From Planctomycetota bacterium (lineage in GTDB: Bacteria > Planctomycetota > B15-G4): 64,000 bases of DNA. Positions 1-64,000 of the stretch are shown here, piece by piece. The notes under the pieces are model-generated. The model was not told the origin of the DNA. It searched no databases and worked only from the letters and a program-made list of their open reading frames with translations. The translations under genes and the position numbers were made by a program. The stretch lies in NCBI GenBank assembly GCA_029259725.1, contig JAJDER010000070.1, positions 25,387 through 89,386 of the forward strand. The letters run 5' to 3'. Position 1 is the first letter of the stretch; each line of letters starts with the position of its first letter.

Positions 1-1538
<1,538 letters not shown>

Positions 1539-1622
1539 GGAGCGCGAGCGCGCCGGGGTGGGGGCGCGCCTCCTTCAGTGGGTGTGCGGTGGCTGCGGAA
1601 TGCCTCGCGCGGACGCGACGGC

Positions 1623-2831
1623 TCAGCTGCGCTCGATCAGCATGGCAATGCCCTGTCCGCCACCGATGCAGGCCGAGGCCACACCGTAGCGCGTCCCGCT
1701 GCGCTCGAGCTCGTGGGTCAGCGTGAGCAGCAGCCGCGTGCCGGTCGCGCCCAGCGGGTGGCCCAGCGAGACGGCACCCCCGTTGACGTTGACCTTCTCG
1801 CGGTCGAGTTCGAGTTCCTTCTCGACCGCCAGGTATTGGCCGCTGAAGGCCTCGTTGATCTCGAAGCGGTCCACGTCGCCCAGCCCGATCCCGGCCTTCT
1901 CGAGGGTGTTGCGGATGGCCGGGGCGGGGCCGATGCCCATCTCGGTCGGATCGACGCCGCAGGCGTTCCAGGCCACGATGCGCGCGCGGGGCTTCCAGCC
2001 GTTGGCCTTCGCCTCGTCCGCGGTGGTGACCACCAGCGCCGCCGCGCCGTCCACGATGCCCGACGCGTTGCCGGCCGTGACCGTGCCGTCCTTGCCGAAG
2101 GCCGCGCGCAGCTTGGCGAGACCCTCGAGCGTGGTGTCCGGCTTGACGTGGTCATCGGTGTCGACCACACCCACGACCTGGTCGCGCTTGATGATCTCGA
2201 CCGGCGCGATCTCCTCCGCGAAGCGACCGGACTTGACCGCCTCGGCGCCGCGCATATGCGACTGGTACGCGAACTCGTCCTGGGCCTCGCGGCTGATCCC
2301 GTAGCGCTTGGCCAGCTTCTCCGTGGTCTGCGCCATGTACAGCCCGCAGTGGGTGTCGTAGAGGCTGCCCATGAGCATGTCGACCAGCTCCCAGGGCTTC
2401 TGGCCGAAGCGGTAGCCCTTGCGGCCGTCCCACATCACCATGGGCGCCTGGCTCATGTTCTCGGTGCCGCCGGCGACCGTCGTCTTGGCCTCGCCGGCCA
2501 GGATCATGTGACAGGCCGAGACGACCGACTGGATCCCCGAACCACACAGGCGGTTCACGGTCAGCGCGCCGACCTCCTGGGGCACGCCCGCGCGCAGCGC
2601 GATGTGGCGCGCGCCGTAGAGCGCATCCTGGCTGGTGTAGAGCACGTTTCCGAACACGACGTGATCGACCTGTTCCGGCTTCACGTCGGTGCGCTCCAGC
2701 GCGGCCTTCGTCGCGTGGACACCGAGGTCCAGCGCCGTGAGGCCGGCCAGCTTGCCGTGGCCGGGGGTGCCGAGGTACTCGGCCATCGGGGTGCGGGCGC
2801 CGCCGAGGATGACGAGGTCAGGGTTGGTCAT
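1623..2831 (-). CDS. Thiolase (acetyl-CoA C-acyltransferase)
   Basis: NRLCGSG catalytic Cys, NEAF, GHPLGATG, CIGGGQG. Confidence 0.95.
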   Translation of the reverse strand: MTNPDLVILGGARTPMAEYLGTPGHGKLAGLTALDLGVHATKAALERTDVKPEQVDHVVFGNVLYTSQDALYGARHIALRAGVPQEVGALTVNRLCGSGIQSVVSACHMILAGEAKTTVAGGTENMSQAPMVMWDGRKGYRFGQKPWELVDMLMGSLYDTHCGLYMAQTTEKLAKRYGISREAQDEFAYQSHMRGAEAVKSGRFAEEIAPVEIIKRDQVVGVVDTDDHVKPDTTLEGLAKLRAAFGKDGTVTAGNASGIVDGAAALVVTTADEAKANGWKPRARIVAWNACGVDPTEMGIGPAPAIRNTLEKAGIGLGDVDRFEINEAFSGQYLAVEKELELDREKVNVNGGAVSLGHPLGATGTRLLLTLTHELERSGTRYGVASACIGGGQGIAMLIERS

Positions 2832-2940
2832 GGGTCAGCCTTGTTGGGGGTGTGTCCGGGTCCGGTGGTGTGCGCCGACGCCCGCCGGGAACGCCGCGGC
2901 GACGCCGACCGAGGTCGTGCCGGGAGCCGATCGCTCGGGA

Positions 2941-3723
2941 TCAGTGCCCCTGGAAGTGGGCGGGCCGCTTCTCCAGGAAGGCCGTCATGCCCTCCTTGAC
3001 GTCGTCGGTCGCGGCGAGCAAGCCGAAGAACGTGGCCTCGTAGTCGAGGCCGTCCGCGAGGGGCATCTCGCTGCCGTGGTTCACGGCATCGAGCGCGAAG
3101 CGCATCGCGACCGGGCCGTGACCGAGCATCTTGCGCAGCGCCTTCTCGGTGGCGGGGATCAACTCGGCCTGCGGAAAGACCTTGTTGACCAGACCGATGC
3201 GGTGGGCTTCGGCGGCATCGATCGGCTTGGCGGAGAGGATCAGCTCCATCGCGCGGCCCTTGCCGACGAGGCGCGGCAGGCGCTGGGTCCCGCCATAGCC
3301 GGGGATGATGCCGAGCGTGACCTCGGGCAGGCCGAGCAGGGCGTTGTCGCTGGCGAAGCGCAGGTGGCAGGCCATCGCCAGCTCGCAGCCCCCGCCCAAC
3401 GCGAACCCGTTGACGGCCGCGATGACCGGCTTGGGCAGGCCCTCGATGGTGTCCATCAGGTGCTGACCCTTCTGGGCCAGCGGGCGCGCCTGGAGCGGCG
3501 TCTGCTTGGCGAGCTCGCCGATGTCGGCCCCGGCCACGAAGGCCTTCTCACCCGCACCGGTGAGGATCACGGCGCGCACGCTGTCGTCGTCGCGCAGGGC
3601 CTCGAAGCAGTGCTGCAGCTCGCCGATCACGGCGTCGTTGAGCGCGTTGAGCTTATCGGGGCGATCGACGGTGACGCGGGCGATGCCGCCCTCGTCCTCG
3701 CGCAGGATGTTCTCGTAGGCCAC
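2941..3723 (-). CDS. Enoyl-CoA hydratase/crotonase
   Basis: KAFVAGADI, GFALGGGCEL, GLPEVTLGIIPGYGGTQRL (both catalytic Glu present). Confidence 0.95.
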   Translation of the reverse strand: MAYENILREDEGGIARVTVDRPDKLNALNDAVIGELQHCFEALRDDDSVRAVILTGAGEKAFVAGADIGELAKQTPLQARPLAQKGQHLMDTIEGLPKPVIAAVNGFALGGGCELAMACHLRFASDNALLGLPEVTLGIIPGYGGTQRLPRLVGKGRAMELILSAKPIDAAEAHRIGLVNKVFPQAELIPATEKALRKMLGHGPVAMRFALDAVNHGSEMPLADGLDYEATFFGLLAATDDVKEGMTAFLEKRPAHFQGH

Positions 3724-3726
3724 GGG

Positions 3727-4557
3727 TCAGTCCTTCTTGGCGCGCTTGGTCGTCGCCTTCTTCTTGGTGGTGGTCTTCTTGCCCGCCGGCTTCTTGGCAG
3801 CGGACGCGGCCGACTTGGCCGACGCGGCCTTCTTGGCCGGCGCCTTCGTCGAGGCCGAGCTCTTGGCCTTGCCCCCCGAGGAGCCGGACCGCGAGCTCGA
3901 GGCGGCCTTCTTCCGGGGCGCCGGCTGCTCCTCGGGCGCCTCGACGTCCTGCTCGGTCTCGACCTCGGCGCTCGACTCGCGCTGGTCCCCGCCCTTGGAC
4001 TCGGACCGCGAAGTGGACCGACCGCCGTCGCGCGCGCTCTCGGGCATGTCGGTCTCGTCGAACTCCGCGCCCTCGATCTCGATGCGGTTGATGTAGATCG
4101 GGAAGCGCGGCGAGCTGCACTCCTTGTAGCGGTTCTCCTCGACCGCGACCTCGCAGATCTTGGCCAACACTTCGTCACCGTCCAGCAGCCGGGCGAACGC
4201 GCTGTACTTGTAGTCGAGGTAGCGCGCGTCGTTGGTGCAGACGAAGAACTGGCTGCCGGCACTGTGCGGATCGTTGTTCCGGGCCATCGACACGGTGCCG
4301 CGAACGTGCGGCGTGTCGTTGAACTCGGGACGGATCGTGTAGCCGGGGCCACCCGTGCCATCACCCTTGGGGCAACCGGCCTGGATCATGAAGTCGGCCA
4401 ACACCCGGTGGAACGTCAACCCGTCGTAGAAGCCCTGGTGCGCGAGACGGGCGAAGTTCTCGCAGGTGCGCGGGGCCTTGTCGACGAGCAGCTCGAGCGC
4501 GAACTCGCCCATCGACGTGTGCAGCCGCGCCTGGGCCGACTTCTGGAAGATGACCAT
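3727..4557 (-). CDS. Cyclophilin-type peptidyl-prolyl isomerase with acidic linker and Lys/Ala-rich basic tail
   Basis: FYDGLTFHRV...FMIQAG...SMAR...SAGSQFFVC; tail KAPAKKAASAKSAASAAKKPAGKKTTTKKKATTKRAKKD. Confidence 0.9.
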   Translation of the reverse strand: MVIFQKSAQARLHTSMGEFALELLVDKAPRTCENFARLAHQGFYDGLTFHRVLADFMIQAGCPKGDGTGGPGYTIRPEFNDTPHVRGTVSMARNNDPHSAGSQFFVCTNDARYLDYKYSAFARLLDGDEVLAKICEVAVEENRYKECSSPRFPIYINRIEIEGAEFDETDMPESARDGGRSTSRSESKGGDQRESSAEVETEQDVEAPEEQPAPRKKAASSSRSGSSGGKAKSSASTKAPAKKAASAKSAASAAKKPAGKKTTTKKKATTKRAKKD

Positions 4558-4617
4558 GATTGCCCTTTGAGGGCTGACCCTCGGGGGAGGGTTCGCCTCG
4601 GCAGGAGGTGGGTCGCG

Positions 4618-5814
4618 CTACTCGGCGACCTTGATGTCGTCCGCGCTACGCGGGCGGATCGTGACCTTTTCCATGAGGACCCGCTCGCTCGTCGCACCCG
4701 AACTCGAGCCCACGGCGGTGAGCGCGTCGATCGCCTCCCAGCCGCTCAGGACCGAACCGAAGACGGTGTAGTTCCCATCGAGGTGCGGCGCGGTGGCGTT
4801 GCAGATGAAGAACTGGCTGCCGGCGGAATCCGGGTGCTGGCTGCGAGCCATCGACAGCGTACCGCGCGTGTGCGGACGGTCGTTGAACTCGGCATCGATC
4901 TTGTAGCCGGGGCCGCCGGTGCCGTTCCCGTCCGGGCAGCCGCCCTGGATCATGAAGCCGGGGATGACGCGGTGGAACAGCAGCCCGTCGTAGAAGCCCT
5001 TCTGCGCCAGGTCGACGAAGTTCTTCACGTGCCCGGGGGCCACGTCGGGGAAGAACTCGAGCACGATCGTGCCCTTGTTGGTCTCCATCACGGCGACCAT
5101 CTCGTCGCTCTCGTAGGTGCTCATCCAGAACTCCTTGCTCGCCTCGTCGACGATCGCCTCGGCGGCGACCTCGACTTCGGCCGGGGTGGGTTGGGCCTCG
5201 ATCACCGCGCGCGCGGCCGCTGCGGCCTCGGCGCGGGTGGAGAGGTCGGCGGCCTCCTCGAACAGGTCCGTGCAGGCGGCGGCGATCTGGGCCGCCCCCT
5301 CCTCCAGGGCGACGAGTTGCGCGCCGTCCTGCGCGGCGGCGGCCTGGGCCAGGTCGCGCTGCGCCTTGCCGGCCTGGCGCGTGAGCAGCCCGGCGCGGGT
5401 CATGAGCTGACTGGCCTGCTTGCGGATCTCGGGCACGCCCGAGGCACCGGCCTTGCCGACGAGCCCGCGCGCGGCCGCCTCGGCCTGCTTCGCGCGGTCG
5501 AGAGCGGTGCTGACCGCGACCCCCACGTTGCCGGCCAGGTCGGCCACCGGCGTCGACAGGCGCTCCATGCGCACGGCTTCGGCGGCTTCCGCCACGGGGT
5601 CGTGGTCCTCGATGGCGCTCTCACGGGCCCGGAACGCCTCGGCGTCGGCGATGGCGCGCTGCGCCTGCTCACGCGCCGCGTCGGCCTCGGCCTGACTGTC
5701 GGCCAGGGACGGGGTCGCCGTCGCGGCAGCGGTGCTCTGGGCCACGTCGTCGGTCGCGCAGCCCGCGGCGATCAGGAGCACACCCGCGGTCAGACTCCGG
5801 ATGACGGTGTTCAT
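4618..5814 (-). CDS. Putative lipoprotein with Ala-rich helical region and C-terminal cyclophilin domain
   Basis: Start moved to ATG 5814 (MNTVIRSLTAGVLLIAAGC, lipobox-like), ATGA overlap with upstream stop; FYDGLLFHRVIPGFMIQGG...SAGSQFFIC...HLDGNYTVFG. Confidence 0.88.
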   Translation of the reverse strand: MNTVIRSLTAGVLLIAAGCATDDVAQSTAAATATPSLADSQAEADAAREQAQRAIADAEAFRARESAIEDHDPVAEAAEAVRMERLSTPVADLAGNVGVAVSTALDRAKQAEAAARGLVGKAGASGVPEIRKQASQLMTRAGLLTRQAGKAQRDLAQAAAAQDGAQLVALEEGAAQIAAACTDLFEEAADLSTRAEAAAAARAVIEAQPTPAEVEVAAEAIVDEASKEFWMSTYESDEMVAVMETNKGTIVLEFFPDVAPGHVKNFVDLAQKGFYDGLLFHRVIPGFMIQGGCPDGNGTGGPGYKIDAEFNDRPHTRGTLSMARSQHPDSAGSQFFICNATAPHLDGNYTVFGSVLSGWEAIDALTAVGSSSGATSERVLMEKVTIRPRSADDIKVAE

Positions 5815-6680
5815 GCGCGCTTGTCTCCTTGCCAGTCGTAGAAGCCCTCGCCGCTCTTGCGGCCGAGCTTGCCCTCGGCCACCTTCTGCTTCAGGAGCGC
5901 TGGCGGCACGAAGAGCGGGTTGGACGGGTCCTCGGCGTGCCACCCCTCCAGGATCGACAGGGTGGTGTCGAGACCCACGTAGTCGGTCAGCGTGAACGGG
6001 CCCATGGGGTAGCCGCAGCCGAGCGTCATGCCCGCGTCCACGTCCTCCACGGTGGCATCGCCGCGCTCGACCATGCGCATGGCCTCGGCCATGTAGGGCA
6101 CGAGCAGGCGGTTGACCACGAAGCCCGGGGTGTCGGAGGCCGACACGGGCACCTTGCCCACGGCCTCCCCGAAGGCCTTGGCCTCGGCGAACACCTCGTC
6201 GCTGGTCTTGTCGGTCTTGACCACCTCGACCAGCTTCATCAGCTGGACCGGGTTGAAGAAGTGCAGCCCGACCATGCGCTCGGGGCGGCCGCTGGCCGCG
6301 CCCATGTCGCCGACGCGGAACGAGCTGGTGTTGCTGGCCAGGATCGTCGCCGGCTTGCAGATCCGGCCGAGCTCGGCGTACAGCGTGTTCTTGATGCCGA
6401 GGTCCTCGATGATGGCCTCGACCACGAGGTCGCAGTCGGCCAGGTCGGCGAGGTCCAGGGTGCCGGTGATCCGCCCGAAGGCGCCGTCGGCGACGTCCTG
6501 CGTGAGCTTCTCCTTCTCCACCAACTTGGCGAGGCTCTTCCGGATGCGGCCGAGGCCCTTGTCCAGCGCGCCCTGCTCGGTCTCGCGGACGACGACGTCG
6601 TGCCCGCTCGCCGCGGCGATCTGGGCGATGCCGTGGCCCATCAGGCCGCAGCCGATCACGCCGACTTTCTGGATGGTCAT
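5811..6680 (-). CDS. 3-hydroxyacyl(butyryl)-CoA dehydrogenase
   Basis: VGVIGCGLMGHGIAQ Rossmann motif, ASNTSS, GLHFFNPV, PGFVVNRLL, GYPMGPF; start set at ATG 6680. Confidence 0.95.
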   Translation of the reverse strand: MTIQKVGVIGCGLMGHGIAQIAAASGHDVVVRETEQGALDKGLGRIRKSLAKLVEKEKLTQDVADGAFGRITGTLDLADLADCDLVVEAIIEDLGIKNTLYAELGRICKPATILASNTSSFRVGDMGAASGRPERMVGLHFFNPVQLMKLVEVVKTDKTSDEVFAEAKAFGEAVGKVPVSASDTPGFVVNRLLVPYMAEAMRMVERGDATVEDVDAGMTLGCGYPMGPFTLTDYVGLDTTLSILEGWHAEDPSNPLFVPPALLKQKVAEGKLGRKSGEGFYDWQGDKRA

Positions 6681-6955
6681 CGGAGTCTGGTTTCCTCGGA
6701 GGATGGAGTGCGGTCGGTCTGGACGGGTGCCGCCTGGGGACGGCCTCCGGCGGCGCCCGCGGGGAAGTGGGGGCGCCCGGATCCCCGCTGGCGGGGACCA
6801 GTGCCGCGCCCCTTCGGGGGGCGGCGGCAAACGGGGGGATTATGGCAATCCAGGGGGCCTCAGGGCAAGCGATCCCGGCCTCAGGGCCGGCCGGCGAAAC
6901 GGCCCAGGAGCGCCTCGAACGGACGCTCCGGACCCGTCGCGGAGGGCTCGCCGCC

Positions 6956-7088
6956 CGGGGTGCGGAACGGGGTGCGGCACCGGGCATGCCAGCGGGCATT
7001 GCAGCGGGCATTGCAGCGGGCATTGCATCGGACATTGCATCGGGCCTGGCACCGGGCCTGGCACCGGGCGCCGTACCGGGCCGGGGTC
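6956..7088. repeat. Intergenic degenerate 12-bp tandem repeat (about 10-11 units)
   Basis: Units CGGGGTGCGGAA, CGGGGTGCGGCA, CGGGCATGCCAG, CGGGCATTGCAG x2, CGGGCATTGCAT, CGGACATTGCAT, CGGGCCTGGCAC x2, CGGGCGCCGTAC. Confidence 0.85.
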
Positions 7089-7091
7089 GGC

Positions 7092-7565
7092 TCAGTCGTC
7101 CTCGGCGCCCTCGGCGTCCGGTCGCGGCATGTCCGGCGCCTGCCAGGTCATGACCACGTGACGGCCGATCCCGGGCAGGTCGAACTCGTCGCCGTCACGG
7201 ACCAGGCCGAACCGGGCGTAGAAGGGCTCGACGTCCGTGCGGGCATGGCACCAGAGCCCGCCGCCACGGTTGCCGGCGATGGCCAGGAGTCCCTTGAGCA
7301 GGATCGCGCCGAGGCCCTTCCCGCGCTCCTCGTCGAGCACCGCCATCCCGCGGATGCGCCACTGCTCGGGGCCGTCCGGCCGCGGATCGGGGAAGACCGA
7401 CCCGACGCCGAGCACGGCCTTGCCCCGCTTCATGGCGAAGTGGACCGCCCGCGGGTCGTCATCGAGGGGGTAGACGTTCTCCTCGGCGGGTCGGCCCGGG
7501 CGCAGGATCTGGGAGCGCAGGGGCCGGCAGGCCTCCGCGTCGACGAGGATCAGTTCGGCAGCCAT
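7092..7565 (-). CDS. GNAT family N-acetyltransferase
   Basis: PLRSQILRPG, WRIRGMAVLDEERGKGLG acetyl-CoA motif, LWCHAR...FYARFG; TAGACT -10-like box 7 nt before ATG 7565. Confidence 0.9.
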   Translation of the reverse strand: MAAELILVDAEACRPLRSQILRPGRPAEENVYPLDDDPRAVHFAMKRGKAVLGVGSVFPDPRPDGPEQWRIRGMAVLDEERGKGLGAILLKGLLAIAGNRGGGLWCHARTDVEPFYARFGLVRDGDEFDLPGIGRHVVMTWQAPDMPRPDAEGAEDD

Positions 7566-7639
7566 GGCCGGCAGTCTAACCGCGGCGTGGCCGCACCCGC
7601 GCCCGTCGACCGCTCGCGGACTAGCTAGAGTTGCGCTCC

Positions 7640-8713
7640 GTGCCCACGCCTGCCGTCCCACCCGCCATCGACGTCCTGCTGCCGGTCCTGCGCGCCCTCG
7701 ACACGCTGCCCGACGCCGTCGGTGACGTCCTCGCCCAGCGAGACGTGGACGTGCGGCTGATCGCGATCGTGGACACCGCGCCCGCCGAGGGTCCCGACGG
7801 TGAGGACGACGGCTCGCGAGCCTGGCTGCTCGCGCGCGCCGCGGAGCAGCCGCGCCTGCTCGTGATCGACGGCCCCGGCGCCGGCGCGGGGGCGGCCCTG
7901 CACGCGGGGCTTGCCGCGGCCGACGCGCCCTGGCTGTCGCACATGGAAGCCGACGACCGCTGTCCGGCCCACCGGCTGGCCACGCTCCACGCCGCGCTCC
8001 AGTCCGCGCCCGCGGGCGCCCCCGCCTGGTCCGGCGTGACCAGCGCCGTCGAGCAGGTCGGCGCGGTGACCGACGGCATGGCCCGCTACCTCGCCTGGCA
8101 GAACGGGCTGCGCACCCACGCGGCCATGGCCGCCGAGCGCTTCGTCGAGATCCCGGCCCTGCACCAGACCGGGCTCTACCGCACCGAGGTCCTGCGCGCG
8201 ATCGGCGGCTACGCGACGCGCGGGCCCTGGCCGCCGGACATCGACTTCTGGTTCCGCTGGTTCGAGCACGGCGCGCGGGTGGTGAAGCTGCCCGAGGTGC
8301 TCTACCAGTGGCGACAACACGACGGCCAGTCCACCCGCGGCGGCGGGCAGCACGGTCTCGAGGCCCTGCGCGCTGCCAAGGTCGATGCGCTGGAGCGGCT
8401 GCACGGCCGGACCGGTCGACAGCCGCGCGAGGTGCTGCTGCTCTCGGTCGGGGCCACGCTCGAGGCGTGGCGGCGGGATCTCGAAACCTCGACGGTCACG
8501 CTGGCCGACGCCGTCGAGTGGCGGCCGGGAACGACGCTGCCCCCGACCCTGGCCGCGTGCATCGAGCCCACGCCACCCCCATCGTCCGGCGCCGCAGGCG
8601 TCGAGCGCGCGACGCCGCTCGTGCTCGCCGCCTACGGAAGCGCCGCGGTCCGACAACGAGTGCGCGGCGCGCTCGGCCTGCGCGAACCCGACGCGCTCCT
8701 GTTCACGGCCTGA
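7640..8713 (+). CDS. Glycosyltransferase family 2 protein
   Basis: IDVLLPV...DAVGDVLAQ...SHMEADD (DxD-like)...IGGY...DIDFWFR...KLPEVLYQWRQH; GTG 7640 lies 8 nt after TAGAGT. Confidence 0.82.
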   Translation: MPTPAVPPAIDVLLPVLRALDTLPDAVGDVLAQRDVDVRLIAIVDTAPAEGPDGEDDGSRAWLLARAAEQPRLLVIDGPGAGAGAALHAGLAAADAPWLSHMEADDRCPAHRLATLHAALQSAPAGAPAWSGVTSAVEQVGAVTDGMARYLAWQNGLRTHAAMAAERFVEIPALHQTGLYRTEVLRAIGGYATRGPWPPDIDFWFRWFEHGARVVKLPEVLYQWRQHDGQSTRGGGQHGLEALRAAKVDALERLHGRTGRQPREVLLLSVGATLEAWRRDLETSTVTLADAVEWRPGTTLPPTLAACIEPTPPPSSGAAGVERATPLVLAAYGSAAVRQRVRGALGLREPDALLFTA

Positions 8714-8747
8714 ATCGCGGCACCGATCGCGCCGGGCGTCTCAGCGT

Positions 8748-11603
8748 TCAGTCCTCGGTGACGATCTCGAGCTCGCGCACCTCGCCCCGCGACAGCGTCA
8801 ACTCGCCGCGCCAGTGGATCCAGGCCTCGCTCCCGAAGTGTTCGGCCTGGGCGACGTTCCCGACGACCAGCTCGTAGTCCCCGGGGTCGATGCCCTCGAA
8901 GGCGAAGGCCCCCCCGAGCAGGTCGGTGCGGCCCGCCAGGCCACCGCCCGGCCGAAGCAGGTTCACGTAGGTCCCGTCGGCCACCGGCACGCCCGAGGGC
9001 GTGAGCACCGTGCCCGAGAGCCTCGCGCCGTACTCGCCTTCGAGCACGAGACGCAGGTCCTCGACATCGGTGCCGGCGCCCAGGGACACCGTGGCCGTCG
9101 CGCCCCGGTAGCCCTGCAGCCCCGCGCTCAGGACGTGTTCCCCCGGCGCGAGGTGGTTGACGACGAAGCGGCCGTCCTCCCCGGCGGGCACCGACACCGG
9201 CTCGCGACCGACCAGCACCCGCGCGCCCGGCAGCGGACGACCGTCGTCGTCCATGATCCGCCCCGTGATGCGCCCGCCCGGGAAGGCGATGTCCACGATC
9301 TCGTGTCGGTTCCAGTCCAGCCGCGCCGGACGCGACACCCGCGACCCGCCTGGGGCCGTGGCCACCACGTCGACGTTGCCGGGCGAGTTCACCTCGAGGA
9401 CGTAATCACCGCGCTCGTCGGAGTGCCGCGTGTTGCTGGAGAGCTGCCGCTCGGCGCCGTCGCGCAGCACGGTCCACACGGCCTTGACCCGCACCCGGGC
9501 CAGGGGCGCGCCGAGGTGATCCGTGATCCGCCCGGTGAGTCGGGGATCGTCCCGCTGCTGGATGACGAGTTCGGCGATCTCATCAGCAGCCACATGGACA
9601 TCGAAGGCCGCGCCGGGGTCGCACTGGACGTGGTAGTCGCCGGGCACCAGGCCGAGGAGCTCGAAGCGTCCCTCCGCGTCGGCGCTGAGCACATGGAACG
9701 AGGCGAAGGGATCGGGCCCCTCGGTGGCGCGACGCCAGAGGGCCGCGCTGCCCCCGGCCGCCGGGCTGCCGTCCGGGAGGCGGATGACGCCGGACACTCC
9801 GCCGCCCAGGCCGAGAGTGAGGATCAGGTCCTCGCGTCGCTCGCCCGCCGCGAGGACCACCGGCTCGTCCTCGAGCGGGGCGAAGGGCGACGCGCTCACG
9901 CCGATGCGTCCGTCGAGCGCGGGGAGACCGACGAAGCGGAAGCGCCCGTCGGTCGCGGTGAGCTGCACGAGCGGATCGGGAGCGTTGGCGTCGCCCGGGT
10001 CGATGGACCCCACGGTCAACGACACGCTCGCCCGGGAGAGGGGCGCCCCGTCGGGGCCGACCACCGTGCCGGCCAGCACCGCCTCCGGGGACAACGACAC
10101 GGTGTGCTCCCGCACGCCCGGCGCCTCGATGCCGGCCGTGCTCGTGCGCAGGGTGGCCCACCCGTCGGCTGCCACGACCAGCCGCGTCGCCACCCGTCCC
10201 GGCCGGGCGACGAGGAAGGTCCCCGGCTCGTCGCCGGCGACCACCTCCAGCGCGGGATCCTTCCAGTGCGCCACGCCCCCGGCGCGGAAGGCCTCGACCC
10301 GCGCGGACGGCACGGGCTCTCCGGTGACCCCGTCGACCACGGTGAGCCGCAGGGTCGCCTGACGAGTCAGCCGCACGACCACGCCCGTCGCGCCGGGCGC
10401 GACGTCGTCCGTCCTTCCCGGCTCGTACCCGGTCCGCGCGGCCAGCACCGTGAAATTCACGCCGTCCAGCCCTTCGATCCGGAAGCGCCCGGCCTCGTCG
10501 GTCACCGGGAGGTCGGGCCGCTCGGTGGCATTGCCGACCAGGTGCAGGATCGTGTCCGACCCCATGTCGGCCGAGCTCCGCCCCCCGGGGCGCGTGAAGA
10601 CCGTGGCGCCGGCCAGGGGCAGGCCCTCGGCGTCGTGGACCACGCCCGAGATGCTGCCGCCGCCGGAGAGCACCAGGGTGCCGAGATCCCGGGTCTCCGC
10701 CGCCGCGAGCTGGATGCGCTCGGTGGTCGTCTCCACGCGGCCGGGCCGGCTCAGCAGGAAGGCGCCGGCGCCCTCGTCCAGGCCGCCGAACAGGAAGCGT
10801 CCGTCGGAGCCGGTGACGGTCCGCAGGAACACGCGCGGGTGGCCCTTCTGGCCGACGTCGTCCGAGGCCGTGGACCACTCCACGCGGAAGCTGAAGCGCG
10901 ACGCATCGACGGTCACGCCGGACAGCGGAGTCCCGAGGTCGTCCACCACCAGGCCGGTGACCACGGCCGCGGGACGCAGCACGATGTCGCCGGTGGACCA
11001 GTCGCCGCGCTGGAAACCGCGACAGACGTGCGCGGCGGCGGCGAACCCCTCGGCCATGACCAGCACTTCGGGGAAGCGCAGCGGGTTCATGTAGCGATCG
11101 GGGTGCGGCTCGCCGGGGCGCGCCGGCTCGTGGTGGACGTCGAGCACGAAGCGGCCGGCGTCGTCGGTGAGGGTCTCGACCGTGTCGGCGGGATCGAGCC
11201 GGCCGGGGACCAGCGGCAGGTCGCGGGCCTCGAGCGTCCAGCCGTCGGGATGCCAGATCACCCGCGCGCCGGGGACGGGTCGGCCGCCGAGGTCCACGAC
11301 GCGTCCGTCGAAGCGGGCGGGCACGCCGGCGGGGCGAGCCTCCGCTGCGACCTCGGCCGCGGTGTCGGCGTCGGTGTCGGCGATGGGCTCGAGGACTTCG
11401 GCGCCGTCGCGCTCGATCGGTGACCCGACGGGACCGCCCGGCCCGCTGTCCCCGCCCGACGATCCGGGTGCCTCGGTGACTTCGCGATCCCGCGGCGCGA
11501 ACGCCGCGTCGTCGTCGGGTCCCAGCGCCAGCCAGACCAGGGTCACCACCGCCACGACGGCCAGCAGCACCAGCCCGCGTCGCCTGCCCCGACCGTGACT
11601 CAA
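8748..11603 (-). CDS. Membrane-anchored protein with multiple carboxypeptidase-regulatory-like (Cna-B/transthyretin-like) repeats
   Basis: N-terminal TM helix, then repeated GxVxDxxGxPLxGAxV...TDxxGRF...L.PG.Y units. Confidence 0.8.
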   Translation of the reverse strand: MSHGRGRRRGLVLLAVVAVVTLVWLALGPDDDAAFAPRDREVTEAPGSSGGDSGPGGPVGSPIERDGAEVLEPIADTDADTAAEVAAEARPAGVPARFDGRVVDLGGRPVPGARVIWHPDGWTLEARDLPLVPGRLDPADTVETLTDDAGRFVLDVHHEPARPGEPHPDRYMNPLRFPEVLVMAEGFAAAAHVCRGFQRGDWSTGDIVLRPAAVVTGLVVDDLGTPLSGVTVDASRFSFRVEWSTASDDVGQKGHPRVFLRTVTGSDGRFLFGGLDEGAGAFLLSRPGRVETTTERIQLAAAETRDLGTLVLSGGGSISGVVHDAEGLPLAGATVFTRPGGRSSADMGSDTILHLVGNATERPDLPVTDEAGRFRIEGLDGVNFTVLAARTGYEPGRTDDVAPGATGVVVRLTRQATLRLTVVDGVTGEPVPSARVEAFRAGGVAHWKDPALEVVAGDEPGTFLVARPGRVATRLVVAADGWATLRTSTAGIEAPGVREHTVSLSPEAVLAGTVVGPDGAPLSRASVSLTVGSIDPGDANAPDPLVQLTATDGRFRFVGLPALDGRIGVSASPFAPLEDEPVVLAAGERREDLILTLGLGGGVSGVIRLPDGSPAAGGSAALWRRATEGPDPFASFHVLSADAEGRFELLGLVPGDYHVQCDPGAAFDVHVAADEIAELVIQQRDDPRLTGRITDHLGAPLARVRVKAVWTVLRDGAERQLSSNTRHSDERGDYVLEVNSPGNVDVVATAPGGSRVSRPARLDWNRHEIVDIAFPGGRITGRIMDDDGRPLPGARVLVGREPVSVPAGEDGRFVVNHLAPGEHVLSAGLQGYRGATATVSLGAGTDVEDLRLVLEGEYGARLSGTVLTPSGVPVADGTYVNLLRPGGGLAGRTDLLGGAFAFEGIDPGDYELVVGNVAQAEHFGSEAWIHWRGELTLSRGEVRELEIVTED

Positions 11604-11642
11604 GCCTCGGCCCTCCCCGACGTCTCCTCGCCCGGGCGCTCC

Positions 11643-12836
11643 CTACCGCTCGAACAGCGCCGAGATGCCCATCCCGCCGCTCACGCACAGCGAGGCCAGG
11701 CCGCGCCGGGCGTCCCGCTTCTTCAACTCGTGCAGCAGCGTGACCACGATGCGGGCGCCGGTGCAACCGATGGGATGGCCCAGGGCGATCGAGCCGCCGT
11801 TCACGTTGAGTCGCTCGGCATCCAGGCCCAGCTCGCGATCGCAGGCGATGACCTGCGCGGCGAACGCCTCGTTGAGCTCGATCAGGTCGATGTCGGCCAG
11901 CGCCGTGTCGGTGCGGCCCAGCAGCGCCTCGGTGGCGGGCACCGGGCCGATGCCCATGACCTTCGGGTCCACGCCGGCCATGGCGCCGCCGCGCAGGGTG
12001 GCCAGGATCTCCATGCCGCGGCTGTCGGCGAAGGCGCGCGTGGTGACCAGCACCGCCGCCGCGCCGTCGGTGATGCCCGAGCTGTTGCCCGCGTGCACGC
12101 TGCCGTCCTTGCGGAAGACCGGCTTCAGCCGGGCCATGGACTCCAGGTTCGCGTCGGGCCGCGGGTGCTCGTCGGTGTCGAGCACCGTCTCGCCCTTCCG
12201 CGTCTTCACCGTGACCGGGACGATCTCGTCCTTGAAGCGCCCGGTCTCCATGGCCACGCCGGCCTTGCGCTGGGACTCGACCGCGAAGGCGTCCTGCTCG
12301 TCGCGCGAGATCTCGTAGCGATCGGCCAGGGTCTCGGCGGTGCGGCCCATGGGCACGTCGGCCAGCGGACAGTGGAAACCGTCCTGGTAGTTGCCGTCGA
12401 GCAGGTCCGCGTGACCCATGCGGTAGCCGGCGCGCATCTGCGGCATGAGGAACGGGATGCGCGTCATCGACTCGGTGCCACCGGCGATGATCGCGGTGGC
12501 GTCGCCGCTGCGGATCTCGTTGCCGGCCATGAGGATCGCGCGCAGGCCGCTGGCACAGGCCTGGTTGATCGTGATCGCCGTGCCGGTGTCGTCGATGCCG
12601 GCGCCGATCTGCACCTGACGCGCGACGTTGGGGCCCGAGCCCGCCTGGCGCGCCATGCCGAAGATGACCTGGTCCACGTCGCCGGGCCGGCAGCCGGAGC
12701 GCTCGAGCACGCCGCGCGTGGCGATCACCCCCAGCTCGACCGCACTCACGCTCGACAGCCCACCGTTGAAGCGGCCGATGGGTGTGCGCGCCGCTCCGGC
12801 GATGACGACGTCGGTGGCTTGGGGCTGGGCACTCAT
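11643..12836 (-). CDS. Thiolase (acetyl-CoA C-acetyltransferase), second paralogue
   Basis: NQACASG, NEAFA, GHPIGCTG, CVSGGMG; start set at ATG 12836. Confidence 0.95.
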   Translation of the reverse strand: MSAQPQATDVVIAGAARTPIGRFNGGLSSVSAVELGVIATRGVLERSGCRPGDVDQVIFGMARQAGSGPNVARQVQIGAGIDDTGTAITINQACASGLRAILMAGNEIRSGDATAIIAGGTESMTRIPFLMPQMRAGYRMGHADLLDGNYQDGFHCPLADVPMGRTAETLADRYEISRDEQDAFAVESQRKAGVAMETGRFKDEIVPVTVKTRKGETVLDTDEHPRPDANLESMARLKPVFRKDGSVHAGNSSGITDGAAAVLVTTRAFADSRGMEILATLRGGAMAGVDPKVMGIGPVPATEALLGRTDTALADIDLIELNEAFAAQVIACDRELGLDAERLNVNGGSIALGHPIGCTGARIVVTLLHELKKRDARRGLASLCVSGGMGISALFER

Positions 12837-12976
12837 GGGGTCTTCCGTTCCGCGGGGTGTCGACCGGCCCCGATCGGTGGCCCCGATCGGTGGGCCCGGC
12901 GTGGAACCGGGGACTGTAGCGCAAAGGGCGGGGCGCCCGCATCCGGCTCCCGGACCCACCCGCTACACTCGGACTC

Positions 12977-14882
12977 GTGACGCCGTCGCCCGATTCCTCG
13001 CCGCCCGTGTCCCCGTCGGCCGGCACCTCCGCGCCCGAGGCGGGGTCGCGCAGACCGACGGTGTCCAAGGCGACGGCGGCCGGCACGCGGGCGGCAGGCA
13101 CGGCGGCGGCCGGCACGACGGCGGCCGGTTCCTCCGGCGATGCGCTGCAGGACCGGACCATGCGCGTCGACACGCCGGAGAACGTGGCGCTCGACTACCC
13201 CCTGGCCGGCCTCGGCTCGCGCTACGCCGCGCTGTTCGCCGACGCCCTGATCATGGTGCTGGTCGGACTGGGCGTGCCGCTGCTCCTCGCCCTGTTCATG
13301 GGCCTCGGCGGCTTCGCCGACGGCGGGCTGCTGACGGGCCTGTTCGTGCTGTGGGTCTTCCTCGTCTTCTGGGGCTACTTCTTCGCCTACGAGGCCTTCC
13401 GCGACGGGCAGACGCCGGGCAAGCGCTGGCTCTCCCTGCGCGTCGTCATGGCAGGGGGCTACCCGCTCACCGTGCAGGCCGCGGCGATCCGCAACCTGGT
13501 GCGAATCGTGGACCTGCAGCCGATCCCCGCCTGCCTGCTGGGCGGTTTCGTGATGCTGCTCACTCGCCAGGGCCAACGCCTCGGCGACCTGGCCGCGGGC
13601 ACCGTGGTGGTGCGCGAGCTGCCGATCGCGTTTCCCGAGGTGGACGCCGCGACCCACGCCACCGTCGGGCTCCCACGCCTCTCCGACGCGGGCTACGCGG
13701 CGCTGGAGTCGTTCGCCGACCGCCACGGCGCGCTCGACGCGGACATCGCCCGCACGCTCGCCACGCGACTCTCTCGCAAGCTCGCCCCGGTCGTGCCGCG
13801 CGAGACCCTCGAGCACCAGATCACGCACGTGCTGCGCGTCCAGGCCGACGAGATGCAACGCCGACGCGCCGCCCGCCTGCGCGTGGCCGGCGGCTCGGCG
13901 GCCGCCACCGCGTTGCTCGCGGCCAAGCGCGAGCGCTGGCTCGGTTTTCACGAACAGGTCGGCGACGTGCGCCGGCGGGGTCTGCGCAAGCTCGGCGAGG
14001 ACCAGGTCGGCGAGTTCGCCGCGCGCTACCGCGAGGTGTCCGCGGACCTGGCCCGGGCGCGCACCTATGGCGCGTCGGCCGGCACGGTCTTCGCGCTCGA
14101 GCGGCTCACCGGCGCCGCGCACAACCTGTTCTACCGGCCCGCTCGCCGGGAACTCGGTCGGCTCGGAGCCTGGATCACCGGCGGCTACCCGCGGCTGCTG
14201 CGGCGACTGTGGCGCCCCATCGGCCTGGCCTTCGTGCTGCTCTACGGCCCGGGCCTGATCGTCTACCTGTTGATGACCTCCGACCCGAGCCTGGAGACCC
14301 TGCTCTCCACCCCGGACATGATCGCGCGGGCCGAAGCCGCCACCGAACCCGGCGTGGACTACCGCGACACCTGGGACTCGCCCTGGATGGGCAGCACGGC
14401 GTTGAGTTCGGTGCTCATCGCGAACAACGTCCAGGTGGCCTTCCTGGCCTTCGCATCCGGCATCCTCGCCGCGCTCGGGCCCGTGTTCGTGCTGATCTTC
14501 AACGGCATGCACCTGGGCAGTGCCCTGGCGGTCTTCGCCAACCGCGGCGTGCTCGACGTGATCGGCGTGTTCGTGCTGCCCCACGGCGTGATCGAGTTGA
14601 CCGCCATCGTCATCGCCGGCGGCGCGGGCCTGTGGCTCGGGAGCGCGATCCTGTTGCCGGGGCGCCAGACGCGGTTGGCGGCCCTGGCGACCCGTGCGCG
14701 CGACGCGGTGCAGCTGGTCTTCGGCGTCGCGCTCATGTTGCTCGTCGCGGGCCTGATCGAGGGGCACATCTCCCCGGCGCGCATCCCCGACGAGGTCAAG
14801 CTGAGCTTCGCCGCCGTCGCGGCGGCGGGGCTGGTCTGGTACCTGACGCTGGCCGGGCGCGCGCCGGCGGCGAGCGGAGCTC

Positions 14883-14905
<23 letters not shown>
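12977..14905 (+). CDS. RDD domain - SpoIIM-like (DUF95) membrane fusion protein
   Basis: TPENVALDYPLAGLGSRYAA...GQTPGKR...IRNLVRIVD...QRLGDLAAGT (RDD); ANNVQVAF...LPHGVIELTAIVIAGGAGL...AGLIEG (SpoIIM-like). Confidence 0.88.
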
Positions 14906-16285
<1,380 letters not shown>

Positions 16286-16289
<4 letters not shown>

Positions 16290-17272
16290 CGCGGCGCCTC
16301 GACGCTCTCGACCACGGCCGCCACGCGCGCGTCGGCGGTGACGCCCTCCACCTCGGCCTCCGCCGTGAGCATCACGCGGTGGCGCAGCACGGGGATGGCC
16401 ATCGCCTTCACGTCCTCGGGCACCACGAAGTCACGGCCCTGCACCAGCGCGCGTGCCTGCGCCGCCCGCGACAACGCCACGCTCGCGCGCGGGCTGGCCC
16501 CGAGCGCGAGGCTCGGATCCTGACGCGTCCGCCTCACGAGTGCGACGACGTAGCGGCGCAGTTCGGGGTCGAGGCGCACACGACGCGCATCCCGGCGCAG
16601 CGCCAGCAGTCCCTCCCGCCCCAGGCTCGCCGACAAGCCGAAGGTCTCCGGGTCCGCGGCGTCGAAACCCATGGCATGTCGATCGAGGATGGCCACCTCG
16701 GCTTCCTCGGCCGGATAGTCCACGCGGATCTTGAGCAGGAAGCGGTCCAGCTGCGCCTCGGGCAACGGATAGGTGCCCTCGTACTCCACCGGGTTCTGGC
16801 TGGCGAAGACGCTGAACGCCGCGGGGAGCTTGTGCGACCTGCCGTCCACGGTGACCTGCCGCTCCTCCATGGCCTCGAGCAGCGCCGCCTGGGTCTTGGC
16901 CGGGGCACGGTTGATCTCGTCGGCCAGCAGCAGGTCGGCGAAGATCGGGCCGGGCTGGAACACGAACGCGCGCTGCATCTCGTCGAGCATGTTCACGCCG
17001 GTCACGTCGGTGGGCATCAGGTCGGGCGTGAACTGGATGCGGCCGAACTCCGCGTGCAGGCTGCGCGCCAGCCCGCGGATGGCCAGGGTCTTCGCGGTGC
17101 CGGGGACGCCCTCGATCAGCGCATGCCCCCCGGCGACCAGGGTGACCAGCATCTGCTCCAGCATGTCGTCCTGTCCGAGGACGACCTGACCGAGCTCGGA
17201 GAGCAGCTGGTTGCAACGCTCGCCGGCGGCCTCGGCTTCCTCGGGCGACAGCGGCAGCGGTGGCTCAGGCAC
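16286..17272 (-). CDS. moxR: MoxR family AAA+ ATPase
   Basis: EGVPGTAKT Walker A, RIQFTPDLMP, LLADEINRAPAKTQAALLEAMEE, EGTYPLPEAQLDRF. Confidence 0.95.
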
Positions 17273-18470
17273 GGGACGTCTCCGGTCGGGTGGTGGATGC
17301 CGGGTCGGCGAACACGACGAGCAGGCGATCGATGGCGGCGCTCAGGGCGACGAGGTCGGGCACACCGCCGGACCCGGCGTCGCCCTCGCGCGCGGCGAGG
17401 ATGGTGGTCACGTCACCGTCGCGGTCCGGCCGCGCGGCGCCGAGGGCGTGCAGCCGTTGCTCGAGCGCCGCGGCGTCGGGCAACTGCAGGTGCTGGCGCA
17501 GACCCTCCACCAGCAGACGCGCGGGGCGCGAACGGGCGGCCGCGCCCTGGTAGGCGCTGGCCAGGGCCTCGACGTGCTCGAGCGAAGAGCGCCCCGGCAC
17601 GGGCGGCGCCGGCAGCGGCGGCCCGAAGCGCACGCCGGCGAACACGAGCGTGGCGAGCAAGAGCACGATCGAGCCGATCACGGACCAGCCCGCGTGCGTC
17701 CCGGCCAGCCACCGGCCGGTCGTCGCGAAGAGCCCGGCGCCCTCCTCGTAGCCGTGGTGGAACTCGTCGAACCACACGGCGTCCTCGGGCGCCAGCGCCA
17801 GCAGCGCACGGATCGCCACGGGGCCCAGCCGCGACGACCGGAGGCCGCCGTTGGTCAGCACTCCGGTGTCGCTCAGCATCAGGATGTGGCCCGCGCCGAG
17901 AGCCAGGCGCACCAGGGGCGAGCCGCCCTCGTCATCGATGAGCAGGGGTTCGATCCCGTCGGCCTGCAGCCCGGCCAGCTCGAAGACCTGGTCGACGCCG
18001 GCGATCTCCGTCGGCGCTCCCTCGAGCACCGACAGCGCCCATTCCCCGGCGCGCGCGCCCGTCCGGCAGCGGCCGGCGGCGTCGACGACGGAGACACCCA
18101 ACCGGCGGGCCAGGGTCTCCTGCGGGGCGCCCGGTGGCCGCGGCGCGTAGAACAACCGCCCGCCGCGCGCGACCCAACCGAGCAGGGCATCCGCGTCCGG
18201 CTCGGTGATCTCCTCCTCCGCGTGCAGCAGCACCAGCACCGACACGTCGCGCGGGTCGAGTGCATCAACCGGTCGCATCCAGCGTGCGACCGGCCGGCCG
18301 AGCTGCTCCAGCACCTCGTACAGCGCGCGGGCACCACCGTCACCGACGAAGAAGGTGCTCGGGCGCAGCCTCTCGCTGCGCTCCACGGCCCCCGGGTTGA
18401 GCAACGCCACCACCGCGGTGAAGAGCCCGACGATGAGCAGCGCGCGTCGTTGGAGGCGTGCCTCGTTCAC
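17265..18470 (-). CDS. DUF4350-like membrane-anchored protein
   Basis: N-terminal TM, PSTF...GARALYEVL, LLGWVARGG, VWFDEFHHG, C-terminal RFGP...SSLEHVEALASAY; position in MoxR cluster. Confidence 0.75.
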   Translation of the reverse strand: MNEARLQRRALLIVGLFTAVVALLNPGAVERSERLRPSTFFVGDGGARALYEVLEQLGRPVARWMRPVDALDPRDVSVLVLLHAEEEITEPDADALLGWVARGGRLFYAPRPPGAPQETLARRLGVSVVDAAGRCRTGARAGEWALSVLEGAPTEIAGVDQVFELAGLQADGIEPLLIDDEGGSPLVRLALGAGHILMLSDTGVLTNGGLRSSRLGPVAIRALLALAPEDAVWFDEFHHGYEEGAGLFATTGRWLAGTHAGWSVIGSIVLLLATLVFAGVRFGPPLPAPPVPGRSSLEHVEALASAYQGAAARSRPARLLVEGLRQHLQLPDAAALEQRLHALGAARPDRDGDVTTILAAREGDAGSGGVPDLVALSAAIDRLLVVFADPASTTRPETSRA

Positions 18471-19135
18471 TCCGGCACCCCCATCGCGCTGGCCGACGCG
18501 CGCATCTCCCGAAACGCCTGCGCCTGCGCGATCCGGCCGCCGAAGGCCACCGGGTAGAAGACCGCCAGGATGCGTCGGAAGAAGGGTCGATGCGGCGAGG
18601 CCGAGAGTTCCCGCACGTAGTCACCGCCCGTCTTGCTCTCCTCGAAGCGCAGCTGCCCGGCCGTGTCGAGCCAGTGCAGCGTGCCCGCGTAGAGCGCGTG
18701 CATGGCGTCGGCGAAGCGTCCCGACGCGGCGAGGGCGCGCGCGTCGTCCAGCGCCGACGACGCGTCCGGCAGCTCGTTCACCGGCGGCCCGCCCGCCCCG
18801 CCCGGCCCGCCCGCGGTGGCCGTCCTGGGTTGGCGCAGCTGGAGCAGGGTCCAGACGAAGTGCCCGACGATCGCCGCGAGCACGAGCACCATCCACCAGA
18901 ACACCAGGCGCGCGAGCAAGCCGTCCCCGCCGAGGAACTCGGCCGCGCTGGAGAACAGCCCCCCGAAGACATCGTCGAGCAGCTCCAGCACGCCGTTCCA
19001 GAGCCGTTCCATCAGGCCCTCCGACTCGGGCCGGAATTCCGGCCGCGCGAGCACCTCGTCGACGGCGCGCGAGATGCTCGAGGTGTCGGGCAGGTCCGAC
19101 GGACCCGCCGCCGGCGGTGGTGTCGGGACGGCCAC
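18467..19135 (-). CDS. DUF4129-like membrane protein
   Basis: VDEVLARPEF, TM helix, GRFADAMHALY...KTGGDYVREL...VAFGGR; cluster context. Confidence 0.75.
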   Translation of the reverse strand: MAVPTPPPAAGPSDLPDTSSISRAVDEVLARPEFRPESEGLMERLWNGVLELLDDVFGGLFSSAAEFLGGDGLLARLVFWWMVLVLAAIVGHFVWTLLQLRQPRTATAGGPGGAGGPPVNELPDASSALDDARALAASGRFADAMHALYAGTLHWLDTAGQLRFEESKTGGDYVRELSASPHRPFFRRILAVFYPVAFGGRIAQAQAFREMRASASAMGVPE

Positions 19136-19138
19136 GCG

Positions 19139-19909
19139 TCAGCCCTCGACCGGGACGCTCCAGGTCTCGTCGTCCTCGGCCGCCTCCATCGCCACGGCCA
19201 CGTCGAGGCCGTCCTTGCGCACCCGCATGTCGAAGTAGAGCAGCACCCAGGCCAGGGCGTAGAACGGCTCGGTCAGCACGCGCACGAGCAGCCCCGAGAG
19301 GAACAGCCACAGGGGTTGCCGGAAGGCCTCGGCGAGACTCTGCGGTTCCCGCGAGAACTGCTCGAAGTTCGTGATCCAGCTGCCTGCGGCGAGGGCGAGC
19401 CCCGGTGCGTAGGTGATCAGCATGCAGATGAACAAGGTCACGGCGATCTTGGCCCACGCGTCCCGCGCCAGCGCGCGCGAGCGGCCGAAGAAGTCCCACT
19501 GGTCCTCGATCACGAGGATCGGTGCCCAGGCGAACCAGAGGATCCAGAGGATCACGGCCGGCACCACCAGCAGGACGAAGCCGAACGCGAACGCGAACCT
19601 CGTGAACACGAACACCGTGAAGAGCGGGAACGCCTTGCGCAGCCCCTTCCTCAGCGACGCTCCCAGCGTGGCCTCACGACCCTGGACCACTTCCGACGAC
19701 ATCCAGACCAGTGCGCCGAGGTAGATCCAGTAGGTGAAGAACTCCATCAGGAAGGAGAACTCCTGCCCGAACACGAGCCCGACCACGGCCTGCGCTCCGA
19801 ACACGAGCAGTCCCAGCAACATGAACCGGGTGAAGTGTCGCCGGAAGAGGCTGAAAGCCCCGTCGAGGATCTCTCCGATGGAGAGCGGACGCAGCGCAGA
19901 GGACGCCAT
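19139..19909 (-). CDS. Multi-pass membrane protein of the MoxR/DUF58 cluster
   Basis: LRPLSIGEILDGAFSLFRRHF N-terminus and LLYFDMRVRKDGLDV C-terminus, several TM segments. Confidence 0.8.
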   Translation of the reverse strand: MASSALRPLSIGEILDGAFSLFRRHFTRFMLLGLLVFGAQAVVGLVFGQEFSFLMEFFTYWIYLGALVWMSSEVVQGREATLGASLRKGLRKAFPLFTVFVFTRFAFAFGFVLLVVPAVILWILWFAWAPILVIEDQWDFFGRSRALARDAWAKIAVTLFICMLITYAPGLALAAGSWITNFEQFSREPQSLAEAFRQPLWLFLSGLLVRVLTEPFYALAWVLLYFDMRVRKDGLDVAVAMEAAEDDETWSVPVEG

Positions 19910-20048
19910 GGTCGGACGGGTCTCCTCCGGGGCGTCGAGTGCGGGCCGCACGGCTTGCGCGACCGTATCCCCCGTGGGCGCAGTCTAGCGGCGGTCTCCG
20001 TCCCAACGCAACGCGCGCCGCCCGAACGGAGTCGGACGACGCGCGTCT

Positions 20049-20087
20049 CGGCAGATCGTCGCGGCAGATCGTCGCGGCAGATCGTCT
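20049..20087. repeat. 13-bp tandem repeat x3
   Basis: CGGCAGATCGTCG, CGGCAGATCGTCG, CGGCAGATCGTCT just downstream of the stop at 20101. Confidence 0.85.
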
Positions 20088-20100
20088 GCGGTCGGCGGGA

Positions 20101-20859
20101 TCAGCCGCCGCGGCCACCGCGGCCACCGCGCTCGCCGGCGCCACCTTCACGGGCGGGCTCCTGCTCGCGTTCGGGGGCGGCGTCGCGCGCCGGCGCGGCG
20201 TCACGCCCCGGCGAGCGTGCCGACGCGCGCGCGTCGGCCAGCGCCTTCAGGGTCGGCCGCGGATCCGCGTCGAAGGCCTTGACGCAGTTGCCGCAGCAGA
20301 ACTGCACGAGCGTGTTGCCGTAGAGCACCTGCCGGGGGTTGTCGCCGAGCGCCTTGCCCTTCACCAGGCAGGTGGTGACCGGATAGTCGGCCGCCTGCGC
20401 GGTGATGTAGGCCTGGTCGAGGCGCGCCATCGCCGCGGTCGGGTCGGCCGTGAGCTTCTTGGCGCAGCTCTTGCAGCAGGTGCGGGCGAGACGGGTGCCG
20501 ACCACGACGTCGACGGGCGCATCACCGAGAGCCTCGCCCGGCTGGAACAAACAGGTCTCGAGCGGGTAGCTGGCGGCCTGGGCCTCGATCACGGCGCGGT
20601 CCACCTTGGCGATGGCGGCGGCGGGCTCGGCGTGCACCTTCTTGACGCAGCCGTTGCAGCACAGCTTGACGAGGCGGCCCTCGACGACGACATCGATCGC
20701 ATCGCCCATCGAGCCGAGCTCCTCGCCGCTGATCACGCAGGTGGTCAACGGGTACGAGGGGGACTGGGCGGCGATCACGTCGGCGTCGCCGGGCGTGGCC
20801 GCGGTGAGGAGGACGGTGAGAACGGGCAGGGCCGCAAGGGCCAGCAGGCGGGTGAGCAT
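20101..20859 (-). CDS. Secreted protein with three YHS/TRASH-like metal-binding repeats
   Basis: Signal peptide; 3x YPxxTC...CCxxC (CCNGC, CCKSC, CCGNC). Confidence 0.85.
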   Translation of the reverse strand: MLTRLLALAALPVLTVLLTAATPGDADVIAAQSPSYPLTTCVISGEELGSMGDAIDVVVEGRLVKLCCNGCVKKVHAEPAAAIAKVDRAVIEAQAASYPLETCLFQPGEALGDAPVDVVVGTRLARTCCKSCAKKLTADPTAAMARLDQAYITAQAADYPVTTCLVKGKALGDNPRQVLYGNTLVQFCCGNCVKAFDADPRPTLKALADARASARSPGRDAAPARDAAPEREQEPAREGGAGERGGRGGRGG

Positions 20860-21101
20860 GGTCACGAGTGCTCCTTGGATGGTGGGTTCGGCGCGGTCTT
20901 GTCGTTCACCGGCCGGGCGCGGCTGATTATTCCAGGTTGGGCGGCTCGGCGGGGGAACTTCACGGCGACTTGCCGTGCGCCGGCGGCGGCGATGCGGCCA
21001 TCATGTCCGGGGCGCACGCCCGCAGGGGCCTCTCGCCGGGCCCGTATCCACGCGGCCGAGGCCGATCCCGCCAGGAATCCCGATCTCCCGGAGAACGACC
21101 C

Positions 21102-21818
21102 ATGCCCTCGATCACCACCACGCGGACGTGGCATCGCCGCCTCTCGATCCTCGTGGGCCTGCAGCTCCTGTTGTGGACGACGAGCGGGCTGATCTTCTCC
21201 TGGGATCCGATCGAACGCGTGCGCGGCGAGGACGCGCTGGCCGAGCCGGCGGGCGAGTCGCTCGCGGCCGGGCGGTTGGTCTCCCTGTCGGTCGCGGCCG
21301 ACACCGCCGGCGTCACGCGGCTGGAAGGCGCCTCGCTCACCGCGGGGCGCGGCGGCTGGCTCTGGGTCCTGCATGACGACGAAGGCGCGCGACACGTCGT
21401 CGACGCGCTGGCCGGCGGCGTCGCGGCCGAGCTGTCCTCCGAGGAGGCCGCCGACCTCGCGCGGGGCCGCTTCCTCCCCGCCGCGGCCGGCGCCGCCGTG
21501 ACCGGGGTGCGGCGCGTGGCCGTCGCCGACGGCGAGTACCGCCACAAGCCCGTGCCCGCCCTGCGCGTCGACTTCGACGATGGCGACGAGACGCACCTCT
21601 ACCTGGACGCACTCACCGGCGAGGTCACCGCCGTGCGCCACGACCTCTGGCGGCGCTTCGACTTCTTCTGGATGCTGCACATCATGGACTACGCCGACCG
21701 CACCGACTTCGGAACGCCCTGGCTGAAGCTCTTCGCGCTGCTCGGCGTGGCCACCTCGTTGAGCGGGCTGGTGCTCGCCGTGCAGGTCCTCAGGCAACGG
21801 CGATCGAGCACGGAGTGA
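21102..21818 (+). CDS. PepSY-associated TM/PepSY domain protein
   Basis: TWHRRLSILVGLQLLLWTTSG, YLDALTGEV, WRRFDFFWMLHIMDY; GGAG RBS upstream of ATG 21102. Confidence 0.85.
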   Translation: MPSITTTRTWHRRLSILVGLQLLLWTTSGLIFSWDPIERVRGEDALAEPAGESLAAGRLVSLSVAADTAGVTRLEGASLTAGRGGWLWVLHDDEGARHVVDALAGGVAAELSSEEAADLARGRFLPAAAGAAVTGVRRVAVADGEYRHKPVPALRVDFDDGDETHLYLDALTGEVTAVRHDLWRRFDFFWMLHIMDYADRTDFGTPWLKLFALLGVATSLSGLVLAVQVLRQRRSSTE

Positions 21819-21888
21819 CCCGCGACCCGCAGGCCGCCCCGGCCCGGTAGGATGGGCCCACCCCTCTCCTCTTCCCGAGGAGCCTCTC

Positions 21889-23271
21889 ATGCGTTCGCCG
21901 TCCCACACCCTCGCCGCGGGCCTGTGCCTGGCCGCCATGCTGTCGGCGCTGATCGGACTGACGGTCCACACCCGCGCGGTCGCTGCTGGCTTCCCACCCT
22001 GGGTGACGCCACTCCCGCTCACGCAGCGCGACTTCCGCGTGTTCCCCAACTTCACGGACTCGAGCGCGAACGACAACGTCGTCCCGCATCCGCACTTTCC
22101 CGGCGCCACCGGGGCGGCTCTCGCGATCTGGAAGGCGCACACCGAATGGAGTGCCGTCCCGCGGGGTGGTGATGGTGCCGGGGACGGCTGGGCGGGCAAT
22201 CCGGTGCTCGGCGACGGAGGCGCGCTCTTCGAGACCCACTACCAGGGCCTGGCCGTGATGCCCGGCGGAACCAACGACAACGTCCACTCGGCCATCGACG
22301 GGGGGATCTGTGGCGGCGGCACCTTCGCCTTCACCGAGACACCGACGCACGACGGCTGGCGGATCCGCTATTGCGACGGAGGCCTGTTCCAGCTGGCGTG
22401 GCACGACGGGCCGGGCGCACCGACGAACGGCTGGGACCTGCAGGGCGTCTCCACGCACGAGGTCGGACATGCGCTCGGCCTGGGCCACAGCAACGCCGCC
22501 GGGAATCCGACCATGGCGCCGGCGTTCGCCGGGACGGGTGTCGAGTGGCGTTCGATCGAAGCCGACGACATCGAGGGCGTGCAAGCCATCTACGGGATCG
22601 CCACGAGCGTCAAGCCGGTGCTGCTCGGCGCGGACGGCTCGAGCGAACCGGGCGGCACGCTGGTCCTGACGGGCACCGGCTTCGCGGACACGGGCAACGA
22701 GGTGTGGTTCACCTCGGCCGGCACGGTCGGCGACGCGCTCGTCGTGTCGGGCGTCCCGGCGGATCTCGGGGGAACGCGGCTCAGCGTCGCCGTCCCGCTC
22801 GCGGCCGAGTCCGGAGAGGTCCTGGTGCGGAGCGGGACGACCGCGACGTTCGCCGGGTTGTCGAACCCGCTGCCCCTGGACGTCGGTGGGTTTCCGGGGA
22901 CCTTCGCAGGCTCGGGTCAGGGCGTGGCGGGCGCCAAGGGCTTCCCGGTCCTGTCCGGAAGCGGAGACCTGACGCCGGGCGGACCCGGGTTCACGCTCCA
23001 TCTGCAACTCGTGAAGAACCTGGCGAGTGGACTGCTCTTCGTGAGCACCGAGGTCGGAGCGTTGCCCTTCAAGGGCGGTACGTTCGTGCCCGTCCCGGTC
23101 CTCGCCGCAGTGCCCGTCAGCGTGGGTGGCGGCGGCAAGCTCGACCTGCCGGGAGCCCTTCCGGTCGGCCTGCCCGCCGGCACCACGATCGTGCTCCAGG
23201 CCTGGTTCACCGACAGCGCGGCGATCCTGGGCGTGAGCGCGACCAACGGCCTGCAACTGACGACGCCTTGA
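21889..23271 (+). CDS. Secreted matrixin (M10-like metzincin) metallopeptidase with IPT/TIG-like domain and uncharacterised C-terminal domain
   Basis: HEVGHALGLGHS zinc motif, Met-turn PTMAP, DDIEGVQAIYG; PGGTLVLTGTGF...NEVWF; GAGGAG RBS. Confidence 0.88.
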   Translation: MRSPSHTLAAGLCLAAMLSALIGLTVHTRAVAAGFPPWVTPLPLTQRDFRVFPNFTDSSANDNVVPHPHFPGATGAALAIWKAHTEWSAVPRGGDGAGDGWAGNPVLGDGGALFETHYQGLAVMPGGTNDNVHSAIDGGICGGGTFAFTETPTHDGWRIRYCDGGLFQLAWHDGPGAPTNGWDLQGVSTHEVGHALGLGHSNAAGNPTMAPAFAGTGVEWRSIEADDIEGVQAIYGIATSVKPVLLGADGSSEPGGTLVLTGTGFADTGNEVWFTSAGTVGDALVVSGVPADLGGTRLSVAVPLAAESGEVLVRSGTTATFAGLSNPLPLDVGGFPGTFAGSGQGVAGAKGFPVLSGSGDLTPGGPGFTLHLQLVKNLASGLLFVSTEVGALPFKGGTFVPVPVLAAVPVSVGGGGKLDLPGALPVGLPAGTTIVLQAWFTDSAAILGVSATNGLQLTTP

Positions 23272-23369
23272 CTCTGCAGGCCTTCGCGTGACTCGCGACA
23301 TCTCGCGGGAGGTGGCCACGACACTTCGTGATCGACGAGATCCCGCGCCGGCAGGATCCGGCGGCGTAG

Positions 23370-23402
23370 GGCCCAAGTCGTTCGGGGGCAACGACTTGGG
23401 CC
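23370..23402. promoter_or_regulatory. Perfect 13-bp inverted repeat (protein-binding site or terminator hairpin)
   Basis: GGCCCAAGTCGTT-N7-AACGACTTGGGCC; no U-tract on either strand. Confidence 0.6.
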
Positions 23403-23414
23403 GTCGGCCTGGAT

Positions 23415-23430
23415 TGGCACAGGACGTGCG
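23415..23430 (+). promoter_or_regulatory. Putative sigma-54 (-24/-12) promoter
   Basis: TGGCACAGGACGTGCG matches TGGCAC-N6-TGC with exact GG-N10-GC spacing. Confidence 0.55.
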
Positions 23431-23546
23431 GTGCGGAAGGCATGTCGCTCCTGCTGCTCCCGCCGGAGACCGCCGCACGTCGCCCCCCACCCGAAGCGAC
23501 GCGCGCCACTGTCCCGCAGGCCCGCCCGCGGCGGCGGCCATCCGCC

Positions 23547-25052
23547 CTACGGGATCTGCAGCTCGATCGGGTTGGTGACCGCGAGCCCGCCCGAGGCCGC
23601 CGGATCCCGCAGGATGGCCTGGAGATTGACGGTCAACCCCACGAGCCCGTGAGGCAGCGTTGCCGTCAGGCTGAGCGAGCCGTCCGCCGGGCCTCCGCCG
23701 GTGAGCACGAAGGGGATGCCGGCCGTCAGCAGCGGGAGGTTCTGGAGCGCGCTCCCCGGCTTCACGTCGGCGACGCCGGTCCCGCTGCCGAAGGTCAACA
23801 GGCCGAGTTCGCCACCGGCCCCGTTGACGGCGGTCAGCGTGAGGGCTCCGTCAGGGAAGCCCTGGCCGCGCAACCTCGGGACCAGGCCCGCCCCACCGAC
23901 ACTGCCTTCACCGTAGACGGTGAAACCACCCTCTCCGTCCGGAACGGCGACGAACGGATGCACGCCGCCGCCGAAGAACCCGTCGCCGGTGATCGCACCG
24001 TCGTTCGTGATCGAGTAGGCGTTGGCGAGGATCCAGCCCGTCGCCGGGTCGATCAGGTCATTCAGGTCCGTCATCACGCCGTCCTCGTAGACGATGGCGT
24101 GGACGCTGGAGCCGTTGGACGAGCTGGTCCCGACGATGGTCCCGTGCTCGTTGATGTCGCGCGCCCAGCTCATGCCCGCGCCTCCCAGCAGCGTGCCGAG
24201 GTTCTCGGGCACACCGTCGACCCAGACCGTGGCGGTCTCGAACTGGCTGCCGTCCTCGATGAAGTCCGCGATGCCGACGATCACGCCGGACTCGTTGATC
24301 GCGCGCGCCTCACTCACGCCGCCGAGGATCACGGCCGGGTCGTGCAGGTCTTCGATCTGGCCGTCGACCCACCTCACGGCGTGCCGGGCCGCGCCCGCGA
24401 AGCCGGCTCCCACCACGACGCCCTGCTGGTTCCGATCGAAGGGGAAGGCGGTCCCCGACATCGGGCCGGACAGCGAGCCGAGGTCCTGCGAGAGGCCGGT
24501 GGCGAGATCAAGCACGAAGGGCCGCGCCGTACCCGTCGCGGCCTGGCGACCGAGGCCGAGGACCACGCCGTCGTTGCTGATGCGGTGCGCCTCGAGCAGA
24601 TCCAGGTGCACGGCACCGCCCGTGACGAGACCATCGAGCGCCTGCACCTCGCCCGCGATCCAGACCACCGCGTCCGGCGTGAAGGTGGGAAAGGGGCCGC
24701 TGAGGTCTACGAGGTAGGACTCGCCCACGGCGTCCCCGAAATCGTTGACGTCGCGCCCGTTGCCGGCCTCGTGGCCCGGCAGGGTGGGCAGCAGCGTGGT
24801 CGTGCCGTCGAAGCTCCACAGCCCGGCTTGCGCGAAGCCCGGGCCCGGCGGGAACGCGTTGCCGACGGCCAGGCCGAAGTCGTTGGTCTGCAGCGCGACG
24901 CCGCCGGACGCGCCCCCATCGGCATCGAGCTGACGCGGCGAGAAGTCGAGGTCGGCGAGTTGGGCGCCCACGACGGGCGCCAGCGCGGTCAGGACGAGGA
25001 CGAGGCTGACAGCCCTGAGGAAACCCGAAGTGGCATTCGAGAGGTGTGACAT
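23547..25052 (-). CDS. Secreted HAF-repeat (beta-propeller-like) protein with uncharacterised C-terminal domain
   Basis: Signal peptide; repeats such as NLGTLLGGAGMSWARDINEHGTIVG...HAIVYEDGVMTDLNDLI. Confidence 0.85.
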   Translation of the reverse strand: MSHLSNATSGFLRAVSLVLVLTALAPVVGAQLADLDFSPRQLDADGGASGGVALQTNDFGLAVGNAFPPGPGFAQAGLWSFDGTTTLLPTLPGHEAGNGRDVNDFGDAVGESYLVDLSGPFPTFTPDAVVWIAGEVQALDGLVTGGAVHLDLLEAHRISNDGVVLGLGRQAATGTARPFVLDLATGLSQDLGSLSGPMSGTAFPFDRNQQGVVVGAGFAGAARHAVRWVDGQIEDLHDPAVILGGVSEARAINESGVIVGIADFIEDGSQFETATVWVDGVPENLGTLLGGAGMSWARDINEHGTIVGTSSSNGSSVHAIVYEDGVMTDLNDLIDPATGWILANAYSITNDGAITGDGFFGGGVHPFVAVPDGEGGFTVYGEGSVGGAGLVPRLRGQGFPDGALTLTAVNGAGGELGLLTFGSGTGVADVKPGSALQNLPLLTAGIPFVLTGGGPADGSLSLTATLPHGLVGLTVNLQAILRDPAASGGLAVTNPIELQIP

Positions 25053-25232
25053 GGTGTCGACTCGGATCCGAGGAGGAAGAGCGCGGCGACATCCGGATCG
25101 CCGCGGGGAAGGCGCAGTGAGTGCGCGCGAAACACGCTATCTCCCGATGCCGCGTTGGCCCGACGGCGTCGCGACGCCCGTGATCGCCGACATGTCGCGA
25201 CTTCCGCGGCCCACCACGATCGGAATCTGCCC

Positions 25233-25907
25233 ATGACGACCCACGACGAGTCCACACGCGACCTGCGCCTGTGGCGAATGCTCTTCGAGCGAGCGGGCTG
25301 GGGCATCGCCATCGGTGACGCCGAGCGTGTCAGCATCGCGCTGATGAACCCGGCCTTTGCGGCCATGCACGGCTACTCCGTGGATGAGCTCTTGAACCAG
25401 CCCGTCGAAGTCGTCTTCGCCCCCGAGGAACGCACGACCACTCTGCCCGGTCATCTCCGTCGCATCGAACGCGAGGGACGTGCCCGCTTCCAGAGCATGC
25501 ACGTGCGCAAGGACGGCACGCGGTTCCCCGTCCTCGTGGATGCCACGGGCGTCCGCGACCCGGACGGTCGCGTGCGCTACCGCGCCGTCCACGTGCTGGA
25601 GCTCGATCCGACGGGCCCTGCGGACATCGAGATCCCGAGCGCACCGAAGCCCCCCGACCTCGGAGCGTTGCTCGCCGATGTCCGCCAGGTCGTGGCGGCG
25701 CTCGAGGCGCTCGTGGACGACGACCCTCCCGAGATCCTGTCGCTACGGGAGAACGAGCGCCGACACATCCTCACCACACTCGAGTCCACGCGCTGGCGCG
25801 TGGCCGGTGCACGCGGCGCCGCCCGGCTGCTCGGTGTGCCGCCGAGCACGCTGAGCTCACGCATGAAGAAGCTGGGGATCTCGAAGCGCCCCTTGGACCA
25901 GGGCTGA
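25233..25907 (+). CDS. PAS domain + Fis-type (HTH_8) DNA-binding protein without AAA+ domain
   Basis: NPAFAAMHGYSVDELL...RKDGTRFPV (PAS/PAC); SLRENERRHILTTLESTRWRVAGARGAARLLGVPPSTLSSRMKKLGI (FhlA-like HTH). Confidence 0.85.
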   Translation: MTTHDESTRDLRLWRMLFERAGWGIAIGDAERVSIALMNPAFAAMHGYSVDELLNQPVEVVFAPEERTTTLPGHLRRIEREGRARFQSMHVRKDGTRFPVLVDATGVRDPDGRVRYRAVHVLELDPTGPADIEIPSAPKPPDLGALLADVRQVVAALEALVDDDPPEILSLRENERRHILTTLESTRWRVAGARGAARLLGVPPSTLSSRMKKLGISKRPLDQG

Positions 25908-25950
25908 ACGACTCCCGCCGCGGGCGCGCGCGCGAGAGCGGCCAGGGCGT

Positions 25951-28900
25951 TCAGGTGCTCGCCCTTGCCAGACGCCGCTCGCGCACCCAGCAGAAGAGCA
26001 CCGGCACCACGAACATGGTCATCAGCTCGATGGCCATGCCGCCGAAGCTGGGGATCGCCATCGGCACCATCACGTCGGCGCCGCGGCCGGTGGAGCTGAG
26101 CACGGGGAGCAGCGCCAGCAGCGTGGTGGCCGTGGTCATCAGGCACGGGCGGCAGCGACGGGTGCCCGCCGAGACCACCGCCTCGCGCACGCCGGCCACC
26201 GAATCGGGCTCACGCCGATCGAAGGACTGCTTGAGGTAGGTCGCGATGACCACCCCGTCGTCGGTGGCGATACCGAACAGCGCCAGGAACCCGACCCACA
26301 CGGCGACGCTCAGGTTCACGGTGTCCATGTGGAACAGCTCGCGCAGGTTCTCGCCGAGCAGCGAGACGTCACCGAACCAGGCCTGCCCGTAGGCCCACAG
26401 CAGCAGGAAGCCGCCCGACCAGGCCACGAAGACGCCGGTGAAGATCATCAACGTGGTCGAGACCGCGCGGAACTGCAGGTACAGGATCAGGAAGATCAGG
26501 AACAGCGCGACGGGCAGCACGACGCGCAGGGTCTTCGTGGCGCGGAGCTGGTTCTCGTAGCTGCCGGCGAAGACGAAGCTGACTCCGGCGGGCAGCTCCC
26601 ACTCGCCGGACGCCCGCTTGGCCTCGAGGTAGCGCTGGCACTGCTCGACGACGTCCACCTCCGCCCAGCCCTGCTGCTTGTCGAAGACGACGTAGCTGGT
26701 CAGGAAGGTGTCTTCGGTCTTGATCACCGCGGGCCCACGGACGTAGCGGATCTCGGCCAGTTCGCTGAGCGGGATCTGCGCTTCGCCCGGCGTGGGCACC
26801 AGCACGCGCTCCATGTCCTCGAGCGTCGTGCGCAACTCGCGCAGGTAGCGCACGCGTACCGGGTAGCGCTCGCGCCCCTCCACGGTGGTGGTGATCTTGC
26901 GGCCGCCCAGGGCGATCTCGATCACGTCCTGCACGTCGGCGACGGACACGCCGTGGCGCGCGGCAGCGCGGCGGTCGACGTCGAACTCCAGGTACGGCTT
27001 GCCGACCACCCGGTCGGCCAGCACCGCGGCGGGCTCGACGCCGGGGACCTCCTTCAGCAGGCGCTCGAGCTCGAGGCCGACGCGTTCGATCGTCTCCAGG
27101 TCCGGCCCGCGCACCTTGATGCCCATGGGCGCGCGCATGCCGCTCTGGAGCATGACCAGGCGCGCGGCGATGGGCTGCAGGCGCGGCGCCGAGGTCGTGC
27201 CCGGGAGCCGCGCCGCGCGCACGATCTCGTCCCAGATGTCGTCCGGGCTGGTGATGTGGTCGCGCCAGTTGCGATACGGCCGGCCGTCCTCGTCGGGCAC
27301 GAGCCGGTCCGCGGCGTCGCGCAGGTGGACGTCGTGATCGTCGTCCCAGGCGAAGCGCTCCCGGTGGCCGTTCTCGTCGACGATGTACTCGGGCGCGTAG
27401 TTGACGACCGTCTCGATCATCGACACCGGCGCGGGATCCAGCGCGGTCTCGGCCCGGCCGAGCTTGCCGACCGCCATCTCGACCTCGGGCACGCTCTCGA
27501 TCGCCTGGTCGAGGCGCGCGAGCACGTCGAGCGCCTCCCCCAGGGACGCGTGCGGCATGGTCGTGGGCATGAACAGGTAGCTGCCCTCGTCCAGCGGCGG
27601 CATGAACTCCTTGCCCAGCCCGGGGAAGGCGTGCCGGCCGTCGGCCCACAGCCCGGTCCGATATACGCTCGTCGCGTCGCCGCCGAGGCCCGCCCAGGTC
27701 GCGGGAACGAACGCGAACACGCGGTCCCAACCGAGCCAGACCAGGAGTCCGAGCAGCACGGTCACGATCGGCGCCAGCAGGAACGTGCCCTTGTGGTCGA
27801 GGCACCAGCGCAACAGGCGCGGATAGACGCGCTGGAAGAACCAGAACAGCAGCAGCAGCCCGCCCACGGTCAGCGCGACGAAGAGCAGGTTCGCGAAGTC
27901 GCCACGGCGAGGGCCGAGCGGCTCCCAGGCGCCCGCGAGCACGACCGCGACGACGGCCATCGCCCCCCACAGCAGCAGCCGGTTGCCCAGCTTGCCCCAG
28001 ACGCGAGGCGTCGCCGACGGCCGCCGCGGGAACAGCCAGAGCGCGAAGGCCGGGATGATCAACAGGGCCACGACGATCGACCCGACCAGCGCGAAACTCT
28101 TGGTGAAGGCCAGCGGCCGGAACAGCTTGCCCTCGGCCCCGATCATGGTGAACACGGGCAGGAAGCTGACGATGGTCGTGGCCACCGCCGTGAGCACCGC
28201 CGAGGCCACCTCCATCGTCGCGGCGTGGATCGTCTCCAGCGCCGAGGACCCCGGCGCCGCCTCGTCGAGTCGGCGCAGGATGTTCTCGCTGAGCACGATC
28301 CCGACGTCGACCATGGTACCGATGGCGATCGCGATGCCCGACAGGGCGACGATGTTCGCGTCCACCTCGAACAGCTTCATGGCGATGAAGGTGAACAGCA
28401 CGGCCGTCGGCAGCAGCACCGACACGAGCACCGACGCGCGCAGATGCCGCAGCATGAACACGACGACCAGGATGGTGACCAGGATCTCGAGGCGCAGCGC
28501 CGTGTCGAGCGTTCCGAGCGTCTCCTGGATCAGCCCCGTGCGGTCGTAGAAGGGCACGATCGTGAGCTGGGAGACGGTGCCGTCCTCGAGCACGCGCCGC
28601 GGCAAGCCCGGGGAGATCTCCGCGATCTTCGCCTTGACGGACTCGATCACCGCGAGCGGGTTCGCCCCGTAGCGCGCGACGACCGAGCCGCCCACGGCCT
28701 CGGCCCCGCCCTTGTCCAGCGCGCCGCGCCGCAGCGCCGGGCCGAGCGCCACGTGCGCCACGTCCTTCACGCGCAGGGGCACGCCATCGACCGAGGTGAT
28801 CACCGACTCCTCGATGTCCTCGAGCGACTCGAACCAGCCCGTGCCGCGCACGAAGTACTCGACGCGGTTGATCTCCACCGTGCGCGCGCCGACCTCCAGG

Positions 28901-29595
28901 TTGCCCTCGCGCACCGCGCTGAAGACCTGGTCCAGGCTCACGCGATGGGCGCGCATGGCGTCGGGGTCGACGTCGATCTGGTACTCGCGCACGAAGCCGC
29001 CGACCGACGCGACCTCGGCCACGCCGTCGGCCGCCATGAGCGCGTAGCGCACGTACCAGTCCTGCGCCGAGCGCAACTCGTCCAGGTCCCAGCCGCCGGT
29101 GGGGTCGCCGTCCTGGTCACGCCCCTCGAGCGTGTACCAGAACACCTGCCCCAACGGCGTCGCGTCCGGCCCGAGCGACGGACTCACGCCCTCGGGCAGG
29201 GTGTCGGGCGGCAGGCTGGCGAGCTTCTCCAGCACGCGCGAACGCGACCAGTAGAAGTCCACGTCCTCCTCGAAGATCATGTAGATCGAGGAGAAGCCGA
29301 AGTAGCTGAACGAGCGCACCGTGCGCACGCCGGGCACGCCCAGCAACGACACCGTGAGCGGATAGGTGATCTGGTCCTCGACGTCCTGCGGACTGCGCCC
29401 CATCCACTCGGTGAAGACGATCTGCTGGTTCTCGCCGATGTCCGGGATGGCGTCGACCGGGATCGGGTCGCGTGGCAGGCCGGTCGCGTCCCAGTCGAAG
29501 GGCGCGACGGCCACGCCCCAGCCCAGGAGCGCGACGCACAACAGCACGACGATCAGCCGCTGTTCGAGGAAGAAGCGGACGACGCTGGACAGCAC
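25951..29595 (-). CDS. cusA: Heavy-metal efflux RND permease, CusA-like (Cu(I)/Ag(I) type)
   Basis: DAIPDIGENQQIVFTEWMGRSPQDVEDQITYPL, GIAIAIGTMVD, EFMPPLDEGSYLFMP, DPAPVSMIET, QPIAARLVMLQSG, RPCLMT. Confidence 0.93.
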   Translation of the reverse strand: MLSSVVRFFLEQRLIVVLLCVALLGWGVAVAPFDWDATGLPRDPIPVDAIPDIGENQQIVFTEWMGRSPQDVEDQITYPLTVSLLGVPGVRTVRSFSYFGFSSIYMIFEEDVDFYWSRSRVLEKLASLPPDTLPEGVSPSLGPDATPLGQVFWYTLEGRDQDGDPTGGWDLDELRSAQDWYVRYALMAADGVAEVASVGGFVREYQIDVDPDAMRAHRVSLDQVFSAVREGNLEVGARTVEINRVEYFVRGTGWFESLEDIEESVITSVDGVPLRVKDVAHVALGPALRRGALDKGGAEAVGGSVVARYGANPLAVIESVKAKIAEISPGLPRRVLEDGTVSQLTIVPFYDRTGLIQETLGTLDTALRLEILVTILVVVFMLRHLRASVLVSVLLPTAVLFTFIAMKLFEVDANIVALSGIAIAIGTMVDVGIVLSENILRRLDEAAPGSSALETIHAATMEVASAVLTAVATTIVSFLPVFTMIGAEGKLFRPLAFTKSFALVGSIVVALLIIPAFALWLFPRRPSATPRVWGKLGNRLLLWGAMAVVAVVLAGAWEPLGPRRGDFANLLFVALTVGGLLLLFWFFQRVYPRLLRWCLDHKGTFLLAPIVTVLLGLLVWLGWDRVFAFVPATWAGLGGDATSVYRTGLWADGRHAFPGLGKEFMPPLDEGSYLFMPTTMPHASLGEALDVLARLDQAIESVPEVEMAVGKLGRAETALDPAPVSMIETVVNYAPEYIVDENGHRERFAWDDDHDVHLRDAADRLVPDEDGRPYRNWRDHITSPDDIWDEIVRAARLPGTTSAPRLQPIAARLVMLQSGMRAPMGIKVRGPDLETIERVGLELERLLKEVPGVEPAAVLADRVVGKPYLEFDVDRRAAARHGVSVADVQDVIEIALGGRKITTTVEGRERYPVRVRYLRELRTTLEDMERVLVPTPGEAQIPLSELAEIRYVRGPAVIKTEDTFLTSYVVFDKQQGWAEVDVVEQCQRYLEAKRASGEWELPAGVSFVFAGSYENQLRATKTLRVVLPVALFLIFLILYLQFRAVSTTLMIFTGVFVAWSGGFLLLWAYGQAWFGDVSLLGENLRELFHMDTVNLSVAVWVGFLALFGIATDDGVVIATYLKQSFDRREPDSVAGVREAVVSAGTRRCRPCLMTTATTLLALLPVLSSTGRGADVMVPMAIPSFGGMAIELMTMFVVPVLFCWVRERRLARAST

Positions 29596-29598
29596 CGG

Positions 29599-31611
29599 TC
29601 AGTGCTCCTCGGACCCGGTCCCGGCGACCTCCGGAGGCGCCACGCGCAACGCTCGCGTCGCGTCGCCACACCGGAGCATCGACAGGCCCAGGTACGGATT
29701 GGCCGTGGGCCCGACGACCTGGAGCCAGTCCGCACCCTGGTCACCGAACGCCATGGGACAGTGGTACACGGCCAGCTCGGTGGCAGCCTGCCCGTGGCCG
29801 AACACACCGGCGGCCACGGTCACCGCCCGGCCCAGCTGCTCGAACGCCGCGCGCGCGGGCAGGAGCGCTTCGGCCGACGCCAGCGCGGTCGCCGTCGATC
29901 GGGCGATCGCGGACTGCTCGCCCCAGATCGCGCGCACGGGTTCCGACAGGCCTTGCCGGGGCACGTCCGCCACACGCGCGCGCAGGACGCGCGCCGCCGC
30001 GCGAGCCGCCTCCAGGTCATCCCCCGCGAGGGCGCGCTGGATCTCCAGGTAGCTCGCGACGACCTCGGCGAGAGCCGCGCCGAAGGCCTCCGGCGCCACG
30101 AGCATCTCCGGCTCCGCCGCCGCGTCGGTGGCGTCGGTGGCGTCGGAGACAGGACTCATCATGCTCGCCTGACCTCGCAGCTGGAGCTCGGCGTCGATCT
30201 TGAACGCCCCCTGGGTGACCACGAGTTCGCCTTCCCTGAGACCCTCGACGACGACGTAGTCGTCACCGGCCCGCGGCCCCAGGACGACCTCGCGCAGCTC
30301 GAAGGTCGGGCGCTCGGCGTCGGGGCGCTTCACGAAGACGACGGCACGCTTGCCGGTCACGAGCGGCGCGCTACCCGGCACGACCAGCGGATCCGGTCCC
30401 GGCGGCGCGGCCCGGTACCCCAGCGAAGCCGCGGGCACGAGCTGCATGCCGCACAGTTCACACTCGATCTGCGCATCCGCCACGATCTCCGTGTGCATCG
30501 GGCACATCCAGGCGTCCGCCAGGTCGGGTTCGATCACGCGGCCGCCGTCGCCGAGTTCCGCATCCACGATCGCTCGCACGAACATGCCCGGCCGCAGCCG
30601 ACCGTCGGGATTGTCGACGTTCACGCGCACGCGCACGGTGCGCGTGGTCTCATCGAGGATCGGCGCGATGAACGCGACGGTCCCGTGCTCGACCACGCCT
30701 GGGTAGGCGTCCACCTCGAAGGTCACGTGCTGACCGAAGCGGATCCAGGGCAGGTCAGGCTCGTACGCGTCGAGCATCAACCACACGTGCGAGAGGTCCG
30801 CGATGGTGTAGATGTGGTCGCCGGTGTTGACGTAGGTCCCTTCGGCCACCGGCTTCGCGATGACCGTCCCCGCCGTCTGCGCGAAGATGGTGACGTGCGT
30901 ACTCGGCTCCAGCTGCTGCTCGATACCGGCGATCTGCTCGTCCTTGAGGCCCCACAGCCGCATGCGTTCGCGGGCCACCTCCAGCGACGCCTGCTGACGA
31001 GTGGGCACTTCCTCGCCACGCTCCAGGTAGGCGTTCGCGGCTGCCACGGCCTGCAGCAGCTCGCGTTGGGTCGTCAGCAGGTTGGGGCTGTAGATCTCGC
31101 CGAGATGGTCGCCGGCCCGGACCCGTGCGCCCACGTAGTCGACGAAGAGCTTGTCGAGACGACCGGACACCCAGGCCGTGATCGTGTCGACGCGGGTCTC
31201 GTCGTGGGAGACGCGCCCGAACAGCCGCAACGGGCGCGCGACCGCGCGGCGCTGCACGACCGAGGTCGCGACGTCGGCCAGGGCGGCGGCCTGCGGCGAG
31301 AGGGACAGCACGCCGGGGCCGAGGTCGTCGCCGTCGTCCTGGTTGGCGGGGATCAGGTCCATGAAGCAGATCGGGCACTGACCGGGATCGGGCAGGCGGA
31401 TCTGTGGATGCATCGAGCAGGTCCAGGCCGTCACGCCCGCGTCGGGGGCACCCATCCTGTGCGCCGGCCCACCGTCGCAGGACCGGCCGATCACGATGCC
31501 GAGCAACAGCGCGACGAGGATCGCGAGCACACCGGGTCGCCGTCGCGGCGCGGGGGCCTGCGGTGCGGCGGTTGCCGGCGGCTGCGCTTGCGAGGCGCTC
31601 GAGGACGTCAT
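29599..31611 (-). CDS. cusB: RND periplasmic adaptor, CusB-like, with two heavy-metal-binding domains and DUF3347-like C-terminus
   Basis: WTCSMHPQI...CPICFMDL; LRPGMFV; WMCPMH...CELCGMQL; YHCPMAF...DWLQ...NPYLG.SMLRCG. Confidence 0.9.
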   Translation of the reverse strand: MTSSSASQAQPPATAAPQAPAPRRRPGVLAILVALLLGIVIGRSCDGGPAHRMGAPDAGVTAWTCSMHPQIRLPDPGQCPICFMDLIPANQDDGDDLGPGVLSLSPQAAALADVATSVVQRRAVARPLRLFGRVSHDETRVDTITAWVSGRLDKLFVDYVGARVRAGDHLGEIYSPNLLTTQRELLQAVAAANAYLERGEEVPTRQQASLEVARERMRLWGLKDEQIAGIEQQLEPSTHVTIFAQTAGTVIAKPVAEGTYVNTGDHIYTIADLSHVWLMLDAYEPDLPWIRFGQHVTFEVDAYPGVVEHGTVAFIAPILDETTRTVRVRVNVDNPDGRLRPGMFVRAIVDAELGDGGRVIEPDLADAWMCPMHTEIVADAQIECELCGMQLVPAASLGYRAAPPGPDPLVVPGSAPLVTGKRAVVFVKRPDAERPTFELREVVLGPRAGDDYVVVEGLREGELVVTQGAFKIDAELQLRGQASMMSPVSDATDATDAAAEPEMLVAPEAFGAALAEVVASYLEIQRALAGDDLEAARAAARVLRARVADVPRQGLSEPVRAIWGEQSAIARSTATALASAEALLPARAAFEQLGRAVTVAAGVFGHGQAATELAVYHCPMAFGDQGADWLQVVGPTANPYLGLSMLRCGDATRALRVAPPEVAGTGSEEH

Positions 31612-33014
31612 GGGTTCTCCTCCGGAAGCAGTTCGGCCCCGGACAGGCCGCGAAGGCGGTAGCGCGCACGACCGGCGTCGGCGCGGGCACGGGCGACGGC
31701 GTGCGCGAACTCCAGCCAGACGCGCTCGGCGTCCACCAGGTCGAGGAAGGAGGCGTCGTCGTTCTGGTACGCCGTGAGCGTGGTGTTCACGTTCACCTCG
31801 GCGAGCGGGATCAGCTCCTCCTGGTAGAGCGACACGCGCCTGATCGCGTCCCCTAGCCGGAACAACTCCATCTCGATCTCCGCCGCCGTCCGGTTGCGCG
31901 CCGCGGCCAGATCGCCGAGGGCGGCGGAGAGGTTGGCGCGCGCCTCGTGGCCCATGGCCTCGTCGCGGCTGCGGAAGATGGGCAGGTCCACACCGAAGCT
32001 CACGGCGATGGCGTCGTTGCCGGAGTCCTTGATGGCCGGGCCGCTCGCCGCACTGATCGCGGTGTAGTCCACGCCCAGCGCGAAGCCGGGGTAGCCGGCG
32101 AGGTCCGCGAGGGAGACGCCCAGCTCCGCCGCCTCCACGGCCAGGCGGCGAGCGCGCAGGTCCGGGCTGGTCTCTTCGAGCCGCGCGAGCATCGCCGCCG
32201 ACTCCGGGACGTGCCTCGGCGCGGGCAGCTCATCGCGGGGCTCGAGCGGGGCCCCGGTCGGTCGGTCGAGGATGGTGTTGACCCGCGCGCGCAGCGGTCG
32301 CTGCAACTCCTCACTGGCACGCAGGCGGTCCTCGAGGATGCCCAGCTCGACCTGGGCGCGCGTGAGATCGTGATGCGTGCCGACGCCGGCGGCGTAGCGT
32401 TGGCGCGCGATCGGCTCCCACTGCACGAGCAGGTCGCGGTGGTCCCGCGCGATGGCGGCGTCGGCGCGGGCGTGCAGGAGTTCGATCCACGCCTCGCCGA
32501 GCTCGACCTCGACCGCGAGGCGCGTGAGGATGAACTGCTCGCGGGCGACCTCGGCCAGGGCCACGGCCTGTTGTCCAGCGAGATCGAGCGTGCCGAACCA
32601 GGGGAAGCCCTGGGTCAGGCTCGCGCGCCAGTCCATCGCGCCGCCCCGCGTCTGGACCTCGTCCAGGTAGGGCGAGAAGGTCAGCCGCGGGTCGGGCAGG
32701 CTGGTGACCTGCGGGATGCGCTCGAGGGCCGCGCGCCAGCGCTGGTGCGCGGCGCGTACGCGGGGATTGCGGCTCACGGCCACGGCCAGGGCGCCGTCGA
32801 GGTCGGCCGTCGCAAGGTCAGCCGTCGCAAGGTCAGCGGTCGCTGCGTCGGCGGTCGCTGCGTCGGCCCGGGCCGCGTCAGCAAGAGGCCCGCCGCGAGG
32901 CGTGCCGGACGCCGCCGCCCAGTGCTCCATGCGGGAGCGGTACTCCGGCGACGTCGTGTCGCAGGCCGCCAGCGACACCAGCAGGACCATCGGGGAGAGC
33001 GTGGAGATGCGCAT
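31608..33014 (-). CDS. TolC family outer-membrane efflux lipoprotein
   Basis: Lipobox LAAC, SLPDPRL, QGFPWFG, VDLPIFR; ADAAT/ADLAT repeats near N-terminus; upstream of cusBA. Confidence 0.9.
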   Translation of the reverse strand: MRISTLSPMVLLVSLAACDTTSPEYRSRMEHWAAASGTPRGGPLADAARADAATADAATADLATADLATADLDGALAVAVSRNPRVRAAHQRWRAALERIPQVTSLPDPRLTFSPYLDEVQTRGGAMDWRASLTQGFPWFGTLDLAGQQAVALAEVAREQFILTRLAVEVELGEAWIELLHARADAAIARDHRDLLVQWEPIARQRYAAGVGTHHDLTRAQVELGILEDRLRASEELQRPLRARVNTILDRPTGAPLEPRDELPAPRHVPESAAMLARLEETSPDLRARRLAVEAAELGVSLADLAGYPGFALGVDYTAISAASGPAIKDSGNDAIAVSFGVDLPIFRSRDEAMGHEARANLSAALGDLAAARNRTAAEIEMELFRLGDAIRRVSLYQEELIPLAEVNVNTTLTAYQNDDASFLDLVDAERVWLEFAHAVARARADAGRARYRLRGLSGAELLPEENP

Positions 33015-33071
33015 GGGATCAAGGGCCGCGGGTCGGCGCCCCGGCAGAGCGCCGACCCGACAGCACGGGGC

Positions 33072-33356
33072 TCACTTGGGGAGTTCGGCTCCGGCCTCGG
33101 CCAGCGCCGCCACCTTGCCGGCGTCGTCGAGCGCCGCGAAGTCCTCGGAGCAACCGTCGCAGCAGAAACCGATGGTCGCACCGGCGTACTCGAACGTGCC
33201 GCCTTCGGGCTCCACGTCACCGCCCATGATCGGGCACTTGGAGTTGAGCGTGAGGCTGACGACCTCGGCGACCGGCGAGGCGTCGTCACCCCCGGCCGTG
33301 CAGCCGGCGGCCACGAGGAGCAGGCAGGAGGTCAGGATCAGGGTGATGCGGGACAT
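33072..33356 (-). CDS. Small YHS/TRASH-like metal-binding lipoprotein
   Basis: MSRITLILTSCLLLVAAGC; NSKCPIMGG...IGFCCDGC; GGAG RBS. Confidence 0.85.
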   Translation of the reverse strand: MSRITLILTSCLLLVAAGCTAGGDDASPVAEVVSLTLNSKCPIMGGDVEPEGGTFEYAGATIGFCCDGCSEDFAALDDAGKVAALAEAGAELPK

Positions 33357-33521
33357 GCGTATTCTCCGGGCATCGGGTCCGGGCGGACCCATGGGGTGAG
33401 GGGTGCAAGGGAGACGGAGGGATTCCGTCGTCCCGGAAGACAGGGGTGGCTCGGGGAGGAGCCGGGCGGACGCAACGAGCCGGGATGCGCGACGGAGCGA
33501 GCCGTCACACGACACGTCCGC

Positions 33522-33932
33522 TCAGAGCAACATCACGCAGCAGCGCAGCCGTGTCGTCGCATCGGCGAACGCCGCGCGGGACCCGGAGCCGGACGGCTTA
33601 CGGATCGGTTCCGGCGACACCGGACGCGCCACCGACTCGGACCAGCTCGGGAGCACGGGCGGGTCGAGGGGCAGCACGGTCACGTCGCGCGAGGGTGCGG
33701 GAGGCGCGGTCGGAAGTGGCTCGACGTGGCAGGCGCAAGGCGGACGCTCGAGGGACAGAGCGCCCGCGCTGGTCCCGCACCCGCAACAGCACTCCTCGAA
33801 CACCGGGTCGGACCCGGCGCAGGTGGCTTCCGCCGCCACCGGCCCCGCGATCAGCGCCACGACCACGAGGAGCAGGACACCGCGCACCGGGGCGCGGAGG
33901 TCTCGGGCGGTTCGCACGGTGTGGTGCCGCAT
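33522..33932 (-). CDS. Cys/Pro-rich exported hypothetical protein, DUF2946-like leader of the efflux operon
   Basis: Hydrophobic signal-like segment, ECCCGC, PPCACH, Pro-rich linker, C-terminal RLRCCVMLL. Confidence 0.65.
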   Translation of the reverse strand: MRHHTVRTARDLRAPVRGVLLLVVVALIAGPVAAEATCAGSDPVFEECCCGCGTSAGALSLERPPCACHVEPLPTAPPAPSRDVTVLPLDPPVLPSWSESVARPVSPEPIRKPSGSGSRAAFADATTRLRCCVMLL

Positions 33933-34096
33933 GGGGATCACTTCCGCGGGCTCTCCGGTGCCCGCTGGACCGTCCAGCTCGCTCGATGCAGGATACGGAC
34001 CCGGCGCGGATGAGGCCAACCCCTGAACCCTCCGCCACGAGCCGGCCACCCGACCAGGCCTGATCGGGCCCTATCGGCACCCGGAGCCCTCATCCT

Positions 34097-35266
34097 TTGC
34101 TGTGCACCGTCGCCACCAACACACATGCCGATGGATCGATGGCGATCGAGCCACTCTGCGAGCAGGTGCGCGCGTCCCTGGGCGGCCGATCGCCGGACGT
34201 GGTCGTGATCTTCTTCACGGCCCACCATCGCCCCCACGTCGAGCGCTTCCGCGAGCGCGTGCTGCGCCTGCTGCGGCCACGCATCGTTCTCGGCTGCCCG
34301 TGTTCGGGCGTCATCGGCGGCGAGACCGAGGTGGAGGGCCGGCCCGGCCTGACCCTCTGGGGTGCCCGCTGGGCCGAGGCCGACGTGGTCCCGTTCCACC
34401 TCGAACTCGATGAGGTCGACGGGCAGCCGGGCCTGGTGGGCTGGCCCTCGTCGCTTCCCGAGGGCGCCGGCTTCATCGTCCTGGCCGATCCGTTCTCCAC
34501 GCCCGGCGACGAACTCGTGGCCGGTTTTCGCGAGCGCTATCCGGGCGCGCCCGTGGTCGGCGGACTCGCCAGCGGCGCGCGGCAGGCCGCCGAAGCACAG
34601 CTGATCACGACCCACGGCGTGGCTGACGAGGGCGCGGTGTGCCTCGCCATCGGCGGCGGCACGCGGCTCGATGCGGTGGTCAGCCAGGGCTGTCGTCCCA
34701 TCGGCCGGCCCTTCGTGATCACGAGCGGCGAGCGCAACGTGATCGCCACCCTGGGCGGCAAGCCCGCGTTCAAGCAGCTCGTGTCGGTGCTGCGCTCGAT
34801 CGACAAACGCGACCGCGAGCTGACCCAGGGCGGCGCGATCCACGTCGGGCGCGTCGTCGATGAGCGCAAGAGCCGCTTCGGCCCCGGCGACCTGCTGGTG
34901 CGCTCCATCACCCACATCGACACCGACTCGGAGAGCATCGCGCTGAGCGACTTCGTGCGACCGGGCCAGACGATCCAGTTCATGGTGCGCGATGCCCAGG
35001 CGGCGTCGGCCGAACTCGAGACCATGCTCGCCGAAGAAGCGGCGCGGGGGCCGGCGTCGGGAGCGCTGCTGTTCTCGTGCAATGGCCGGGGTGAACGCTT
35101 CTTCGGCGCGCCACACCACGATCTCGGCCGGGTGCGTGACGGCCTGGGGGACATCCCCGTGGCCGGCTTCTTCGCCGCCGGCGAGATCGGCCCTGTGGGT
35201 GGCGAGCCCTTCATGCACGGGTACACGGCCTCGTTGGCGCTCTTCCGAGACGCACCACGAAGCTGA
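34097..35266 (+). CDS. FIST signal-transduction domain protein
   Basis: GCPCSGVIG, LADPFS, VVGGLASG, VVSQGCRPIG, ALLFSCNGRG, AGFFAAGEIGP...HGYTAS. Confidence 0.9.
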   Translation: MLCTVATNTHADGSMAIEPLCEQVRASLGGRSPDVVVIFFTAHHRPHVERFRERVLRLLRPRIVLGCPCSGVIGGETEVEGRPGLTLWGARWAEADVVPFHLELDEVDGQPGLVGWPSSLPEGAGFIVLADPFSTPGDELVAGFRERYPGAPVVGGLASGARQAAEAQLITTHGVADEGAVCLAIGGGTRLDAVVSQGCRPIGRPFVITSGERNVIATLGGKPAFKQLVSVLRSIDKRDRELTQGGAIHVGRVVDERKSRFGPGDLLVRSITHIDTDSESIALSDFVRPGQTIQFMVRDAQAASAELETMLAEEAARGPASGALLFSCNGRGERFFGAPHHDLGRVRDGLGDIPVAGFFAAGEIGPVGGEPFMHGYTASLALFRDAPRS

Positions 35267-35324
35267 GCAGCAGGCCCTCGGTGAACGCGAGTCGCGCGGG
35301 CCTCCAGCGGTCGCGGCCTGCGTG

Positions 35325-36980
35325 TCAGCCGTCGTTGCCCAGGGCGATGCGGATGCGTTCGCGCACGCCGGCATCGGACTCGTTGTGCAGCGCGGCCCGG
35401 AGCGTGTCCAGCGCGCGGCTGGCCGCGGGCTCGGTCGCGAAGTCGCGCAGCGCCAGGGCCGCGAGCGCGCGGTGCTGGGGGCGCAGGTCATGCAGCAGGC
35501 GCTTCTCCAGGGCGACGCGCACGCGCTCCTCGTGTGCCGACGAGGGCGCCTCGGCGCTCCCGAAGCCGATCGAGAGCCCGCGCGACAGGCGGTCGTACTC
35601 CAGGCTCATCGACAGCGCGCCCAGCTCGGCGAAGGCCAGCGCGTCGTCCTTCTCGTCGGCCAGCGCCCCGGCCAGCACCGCTTGCGCGGCGCGCGCCTGA
35701 TCGAGCTGGTCCCGCTCCACCTGGGTCAGGCCGAGCAGCGAGACCACGGCGCGCAACCGATCGTCGACGCTCGCCGACGGATCGCGAAGCGTCGCGGCCA
35801 GCTCGTCGAGCGCGGGCGGATCGTGGGCCAGGGCCCTGGCGAACCCGACCAGACGCACCATGCGGTCCGCCGCCTCTCCGGGCGCGAGGCCCTCGACGTC
35901 GGCCGTGTCGCGCAGCAGGGCACCCAGCGCCGCGCGGGCCTCCGGGCTGCTCCCGCGCGCGAGGACCCACAGAGCCGCGTTGGCCGTGGTCCGGTCGCCG
36001 CGCTTGTTGCCCACCTGCAGGCCCGACTCCAGGTTGGACCACACGGTCTGCGGGCCGGCCCCGGCTCGCGACTCACCGACTCCGGCTCCGGTTCCGGGCT
36101 CACCGCGTCGGATCGCGTCGCGCAATATCGGCACCACCACGTCGGGTCGGCGGTCGAGTCCGGTGCCGAGGACCAGCAGCGCCGCGGCCTTGATGCGACG
36201 CTCCGCCGACGAGTCCGCGGAGGTCTTCAGCTCCCCGCGCGCCCAGGCGACGACGGTCGGGTCCGGCGGCCGCGTGACCTCGAAGGAGAGGAGTTCCTCG
36301 CGCCGCTCGAGCACCGCGAGCGAGAACTCATGGGTCGGCATGGACAGCCCGGGCTGCGCGAGGCGCAGCGGATCCCAGGCCGCAGCCGCGATCACGTCCG
36401 CCTTCCAGTCCCAGGACAGCCGCTCGATGTCGGCCAACAGCACGGCGCCCCCGCCGAGGGCCGCGCGTGCCAGGGCCACGCCGGCCCGGGCTTCATCGGC
36501 GCGGGCGCGGGCCTCGGCCAGGAAGCCGGGCGCCTCGTCCACCTGTCCCGCCGCGAAGGTCTCGTCGAGGAAGGTCTTCACGCGCTCGAGCACCAGATCG
36601 CGGCGGCGCGTGCGCGGCATGAGCACGTCATCGAGGCGCTCGAGGTCGCCGACGAACTCGACGACGCGCTGGGAGATCCCGAGGCCATCGTCGACGACCG
36701 CGCGGTGTGCTTCCGCCACGGTCGGGATCTCGAGTCGACGCGGCGCGTCACCCGCTGCCGTCGACGTGAAGTTCGTGGCGGGGTGGTCGGGCAGGCCCTC
36801 GCGAACCCCAGGCGTGGCCGACGCGGAGCCTGGGGCCAGGTCGGACGTCGCGAGGTGCGTCGGGTCTCCCTCGGTGCCTTCCGAAACACCGGGCGTCTCG
36901 ATCAGCACCCAGACGGCGCCCAGCGCCACGAGGGCGGTGACGGCCAGCCCCGCCCCCATGACTCCACGCGAGCGCTTCAC
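35325..36980 (-). CDS. Membrane-anchored hypothetical protein with helical (HEAT-like) C-terminal region
   Basis: GTG 36980 overlaps the symporter stop (GTGA); TM helix MGAGLAVTALVALGAVWVLI; RIKAAALL, RLRAVVSL, VRERIRIAL helices. Confidence 0.65.
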   Translation of the reverse strand: MKRSRGVMGAGLAVTALVALGAVWVLIETPGVSEGTEGDPTHLATSDLAPGSASATPGVREGLPDHPATNFTSTAAGDAPRRLEIPTVAEAHRAVVDDGLGISQRVVEFVGDLERLDDVLMPRTRRRDLVLERVKTFLDETFAAGQVDEAPGFLAEARARADEARAGVALARAALGGGAVLLADIERLSWDWKADVIAAAAWDPLRLAQPGLSMPTHEFSLAVLERREELLSFEVTRPPDPTVVAWARGELKTSADSSAERRIKAAALLVLGTGLDRRPDVVVPILRDAIRRGEPGTGAGVGESRAGAGPQTVWSNLESGLQVGNKRGDRTTANAALWVLARGSSPEARAALGALLRDTADVEGLAPGEAADRMVRLVGFARALAHDPPALDELAATLRDPSASVDDRLRAVVSLLGLTQVERDQLDQARAAQAVLAGALADEKDDALAFAELGALSMSLEYDRLSRGLSIGFGSAEAPSSAHEERVRVALEKRLLHDLRPQHRALAALALRDFATEPAASRALDTLRAALHNESDAGVRERIRIALGNDG

Positions 36981-38497
36981 GGCGCGGGCTCCGGCGCGGG
37001 GTCCGGCGCGGGGTCCGGCGCGGGGTCGCGCGGCTTCGTCACCAGGCTCACGACGATCATCAGCACCACGGCCACGATCACCGAGGGCACGACCGCGTCC
37101 ACCGACGAACCCTCGGGCAGGCCCATGCGCGCGGCGGCCCAGGGGCCCAGCTCGAGGTTGCGCCAGGTCACCGCGCAGGTGACGGCGGCGAGCATCGACG
37201 TCACCGCCCCCGCCGGCGTGGCCCGCTTCCAGAACAGCGCGGCCAGCAGCGGCGGCGTGATCCCGACCCCATAGATCGTGTAGGCGAAGAGGGCCACGCT
37301 GAAGAACTCCTCGTCGCCGAGGGCCACCACCACCGCGATCAACGCCAGCAGTCCGACGACGACGCGCGCGGCCCGGAGCAGTTCCGCCTCGCTGGCGGTG
37401 CGGCGCACGAAGCGCTGGTAGACGTCGCGCACCAGCGAGGTCGACGACGCCAGCAGGTAGCTGTCGGCGGTGGACACGATGATCGCCAGGATGCTCGCCA
37501 CGAGCACGGCGCCCAGCAGCGGCGGCAGTACGGTGAGCCCCAGTTCGAGCACGATCGGCCCCGGGCTCTCGAGCCCCGGCAGGAGCACGCTGCCGCCGAC
37601 CGCGACCAGGATGATGATCGCGTCCAGCACCAGCACCGAGGGGATCAGGCACAGCACCGCCAGGCGCGCGGCGCGGTCGCTCTTCGCCGCGAGGAAGCGT
37701 TGGTGCAGGTTCGCGTCGCCGATCACGAGCAGGAACAGCGGCAGGGTGCGCGAGAGGATGTCGAACAGCGAGTAGTGCCCGCCGAGTTGCCGCGCGCTCT
37801 CGGGCAGGGCGCCGAGCGGCGCGAAGACCAGGCCGGACGTGCCCGCCCCCGTGGCCGAGGCCACGACCTGCGGCGCGTCGGCCACCGCGCTCCACACGAC
37901 CGGCAGGGCCAGGATCAGGCCGAGGCCCATGAGCACGCCGTTGAAGGTGTCGGTCAGCGCGATGCTCATCAGCCCGGCGAGGGCCGTGTAGCCGGCGATG
38001 GCCACGGCCACGAGGATCAGCAACGTCGTCGTCGACACCTCGCCCGCGCCGAACATGCCGGAGGTCTCCAGGGTCCGGCGCAGCACCGACTCCGCCGCGC
38101 GCAGCTGGTAGCTGACGATCACCAGGTAGGCCAGCACGAGGGTCAGCGTGCCGAGCACGCGCGCCGCCGGGCCGAAGCGTTCCTCCAGGATGTCCTGCAG
38201 GGTGTAGCGGCCCCTGGCGCGCACGCGCGTGCACAGGAACGCGAGCACGACCAGGCCCAGCGCCGTGGACAGGGGCACGAGCAGCGCCGGCAACCCGACG
38301 GTGTAGCCCTCCTCGGCCAGGCCGAAGATGGACCCGGTGCCGGTCCAGGTGGCCAGCAGCGTGCCGGTCAGCACGAAGGGGCCGAGACCGCGACCGGCCA
38401 GGCTGAACCCGGCCTGGGTCGTCACCTGACGCGACTTGACCAGCCCCACGCCGAGGAGGCCCAGCAGGTAGATCAGCAGGACGGCCGGAAACAGCAC
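36977..38497 (-). CDS. Sodium:solute symporter (SSS) family transporter
   Basis: FSLAGRGLG, TLLATWTGTGS, TLQDILEERFG, YTALAGLMSIALTD, AIIVSTADSYLL; many TM segments; C-terminal PDPA repeats. Confidence 0.92.
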   Translation of the reverse strand: MLFPAVLLIYLLGLLGVGLVKSRQVTTQAGFSLAGRGLGPFVLTGTLLATWTGTGSIFGLAEEGYTVGLPALLVPLSTALGLVVLAFLCTRVRARGRYTLQDILEERFGPAARVLGTLTLVLAYLVIVSYQLRAAESVLRRTLETSGMFGAGEVSTTTLLILVAVAIAGYTALAGLMSIALTDTFNGVLMGLGLILALPVVWSAVADAPQVVASATGAGTSGLVFAPLGALPESARQLGGHYSLFDILSRTLPLFLLVIGDANLHQRFLAAKSDRAARLAVLCLIPSVLVLDAIIILVAVGGSVLLPGLESPGPIVLELGLTVLPPLLGAVLVASILAIIVSTADSYLLASSTSLVRDVYQRFVRRTASEAELLRAARVVVGLLALIAVVVALGDEEFFSVALFAYTIYGVGITPPLLAALFWKRATPAGAVTSMLAAVTCAVTWRNLELGPWAAARMGLPEGSSVDAVVPSVIVAVVLMIVVSLVTKPRDPAPDPAPDPAPEPAP

Positions 38498-38555
38498 GGC
38501 GCCAGTCTATCGCCGGGATCCGACGAGGGGCGCCGCCACGTGAGGCACCTCCGTG

Positions 38556-38603
38556 TCGCCGCCGCGCTCCTCGCGGGCCTCGCCGCCGCGCTCCTCGCGG
38601 GCC
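38556..38603. repeat. 24-bp direct tandem duplication in a divergent promoter region
   Basis: TCGCCGCCGCGCTCCTCGCGGGCC x2, exact. Confidence 0.85.
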
Positions 38604-38668
38604 TCGTCGCTGTCCTGGCAACGGCCCCGCACCGGCTCGGCGAGGGCCCGGTCCGCTACACTGCGCCC

Positions 38669-39904
38669 ATGTTCCCCGGATCGGACAACGCCGTGCCAGC
38701 CGGCACGCGTGTGGCCCTCGTGCACCACTGGTTGGTGCGACGGCGCGGGGGCGAGCGCGTGCTCGAGGCCCTGTCGCGAGCCCTGCCCGGTGCCGACCTG
38801 TTCACGCTGGTGCATGATCCCGAGCGCTGTCCCGCGCCGCGCGAGGTCGCCCGCGTCATCACCTCGCGTCTCGGGCGCATCCCGTTCGGGCGCCAGACCT
38901 TCCGCGCCTGGTTGCCGCTGTTCCCGAAGCTCTACGGCGAGCTCGATCTCTCGGGCCACGATCTCGTGGTCAGCAGCGACGCCTCGGTCGCCAAGGCGGT
39001 GACCGTGCCCGAGGGCGTGCCGCACCTCTGCTACTGCTACAGCCCGGTGCGCTACGCCTGGGATCTGCGCGAGGTCTACCTGGAGCGCGGCGTGCCGGCT
39101 CCGCTCCGGCCGCTGGCACGCGGCGTGCTCGAGGGCCTGCGCAAGGCCGACGCCGAGGCCGCCGGCCGGGTCGACCGCTTCGTGGCCATCTCCGCCCACG
39201 TGGCCGATCGCATCCGCCGCGCGTACGGCCGGGACTGCAGCATCGTCGCGCCGCCGGTGGACATCGCGTTCTTCACGCCCGGCGAGGAACACCCGGACGG
39301 CCCGACCCGCGCCGGCGAGGACCGCCCCTACCTGCTGCTGGGCGAGGCGGTGCCCTACAAGCGGTTCGACCTGGCCGTCGAGGCGTGCCGGCGCCTGGAT
39401 CGACCCCTGGTCGTCGCCGGCGGTGGGCCCGAGTTCCGCCGCCTGGCGGGGCTGGCCGGACCGCGGACACGCTTCGTGCGCGACCCCACGGACGAGCAAG
39501 TCCGGGAATTCTACCGGAGCTGTCGGGCACTCCTCTTTCCCGGTGAGGAGGACTTCGGGCTGGTCCCGGTGGAAGCCATGGCCTGCGGTCGACCGGTGGT
39601 CGCCTTCGGCCTCGGCGGAGCTGCAGAGACGGTCATCGACGGAGAAACCGGTGTGCTCTACGGCGGGGAGGGAGCCGAAGGCCTCATCACCGGCATCGAG
39701 CGCTTCGAGCGCGAGCAGGCCTCGCTGCGAGCCTCCGCCTGTGTCCGTCGCGCCGCGAACTACGGCCCTGCCGCCTTTCAGGCCGGTCTGCGGAGGGCCT
39801 TGGCCGAGGTCCTCTCGGATCGCACCGGCACTCCCTCCTCCCGGTCAGGCCGGCCATCCCAGGGCCTGCCGGACTCATCGGCGGATCCCGCCGCGACGTC
39901 GTGA
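38669..39904 (+). CDS. Glycosyltransferase family 4 (GT-B)
   Basis: VALVHHWLVRRRGGERVL, CYCYSPVRYAWD, PYKRFDL, EEDFGLVPVEAMACGRPVVA; TACACT 6 nt before ATG. Confidence 0.92.
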   Translation: MFPGSDNAVPAGTRVALVHHWLVRRRGGERVLEALSRALPGADLFTLVHDPERCPAPREVARVITSRLGRIPFGRQTFRAWLPLFPKLYGELDLSGHDLVVSSDASVAKAVTVPEGVPHLCYCYSPVRYAWDLREVYLERGVPAPLRPLARGVLEGLRKADAEAAGRVDRFVAISAHVADRIRRAYGRDCSIVAPPVDIAFFTPGEEHPDGPTRAGEDRPYLLLGEAVPYKRFDLAVEACRRLDRPLVVAGGGPEFRRLAGLAGPRTRFVRDPTDEQVREFYRSCRALLFPGEEDFGLVPVEAMACGRPVVAFGLGGAAETVIDGETGVLYGGEGAEGLITGIERFEREQASLRASACVRRAANYGPAAFQAGLRRALAEVLSDRTGTPSSRSGRPSQGLPDSSADPAATS

Positions 39905-40153
39905 GCCCCTGTTTGCGCGGCCTGTGACCCCGCGGCTCCCGAGGGTCACCGGGACCTTCCGGAAGGAACGCGGCTCGCGCGACGTCCCTCGCCCGGAGTG
40001 ACGGGCAGCCGCTCCGCCGACGGGCGAGCCGGCATGTGCACCCAGGGCGTATGAAGGAAGGGCGTGCAGCGGGCGCTTCGTTTTTGCAAATTCAGGTCAG
40101 AGGGGAACACGGGTCGGAGCCCTTCGCGCCCCGCTCGTGAAGGACCAGATCAC

Positions 40154-41545
40154 ATGTTGTCACGCCGCACGGAGACCTCACGCATCGCCCTGTTCCTGCT
40201 CGACCAGGTCCTGGTCGGGTTGGCATTCATGGCGGCGGTCGGTCTGCGCACGATCCTCGCGGGCCCGGGCCCCGACGCTCAGGAGTTCCTGATCCTGTAT
40301 GCGATGGCCACGCCGGCGGTGGCGGCGATGCTGGCCTGCTGCGGTTACTACAACCCGCGCCTCGAGCAGGAACCACCCACGCAGGGCACCAGCCGCGAGT
40401 TGCTCATCGGCGGTTTCCTGGCGATGGTCGTGGTGATGGCCACCGGCTTCCTCGTCGATCCGTCGGGGCTCGCCGGGCAGACGATCTACTCGCGCTCGGT
40501 GCCGCTGCTGTTCCTGGGCACGGCCTCGGTCGCGCTCTGGGTCTCGCGACTGCTCGTGACGGTCGCCAATCGCCAGCTCGCGGATGACCCCGGGCACAGC
40601 TCCAAGCTGCTCGTCTTCGGTCTGTCACAGCGCATGCTCAAGCTGCTGGCGACGTTCCAGCGCGCACCGCACACGCACATGAGCCTGCTGGGCGTCGCCG
40701 CCGATGCGGTCCCCACCGACGTCGGCCCACGGTTGACCACGGCCGAGGCGTTGGAGTGGCTCGAGCAGGGCAAGGCCGATCACGTGCTGGTGGAGGCGAG
40801 CCGGCTCGATCGTGACCTGCTGGACCGTGTCTTCGAGGTCGCCGACCGCGAGGGCGTCTCGGTCCACATCACCAGTTCGTTCTTCCCCTCGACCACGCTG
40901 GTGCCCACCTGGGAGCGCGTCGGCGGCGTGCCCCTGCTGGGCTTCGTGAGCGCCGAACTCCCGCTGGGCGCGAGGGCGGCGAAGCGCACCTTCGACGTGG
41001 TCGTGTCCGCGGTGCTGCTGCTGCTGCTGGCCGTGCCGATGCTGATCATCTCGACCCTCGTGAAGCTGACCTCATCGGGTTCGGCCTTGATCGTGCAGCA
41101 GCGCGTCGGCGAACACGGGCACACCTTCCCGATGCTGAAGTTCCGCACCATGGTCGACGACGCCGAGCGGGTCTCGGGCCCGGTCATGGCCACCGGCAAC
41201 GACCCGCGCTGCACCACGTTCGGTCGCTTCCTGCGTCGCACGAACCTGGACGAGCTGCCGCAGCTGGCCAACGTGTTGCTGGGCCACATGAGCCTGGTCG
41301 GCCCGCGGCCCGAGCGCCCCGAGTTCGTGGGCCGCTTCAAGCGGGACATCCCGCGCTACGCCCACAAGCACTGGGTCAAGCCGGGCATCACCGGGTGGGC
41401 GCAGATCCACGGGCTGCGCGGTTCGGGCACGAGCCTCGACGACCGCGTCGAGCACGACCTCTACTACATCGAGAACTGGTCGCTGCTGCTCGACATCCGC
41501 ATCCTCGTGCGGACGCTCTTCGACGGCTACCTGAACGCGGCCTGA
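40154..41545 (+). CDS. Polyprenyl-phosphate glycosylphosphotransferase (WcaJ/WbaP-like priming transferase)
   Basis: N-terminal TMs; KRTFD, KFRTM, DPRCT..GRFLRRTNLDELPQL.NVL.GHMSLVGPRPE, KPGITGWAQI, DLYYIENWS. Confidence 0.93.
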   Translation: MLSRRTETSRIALFLLDQVLVGLAFMAAVGLRTILAGPGPDAQEFLILYAMATPAVAAMLACCGYYNPRLEQEPPTQGTSRELLIGGFLAMVVVMATGFLVDPSGLAGQTIYSRSVPLLFLGTASVALWVSRLLVTVANRQLADDPGHSSKLLVFGLSQRMLKLLATFQRAPHTHMSLLGVAADAVPTDVGPRLTTAEALEWLEQGKADHVLVEASRLDRDLLDRVFEVADREGVSVHITSSFFPSTTLVPTWERVGGVPLLGFVSAELPLGARAAKRTFDVVVSAVLLLLLAVPMLIISTLVKLTSSGSALIVQQRVGEHGHTFPMLKFRTMVDDAERVSGPVMATGNDPRCTTFGRFLRRTNLDELPQLANVLLGHMSLVGPRPERPEFVGRFKRDIPRYAHKHWVKPGITGWAQIHGLRGSGTSLDDRVEHDLYYIENWSLLLDIRILVRTLFDGYLNAA

Positions 41546-41571
41546 CCGCCCGCGCGCCCGTCAGGGCGCCT

Positions 41572-41639
41572 GCCTGCCAGGCCGGACCGCCCGCCAGGCC
41601 GGACCGCCCGCCAGGCAGGACCGCCTGCCAGGCCGGACC
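41572..41639. repeat. 17-bp tandem repeat x4 between convergent genes
   Basis: GCC(T/C)GCCAGGC(C/A)GGACC x4. Confidence 0.88.
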
Positions 41640-41640
41640 G

Positions 41641-42219
41641 TCAGGCCGCACCCGGCCGCAGGTAGAAACCATCGATGCGCGGCGCCGGTGAGCCCAGCCT
41701 CGACGTCGCCTCGTCGCACAGGCTCGGGATGTCGAGACCGGCGAGCCATTCCTGCCCGCTCTCATCCACGGCCTGACGCAGGTAGCGAAGCGCCGTCTCG
41801 AGCAGGCGGTCCGCGCCACGATCGTGGGTGCGCTCGCGGTTGAGGGCGCACGCGGCGAGCTGGATCAGGCCCTGCAACAGGTGCAGCTGGGGCTCGTCGC
41901 GGCCCTGGCAAGTCCGCCAGGCGCCCTCCCAGGCCTCGTGCGCCTCCCACCACCAGCCGCGGTTGAAGAAGTCCGTGCCGCGCAGGTACGCGCTGTTGTC
42001 CATCCACCGCTGGACGGGCAGGTAGGGCGGATCGAGCTCCTCGACGCCGTGGGCGTAGCCACCCTGCATGGACGGGTGCGGCGTGTGCCCCGGCACGAAG
42101 CGATACGGCGGGAAGGGCTCGTCGACCAGCAGGGCCGGCGCACCCGGCACCCCCTCCACCGGGCGCTCGGGTGGCGTCGGGCGGCGTGACGGCGGCGGCG
42201 CGTCGTCAGCCACGCTCAA
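41641..42219 (-). CDS. DUF309 domain protein
   Basis: GTDFFNRGWWWEAHEAWEGAW...LQGLIQLAA. Confidence 0.85.
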   Translation of the reverse strand: MSVADDAPPPSRRPTPPERPVEGVPGAPALLVDEPFPPYRFVPGHTPHPSMQGGYAHGVEELDPPYLPVQRWMDNSAYLRGTDFFNRGWWWEAHEAWEGAWRTCQGRDEPQLHLLQGLIQLAACALNRERTHDRGADRLLETALRYLRQAVDESGQEWLAGLDIPSLCDEATSRLGSPAPRIDGFYLRPGAA

Positions 42220-43400
42220 CCCCCGCTCCAGGAGACCGCGGGCGAGTCCGCGCCCGGCGGCGGGCTCTCGCCGTCCTCCTGCTCGAGCCAGCCGTGAGGC
42301 AGGTGCACCTTGTCCTGGCTATGGCCGCGCTTGGCACGGGGCACGCGCAGCGCCCTGGCGGGGAACGGGATGTCCGGGTCGAGGTGCGAGAGCCAGCGGC
42401 GCATGTCCACGAGCGTGTCGATGTGTTGCAACCCCTCGCGCACGACCGCCGAGCCGGGGAAGCCCTTCGTGTACCAGCTGCACCACTTGCGCATCTCGAG
42501 GATGCCCTTCGTCTCGCCGAAGTACTCGACCAGCAGCTCCGCGTGCTCGAAGACGACGCCCAGCACTTCGCCCAGCGCGGGCGGGTCGGCGGGCTCGGTG
42601 CCGTCGAAGACCTGGGCCAGCTCGCGGAACAGCCACGGGCGGCCGAGGCAACCGCGGCCGATGATCACGCCGTCGCAGCCCGTGGCGCGCATCATGCGCA
42701 GCGCGTCCCAGCACTCCCAGATGTCGCCGTTGCCCAGGATCGGGATGGTGGCCTGCTCGGTGATGCGCGCGATCCAGTCCCAGTCGGCCTGGCCGCTGTA
42801 GCCGGCCTGCGCCGTGCGCGCGTGGACGCCCATCCAGCGGCAGCCGGCGTCGGTCGTGGCGGCCAGGGCGTCGGCCCAGGTGTGGCGGTCGTCATCGAGG
42901 CCGAGGCGGATCTTGGTGGTCACCGGCACCTCGCCCGCCGCGCGCACGACCGCCGTGAGCACCGCTCCCATGAGCTTCGGCCGCGCGGGCAAGGCCGAGC
43001 CACTGCCGCGTCCGGTCACCTTGCGCACCGGGCAGCCCATGTTGATGTCGATGTGATCGACACCGACCTCCTCGACCAGGAAGCGCGCGGCGTCGGCCAT
43101 GTCGCTCGGGTCGGCGCCGAAGATCTGGATCGAGCGGATCGGCTCGTCGTCGGCGAAGCTGGCCATGCCCACCGTGCGCGCGTTGCGCTCGGAGAGTCCG
43201 CGCGAGTGCACCATCTCGGCCACGTAGAGCCCCGCGCCCATGCGGCGACAGAGGCTGCGGTACGGCGGGTTGGTCACGCCGGCCATGGGCGCGAGCACCA
43301 CCGGCGGCCAGAGCGACACCGCGTTCGTCAGCGGCAGCGGCGCGAACTCGCCGGGCGCCGCCACGGGCACGTCGGCGTTGATCTCGGAGCGGAGGGCCAT
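42216..43400 (-). CDS. dusB: tRNA-dihydrouridine synthase
   Basis: LAPMAGVT, IDINMGCPVRKV, VTTKIRLG, VHART, ILGNGDI, IGRGCLGRPWLF. Confidence 0.92.
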   Translation of the reverse strand: MALRSEINADVPVAAPGEFAPLPLTNAVSLWPPVVLAPMAGVTNPPYRSLCRRMGAGLYVAEMVHSRGLSERNARTVGMASFADDEPIRSIQIFGADPSDMADAARFLVEEVGVDHIDINMGCPVRKVTGRGSGSALPARPKLMGAVLTAVVRAAGEVPVTTKIRLGLDDDRHTWADALAATTDAGCRWMGVHARTAQAGYSGQADWDWIARITEQATIPILGNGDIWECWDALRMMRATGCDGVIIGRGCLGRPWLFRELAQVFDGTEPADPPALGEVLGVVFEHAELLVEYFGETKGILEMRKWCSWYTKGFPGSAVVREGLQHIDTLVDMRRWLSHLDPDIPFPARALRVPRAKRGHSQDKVHLPHGWLEQEDGESPPPGADSPAVSWSGG

Positions 43401-43457
43401 GGAACCCCCGAGTGTAGCGGCCCCGGCACGGGCTGCGGTGCCCGGCCCCGCCACGGT

Positions 43458-44180
43458 CTAGCCGGCGCGTGCCGGGCAGCGCCGTGGCGACGGCCCGCGT
43501 CGGCCTCGGAAGTGTTCCCCGGGCGCGGCGGAGACCGCCTTCGAGTCCCGGTCGAAAGCCCGCCAGCACCAGTCGAAGGAGGCGCTCGTCGGATTGAGGC
43601 CGACCCGCGGAGACCACGCCAGACGCGGAGCCGCGTCCTGCTCCGCCGCCGCGAGGTACAACGGCCCGTCGCCGTCGGTGAGGTCCACGGTGTTCAGGGT
43701 GCGATCGATGCCGAAGGCCACGCACAGTCGACCCGGTCCCCGCGCCAGCTGGTGGTCCTTGCCCGCCAGCAGCTCCCTGCGCGTGGGGCCGTCTCCCAGG
43801 CGGAGCAGCCGGCGCTCGCGCATGAGCTCGAGCCCGACCCGCGGCTCCACCGCGCGCAACAGCACCGCCTTGCCCCCCGCGTCGCCCTGGGCGGTGACGT
43901 TGACGCAGAAGCAGCGGCCCTGGGTGGCGTAGACGTAGGCGTGACCCGCCGGCCCGAACATGACTTCGCACCGCGGGGTCGGGCCGCGGAAGCTGTGTGC
44001 ACTCGGGTCGACGCCCTCGCCGCCGTAGGCCTCGACTTCGACGATGCGCCCGGTGATCCAGCCCGCTCCGCACCGGCGCACGAGCTGCCGTCCCACCAGC
44101 GCCCGCGCCAGATCCACCACCGGCTGCTCGAAGAACGCCCGCGTGAGCGCGCCGGTCCGCGTGGCGCGCTGGCGACTCAC
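43458..44180 (-). CDS. mpg: DNA-3-methyladenine glycosylase (MPG/AAG family)
   Basis: GRIVEVEAY, AHSFRGPTPR...MFGPAGHAYVY, AVLLRAVEP, GPGRLC; GTG 44180 overlaps the upstream stop. Confidence 0.9.
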   Translation of the reverse strand: MSRQRATRTGALTRAFFEQPVVDLARALVGRQLVRRCGAGWITGRIVEVEAYGGEGVDPSAHSFRGPTPRCEVMFGPAGHAYVYATQGRCFCVNVTAQGDAGGKAVLLRAVEPRVGLELMRERRLLRLGDGPTRRELLAGKDHQLARGPGRLCVAFGIDRTLNTVDLTDGDGPLYLAAAEQDAAPRLAWSPRVGLNPTSASFDWCWRAFDRDSKAVSAAPGEHFRGRRGPSPRRCPARAG

Positions 44181-46066
44181 GGGCACTCGCCCGGCAACCC
44201 CATCTCGCTCCAGGTCGCGCGCACGCGCTCGAGCACTTCCGGCGGATGCACCTGCTCGGTGGGCCACGGGCGCTCGAAACCGTCCGCTGCGCCCTTGCTG
44301 GTCACGTCGATCCCGAGCCGACGCGGATGCCAGTTGGCACGCTCGCGCAGCGAGGCGTCACGGGTCGCGTTGCCCGACCGCTGCACGTCTCGCTCCGGGT
44401 CGATGTGCGCCAGGGTCAGCCACATGAGCCGCGTGAGGTCGTCGAGACGTTCGCCCTTGTCCAGCACGAGCACCCGGTCGGTGACCACGCCGAAGCCCTG
44501 GCGCTCGCCCAGATCCCAGACCTGCTCCATGGTGACGCGCGGGATGCCCGGCGTGACCTTGTCCACCGTGACCGCCACCGCGCCCGCGCCGATCACCGCC
44601 GCCTGCTCGATCCCCGGCAGGGCCTCCAGCGCGGCCACGACCGTGTCCGCGTCGGGCGGCATGACGTCCAGCTCGCTGCGTCGCAGGCCCTCGGCGGGGA
44701 ACTCGTCGGTGAGGTCGATGACCACCTTGCTGCCGAAGTGCAACGCGCGGCTGGCGTGATCCAGCGTCTCGGTCGGGCCGAACACGAACTCCAGGTCGCG
44801 CGAGGCGTCGAGCCGGTCCAGCAGCAGCCGCGTCAGCGCGTCGTCGTCCTCGAGATCGGGACCGTCCTGGTCCACGACGAGGATGACCTTGGTGAACATC
44901 GCCTGGCCGAGCCCCCAGACGGAGTGCGCCACCTTGCGCGCCTGGCCCGGGTACTCCTTCTTGATGCGCAGGATCATCAGGTTGTGGAACACGCCCGCGA
45001 AGGGCAGGCGCATGTCGATCACCTCGGGCATGACCTTGCGCTGCAGCGGCAGGAACAGGCGCTCGATGGCGGCGGCCATCCAACAGTCCTCCTGCGGTGG
45101 CGAACCCACCACGGTCGTGTGCCAGACGGCGTCCTTGCGATGCGTGATCGCCGTGACGTGCAGCACGTCGTAGTCGTCGGCCAGGGAATAGAACCCGGTG
45201 TGGTCACCGAAGGGACCCTCACGGCGCTTCTCGTCGACGTTGACCCAGCCCTCGATGACGAACTCGGCGCAGGCCGGAACCTCCAGGTCCACGGTGCGGC
45301 ACTTGACCAGATCCACCGGCTTGCGCTGCAGGAACGCGGCGAAGAGCAGCTCGTCGACACCGGGCGGCAAGGGGCACACGGCCGAGAAGACCGTGGCCGC
45401 GCTGGCTCCGATGGCCACGGCCACGGGCATCGCCTCGCGCCCGAGCTCGGCGGTGCGACGCAGGTGCTCGGCCGCGGTGTGGTGCGTGTGGACATGGAAG
45501 CCGAGCGTGTTCGCGTCGTAGCGCTGCAGGCGGTACATGCCGCAGTTGCGCGCGCCGCTCACCGGATCCTTGGTGAAGACCAGCGGCAGGGTGACCACGG
45601 GTCCGGCGTCCTCGGGCCAGGTGCGCAGGATCGGGAGTTCGAACAGGTCCACGTCGTCCCCCTCGTGGACGACCTCCTGGCACGGCCCGGTACCGCGGTG
45701 GCGCGGGAAGAGCTTCGACAGCCGGCCCAGGAGCGGCAGCACGGCCAACTTGTCGCGCAGGCTGGTCCTCGGCTTCTCGAGCCGCTCGATGAAGTCCCCC
45801 ACCAGGCCCTCGAGGTCCTGCCAGCGGTCCACACCACAGGCGATGCGCATGCGTTGCCGGCTGCCGTGGCTGTTGATCAGCACCGGAAAGCGGCTGTCCT
45901 TCACGTTCGTGAACAGCAGCGCCTTGTTCCCCACGTCGCCGGCCCGGGAGACGCGGTCCGCGATGGCCGCGATCTCGAGCTCGGTGTCGACCTCCCGATC
46001 GATGGTCAGGAGCTCCCCGGCGGCCTCCAGCTCGGCCATGAAGGAACGCAGGTCCGGCTGGCTCAA
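44177..46066 (-). CDS. UbiD family prFMN-dependent decarboxylase (menaquinone/futalosine-pathway MqnL-like), long form
   Basis: DLRSFMAELEAAGEL, RNCGMYRLQ, EGPFGDHTGFY, PPQED, KKEYPGQARKV, GLGQAMFTK, LDHAS; start uncertain (TTG 46066). Confidence 0.9.
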   Translation of the reverse strand: MSQPDLRSFMAELEAAGELLTIDREVDTELEIAAIADRVSRAGDVGNKALLFTNVKDSRFPVLINSHGSRQRMRIACGVDRWQDLEGLVGDFIERLEKPRTSLRDKLAVLPLLGRLSKLFPRHRGTGPCQEVVHEGDDVDLFELPILRTWPEDAGPVVTLPLVFTKDPVSGARNCGMYRLQRYDANTLGFHVHTHHTAAEHLRRTAELGREAMPVAVAIGASAATVFSAVCPLPPGVDELLFAAFLQRKPVDLVKCRTVDLEVPACAEFVIEGWVNVDEKRREGPFGDHTGFYSLADDYDVLHVTAITHRKDAVWHTTVVGSPPQEDCWMAAAIERLFLPLQRKVMPEVIDMRLPFAGVFHNLMILRIKKEYPGQARKVAHSVWGLGQAMFTKVILVVDQDGPDLEDDDALTRLLLDRLDASRDLEFVFGPTETLDHASRALHFGSKVVIDLTDEFPAEGLRRSELDVMPPDADTVVAALEALPGIEQAAVIGAGAVAVTVDKVTPGIPRVTMEQVWDLGERQGFGVVTDRVLVLDKGERLDDLTRLMWLTLAHIDPERDVQRSGNATRDASLRERANWHPRRLGIDVTSKGAADGFERPWPTEQVHPPEVLERVRATWSEMGLPGECP

Positions 46067-46170
46067 CGCACGGGTCTCCGAACGACGTGGGGAATCACCC
46101 ATCATAGCCAGGGCGGTACCATGGGATGCCCCGGAAGTCCCGAGCACCCCCTCTCTCGAGCCCCGACATC

Positions 46171-46998
46171 GTGACGACCTACGACGAACTCGCCAAGGCC
46201 GCCGACTTCGTCTCCGCCCGCCTCGGACGCGCCCCCATCGGCATCGTCCTCGGCTCGGGGCTCTCGGAGACGCTCGACAGCGTGGACCGCCCACGCTTCC
46301 TCGACTACACCGAGATCCCGGGCCTGCCCGGCACCAGCATCGTCGGCCACCGCGGCGCCCTGCTCCACGGTCACATGGGCGACGTGGCCATCCTCGGCCT
46401 GTGCGGCCGCGTCCACCTCTACGAGGGCCGGCCGATCGAGGAGATCGTCGCGCCCGTACGTCTGCTGTCGATGCTCGGCGTGCACACCCTGGTCGTGACC
46501 TCGGCCGTGGGGTCGGCCGACCCGGAGCTGCTCCCCGGCCACGTGATGGCCGTCGAGGATCACATCAATCTCTCCGGCGAGAACGTGCTGGCCGGCGAGA
46601 GCGACAACCGCTTCGGCTCGCGCTTCCCCGACATGACCCAGGCCTATGACAAGACCTGCATCGCGATCGTCGAGGAGGTCGCCGCCCTGGCCGGCATCCC
46701 CATGCGCCGCGGCATCCTGGCCCAGTTCCGCGGCCCGTCCTACGAGACGCCGGCCGAGGTGCGCATGGCCAAGACGCTCGGCGCGCGCGTGGTGAGCATG
46801 TCGATGGTCCCCGAGGTGCTCGCCGCCCGGCAGCGCGGCATGCGCGTGCTCGGGCTCGCCGCCGTGACCAACCTCGCCGCCGGCCTGGGCCTCGCCGCCC
46901 TCGAACACCAGGACGTCCTGCGCAGCAGCGCGACCAACGCCGAGATCCTGCAGAACCTGCTCTCGGGCGTCGTGCCGCGCCTGGCCGCCATGCCCTGA
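46171..46998 (+). CDS. Purine-nucleoside phosphorylase (trimeric, inosine/guanosine type)
   Basis: VLGSGL, GRVHLYEG, DHINL, GPSYETPAE, MSMVPE, TNLAAG. Confidence 0.92.
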   Translation: MTTYDELAKAADFVSARLGRAPIGIVLGSGLSETLDSVDRPRFLDYTEIPGLPGTSIVGHRGALLHGHMGDVAILGLCGRVHLYEGRPIEEIVAPVRLLSMLGVHTLVVTSAVGSADPELLPGHVMAVEDHINLSGENVLAGESDNRFGSRFPDMTQAYDKTCIAIVEEVAALAGIPMRRGILAQFRGPSYETPAEVRMAKTLGARVVSMSMVPEVLAARQRGMRVLGLAAVTNLAAGLGLAALEHQDVLRSSATNAEILQNLLSGVVPRLAAMP

Positions 46999-47002
46999 CG
47001 CA

Positions 47003-47074
47003 CTTCGCCGGCCCCATCGCCGGCCCCATCGCCTCGCCCATCGCCCCGCCGGACACCTCGCCCGACACCTGCCC
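47003..47074. repeat. Degenerate 12-bp tandem repeat (6 units)
   Basis: CTTCGCCGGCCC, CATCGCCGGCCC, CATCGCCTCGCC, CATCGCCCCGCC, GGACACCTCGCC, CGACACCTGCCC. Confidence 0.7.
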
Positions 47075-47090
47075 TGGACCGAGCCCTTTC

Positions 47091-47660
47091 ATGACCGAGA
47101 CCACCGGTGCCCCCATGACGCTTGGCAACCACTACCCCTCGCAGGCCGAGGTCCTGTTCAAGGGCAGCGAGATCCACGCCAGGGTCGGCGAGATGGCCGC
47201 GGACATCCGCGACGTGTACGGCGACGAGGAGATCACCATCGTCGCCGTCCTCCACGGCGCGCTGATCTTCGTGGCCGACCTGATGCGGGCGTTGCCGATG
47301 CCCATGCACCTGACGGCGGTCGTCGCGAGCAGTTACCGCGGCGCCGCCACGAGCCCCGGCGAACTCGAGATCTCGCTGAACAGCGAACTCGACATCGCCG
47401 ACCGGCACGTGCTGCTCGTGGACGACATCCTCGACACCGGGCGGACGCTGTTCCGGCTCAAGCAGATCGTGGCCGCCCACCATCCGCGCTCGGTGCGCGT
47501 GGCCGCCCTGGTCGACAAGCCGTCCCGGCGCGTCGCCGAGCTGAAGGCCGACTTCGTGGGCTTCGAGATCCCCGACCTGTTCATCGTCGGCTACGGGCTC
47601 GACTTCAACGGGCACTACCGCAACCTGCCGGACATCGTGGCGCTGCCCGCCGGCACCTGA
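47091..47660 (+). CDS. hpt: Hypoxanthine phosphoribosyltransferase
   Basis: VLHGALIFVADL, SSY, VLLVDDILDTGRTL PRPP motif, FIVGYGLDF...YRNLP. Confidence 0.93.
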   Translation: MTETTGAPMTLGNHYPSQAEVLFKGSEIHARVGEMAADIRDVYGDEEITIVAVLHGALIFVADLMRALPMPMHLTAVVASSYRGAATSPGELEISLNSELDIADRHVLLVDDILDTGRTLFRLKQIVAAHHPRSVRVAALVDKPSRRVAELKADFVGFEIPDLFIVGYGLDFNGHYRNLPDIVALPAGT

Positions 47661-47662
47661 CG

Positions 47663-47893
47663 TCAGCCGGGCTTCGCCCCGGATCCACGGGGCACCTCGG
47701 GCGCGGGGCTCTCGGGGCACTGACCGCACGCCGTGGGCGGGGTCACGCGGCGGATGGGCTCGCACAGGGCCTCGTAGTACAGGCGACACGCGCACCACTC
47801 GGGGAAACGCAGCAGCTGCGCCTCGGTGACCGGGTGGCCGTCGCTGGCGATGGCCCCTTCACTGTTGCGTCGGCGTCGACGACGTCTGGCCAT
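47663..47893 (-). CDS. Small hypothetical protein with poly-Arg N-terminus and five Cys
   Basis: MARRRRRRRN...WCACRLYYEALC...CGQC; purine-rich AGGGGG upstream; fills the gap after the hpt stop. Confidence 0.5.
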   Translation of the reverse strand: MARRRRRRRNSEGAIASDGHPVTEAQLLRFPEWCACRLYYEALCEPIRRVTPPTACGQCPESPAPEVPRGSGAKPG

Positions 47894-47993
47894 CCGATGC
47901 CCCCTGGGTACCTGACGTGGACCGTCGTGGCGACGTGCTGTCGTCAGCCCGACGATTCACGAAGAGGCAGGCTACCCAGCAACGGGGGCGTCG

Positions 47994-48353
47994 TCACGAG
48001 AGCCGCTCGTCCGTTGATGCGCACTCCTCGATCGGCGCGGGCAGCGTGACGAACAACAGACAGCCTTCGCGCGAGTGCGGTCGGTGCACCGACCCCGGCG
48101 GATGCCAGACATGGCTGCCCTCCCCCCACGTGCTCCCGCCGTCCTCGATCGACCCGGCGAGCACCAGGTACTGCTCCCCCTGCGGGTGTCGATGCGCCGT
48201 GTACGACGCGCCAGGTTCGAAGCGCAAGAGCACCGACGAGGCGCCGGTCTCGGGATCGAAGCGCAGCTTCTTCCAGCGCACGCCCTCGACCGGCGTCGGC
48301 CGCCAGGGAAGGTTGCCACTGTCGGTGTAGGCACTCGGGTGGATCGACGGCAC
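47994..48353 (-). CDS. ChrR-like cupin domain protein
   Basis: LPWRPTPVEGVRWKKL...LLRFEPGASYTAHRHPQGEQYLVLAG...HPPGSVHRPHSREGC. Confidence 0.88.
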   Translation of the reverse strand: MPSIHPSAYTDSGNLPWRPTPVEGVRWKKLRFDPETGASSVLLRFEPGASYTAHRHPQGEQYLVLAGSIEDGGSTWGEGSHVWHPPGSVHRPHSREGCLLFVTLPAPIEECASTDERLS

Positions 48354-48411
48354 GGGAAACCCCAGGGGTCGACGCGAACGGGTTCGGACGGGTTCCGCCC
48401 GGGTCCGGATC

Positions 48412-50310
48412 CTACGGCATGCTCGCCGCGCGCGGATCCAGGTCGAGGGTGTCGGGGTCCTCACCGGAGAGGACCGCCAGGAACGGAGCGCCATAGGCCT
48501 CGATCTTCTTCGGCCCGAGGCCGTGCACGGCGAGGAGTTCGTCCGCGCCACTCGGCCGCGCGCTGCACATCTCACGCAAGCTGCGGTCGGTGGCGATCAC
48601 GTAGGCCGGGACCTGCTTGTCGTCGGCGAGGCGCTTGCGCAGGATCCGCAGCCGATCGAAGAGCGCCTCGTCCTCTTCGGTGACCTCTCCGTCGACGACC
48701 TCCACCGCCGCGGCGCGGCGCTTGCGAGCACGCTTGCCCGACCCGCGTCGGCTCGAGGACGCGGCCGGTCGCTCGCGGGGACGCGACAGCAGCAGCCGCT
48801 CCTCGCCGCGGAGCAGCGCCTTGCAGCCCGGTGTGAGCACGAGCACCGACCAGTTGGCCAGGTCCTGCTCCAGCAGCCCGCGATGGATCAACTGTCGGAT
48901 CACGGCCATCCAGTGGTCGCGTGACTGGCCCTGCCCGATGCCATGGGTGGAGAGCTCGTCGTGTCGGTTCTCGATCACGCGGCGACCGCGCCCGCCCATG
49001 AGCACATCGACCACGTAGGCCGCCCCGAACCGCTGCCCCATCCGGAACACGCAGCTCAGGATCTTCTGCGCGTCCTCGGTGGCGTCGTAGGTCTCGGGGG
49101 GATCGAGACAGACGTCGCAGTTGCCGCAGTCCTCGACCCGCTCCTCGCCGAAGTAGCCGAGCAGCGCGCGGCGGCGGCAGCTGTCGGCCTCGGCGATCGA
49201 GACCATGGCCCGCAGCCGGTGCTGGTCCACGCGCAGCTGCTCGGCGTCGCGTTCGCCATCCCACTCGCCCCCCGACTCGATCAACCGGTGGACGAGCACC
49301 ACGTCCGCCGCCGAGTACATCAGCAACGCGTCCGCCGGGGCTCCGTCGCGCCCCGCGCGCCCGGTCTCCTGGTAGTAGGCTTCGACGCTCTTGGGCAGGT
49401 CGTGGTGAACCACGAAGCGCACGTTGGCCTTGTCGATGCCCATGCCGAAGGCCACCGTCGCGACGACCACGTCGATGCGCCCGGTGAGGAAGTGCTCCTG
49501 CACGCGCCGACGCTTCTCGGTCGGCAGGCCGGCGTGGTACGCGGCCGCGGAGTGCCCGGCGTGATCCAGGGTCGCCGCCACCTCTTCGGTGCGCTTGCGA
49601 CTCAGGCAGTAGACGATGCCCGCCTGCCCGCGGCGCTCCTCGACGAAGTCCGTCAGCAGGTGCTTGGCGCCCGTCTTGGGCCGCACGCTGTAGCGGATGT
49701 TCGGGCGGTCGAAACCGGCGACGAAGCGAGCCGCCTGCTGCAGCCCGAGCTGGACCACGATGTCCTCGCGCGTGTACGGGTCGGCCGTGGCTGTCAGCGC
49801 GATGCGCGGCACGTCCGGAAAGCGCTTCGCCAGCACCGACAAGCGCGCGTACTCGGGCCGGAAGTCGTGCCCCCACTGGGACACGCAATGGGCCTCGTCG
49901 ATGGCGAAGAGCGCCAGCGGGATGCCCGCCAGGCGCTCCAGGAAACCGTCCAGCATGAGCCGCTCGGGCGACACGTACAGCAGGTCGAGCTCACCGGCGT
50001 GCAGCCGCGTGAGGATCGCGCGGGCCTCGTCGCTGTCCAGCAGCGAGTTGTAGGCCGCGGCGGCGACACCCTTGGCCCGCAACGCATCGACCTGGTCCTT
50101 CATCAGCGCGAGCAGCGGCGACACGACCACCGCCGTGCCGGGCCGGATCAACGCCGGCACCTGGTAGCAGAGGCTCTTGCCGCCGCCGGTGGGCATGAGC
50201 ACGAAGGCGTCCTCGCCGCGGCAGACCGCGTCGATGATGTCTTCCTGGTACGGACGGAAGACCTCGTGCCCGAAGATGTCGGCCAGCATGGCGAGCGAGG
50301 TGGCAGTCAC
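48412..50310 (-). CDS. recQ: ATP-dependent DNA helicase RecQ
   Basis: MPTGGGKSLCYQ, DEAHCVSQWGHDFRP, YYQETGRAGRDG, CRR...CGNCDVC, RQC and HRDC domains. Confidence 0.96.
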   Translation of the reverse strand: MTATSLAMLADIFGHEVFRPYQEDIIDAVCRGEDAFVLMPTGGGKSLCYQVPALIRPGTAVVVSPLLALMKDQVDALRAKGVAAAAYNSLLDSDEARAILTRLHAGELDLLYVSPERLMLDGFLERLAGIPLALFAIDEAHCVSQWGHDFRPEYARLSVLAKRFPDVPRIALTATADPYTREDIVVQLGLQQAARFVAGFDRPNIRYSVRPKTGAKHLLTDFVEERRGQAGIVYCLSRKRTEEVAATLDHAGHSAAAYHAGLPTEKRRRVQEHFLTGRIDVVVATVAFGMGIDKANVRFVVHHDLPKSVEAYYQETGRAGRDGAPADALLMYSAADVVLVHRLIESGGEWDGERDAEQLRVDQHRLRAMVSIAEADSCRRRALLGYFGEERVEDCGNCDVCLDPPETYDATEDAQKILSCVFRMGQRFGAAYVVDVLMGGRGRRVIENRHDELSTHGIGQGQSRDHWMAVIRQLIHRGLLEQDLANWSVLVLTPGCKALLRGEERLLLSRPRERPAASSSRRGSGKRARKRRAAAVEVVDGEVTEEDEALFDRLRILRKRLADDKQVPAYVIATDRSLREMCSARPSGADELLAVHGLGPKKIEAYGAPFLAVLSGEDPDTLDLDPRAASMP

Positions 50311-50370
50311 GGGCGTCCGAGGCAGGAGGTGGCCATGATCCTGGGGCCTCGGGTGGCCTGACGGACCGAA

Positions 50371-50393
50371 GGCCCCCGCATTTCATGGGGGCC
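50371..50393 (-). terminator. Putative intrinsic terminator after add
   Basis: GGCCCCC-N9-GGGGGCC stem followed by TTCGGT on the minus strand (weak U-tract). Confidence 0.45.
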
Positions 50394-50411
50394 GAGGCAG
50401 GGAATCAACCG

Positions 50412-51431
50412 CTACACCGTGCCCGCTTCGATCCGCGCCCTCAGTGCGGCCCGCCCGGCCTCGTCCAGGAACGCGGCCTCCAGCGCCGCGAGGGCGAAGG
50501 CGCGCAGCTGTTCCAGGTCGTAACCCCAGGTCGCGGCGGCCAGCAGGTACTCGTCGGTCAGCGTGATGCCGCTCACCGCCGGATCATCGGTGTTGAGGGT
50601 GACCAGGTGCCCGGCGCGGTGCAGCGCGTCGAACGGGTGGGCATCCAGGCCGGAGACCGCGCCGGTCTGCAGGTTGCTGGTCAGGCAGCACTCCAGCGCC
50701 AGGCCCGCCTGCCGGACCCGGTCCGCGAGGGCGGCATCCTCACGCAGGGCGACGGCATGGCCGATCCGCGTCGCGACCAGTCCGTCCATGGCCTCGACGA
50801 TGGACTCGGGCCCACAGGCCTCACCGGCATGGATCGTGACCGGGAGTCCGGCCTCGCGCAGGCGACGGAAGTCCTCGGCGAAGGGCTCACCGGGCATGTC
50901 CTCGGGGCCCGCGAGGTCCACGCCGACCACGCCCCGGTCGGCGTACGCCAGCGCCAGCTCGGTCAGGGCCGCGTTCACTTCCGGCGGCTCGCTGCGGTAC
51001 AGGCACAGGATCGCGCCCCAGCTCACGCCGTGATCGCGGCCGCCCGAGGCGAGGCCCGCCAGCGCCTCACGCAGCACGTCCTCGGCGGAGTGGCCGTCGG
51101 TGGCCTGCAGCGCCGGGCAGAAGCGCGCCTCGAGATGGACCACGCCGTCGGCCGCGGCGTCCTCGAGCAGTTCGTAGCCCGCGCGCTCGAGCGAACCGGG
51201 CGCGTTCAACACCGGGTAGAACGTCTCGAACGTGAGCAGGAAGTCGCGCAGCGTGCGGCAGTCGGGCGAGACCCGCACGTGGGGCAGGAGCTCCTCCACC
51301 GTGTCGGCCGGCAGCGGGATCCCGGCCGCCTGCGCGATCTCCAGCAGCGTGCCGGGTCGCACGGCCCCGTCCAGGTGACAGTGCAGGTCGACCTTGGGCA
51401 GCGCGAGCACGGCGGCGCGCTCGAGGCTCAC
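50412..51431 (-). CDS. add: Adenosine deaminase family protein
   Basis: PKVDLHCHLDG, EARFCP, GVDLAGPE, TIHAGE, RIGHA, NTDDP. Confidence 0.92.
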   Translation of the reverse strand: MSLERAAVLALPKVDLHCHLDGAVRPGTLLEIAQAAGIPLPADTVEELLPHVRVSPDCRTLRDFLLTFETFYPVLNAPGSLERAGYELLEDAAADGVVHLEARFCPALQATDGHSAEDVLREALAGLASGGRDHGVSWGAILCLYRSEPPEVNAALTELALAYADRGVVGVDLAGPEDMPGEPFAEDFRRLREAGLPVTIHAGEACGPESIVEAMDGLVATRIGHAVALREDAALADRVRQAGLALECCLTSNLQTGAVSGLDAHPFDALHRAGHLVTLNTDDPAVSGITLTDEYLLAAATWGYDLEQLRAFALAALEAAFLDEAGRAALRARIEAGTV

Positions 51432-53461
51432 GTCGTGAGTTCCTCGACATCGCGGTCGGGAATCGCCGGAAGCGTGGGGGGAGGCTCGGGCGCCTCGAGA
51501 TCCTCCATCTCGGCGAGGTCATCGGCGCGCGCGGTGCGCACCGAGCCGGCCGTGAGATACGTCGGCCCCTCGAGGCACGCGCGCAGGTCGCGGCGCAACT
51601 CGCGGGCCTCCTTCGCGGTCAGGGACCGCCCCGCCACGAGCCGCTTCAGGTGACTGTCGTAGCGCTCGTTCAGCCAGGCCTCGTCGTACTCGACGTACTG
51701 GAGCACCTCGGCCACGCCCTCGGCGGGGACGTGGTTGACGAACCGGGTCGTGCCGTCGGGATCGATGCGCACGTGGGCCGCGTCGGTGTCACCGAAGAGG
51801 TTGTGCATGTCTCCGAGGATCTCCTGGTAGGCGCCGACCAGGAAGACGCCCAGGATGTAGGGCTCACCCTCGCGGAGTTCGTGGACTTCGAGCACGTCCT
51901 TGGTGTCGCGCAGGCCCGGGAACCGATCCATCTTCCCGTCGCTGTCGCAGGTCATGTCACCGAGCAGGGCGCGCTCGGCGGGCTCCTCGTCGAGGCGCGC
52001 GATGGGCATGACCGGGAACACGTGGCGGATGGCCCAGTGGTCTGGCACCGACTGGAACAGCGAGAAGTTGCAGAAGTAGATGTCGGCCAGCTGCTTGTCG
52101 AGGCCTTCGAGCTCCTCGGGCAGGTGATCGACGTCCTTCGCGAACCGCGCGATGCGTTCGAGCGTGGCGAAGAAGACCGTCTCGGCCACGGAGCGCGTGC
52201 GCAGGTCCACCAGGCCCAGGCTGAAGCGCTGCAGCAGCTCCTCGCGCAGGCCGAGCGCGTCGTGGTAGACCTCCAGCATGTTCTTGCGGGTGACGCCCTC
52301 CAGGTTCTCGCGCAGGCTCTGCAGGATGTCGGGCTCGTCGTCGGTGCGGGGCTGCACGTCGGCTGCGCGCGGGTGGCGCGAGGCGCCCACGACCTCCACC
52401 AGCATCACCGCGTGATGCGCCGCCAGGGCGCGCCCTGACTCGGTGACGATGTCGGGGTGCGGCACGTCCACTTCGTCGCAGGCCTGCTGGATGTGCCAGA
52501 CCACGTCGTTGGCGTACTCCTCCTCGCTGTAGCTCATGGACGATTCGAAGCGCGTGCGCGACCCGTCGTAGTCCACGGCCAGCCCCCCGCCCACGTCGAG
52601 GATCCCCAGTGGGCAACCCAGCGCGCGCAGCTCCAGGTAGAGCCGGCTGGCTTCGCGCAGCACCTGCTTCCACGGTCGGATCGCGGTGATCTGGCTGCCG
52701 ATGTGGAAGTGCAGCATCTTCACCTGGTCGATCAGGTCCACTTCGCGCAGCCAATCCGCGGCCGCCACGAGCTGCGTCGCGGAGAGACCGAACTTGGCGC
52801 GGTCGCCCGAGCTGGACTGCCAGCGCCCCGTGCCCTGCGAAGCCATGCGCGCGCGCAGGCCGAGCCAGGGCGCGGCGTCGCGGCCCTCGCTGCGGATCAC
52901 GCGTTCATAGGTCTCGATCTCGGAGGGCTTCTCGATCACGACCACGACCTCGTGACCGAGGCGCACGGCGAGGCAGGCCATCTCCATGTAGGCCTCGTCC
53001 TTGTAGCCGTTGCAGACCATCAGGCTGGGCTTGTCGAGCAGGGCGACCACGGCCATCAGCTCAGGCTTGCTGCCGACCTCCAGGCCGAGACCGCTGTCGT
53101 CGCCGAGCTCGATCAAGGCCTCGACGACCTGTCGCTGCTGGTTGACCTTGATCGGGTAGACCGGGCGGTGGCGACCGGTGTAGCCGAACTCCTCGCGCGC
53201 GCGGTCGAAGAGCCGGTGCAGCGTGGCGACCCGGTGGCCGAGGATGCCGTCGAAGCGCAACAGCAACGGCAGGCTGCTGCCCTGGTGGCGCGCCTCGGCG
53301 ACGACGTCCTGGAGCGCGGCCGAGGGTCCGTCCTGGCCCTCGGGATGCACGTCCACGCGTCCGTCGGCCGCAATGGAGAAGTACGGGCACCCCCAGCCGG
53401 GGAGGTTGTAGAGCTCTGCGCTCTGCTCGGTGGTCCAGCGACCCGATCGGCGATCGACCAT
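51428..53461 (-). CDS. speA: Biosynthetic arginine decarboxylase
   Basis: VYPIKVNQ PLP lysine, GLEVGSKPEL, CNGYKD, HFHIGSQI, ESGRA, TCDSDG, GAYQEILGDMHNLFG. Confidence 0.95.
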   Translation of the reverse strand: MVDRRSGRWTTEQSAELYNLPGWGCPYFSIAADGRVDVHPEGQDGPSAALQDVVAEARHQGSSLPLLLRFDGILGHRVATLHRLFDRAREEFGYTGRHRPVYPIKVNQQRQVVEALIELGDDSGLGLEVGSKPELMAVVALLDKPSLMVCNGYKDEAYMEMACLAVRLGHEVVVVIEKPSEIETYERVIRSEGRDAAPWLGLRARMASQGTGRWQSSSGDRAKFGLSATQLVAAADWLREVDLIDQVKMLHFHIGSQITAIRPWKQVLREASRLYLELRALGCPLGILDVGGGLAVDYDGSRTRFESSMSYSEEEYANDVVWHIQQACDEVDVPHPDIVTESGRALAAHHAVMLVEVVGASRHPRAADVQPRTDDEPDILQSLRENLEGVTRKNMLEVYHDALGLREELLQRFSLGLVDLRTRSVAETVFFATLERIARFAKDVDHLPEELEGLDKQLADIYFCNFSLFQSVPDHWAIRHVFPVMPIARLDEEPAERALLGDMTCDSDGKMDRFPGLRDTKDVLEVHELREGEPYILGVFLVGAYQEILGDMHNLFGDTDAAHVRIDPDGTTRFVNHVPAEGVAEVLQYVEYDEAWLNERYDSHLKRLVAGRSLTAKEARELRRDLRACLEGPTYLTAGSVRTARADDLAEMEDLEAPEPPPTLPAIPDRDVEELTT

Positions 53462-53577
53462 GCTGTCCTCGTCGGCACACGCGGCGTCCGCAGGCGAGCC
53501 GCGGAGCATCCAGGCGGTATAAGGAGGCGACCCGGAGCGGGCAGGATTCCGACCGGGAGCGAACCGCGGATCCTACC

Positions 53578-54729
53578 ATGTCGCCCCGCCTGGCCTTCCC
53601 GTTGCTGCTGCTCGTGACCGCGCTCGCGGCCCTCCCCGGCTCGGCCTCCGCGGCCCCGGGCGACGAGCACGTCCGGCCCGGCGAGTGGAGCCGGAACAAG
53701 GTCCCCGACGGCTGGGTCCTGTTCGAGACGCCGCATTACCAGGTGCAGAGTCAGGTCGGCGAGGACAAGGCGCGCCGGCTCGGCCAACACCTGGAGGCGA
53801 TGCTCGCCGTCTACGGGGAGATCCTGCCCTTCCGCAAGCAGCTGCCGACGTTCGTGCTCAAGCTCTTCGACGGACGGGGGTCCTTCCTGGCCTACAACCC
53901 GGGCGCACGCAACGCGGCGGCGTACTACGACAAGTCGGCGAAGGAACTCGTCGCCTACGACTCCGGGATCATCCTCGGCGTGCGCGACATTCCCGCGCGC
54001 ATCCGCCTCGTCCCGGGCCTGCCCCTGGCGCTCACCGATGCCGAGGTCGAGGAGCTGGCGGGCCTGTTCGATCGCATCACCGACAGCTACCTGCTCGACC
54101 TCGGCGGCGTCCTCGCCCACGAGGGCTGGCACCAGTACTTCCACCACTACACCGTGAGCTGGGTGCCGATGCCTGCCTGGCTCGACGAGGGGCTCGGTGA
54201 CTACTTCTACACCGCGGTCCGAGAGCAGGGCGAAGACGGCGGGTACACCCTGGGCAAGCTCAACGACGACCGCCTGCGCGTGATCCAGACGGCCTTCGAG
54301 GAGGGCACCTTCGCGCGCTTCGAGGACATCCTCGAGTTCGAGCAGGCCGACTACTACAGCAACGCGCAGGTCTACTACGCCCAGGGCTGGTCGATGGTGC
54401 AGTTCCTCATGCACCACGAGGACGGCAAGCTGCGCGCGCTGATCCCGAAGCTGATCAAGGACTTCAAGGGCAGCAAGAACTTCCGCCGCTCCACCGAGAA
54501 GGCCTTCAAGGGGCGCGACCTCGACGAGCTGGAACGGCAATGGGTCGGCTGGGTGTTGAGCACCGAGGCCCAGGATCCGCTGCGCGAGCTGGCCGTACGC
54601 TTCGGCGACCGCCTCCTGCCCGACGACCTCGAGGCGCCGAGCTCCTGGCGCGACCGGTACCTGCGTCTGGCCGTCGAGGCCCACGTCGTCGATGCGGAGG
54701 ACGCCGTCGACGGCGACACGGATCCCTGA
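53578..54729 (+). CDS. Secreted DUF1570-like zincin metallopeptidase
   Basis: Signal peptide; LAHEGWHQYF...PAWLDEGLGDYF (HExxH plus E), YAQGWSMVQFL. Confidence 0.82.
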   Translation: MSPRLAFPLLLLVTALAALPGSASAAPGDEHVRPGEWSRNKVPDGWVLFETPHYQVQSQVGEDKARRLGQHLEAMLAVYGEILPFRKQLPTFVLKLFDGRGSFLAYNPGARNAAAYYDKSAKELVAYDSGIILGVRDIPARIRLVPGLPLALTDAEVEELAGLFDRITDSYLLDLGGVLAHEGWHQYFHHYTVSWVPMPAWLDEGLGDYFYTAVREQGEDGGYTLGKLNDDRLRVIQTAFEEGTFARFEDILEFEQADYYSNAQVYYAQGWSMVQFLMHHEDGKLRALIPKLIKDFKGSKNFRRSTEKAFKGRDLDELERQWVGWVLSTEAQDPLRELAVRFGDRLLPDDLEAPSSWRDRYLRLAVEAHVVDAEDAVDGDTDP

Positions 54730-54774
54730 TCCCGACCGGCCGGGGTCGGAGCGACCATCCCGGAGGAGGTCGAA

Positions 54775-54849
54775 TGGAGCGGGTGATCGGAATTGAACCG
54801 ACGACAACAACGTTGGCAACGTTGTGCTCTACCACTGAGCTACACCCGC
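54775..54849 (-). tRNA. tRNA-Gly (GCC)
   Basis: GCGGGTGTAGCTCAGTGGTAGAGCACAACGTTGCCAACGTTGTTGTCGTCGGTTCAATTCCGATCACCCGCTCCA: cloverleaf, anticodon GCC, encoded CCA. Confidence 0.97.
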
Positions 54850-54959
54850 TCGGGTCACAGTGGTGAGGCAAAGATTTACGTCCTGAGGGCCACCCGGGTC
54901 AAGAGGGCAGTGCATCGCGCCCTTCCCTCGCGTCGCTTCGCGACTAGACTGCTGTCGCC

Positions 54960-56135
54960 ATGCTCGACTGGTTCCTCTATCGCCTGGGCCCGAAACTGCC
55001 CGATCTGACCACCCTCGCGGTGGGAGATCCGCCTGATCCCCACCCCGCCGACGACCGGCTGGAGCGGGCGCGGGCGGCGCTCGACGCCTTCGAGCAGGCT
55101 CCGTTCGAGCCCCAGGGAGACGACAGCCCCTTTCGTCTGCTGATGGGCATGGGGATGCGGAACCTGATCACGTCCGAGGCGGACAAGAACCCCGAGACCG
55201 CCGGTCGCACCCGCACCTACGAGTCCTACGGCACGTTCCAGCCCGTCGAGATCAAGGTCGATGACGAGCTGACCCTGACCGGCATGCGCTCCACGGGAGC
55301 GCCCGGGGCGCCGGTGATCCTGGTCATCCACGGGCTGTTCGACAGCCACACCAGCTCCTACGTGGTCGAGCACGCCGAGATCCTGCGTCGCTGGGGCTTC
55401 CACGTGATCGCGCTGGACATGCGGGACCACGGCAGGCTGCGCGGCCGATCGACCACGTCGCTGGGGCTGTTCGAGGGCAAGGACCTGTTCGCGGTGGCGC
55501 GCACCCTGGCGCACGCGGAGGGCGTCTCGGTCGGCATCCTGGGACTGTCCTACGGCGGACACTGCGCCGTGCGGGCGGCCTACGAGGCCTCGGTGGCCGG
55601 CGAGCCCGAGGTCCTGAGCGGCGGCGTCTTCGCGATCAGCGCGCCGTTGAACATCCACGAGGCGGTGGCGGCCCTCGATGACCCGGACTCGCGGCTCCCG
55701 CGGGGCAAGGGCTTCAGGGACCGCATGATCGTCAGCGCGCTGCACCGCAGCTTCCGGCGCCACCTCCGCTACAAGGTCCGCGAGCTGGGCAAGCTGGAGT
55801 ACCCGATCGGGGACTTCGAGAGCTACATCCGCGCCGCGGTGCTGCCCAAGTACCCCAACGAACCGGGTCTCGTGGGCGCGTTCCTCGGCAAGGCCCGCTC
55901 GACCCAGGCCGACCTGCTCGGCGCGATCGAGGTCCCCACCGCGATCCTCCACGCCGTCGACGACCCGGTGGTCCTGGGCATCCACATGCTCCAGGCGCGC
56001 AAGGAGGCCGGCGACAACCCGTGGATCCGCACGCGCATGCTCCCGCGCGGCGGTCACGTCGGCATGGCCTACCTCGACGCGCAGGGCGTGTTCGGCATGC
56101 TGGGCTCGTTCTTCGGCCTGCTGCGTGACGGCTGA
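54960..56135 (+). CDS. Alpha/beta hydrolase (YheT-like)
   Basis: VIHGL, DMRDHG, GLSYGG nucleophile elbow, HAVDDPVV, GGHVG. Confidence 0.88.
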   Translation: MLDWFLYRLGPKLPDLTTLAVGDPPDPHPADDRLERARAALDAFEQAPFEPQGDDSPFRLLMGMGMRNLITSEADKNPETAGRTRTYESYGTFQPVEIKVDDELTLTGMRSTGAPGAPVILVIHGLFDSHTSSYVVEHAEILRRWGFHVIALDMRDHGRLRGRSTTSLGLFEGKDLFAVARTLAHAEGVSVGILGLSYGGHCAVRAAYEASVAGEPEVLSGGVFAISAPLNIHEAVAALDDPDSRLPRGKGFRDRMIVSALHRSFRRHLRYKVRELGKLEYPIGDFESYIRAAVLPKYPNEPGLVGAFLGKARSTQADLLGAIEVPTAILHAVDDPVVLGIHMLQARKEAGDNPWIRTRMLPRGGHVGMAYLDAQGVFGMLGSFFGLLRDG

Positions 56136-56159
56136 GCGTCCCGCCGGCGGCGCTCCGAG

Positions 56160-56996
56160 CTAGCTGGCGTCGTCGGCCTCGTCGTCCTCGGGTCGCGCCA
56201 GGAAATCGAGCTGCCTCGCGCCCCGGCCGATGCGGCGCGCGGTCTGGATCGCGCGGCTGACGTACACCTTCGCGCTGCCCACGGCGTCGTCCAGATCCAG
56301 ACCCAGGGCCAGGCCGGCGGCGATGGCGGCGGAGAAGGCGCAGCCGGTCCCGTGCACGTTCTTGCGACGTGGGATGCGCGACACGCTGAGCAGGGTCACC
56401 TCGTCCTTGGTGGCGAGCACGTCGACGGCCTCGTCCCCGGAGCGGTGGCCGCCCTTGAGCAAGGCCGCCTGGGCGCCGCGCCGGATCAGAAGCTGCAGCG
56501 TGCCCTCGACGTCGGCCTCGACCTCCGCGACCGTGCGGCCGGTGAGTTCGGCCGCCTCTTCCAGGTTGGGCGTGATCACGGTGGCGAGGGGGACGAGCTG
56601 ACGCACGAACACCGGCACGTCGGCCTTGCGCAGGAAGCGGGTGCCGTCGCTGGCGCACAGGACCGGATCGATCACGATCGGGATGTGCTTGCGGGTCAGC
56701 GGGCCGAGCGCGCGGGCGACGGCGCGCACGACCTCGGCGCTGGGGAGCAGTCCCAGCTTCACCACGGCCGGACGCACGTCCTCGAGCAGGGCCACGAGCT
56801 GTTCCTTCACGTGCCGTCCCGACAGGGGATGGACGCGACGCACCCCGGACGGCGCCTGGACCGTCAGCGCCGTGGGCACCGCCATCGCCGACAGCCCGTG
56901 GGCGAGAAAGACCTTCAGGTCGGCCTGCAACCCGGCGCCGCCCGAGGGGTCGGATCCGGCGATGGACAGGGGCGTGAGGGGCCTTTCGGTGCTCAT
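56160..56996 (-). CDS. thiD: Hydroxymethylpyrimidine/phosphomethylpyrimidine kinase
   Basis: SIAGSDPSGGAGLQADLK, IDPV, ITPNLEEA, LKGGH, HGTGCAFSAAI. Confidence 0.95.
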   Translation of the reverse strand: MSTERPLTPLSIAGSDPSGGAGLQADLKVFLAHGLSAMAVPTALTVQAPSGVRRVHPLSGRHVKEQLVALLEDVRPAVVKLGLLPSAEVVRAVARALGPLTRKHIPIVIDPVLCASDGTRFLRKADVPVFVRQLVPLATVITPNLEEAAELTGRTVAEVEADVEGTLQLLIRRGAQAALLKGGHRSGDEAVDVLATKDEVTLLSVSRIPRRKNVHGTGCAFSAAIAAGLALGLDLDDAVGSAKVYVSRAIQTARRIGRGARQLDFLARPEDDEADDAS

Positions 56997-57655
56997 CGGA
57001 ATCCGTTCGCTCGCAGGGTGTCGAGGGCGATCTTGAGCAGGGCCACGTCGGCGACCGGATCCACGTCCAGCGCCGTGGTGACCCTGCGGCCGTGGATGTC
57101 CGCCAGGGTGCGGTAGTCCAGCTCCCCGAGGCCAGGGGGTAGACCCTCCTCGGTCCCGGAGATGTCATCGAGGGACAGGCCGACGAGCGAGCCGCCGAGC
57201 AGGTCGAGCCAATCGGTCTCCTCGAGACCGGACAGGTGTCCTCGAGCCGGACGGTGCCAGTAGCCGAGGGGGCGCCCGGCGAGATCCTCGAGCACGAGCA
57301 GCAGCTGACCGGGATCCGCGAGCGGTCCGGTTCGCGGGGTCTGGATGGCCAGCGACAGTCCTGGATGGGCGGAAAGCACGGCGAAGAGCGTCCGGCAGGC
57401 ACCCTCGACGTCGAGCTCTCCGGGCAGCTCCAACACGAGGCGCTGCGCACGCGCGGCCGCTGCCACGGCGACCGCGGCACCGATGCCGTCGAAGTCGCAG
57501 CGCACCGCGTCGACCTTCAGGCCGGAGAGCGAAACCGGCCGTGCGCCCTTCCCAACGACGAGCATCGTCCGATCCAGGCCGAGCGTCGCGAGCGCCGACT
57601 GAATGGCCATTCCATCCAGTGCACGCTCGCCAAGAGCACCCGAGCCGAAGATCAT
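56993..57655 (-). CDS. Degenerate xylose-isomerase-like (AP endonuclease 2) TIM-barrel protein
   Basis: LGYWH...LVGLSLDD...LPPGLGELDY resembles the family C-terminal half; ATGA overlap with thiD; start uncertain. Confidence 0.6.
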   Translation of the reverse strand: MIFGSGALGERALDGMAIQSALATLGLDRTMLVVGKGARPVSLSGLKVDAVRCDFDGIGAAVAVAAAARAQRLVLELPGELDVEGACRTLFAVLSAHPGLSLAIQTPRTGPLADPGQLLLVLEDLAGRPLGYWHRPARGHLSGLEETDWLDLLGGSLVGLSLDDISGTEEGLPPGLGELDYRTLADIHGRRVTTALDVDPVADVALLKIALDTLRANGFR

Positions 57656-57740
57656 GCCGAGGGCTCCCAACACAGCGCGCAAGCCAGCGGTAACGGGGAG
57701 CTGTTCCGCGCCCCACCCAGATTCCGGAGGCACAATACCG

Positions 57741-59072
57741 ATGAGAACCCACCACGTCGCCCTCGCCCTGTTCGCTCTCGGCGGCAGTCTCGCGAGCGCG
57801 CTCCCGGCCCAGCACGCCGGGCCCGACGCCCTGATGTCCTTCGTGCGTGCCACCGACGACGACGAGAAGCCCCGCCTGGGCGTGACCGTCGATGTGTCCG
57901 ACGACGGGCTGGTCGTCACCGAGATCTCGGAGGGCAGCCTGGCCGCGCGTGCCCGCCTCTCCGCCGGCGACGTGCTGCATCGAGTCAACGGCGTGATCGT
58001 CACGGGAGTCGCGGACGTGGCCAAGGGCCTGTCCGCCGTGCGCGATGACGGCGTCCACACGATCACCGTCATCCGCGAGGGTGAGGGCCTGGTCACCCTG
58101 GACGTCGAGCCGGTCCGCGAGCGTCGCCCCGCGCCGGAGCGTCACGAACGACGCGCCGATCCCGAGGTCCGGGGCGAGCCTCGCCTGGAGCTGCTGCCCC
58201 AGGGCGGCAGGACGCTGCGCTTCGACGCCGCGCCGTCCGGGGGCGGTGGCTTCCTGGGCGTGAACCTCGGCGCCGGTTCGGACCGAGGCGTGCTGGTCGC
58301 CGGCATCATCCCGAACAGCGCGGCATGGTTCGCGGGGCTGGCCGAGGGCGACCTGCTCGTCGCCATCGACGGCAACACCCTGACCACGCCCGACGACGTC
58401 GTCGAGGCCATCTCCGGCAAGGAAGCAGGGACGTTCATCAAGGTCAGCTACGTGCGCGAGGGCGAGCGCGGCTCGGTCAAGGCGCGCCTCAGCACGCGGC
58501 TGCCCACCGGCGCTCTCGGCCTGCTGTCCCCCGACAACCAGGGGTTCTTCGGTGGGGCGGTCCCCGGTGGCTTGACGCTCGACCTCAGCTCGCTCGCGGA
58601 GCTCGGGAGCGTCGATCGCGGAGCGCTGCAAGAGCTCGGCTACCTCGGTGACCTCGGCGACCTGCACGAGCACCTCGGCAAGCTGCACGAGCTCGGTGAC
58701 ATCGAGGGCCTTCACGAGCGCCTGCAGCAGCTGCACCTGGGCGACGGCGGCAACATGTTCTTCTTCGGCGGTGAGGACGACAGCGACCAGCCCCGCATGC
58801 GGCTCCAGCGCATGCACCGCGGCCACGCCGACCACGGCGGTGACATGACTCTCCCCGACGGCATCGGCAAGATCCTCAGGGAACACGGCATCGACGTCGA
58901 AGGCCACGGCAGCCTGAAGATCTCCATCGCTGACGGCGTCATGACCATCGACCGGGACGGCGACAGCCAGACCATCGAGCTGGACGACGACTTCGACGGC
59001 GTGATGCACCTCACCCACAAGATCGAGGTGATCGAAGAGGATCACGACCTCTTCGACGACGACACCTTCTAG
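57741..59072 (+). CDS. Secreted two-PDZ-domain protein without a protease domain
   Basis: Signal peptide; PRLGVTV...SLAARARLSAGDVLHRVNG; GFLGVNL...SAAWFAGLAEGDLLVAIDG; His/acidic C-terminus. Confidence 0.85.
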   Translation: MRTHHVALALFALGGSLASALPAQHAGPDALMSFVRATDDDEKPRLGVTVDVSDDGLVVTEISEGSLAARARLSAGDVLHRVNGVIVTGVADVAKGLSAVRDDGVHTITVIREGEGLVTLDVEPVRERRPAPERHERRADPEVRGEPRLELLPQGGRTLRFDAAPSGGGGFLGVNLGAGSDRGVLVAGIIPNSAAWFAGLAEGDLLVAIDGNTLTTPDDVVEAISGKEAGTFIKVSYVREGERGSVKARLSTRLPTGALGLLSPDNQGFFGGAVPGGLTLDLSSLAELGSVDRGALQELGYLGDLGDLHEHLGKLHELGDIEGLHERLQQLHLGDGGNMFFFGGEDDSDQPRMRLQRMHRGHADHGGDMTLPDGIGKILREHGIDVEGHGSLKISIADGVMTIDRDGDSQTIELDDDFDGVMHLTHKIEVIEEDHDLFDDDTF

Positions 59073-59114
59073 GGTCGGCGGGCAGACCGTCCTGCGACGT
59101 TCTCCGACGTTGCC

Positions 59115-59148
59115 GCGGGGGGCATCCTCACCAGGGGATGCCCCCCGC
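59115..59148. terminator. Hairpin between convergent genes, likely terminator
   Basis: GCGGGGGGCATCC-N8-GGATGCCCCCCGC followed by TTCGTGT. Confidence 0.65.
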
Positions 59149-59154
59149 TTCGTG

Positions 59155-59682
59155 TCAGGCCTTCCGGTCCGCGCGCTCCTGCGCCTCCACCGAGGCGAGC
59201 AACCGGTGCAGCGCCGAGGCCACGTGTTCGGCCCTCGCCCCCCGACACGCCGTGCCCACGTCCCACTGGCCCAGCACACGTCGGTCCGCCGGGTCGAGGC
59301 CGTTGAAGCCGCGCTGCTCCGCGGACAGGCCCTCGAGCGGAAGCGGCCGCGTCAGCGTGCGCGTCAGCGGCACCGACCGGCGGGCGGCGAGAGCGGCCAC
59401 ATCGCGAAGCGGATCGCGCCTCCGCTCCTGCTCGTGCAGCCGGCGTGCGTAGCGCAACCCGCTGCGTTCCCAGACGAGCCGGCAGAACGCCGTCGTCACC
59501 GCGATCCAGGCCCGCGGGTCGTCGAGGGCGTCGAGCGACCGGATCTGGCCGTCGCGCCAGACCGGAGTGGCCGGAGGCAGGGCCCCGCCGCCGGGCCGGC
59601 GTGCCCGGGAGGGCGCGCTGTGTCGTGCGACACGACCCGTGCGCCCGCGCCCAGGCTTCCCGGCCTCCCGTTCCTTCGCCAT
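59155..59682 (-). CDS. Hypothetical Arg-rich protein
   Basis: GGGGAGG RBS-like sequence upstream; fills the gap downstream of purB; no family recognised. Confidence 0.55.
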   Translation of the reverse strand: MAKEREAGKPGRGRTGRVARHSAPSRARRPGGGALPPATPVWRDGQIRSLDALDDPRAWIAVTTAFCRLVWERSGLRYARRLHEQERRRDPLRDVAALAARRSVPLTRTLTRPLPLEGLSAEQRGFNGLDPADRRVLGQWDVGTACRGARAEHVASALHRLLASVEAQERADRKA

Positions 59683-59781
59683 CGCGCCTCGCCTCCCCTC
59701 GTCCGGGCAGACTGAACCCGCCGCCGCGCGGGAGTCACGGGTGAATCCGCGGAGGGCGAGACGCGGAGCGAGGAGGCCAGC

Positions 59782-61221
59782 TCAGACGCGCACGTCGCCC
59801 GAGAGGCCCTCGATCTCCTCGGCGTGATCGGCCAGCAACGGGTCCACGACCTCGGCCATGAACTCATCGACCTGCTGCGGCGCGCGCCCGACGAAGCGCT
59901 CGGGCCGGGTGAGTTCGTCGAGCCGGTCCTTCACCGATGCGAAGAGCGGGTCCGTCTCGATGCGCGCGAGCAGGTCGTTCTCCCCGCCCTGCTCCTTGAC
60001 CACCTTGCCGGCCTGCAGGCTGTGCAGGCGGATGGCCTCGTGCAGGGCCTGACGATCCCCGCCGGCGCGCACGGCCTCCATCAGGATCGTCTCGGTCGCC
60101 ATGAAGGGCAGCTCGGCGACGAGGTGCCGCTCGACCACCTTCGGGTAGACCACCAGCCCCGACGAGACGCTGAGCACCAGCTGCAGGATCGCGTCGGTGG
60201 CCAGGAACGACTCGCTGATGGCGAGACGGCGGTTGGCGGAGTCATCCAGCGTGCGCTCGAACCACTGGGTCGAGGCGGTCTCGGCCGGGTTGAGCAGCAG
60301 GCCCTGCGTGAAGCGCGCCAGCCCGCAGATGCGTTCGCTGCGCATCGGGTTGCGCTTGTAGGGCATGGCCGAGCTGCCGATCTGCTCCTTGCCGAAGGGC
60401 TCCTCGACCTCCTTCAGGTGCGCGAGCAGGCGCAGGTCGTTGCCCAGCTTGGCGGCGCTCTGGCCGATGCCGGCGAGCACCGACAGCACGTTGAAGTCCT
60501 GCTTGCGTGGGTAGGTCTGGCCGGTCACGGCCCAGCGGCGCTCGAAGCCCATCGCCTTGCAGACCAGCTCGTCGAGCCGCTTGACCTTGTCGTGGTCGCC
60601 CTCGAAGAGCTGCAGGAAACTGGCCTGGGTGCCGGTGGTGCCCTTCACGCCGCGGAAGCGGAGGTTGGCGCGGACGGCGACGAGCGCCTCGTGATCACTG
60701 ACCAGGTCCTGGATCCAGAGGCACGCGCGCTTGCCCATGGTGGTCGGCTGGGCCGGCTGCAGGTGCGTGTAGGCCAGCGTGGGAAGATCGCGCCACTCCC
60801 GGGCGAACCGCGAGAGCGCCGCGATGGACGCCAGCAGCACGGGCTCGAGCACGTCGAGCCCGGTGCGGATCTGGAGCAGCTCGCTGTTGTCGGTGATGAA
60901 GCAGCTCGTCGCGCCCAGGTGCAGGATCGGGCGGGCCTCGGGGGCGACGTCGCCCAGGGCGTGGACATGGGCCATGACGTCGTGGCGCAGGCGTTGCTCG
61001 TGGGCCGCCGCGTTCTCGAAGTCGATGTCGTCGAGGTGCGCTTCGATCTGCTCGATCTGGCCGTCGGAGATCGGGAGCCCCAGCTCCTGCTCGGACCTGG
61101 CCAAGGCCAGCCAGAGGCGGCGCCAGAGGCCGAAGCGGTGGCGATCGGAGAAGGTCCTGCGCATGGCCTCGCTGGCGTAGCGTGAGGCGAGCGGAGAGGC
61201 GTAGTTGTCGCGGTCGGTCAT
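59782..61221 (-). CDS. purB: Adenylosuccinate lyase
   Basis: SPLASRYAS, RHDVMAH, THLQPAQPTT, GSSAMPYKRNPMRSE, FERTLDDSANRR. Confidence 0.96.
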   Translation of the reverse strand: MTDRDNYASPLASRYASEAMRRTFSDRHRFGLWRRLWLALARSEQELGLPISDGQIEQIEAHLDDIDFENAAAHEQRLRHDVMAHVHALGDVAPEARPILHLGATSCFITDNSELLQIRTGLDVLEPVLLASIAALSRFAREWRDLPTLAYTHLQPAQPTTMGKRACLWIQDLVSDHEALVAVRANLRFRGVKGTTGTQASFLQLFEGDHDKVKRLDELVCKAMGFERRWAVTGQTYPRKQDFNVLSVLAGIGQSAAKLGNDLRLLAHLKEVEEPFGKEQIGSSAMPYKRNPMRSERICGLARFTQGLLLNPAETASTQWFERTLDDSANRRLAISESFLATDAILQLVLSVSSGLVVYPKVVERHLVAELPFMATETILMEAVRAGGDRQALHEAIRLHSLQAGKVVKEQGGENDLLARIETDPLFASVKDRLDELTRPERFVGRAPQQVDEFMAEVVDPLLADHAEEIEGLSGDVRV

Positions 61222-61301
61222 GGGCGGGCTCACTGTAGCGACCGGTGACGGGGCGCCTCCACCGTCGGGCCGCCAGCCGGCCGGCACCCGCGCAGCGTGG
61301 A

Positions 61302-61778
61302 TCAAGCGGGCACGCTGGCCAGGCCCGCCGGAATCGCCGCGAGGGCCATCACGATCAGGGCGCGTGGCGACACGATCCGGCCGCCGGACAGGGCCCACGG
61401 CACACCGAAGGCACCCGCGGCGTCGGTGGCCACGTCGAGCAGCGACGGCGTGCGCCCGACGCGACCCTGGATCCACTCGAGGCCCCCGCCATAGGCCGTG
61501 ACCAGCAGCCCGGCCACGAGCAGGACACGCCCACGCGCGGGCCGCCCCGGGGCGAACGCCAGAGCCAGCAACACGGCCTGGATGCCGAAGAGCGGCGCGT
61601 GGCTGAAGTTGCCCACGAAGCGCCGCCAGGGAATCCACCCGGGTGGGCTGATGGACGACTTGGTGAGCAGGGCCCAGAGCAAGCCCGTCCAGGCCAGCAG
61701 CAGCACCACCAGCAGCGCGCGCGACCGCAGCGCCCACCACGGCCCGGGCCCCGCTCGCCGCGTGGCCGCCTCGTTCAC
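61302..61778 (-). CDS. VanZ-like membrane protein
   Basis: NFSHAPLFG...AYGGGLEWIQGRVGRTPSLLDVATDAAG. Confidence 0.78.
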   Translation of the reverse strand: MNEAATRRAGPGPWWALRSRALLVVLLLAWTGLLWALLTKSSISPPGWIPWRRFVGNFSHAPLFGIQAVLLALAFAPGRPARGRVLLVAGLLVTAYGGGLEWIQGRVGRTPSLLDVATDAAGAFGVPWALSGGRIVSPRALIVMALAAIPAGLASVPA

Positions 61779-62197
61779 GGCTCCCGGCCGAGCAGCCGCA
61801 ACATGGACACGCGGGTCCCGCCGCCCGGCACGCCGCGCACATGCACGAAGTCCATCAGCTTGTTCATCAGCAGCATGCCGCGACCGCGTTCGTTCTCGCT
61901 CTCTTCGTCCGAGGCGTGGATGCGCCCCACCGGCAGCAGCTCCGTGCCCCGGTCCTGGAGCGACACGAGCACGTAGCGAGCCGTGTGGCGCAGACGCACG
62001 TCGATCTCGCCATCGCCCTGGGTGCCATGCTCCCAGGCGTTGTCGAGCCCCTCCGAGAACGCCAGCACGATGGCGCGGACCTCCTCCTGCTTCAGTCCGT
62101 GGTCGCGCAGGAACGAGTCGATCGTCGCGCGCATCGCGCGCACCGGCTCCGGCGAGCCGTCCACGAGCAGGGTGCGGGCCAGGGTGGAGCCTTGCAT
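61775..62197 (-). CDS. Anti-sigma-factor/Ser kinase, RsbW/SpoIIAB-like HATPase_c
   Basis: LAFSEGLDNAWEHG, SLQDRG, ERGRGMLLMNKLMD, GGTRVSM. Confidence 0.88.
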   Translation of the reverse strand: MQGSTLARTLLVDGSPEPVRAMRATIDSFLRDHGLKQEEVRAIVLAFSEGLDNAWEHGTQGDGEIDVRLRHTARYVLVSLQDRGTELLPVGRIHASDEESENERGRGMLLMNKLMDFVHVRGVPGGGTRVSMLRLLGREP

Positions 62198-63093
62198 CAG
62201 TCGGCCCCGAGTTCGATCAGCATGGACAGGTCGAGGGCCGGTGCCGAGTGCGTCAGCGCACCGACCGAGATCCGGTCCACGCCCGTGGCCGCGACCTCTC
62301 CGGCATGCTCGAGCCCGATGCCGCCGGTGGCCTCCAGCTCGAAGGCGGCCCGGCGCGGGTGGTCCGCCAGGGCGGCGACGGCGGCGGTCAGGTCCGCGAT
62401 GTCGAAGTTGTCGAGCAGGATCACCTGCGCCCCGGCGTCGGCCAGTTCCCGCGCCTGTGCCAGACTCTCCGCCTCGGCCATGACCGAGACGTCGGCGGGG
62501 GCCTCGGCGCACACGCGGGCCGTGACCTCGCCCAGGCTCCCGCCGGCAGCCGCGAAGTGGTTCTCCTTGAGCAGCACGTGGTCGTACAGGGCGAAGCGAT
62601 GGTTGCGCCCACCGCCATGCACGACCGCCGCCTTCTCCGCCGCGCGCCACAGGGGGGTGGTCTTGCGCGTATCGACGATCGCGGCGGCGGTGCCCGCGAC
62701 CGCCTGCACGAATCGCGCGGTCAGGCTGGCCACGCCGCTCAGCCGCTGCAGCACGTTCAGCGCCGTGCGCTCGCCTTCGAGCAGCGAGGCGGCGGCGCCG
62801 CGGACCTCGAGCACCAGATCGCCCGGCGAGACGGCCGCGCCATCCGCACGATGGACCTCGACCGTGCAGGCCTCGTCCACGAGGGTGAACACCCGACTCG
62901 CGAGCGCCACGCCCGACACCACGCCGTGGGCCTTGGCGCGCACGGCGCCGTACGCCGACGGCCCCCGCCCCCCGAGACTCAGGGCGGTGGTGATGTCCCC
63001 GCGCGTGCCCAGATCCTCGCGCAGGGCGGCGCGCAGCAGGGCATCGCCATCCAGGCCGGCCGGTGAGGCCGTGTGGGCGGGGTCGGCAGCCAT
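62197..63093 (-). CDS. nadC: Nicotinate-nucleotide diphosphorylase (quinolinate phosphoribosyltransferase)
   Basis: ALREDLG..GDIT, ERTALN, DTRKTTP, NHRFAL, LKENH, ILLDNF, VDRISVGALTHS. Confidence 0.95.
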   Translation of the reverse strand: MAADPAHTASPAGLDGDALLRAALREDLGTRGDITTALSLGGRGPSAYGAVRAKAHGVVSGVALASRVFTLVDEACTVEVHRADGAAVSPGDLVLEVRGAAASLLEGERTALNVLQRLSGVASLTARFVQAVAGTAAAIVDTRKTTPLWRAAEKAAVVHGGGRNHRFALYDHVLLKENHFAAAGGSLGEVTARVCAEAPADVSVMAEAESLAQARELADAGAQVILLDNFDIADLTAAVAALADHPRRAAFELEATGGIGLEHAGEVAATGVDRISVGALTHSAPALDLSMLIELGAD

Positions 63094-63107
63094 GACGACC
63101 GCGGATG

Positions 63108-63464
63108 CTAGCGCACCCCGGACGCTGCGGACAGCGCCCAAAGGGGGCCCCAGCGTTCCATCAGACCCGGACCCACCCCCGAAACCGCGCGCAGGTCCTC
63201 CACCGTGAGGACGCCACCGGCAGCAACTCGCGCCACTTCCAGGCGTCCGGCGAGCGCCGGCCCGACCCCTGGCCAGAGCCGGAACGCGGCTCCGCTCAGG
63301 ACCTCCGGGCGAACATCCAGCACTGCGCCCGGTCGCTCTGACGCAGCCCCTGCCAGCACGGCGGCCATCGCCACGCGAAGCAGGGCCACCAGACCGAGCG
63401 CCAGCAGGGTCCGCTCGGCCCCCGACGCAGCCTGTCGTCCCGTGAGCGACGCACGCGTTTCCAC
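63108..63464 (-). CDS. Small ComEA-like helix-hairpin-helix protein
   Basis: TM helix, then FRLWPGVGPALAGR and DLRAVSGVGPG HhH motifs. Confidence 0.72.
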   Translation of the reverse strand: METRASLTGRQAASGAERTLLALGLVALLRVAMAAVLAGAASERPGAVLDVRPEVLSGAAFRLWPGVGPALAGRLEVARVAAGGVLTVEDLRAVSGVGPGLMERWGPLWALSAASGVR

Positions 63465-63503
63465 GATCGGCCTGACGGCGACGCGGCGCGTGCGTGACCA
63501 CCT

Positions 63504-64000
63504 TCAGGCGGCGCCGCCCTCGTCCTCCCCGAACTGGTCGAAGAAGTGGACGAAGACCCGGCTCAACTCGTCGTGGTAGGCCTCATCGTCCTGGATCGGA
63601 CCGCCGACCTGCTTGGTCGCGCCGACCGAGACCCGCGGGCCCTCCGCGCCGCGCTCGACCACCGCGAGCAGCACGTCCTCCACCAGGAACTCGACCCGGT
63701 CGTCGGAACGCTTCTGCGTGCGCACGCGCTGGGACAGGTAGCCGATGTCGTGGACGGCCCGCTCGAAGAGGTCGGCCGTGCCGACGCCGACGCCGGCACC
63801 GGCACCAGCACCGGCACCGGCACCGGCACCGGGCGTCGCGGCCGGAGGCGTGGCGGACGTCGCGCCCGAACCCCCGGCGTCCTCCGCGGAGCCCCGGCTG
63901 AGTTCCGGCGGAGGCGGAGGCACCGGTAGGGGTGCGGAAGCTCGTGTCGGTGTGTGCGCGGGACGCCCCGAGGTCGACGCGGGGGACGTCGGGCGGGAGC
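63504..64000 (-). CDS. 3' part of a hypothetical protein (frame open to the window edge) with Pro/Gly-Ala linker and small C-terminal domain
   Basis: No stop upstream of 63923 up to the edge; (GA)n from a CCGGCA hexamer repeat near 63781-63834; globular-looking tail DLFERAVHDIGYLSQRV... Confidence 0.6.
   Translation of the reverse strand, partial: SRPTSPASTSGRPAHTPTRASAPLPVPPPPPELSRGSAEDAGGSGATSATPPAATPGAGAGAGAGAGAGVGVGTADLFERAVHDIGYLSQRVRTQKRSDDRVEFLVEDVLLAVVERGAEGPRVSVGATKQVGGPIQDDEAYHDELSRVFVHFFDQFGEDEGGAA

Follow-up and report, generated by a model that had tools for sequence, protein, structure and literature searches.

The type A CTD of the T9SS of Bacteroidota (TIGR04183/PF18962, Por_Secre_tail) is an Ig-like beta-sandwich that forms the extreme C-terminal end of dozens to hundreds of unrelated proteins with signal peptides, in a single copy each, and is restricted in lineage. 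These features recur, the fold as a prediction and the terminal position in most copies, in a domain that we describe here from the ends of two secreted proteins of a planctomycete, encoded in a window (the whole stretch of DNA analysed) of 64,000 nucleotides. The planctomycete domain differs from the T9SS CTD in that it is longer (~118 aa), has no sequence match to it, belongs to another phylum and to a genome in which T9SS parts were not found, and has some N-terminal and internal copies. The type I dockerin (PF00404) is likewise a small and mostly C-terminal module, present singly on many secreted proteins per organism. Dockerins of cellulosome enzymes bind a common surface scaffold and tolerate other positions, and a dockerin occupies the place of the planctomycete domain in one homologue of the HAF-repeat passenger (P0191, residues 363-411 of 416). 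However, the dockerin is a calcium-binding helical repeat, whereas the planctomycete domain is predicted to be all-beta; the 70 and 28 members scanned gave no match to PF00404, and no cohesin-like partner was identified.

The PEP-CTERM/exosortase system (PF07589) also uses a C-terminal tag carried by many secreted proteins, HAF-repeat homologues among them. That tag is a motif of about 24 residues with a membrane helix and a basic tail, in contrast to the folded domain of 118 residues considered here, which has no hydrophobic helix. The initial annotation had judged the two tails not to be PEP-CTERM-like, which agrees with their being beta domains and with the lack of any match to the exosortase family PF09721 in the 84.4% complete genome. 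Ig-like, FnIII and MG domains superpose on the planctomycete domain (Z up to 8.4), but they are usually tandem spacers or receptors and occur anywhere in a protein, whereas this domain is single, terminal, ended by Pro and limited to some Planctomycetota.

The two carrier genes and their tails

The positions of the two genes, as first annotated, were confirmed (Table 1). The genes are convergent, and their products have different domains, as had been noted: a Peptidase_M10 match in the matrixin (E 2e-11, Pfam) and three stretches matching HAF_rpt in the other protein (TIGR02913, E 1.5e-16, NCBIfam). From inspection of the translations, the N-termini of both read as the ordinary signal peptides that had been assigned to them, that of the matrixin consisting of a basic start, a hydrophobic core and, last, small residues. 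No Pfam or NCBIfam family covers either tail.

Table 1. Features of the two genes that carry the C-terminal domain (positions in the window)
Feature	Position	Strand	Basis
Gene of matrixin-type metalloprotease, secreted, 460 aa, with C-terminal domain	21889..23271	+	ORF and translation; Pfam
Matrixin, signal-peptide-like N-terminus, ~aa 1-33	21889..21987	+	Inspection of translation
Matrixin, catalytic zinc-protease segment HExxHxxGxxH, aa 145-236	22321..22596	+	Pfam PF00413
Matrixin, predicted C-terminal beta-sandwich domain, aa 343-460, end ...LQLTTP-COOH	22915..23268	+	Profile, AF2 model
Gene of HAF-repeat protein, secreted, 501 aa, with same C-terminal domain	23547..25052	-	ORF and translation; NCBIfam
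HAF-repeat protein, signal-peptide-like N-terminus, ~aa 1-31	24960..25052	-	Inspection only
HAF-repeat protein, best-scoring HAF repeat, aa 297-333	24054..24164	-	NCBIfam TIGR02913
HAF-repeat protein, predicted C-terminal beta-sandwich domain, aa 380-501, end ...ELQIP-COOH	23550..23915	-	Profile, AF2 model

When the two proteins were compared by BLASTP, the tails alone aligned (33/88 identical, E 2e-5; residues 388-460 of the matrixin with 415-501 of the HAF-repeat protein). With MAFFT the match widened to about 125 residues and took in the motifs listed by the initial annotation. Run against all 40144 six-frame ORFs of this genome, an HMM made from the two tails alone matched 83 at E<=1e-5; in 81 of the 83 the stop comes no more than 6 aa after the domain. 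An independent profile, made from 151 other family members with both window proteins left out, recovered the matrixin tail at E 1e-28 (model positions 4-119) and that of the HAF-repeat protein at E 3.2e-12 (positions 3-118), while reversed ORFs searched with the same profiles as a control gave no match at E<=1e-3. The profile matches and the empty control thus place the likeness above chance, and, judged by sequence comparison, the two tails are one homologous domain of about 118 aa. The shared domain of about 120 aa that had been proposed for the two proteins therefore stands, within slightly narrower limits (Table 1).

The family appears to be so far unnamed, as had been suspected. No credible family was obtained when 70 members were scanned against Pfam and NCBIfam and 28 distant members against Pfam, stray matches being confined to single members (E 0.0076-0.077). 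A sequence search of the PDB with two profiles returned no chain at E<=10, Foldseek found nothing in the PDB at E<=1e-3, and the nearest ESM Atlas clusters are labelled 'hypothetical protein' and have no common Pfam family. Literature searches yielded nothing on such a domain; passages of PMC11131199 and PMC7783341 deal with CAZyme signal peptides and PEP-CTERM. The family merits a Pfam/NCBIfam model, with which thousands of 'hypothetical' tails would become annotated.

The AF2 models are all-beta for both tails (pLDDT 96.5 for the matrixin, 85.1 for the HAF-repeat protein), with 10-11 strands in about 118 aa and the same strand order, so that the two tails do share a predicted fold. The top fold matches are the MG domains of TEP1r and CD109 (Z 8.4; rmsd 2.3 over 88 residues for TEP1r, and 3.4 over 103), followed by an adhesin repeat (6xi3; Z 8.0, rmsd 3.0 over 91 residues), and LILR Ig domains match as well. 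The CTD of PorU (6za2_B, residues 1054-1156) superposes with Z 6.7 (rmsd 3.2 over 93 residues) and Z 7.0 (rmsd 3.4 over 95), but these matches rank 28 and 33 among hundreds of equal-scoring Ig-like domains. The two fold searches gave 498 and 669 chains at Z>=5. Since best Z values of 8.0-8.4 are a common level, the fold is uninformative on function, and the models indicate a generic Ig/FnIII/macroglobulin-like sandwich, which is a fold class and not a family. Conserved within the family are a strand motif, L-x-L-Q-x-W-I-x-D, and a PFKGG turn.

Number, position and range of the family

A profile search of the whole genome (4.8 Mb in 195 contigs) found the domain in 153 ORFs, one copy in each, spread over 75 of the contigs, and the public data contain 13787 representative proteins with the domain. 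Among the long coding-like ORFs of the genome, 123/2237, or about 1 in 18, carry it. The domain ends 6 residues or fewer from the stop in 139 of the 153 copies, and Pro is the last residue in 94 of these 139 ORFs; among 2114 other coding-like ORFs, 258 end in it. The best 150 of the public representatives behave in the same way, in that 127 end in Pro and 65 of these in 'TTP'. The remaining 14 copies in the genome are not terminal: two sit at the N-terminus directly after the signal peptide, one of them before a metallo-beta-lactamase domain, two form insertions within sulfatases, and others come before FG-GAP repeats. A free C-terminus is thus not obligatory, and these copies favour a position-tolerant anchoring module over a strictly terminal translocation signal. 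Most N-termini of domain-bearing ORFs are signal-peptide-like, 94/123 passing a signal-peptide rule that 677/2114 others also pass, although this rule is a crude heuristic, not a dedicated predictor, and about 30% of all other ORFs satisfy it. The initial annotation had expected an HMM to give many hits, always C-terminal and on signal-peptide proteins. The hits are indeed many and the carriers mostly of that kind, but the terminal position holds for about 90% of the copies in this genome and not for all.

The passengers are unrelated to one another. Among 68 domain-bearing proteins scanned, 48 contain unrelated Pfam families and 24 have FG-GAP types; other families are PKD, GSDH, sulfatase, Peptidase_C25, S8, reprolysin, Endonuclease_1, Exo_endo_phos, Metallophos, Lectin_C, Spond_N and CHRD, and one passenger is a choice-of-anchor B protein (333 bits, cut-off 100). 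Homologues of the HAF-repeat passenger carry the domain in 28 of 119 cases among the matches listed, always terminally. More distant homologues have PEP-CTERM (8 proteins, 7 of them with the motif terminal), a C-terminal FlgD_ig (4 proteins) or, in the single case mentioned above, a dockerin.

The domain was present in 59 of 301 sampled Planctomycetota genomes, in an all-or-none manner by family: it was found in every genome of families f1 (7/7), f2 (6/6), f7 (7/7) and f14 (5/5), and in none of f6 (0/15), f15 (0/15), f24 (0/10) and f27 (0/10). In the class to which the genome belongs, 39/42 genomes have matches at E<=1e-20, up to at least 107 per genome. At loci from five other families all 28 domains examined are terminal, 0-6 aa from the stop.

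Candidate functions and the search for a partner

The reading that we favour, and think somewhat probable, is that the domain serves as a common surface-localisation (sorting or anchoring) tag on exported proteins of certain Planctomycetota lineages, a localisation function and a common partner being what we infer. The signal peptide would take the protein through the Sec pathway, and the single folded domain at its end, with a free ...T-T-P carboxyl end, would be recognised by one shared partner, for which a glycan of the cell surface, a scaffold protein and an outer-membrane component active in export or attachment are candidates. Passengers as different as proteases, nucleases, sulfatases, phosphatases and FG-GAP/PKD adhesin-like proteins could in this way be brought to, or kept at, one common site on the surface, in a mode resembling that of dockerins, of SLH modules or of the T9SS CTD as an anchor. 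The initial annotation had proposed the targeting domain of an undescribed secretion or surface-attachment system; family, position and passengers fit this proposal, but no partner was found. We know of essentially no account of how planctomycetes bring their hydrolases and adhesin-like proteins, of which they have very large repertoires, to the cell surface. The domain would provide a label for predicting the surface proteome of the carrier lineages from sequence and, as recombinant domain or in tagged reporters, a handle for finding the receptor or machine. Should a dedicated pathway lie behind it, this would amount to a new system of secretion or anchoring. A more specific form of the idea, tentative and in our view possible rather than probable, is that the domain is the cargo signal of an as yet undescribed outer-membrane export-and-attachment pathway in certain lineages of Planctomycetota, read at the free ...T-T-P end and governing, in each cell, where 60 to more than 200 exoproteins are placed. 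If true, this would be a functional counterpart of the T9SS, of independent origin, in a phylum whose secretion is almost unexplored.

It could also be that an undescribed secretion system uses the domain as a true signal for translocation across the outer membrane, a dedicated translocon reading the terminal domain with its free ...TTP end much as the T9SS reads its CTD, and the domain perhaps being cleaved off later, but we regard this as unlikely. The extreme C-terminal position in this genome and in the distant families, the conservation of the last-residue Pro at a fixed spacing, the single copy per protein and the presence of more than 100 cargo-like proteins per genome would all agree with such a signal, as would the T9SS-like FlgD_ig tails that homologues have in the domain's place. 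On the other hand, functional-looking copies exist at the N-terminus and inside proteins, and the T9SS parts SprA/Sov, PorV and GldM (TIGR04189, NF033710, TIGR03517) gave no match in the 84.4% complete genome, in a search for which the control genomes were themselves mostly silent (a single match, below the cut-off). Por_Secre_tail/TIGR04183 likewise had no match in the whole genome. PorU carries a CTD, and the fact that both Peptidase_C25 genes of the genome bear the planctomycete domain might point to an equivalent enzyme; against this, the two proteins score only 34.2 and 26.8 bits with the PorU-type sortase model NF033707 (cut-off 420), and the distribution of C25 peptidases does not follow that of the domain. 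They were rejected as an obligatory PorU-like sortase, being found in 171/301 genomes irrespective of the domain, missing in three domain-rich genomes (G105, G127 and G247) and present in all ten genomes of the domain-free family f27.

Two large TPR-secretins encoded on one contig (C90) were considered as a lineage-specific translocon and were also rejected. With the N-terminal 780 aa of one of them as the query, relatives were detected in 251/301 genomes across the phylum, including those of domain-free families (f15 15/15, f24 10/10, f27 10/10). The TPR-secretins may be a general exit that is not specific to the domain. Nor did 110 loci reveal a conserved neighbour gene, the largest cluster of domain-free neighbours comprising 3 loci, in a test whose ORF picking was greedy and imperfect and recovered the domain in only 65 picked ORFs. 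Among the candidates compared (C25 peptidases, TPR-secretins and neighbour genes), no co-occurring translocon or processing enzyme of the kind that the initial annotation had suggested looking for came to light.

Another explanation, which we consider quite unlikely, is that the domain, as a common type of CBM-like or Ig-like adhesin module, binds an external substrate, for example algal or particle polysaccharide, and has no sorting role; its C-terminal position would then merely reflect where appended modules usually sit. The generic Ig-like fold, whose matches extend to CBMs and to Ig-like domains from glycoside hydrolases, and the tolerance of N-terminal and inserted positions would suit such a module, and the conserved L-x-L-Q-x-W-I-x-D strand and PFKGG turn could form a binding face. 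However, the passengers are mostly not carbohydrate-active but proteases, nucleases, phosphatases and FG-GAP, PKD or HAF repeat proteins, and no protein of this genome has the domain in tandem (153 domains in 153 ORFs), although repeats are frequent among Ig-like and CBM modules. In addition, a terminal Pro and a fixed end are unexpected for plain binding, and homologous passengers bear sorting or anchoring tags, not CBMs, at the same place. A structural cap or stabilising domain, acting as a folding aid or protease shield with no common partner, would match the high predicted stability (pLDDT 96.5 in the matrixin tail) and the terminal Pro, a residue that can protect against carboxypeptidases, but it is very improbable because a single lineage-restricted family present on wholly different folds in more than 100 copies is hard to derive from what each passenger needs in order to fold.

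As to the segment preceding the domain, neither a linker rich in Pro, Thr or Ser nor a cleavage motif was seen upstream of it. Position -1 shows a mild preference for Pro (34/114).

Tails of the two window proteins

The matrixin and the HAF-repeat protein are encoded by convergent genes (see table), and inspection of their translations gives both N-termini an ordinary signal-peptide look. When the two proteins are compared by BLASTP, their tails alone align (33 of 88 residues identical, E 2e-5), a match that MAFFT extends to about 125 residues; neither tail falls within a Pfam or NCBIfam family. The initial annotation had proposed that the two proteins end in a common domain, and this was borne out by an independent profile of 151 other family members, from which the window pair was left out: the profile aligns with both tails along almost its whole length, at E 1e-28 for the matrixin and E 3.2e-12 for the HAF-repeat protein. 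Reversed ORFs gave no match to it at E<=1e-3.

Features of the window around the tagged pair (window coordinates)
Feature	Position	Strand	Basis
254-aa ORF	20101-20865	-	Translation
Matrixin gene, 460 aa	21889..23271	+	ORF/translation
Matrixin catalytic segment	Matrixin, aa 145-236	+	Pfam Peptidase_M10, E 2e-11
Protease-tag interval, ~100 residues (matrixin aa ~240-340)	22600-22910	+	No family match
Domain in matrixin	22915-23268	+	
HAF-repeat protein gene, 501 aa	23547..25052	-	ORF/translation
HAF repeats	501-aa protein	-	NCBIfam TIGR02913, E 1.5e-16
Domain in HAF-repeat protein	23550-23915	-	
Two long ORFs, 1214 and 670 aa, adjoining the HAF gene	25951-31611	-	Translations

AlphaFold2, supplied with the family alignment, predicts the matrixin tail very confidently as an all-beta domain of 11 strands (pLDDT 96.5, pTM 0.89). 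The model of the HAF tail is good (pLDDT 85.1) and has the same strand order, so the two tails share one predicted fold. Foldseek returned no match in the PDB at E<=1e-3. In exhaustive structural alignment the best score (Z 8.4) fell to macroglobulin domains of TEP1r (rmsd 2.3, 88 residues aligned) and CD109, an adhesin repeat reached Z 8.0, and hundreds of Ig-like and FnIII domains scored just below these values; the C-terminal domain of the T9SS protein PorU lies amid them (Z 6.7 and 7.0). By the aligner's own calibration, Z at these levels denotes a common arrangement. The modelled fold amounts to a generic Ig-like sandwich and leaves the function undecided.

The view that the domain is unnamed also holds. 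Seventy members gave no credible Pfam match (two stray ones, E 0.016 and 0.076), 28 members of distant families gave one stray match (E 0.077), the members scanned against NCBIfam gave four stray matches alone (E>=0.0076), and two profiles found no chain among PDB sequences at E<=10. The nearest ESM Atlas clusters are annotated 'hypothetical protein', have no Pfam family in common and belong most commonly to Planctomycetota. Full-text literature searches found no description of such a domain; the passages of PMC11131199 and PMC7783341 that were seen are irrelevant to it.

Other features of the window may be recorded here. The interval between protease and tag in the matrixin shows a weak partial match to the family profile (aa 288-322 of the stop-to-stop ORF) and could form another small beta domain. 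The long ORFs beside the HAF gene may encode a heavy-metal RND efflux pump and its membrane-fusion partner, which their translations resemble. The product of the 254-aa ORF begins like a signal peptide and contains three repeats, in each of which paired Cys motifs occur (C..SGE...CC.GC.KK).

Size, position and range of the family

The assembly containing the window comprises 4.79 Mb in 195 contigs (84.4% complete, 0.15% contaminated). As the initial annotation had anticipated, an HMM built from the two tails found many matches among the complete set of 40144 six-frame ORFs 60 aa or longer: 83 at E<=1e-5, with 81 of the 83 domains no more than six residues from the stop. Iteration raised the count to 141, 153 and 159 ORFs, with terminal domains in 129, 139 and 140 of them, respectively, and always one domain per ORF. 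The tagged ORFs are spread over 75 of the 195 contigs, with some tandem clusters. On contig C58 (5374-24416; locus L001) seven tagged genes follow one another on the same strand, mostly paralogues that combine PKD with FG-GAP_2, and one sulfatase; in this row tagged surface proteins have expanded in tandem.

Among 70 aligned members median pairwise identity is 36% (range 13-80%), with the consensus W.DLG..L.G..G.P.L.G.G ... PFKGG.LVP ... L.LQ.WI.D.A.P.GF.ASNGL..T, in which one Gln is invariant and an Asp and several Gly nearly so. Only 1-4 residues separate the last strand from the protein end. Pro is the final residue of 94 of the 139 terminal members, versus 258 of 2114 other coding-like ORFs. 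Among the 150 best public representatives 127 end in Pro, and 65 of these finish in TTP. No Pro/Thr/Ser-rich linker or cleavage-like motif was seen upstream of the domain in family members.

Against 1.84 billion representative proteins, the profile matched 13787 at E<=1e-3, 6245 at E<=1e-10 and 935 at E<=1e-30; in nearly all of the best 150 of the 13787, the match reaches the last few residues. In a pattern scan that took a single genome from each species, 148 of 151 candidates were confirmed, and 79 of the 80 loci kept come from records titled as Planctomycetota, Phycisphaerales, Phycisphaeraceae or Planctomycetales MAGs; the sole other (L086), from a Pseudohongiellaceae MAG, may reflect mis-binning of the contig or a transfer. 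Within 301 sampled Planctomycetota genomes, 59 carry the domain at E<=1e-5, in an all-or-none manner by family: families f1 (7/7), f2 (6/6), f3 (2/2), f7 (7/7), f14 (5/5) and f21 (2/2) bear it, and f6 (0/15), f15 (0/15), f24 (0/10) and f27 (0/10) do not. In the genome's own class 39 of 42 genomes match at E<=1e-20, and in its own family all 15 do, with from 16 to at least 107 matches each. Five genomes of five other families have 13 to 61 matches, and the terminal position proposed for relatives was recovered there: 30 loci yielded 28 domains, every one ending 0-6 residues before the stop, and many of them in Pro. The family is large, unnamed and lineage-restricted; its beta-sandwich domains occur singly, lie nearly always at the C-terminus and belong to proteins exported by certain Planctomycetota.

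Passengers and exchange of terminal modules

Pfam families, mutually unrelated, were found at E<=1e-5 in 48 of 68 full-length members scanned. FG-GAP-type repeats occur in 24 of the 68 (six of them with PKD domains), glucose/sorbosone dehydrogenase in four, and sulfatase, Peptidase_C25 and DUF7948 in two each; single cases include subtilase, reprolysin, Endonuclease I, Exo_endo_phos, purple-acid-type phosphatase, C-type lectin, spondin, CHRD, lamin-tail and proprotein-convertase P domains, among others. One tagged protein belongs to choice-of-anchor B (NCBIfam, 333 bits; cut-off 100), a family that, by its name, comes with varying anchors. A signal-peptide rule that is strict and still crude was passed by 94 of 123 tagged ORFs versus 677 of 2114 others, an earlier and laxer rule having been uninformative. 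A tagged 778-aa protein (C25:21632-23965; L008:1-2334, minus strand) weakly matches PMT_2 (E 1e-6), a membrane glycosyltransferase family; if the match is real, this would be an integral membrane protein bearing the tag.

At E<=1e-5 the HAF passenger alone (residues 30-375) matched 164 proteins; the best 119 besides the query were examined. The closest 28 among the matches listed bear the domain, all within six residues of the end. In more distant homologues Pfam places PEP-CTERM (8 of 8 flagged, with 7 fully terminal), a C-terminal FlgD Ig-like domain (4 of 4 flagged), a C-terminal type I dockerin (one) or an N-terminal LysM (two). Thus one passenger is joined, depending on the lineage, with various known sorting or anchoring modules, which the domain replaces.

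Possible functions and candidate machinery

Its position, number, passenger diversity, conserved end and module swapping lead us to favour, with modest confidence, a common localisation tag serving surface anchoring and/or sorting. This part of the sorting/anchoring role initially suggested is supported, whereas the machinery and neighbour searches identified no partner. That the domain is a genuine translocation signal for a new pathway is rather unlikely, and it is here that the non-terminal copies (14 of 153) weigh. Two of them lie directly behind the signal peptide, ahead of a metallo-beta-lactamase-fold domain (C165:23457-24848; L131) or of 365 residues without Pfam match (C135:39364-41103; L132), and two interrupt sulfatases, separating the catalytic domain from the SGSH_C subdomain at the C-terminus (C116:3604-5475, L134; C21:283-4092, L015:1-3810, minus strand). 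Others precede FG-GAP repeats or SdrD-B domains, and a few are just 8-24 residues short of the end. In some proteins, therefore, the putative tag can do without a free C-terminus, and the domain resembles a dockerin or SLH-type binding module more closely than a T9SS-type export signal. A plain substrate-binding module seems slightly less probable still, and a structural cap is very improbable. For the favoured localisation tag, a dedicated machine, if found, would make the domain a categorically new device; otherwise it would be a device of known kind.

Profiles for T9SS (SprA, Por_Secre_tail, PorV, GldM) and for exosortase had no match in the genome, at 84% completeness and with controls that were mostly silent. 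Across 110 loci no recurrent neighbour accompanies the tagged genes. Peptidase_C25 is encoded exactly twice in the genome, and both genes end in the tag (C186:53516-56005, L007:1-2490, minus strand; C164:12332-14812, L004:9348-11828, plus strand). As an obligatory partner, Peptidase_C25 was rejected, being present in 171 of 301 genomes independently of the tag, and the likeness of the pair to PorU is weak (34 and 27 bits; cut-off 420).

Six ORFs have a secretin domain. Two, on contig C90 outside the window (L141:4538-17222, minus strand), are unusually large (983 and 1094 aa), with long TPR-containing N-terminal regions and without standard Secretin_N domains; their cluster also includes two TPR proteins (962 and 380 aa) and two ORFs (388 and 660 aa) without Pfam match. 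Relatives of one of the large secretins, over its N-terminal 780 aa, occur in 251 of the 301 Planctomycetota genomes, all tag-free families tested included, so these secretins were dismissed as a tag-specific machine. Such relatives usually number two per genome, often close together, and look like a phylum-wide paired-secretin system.
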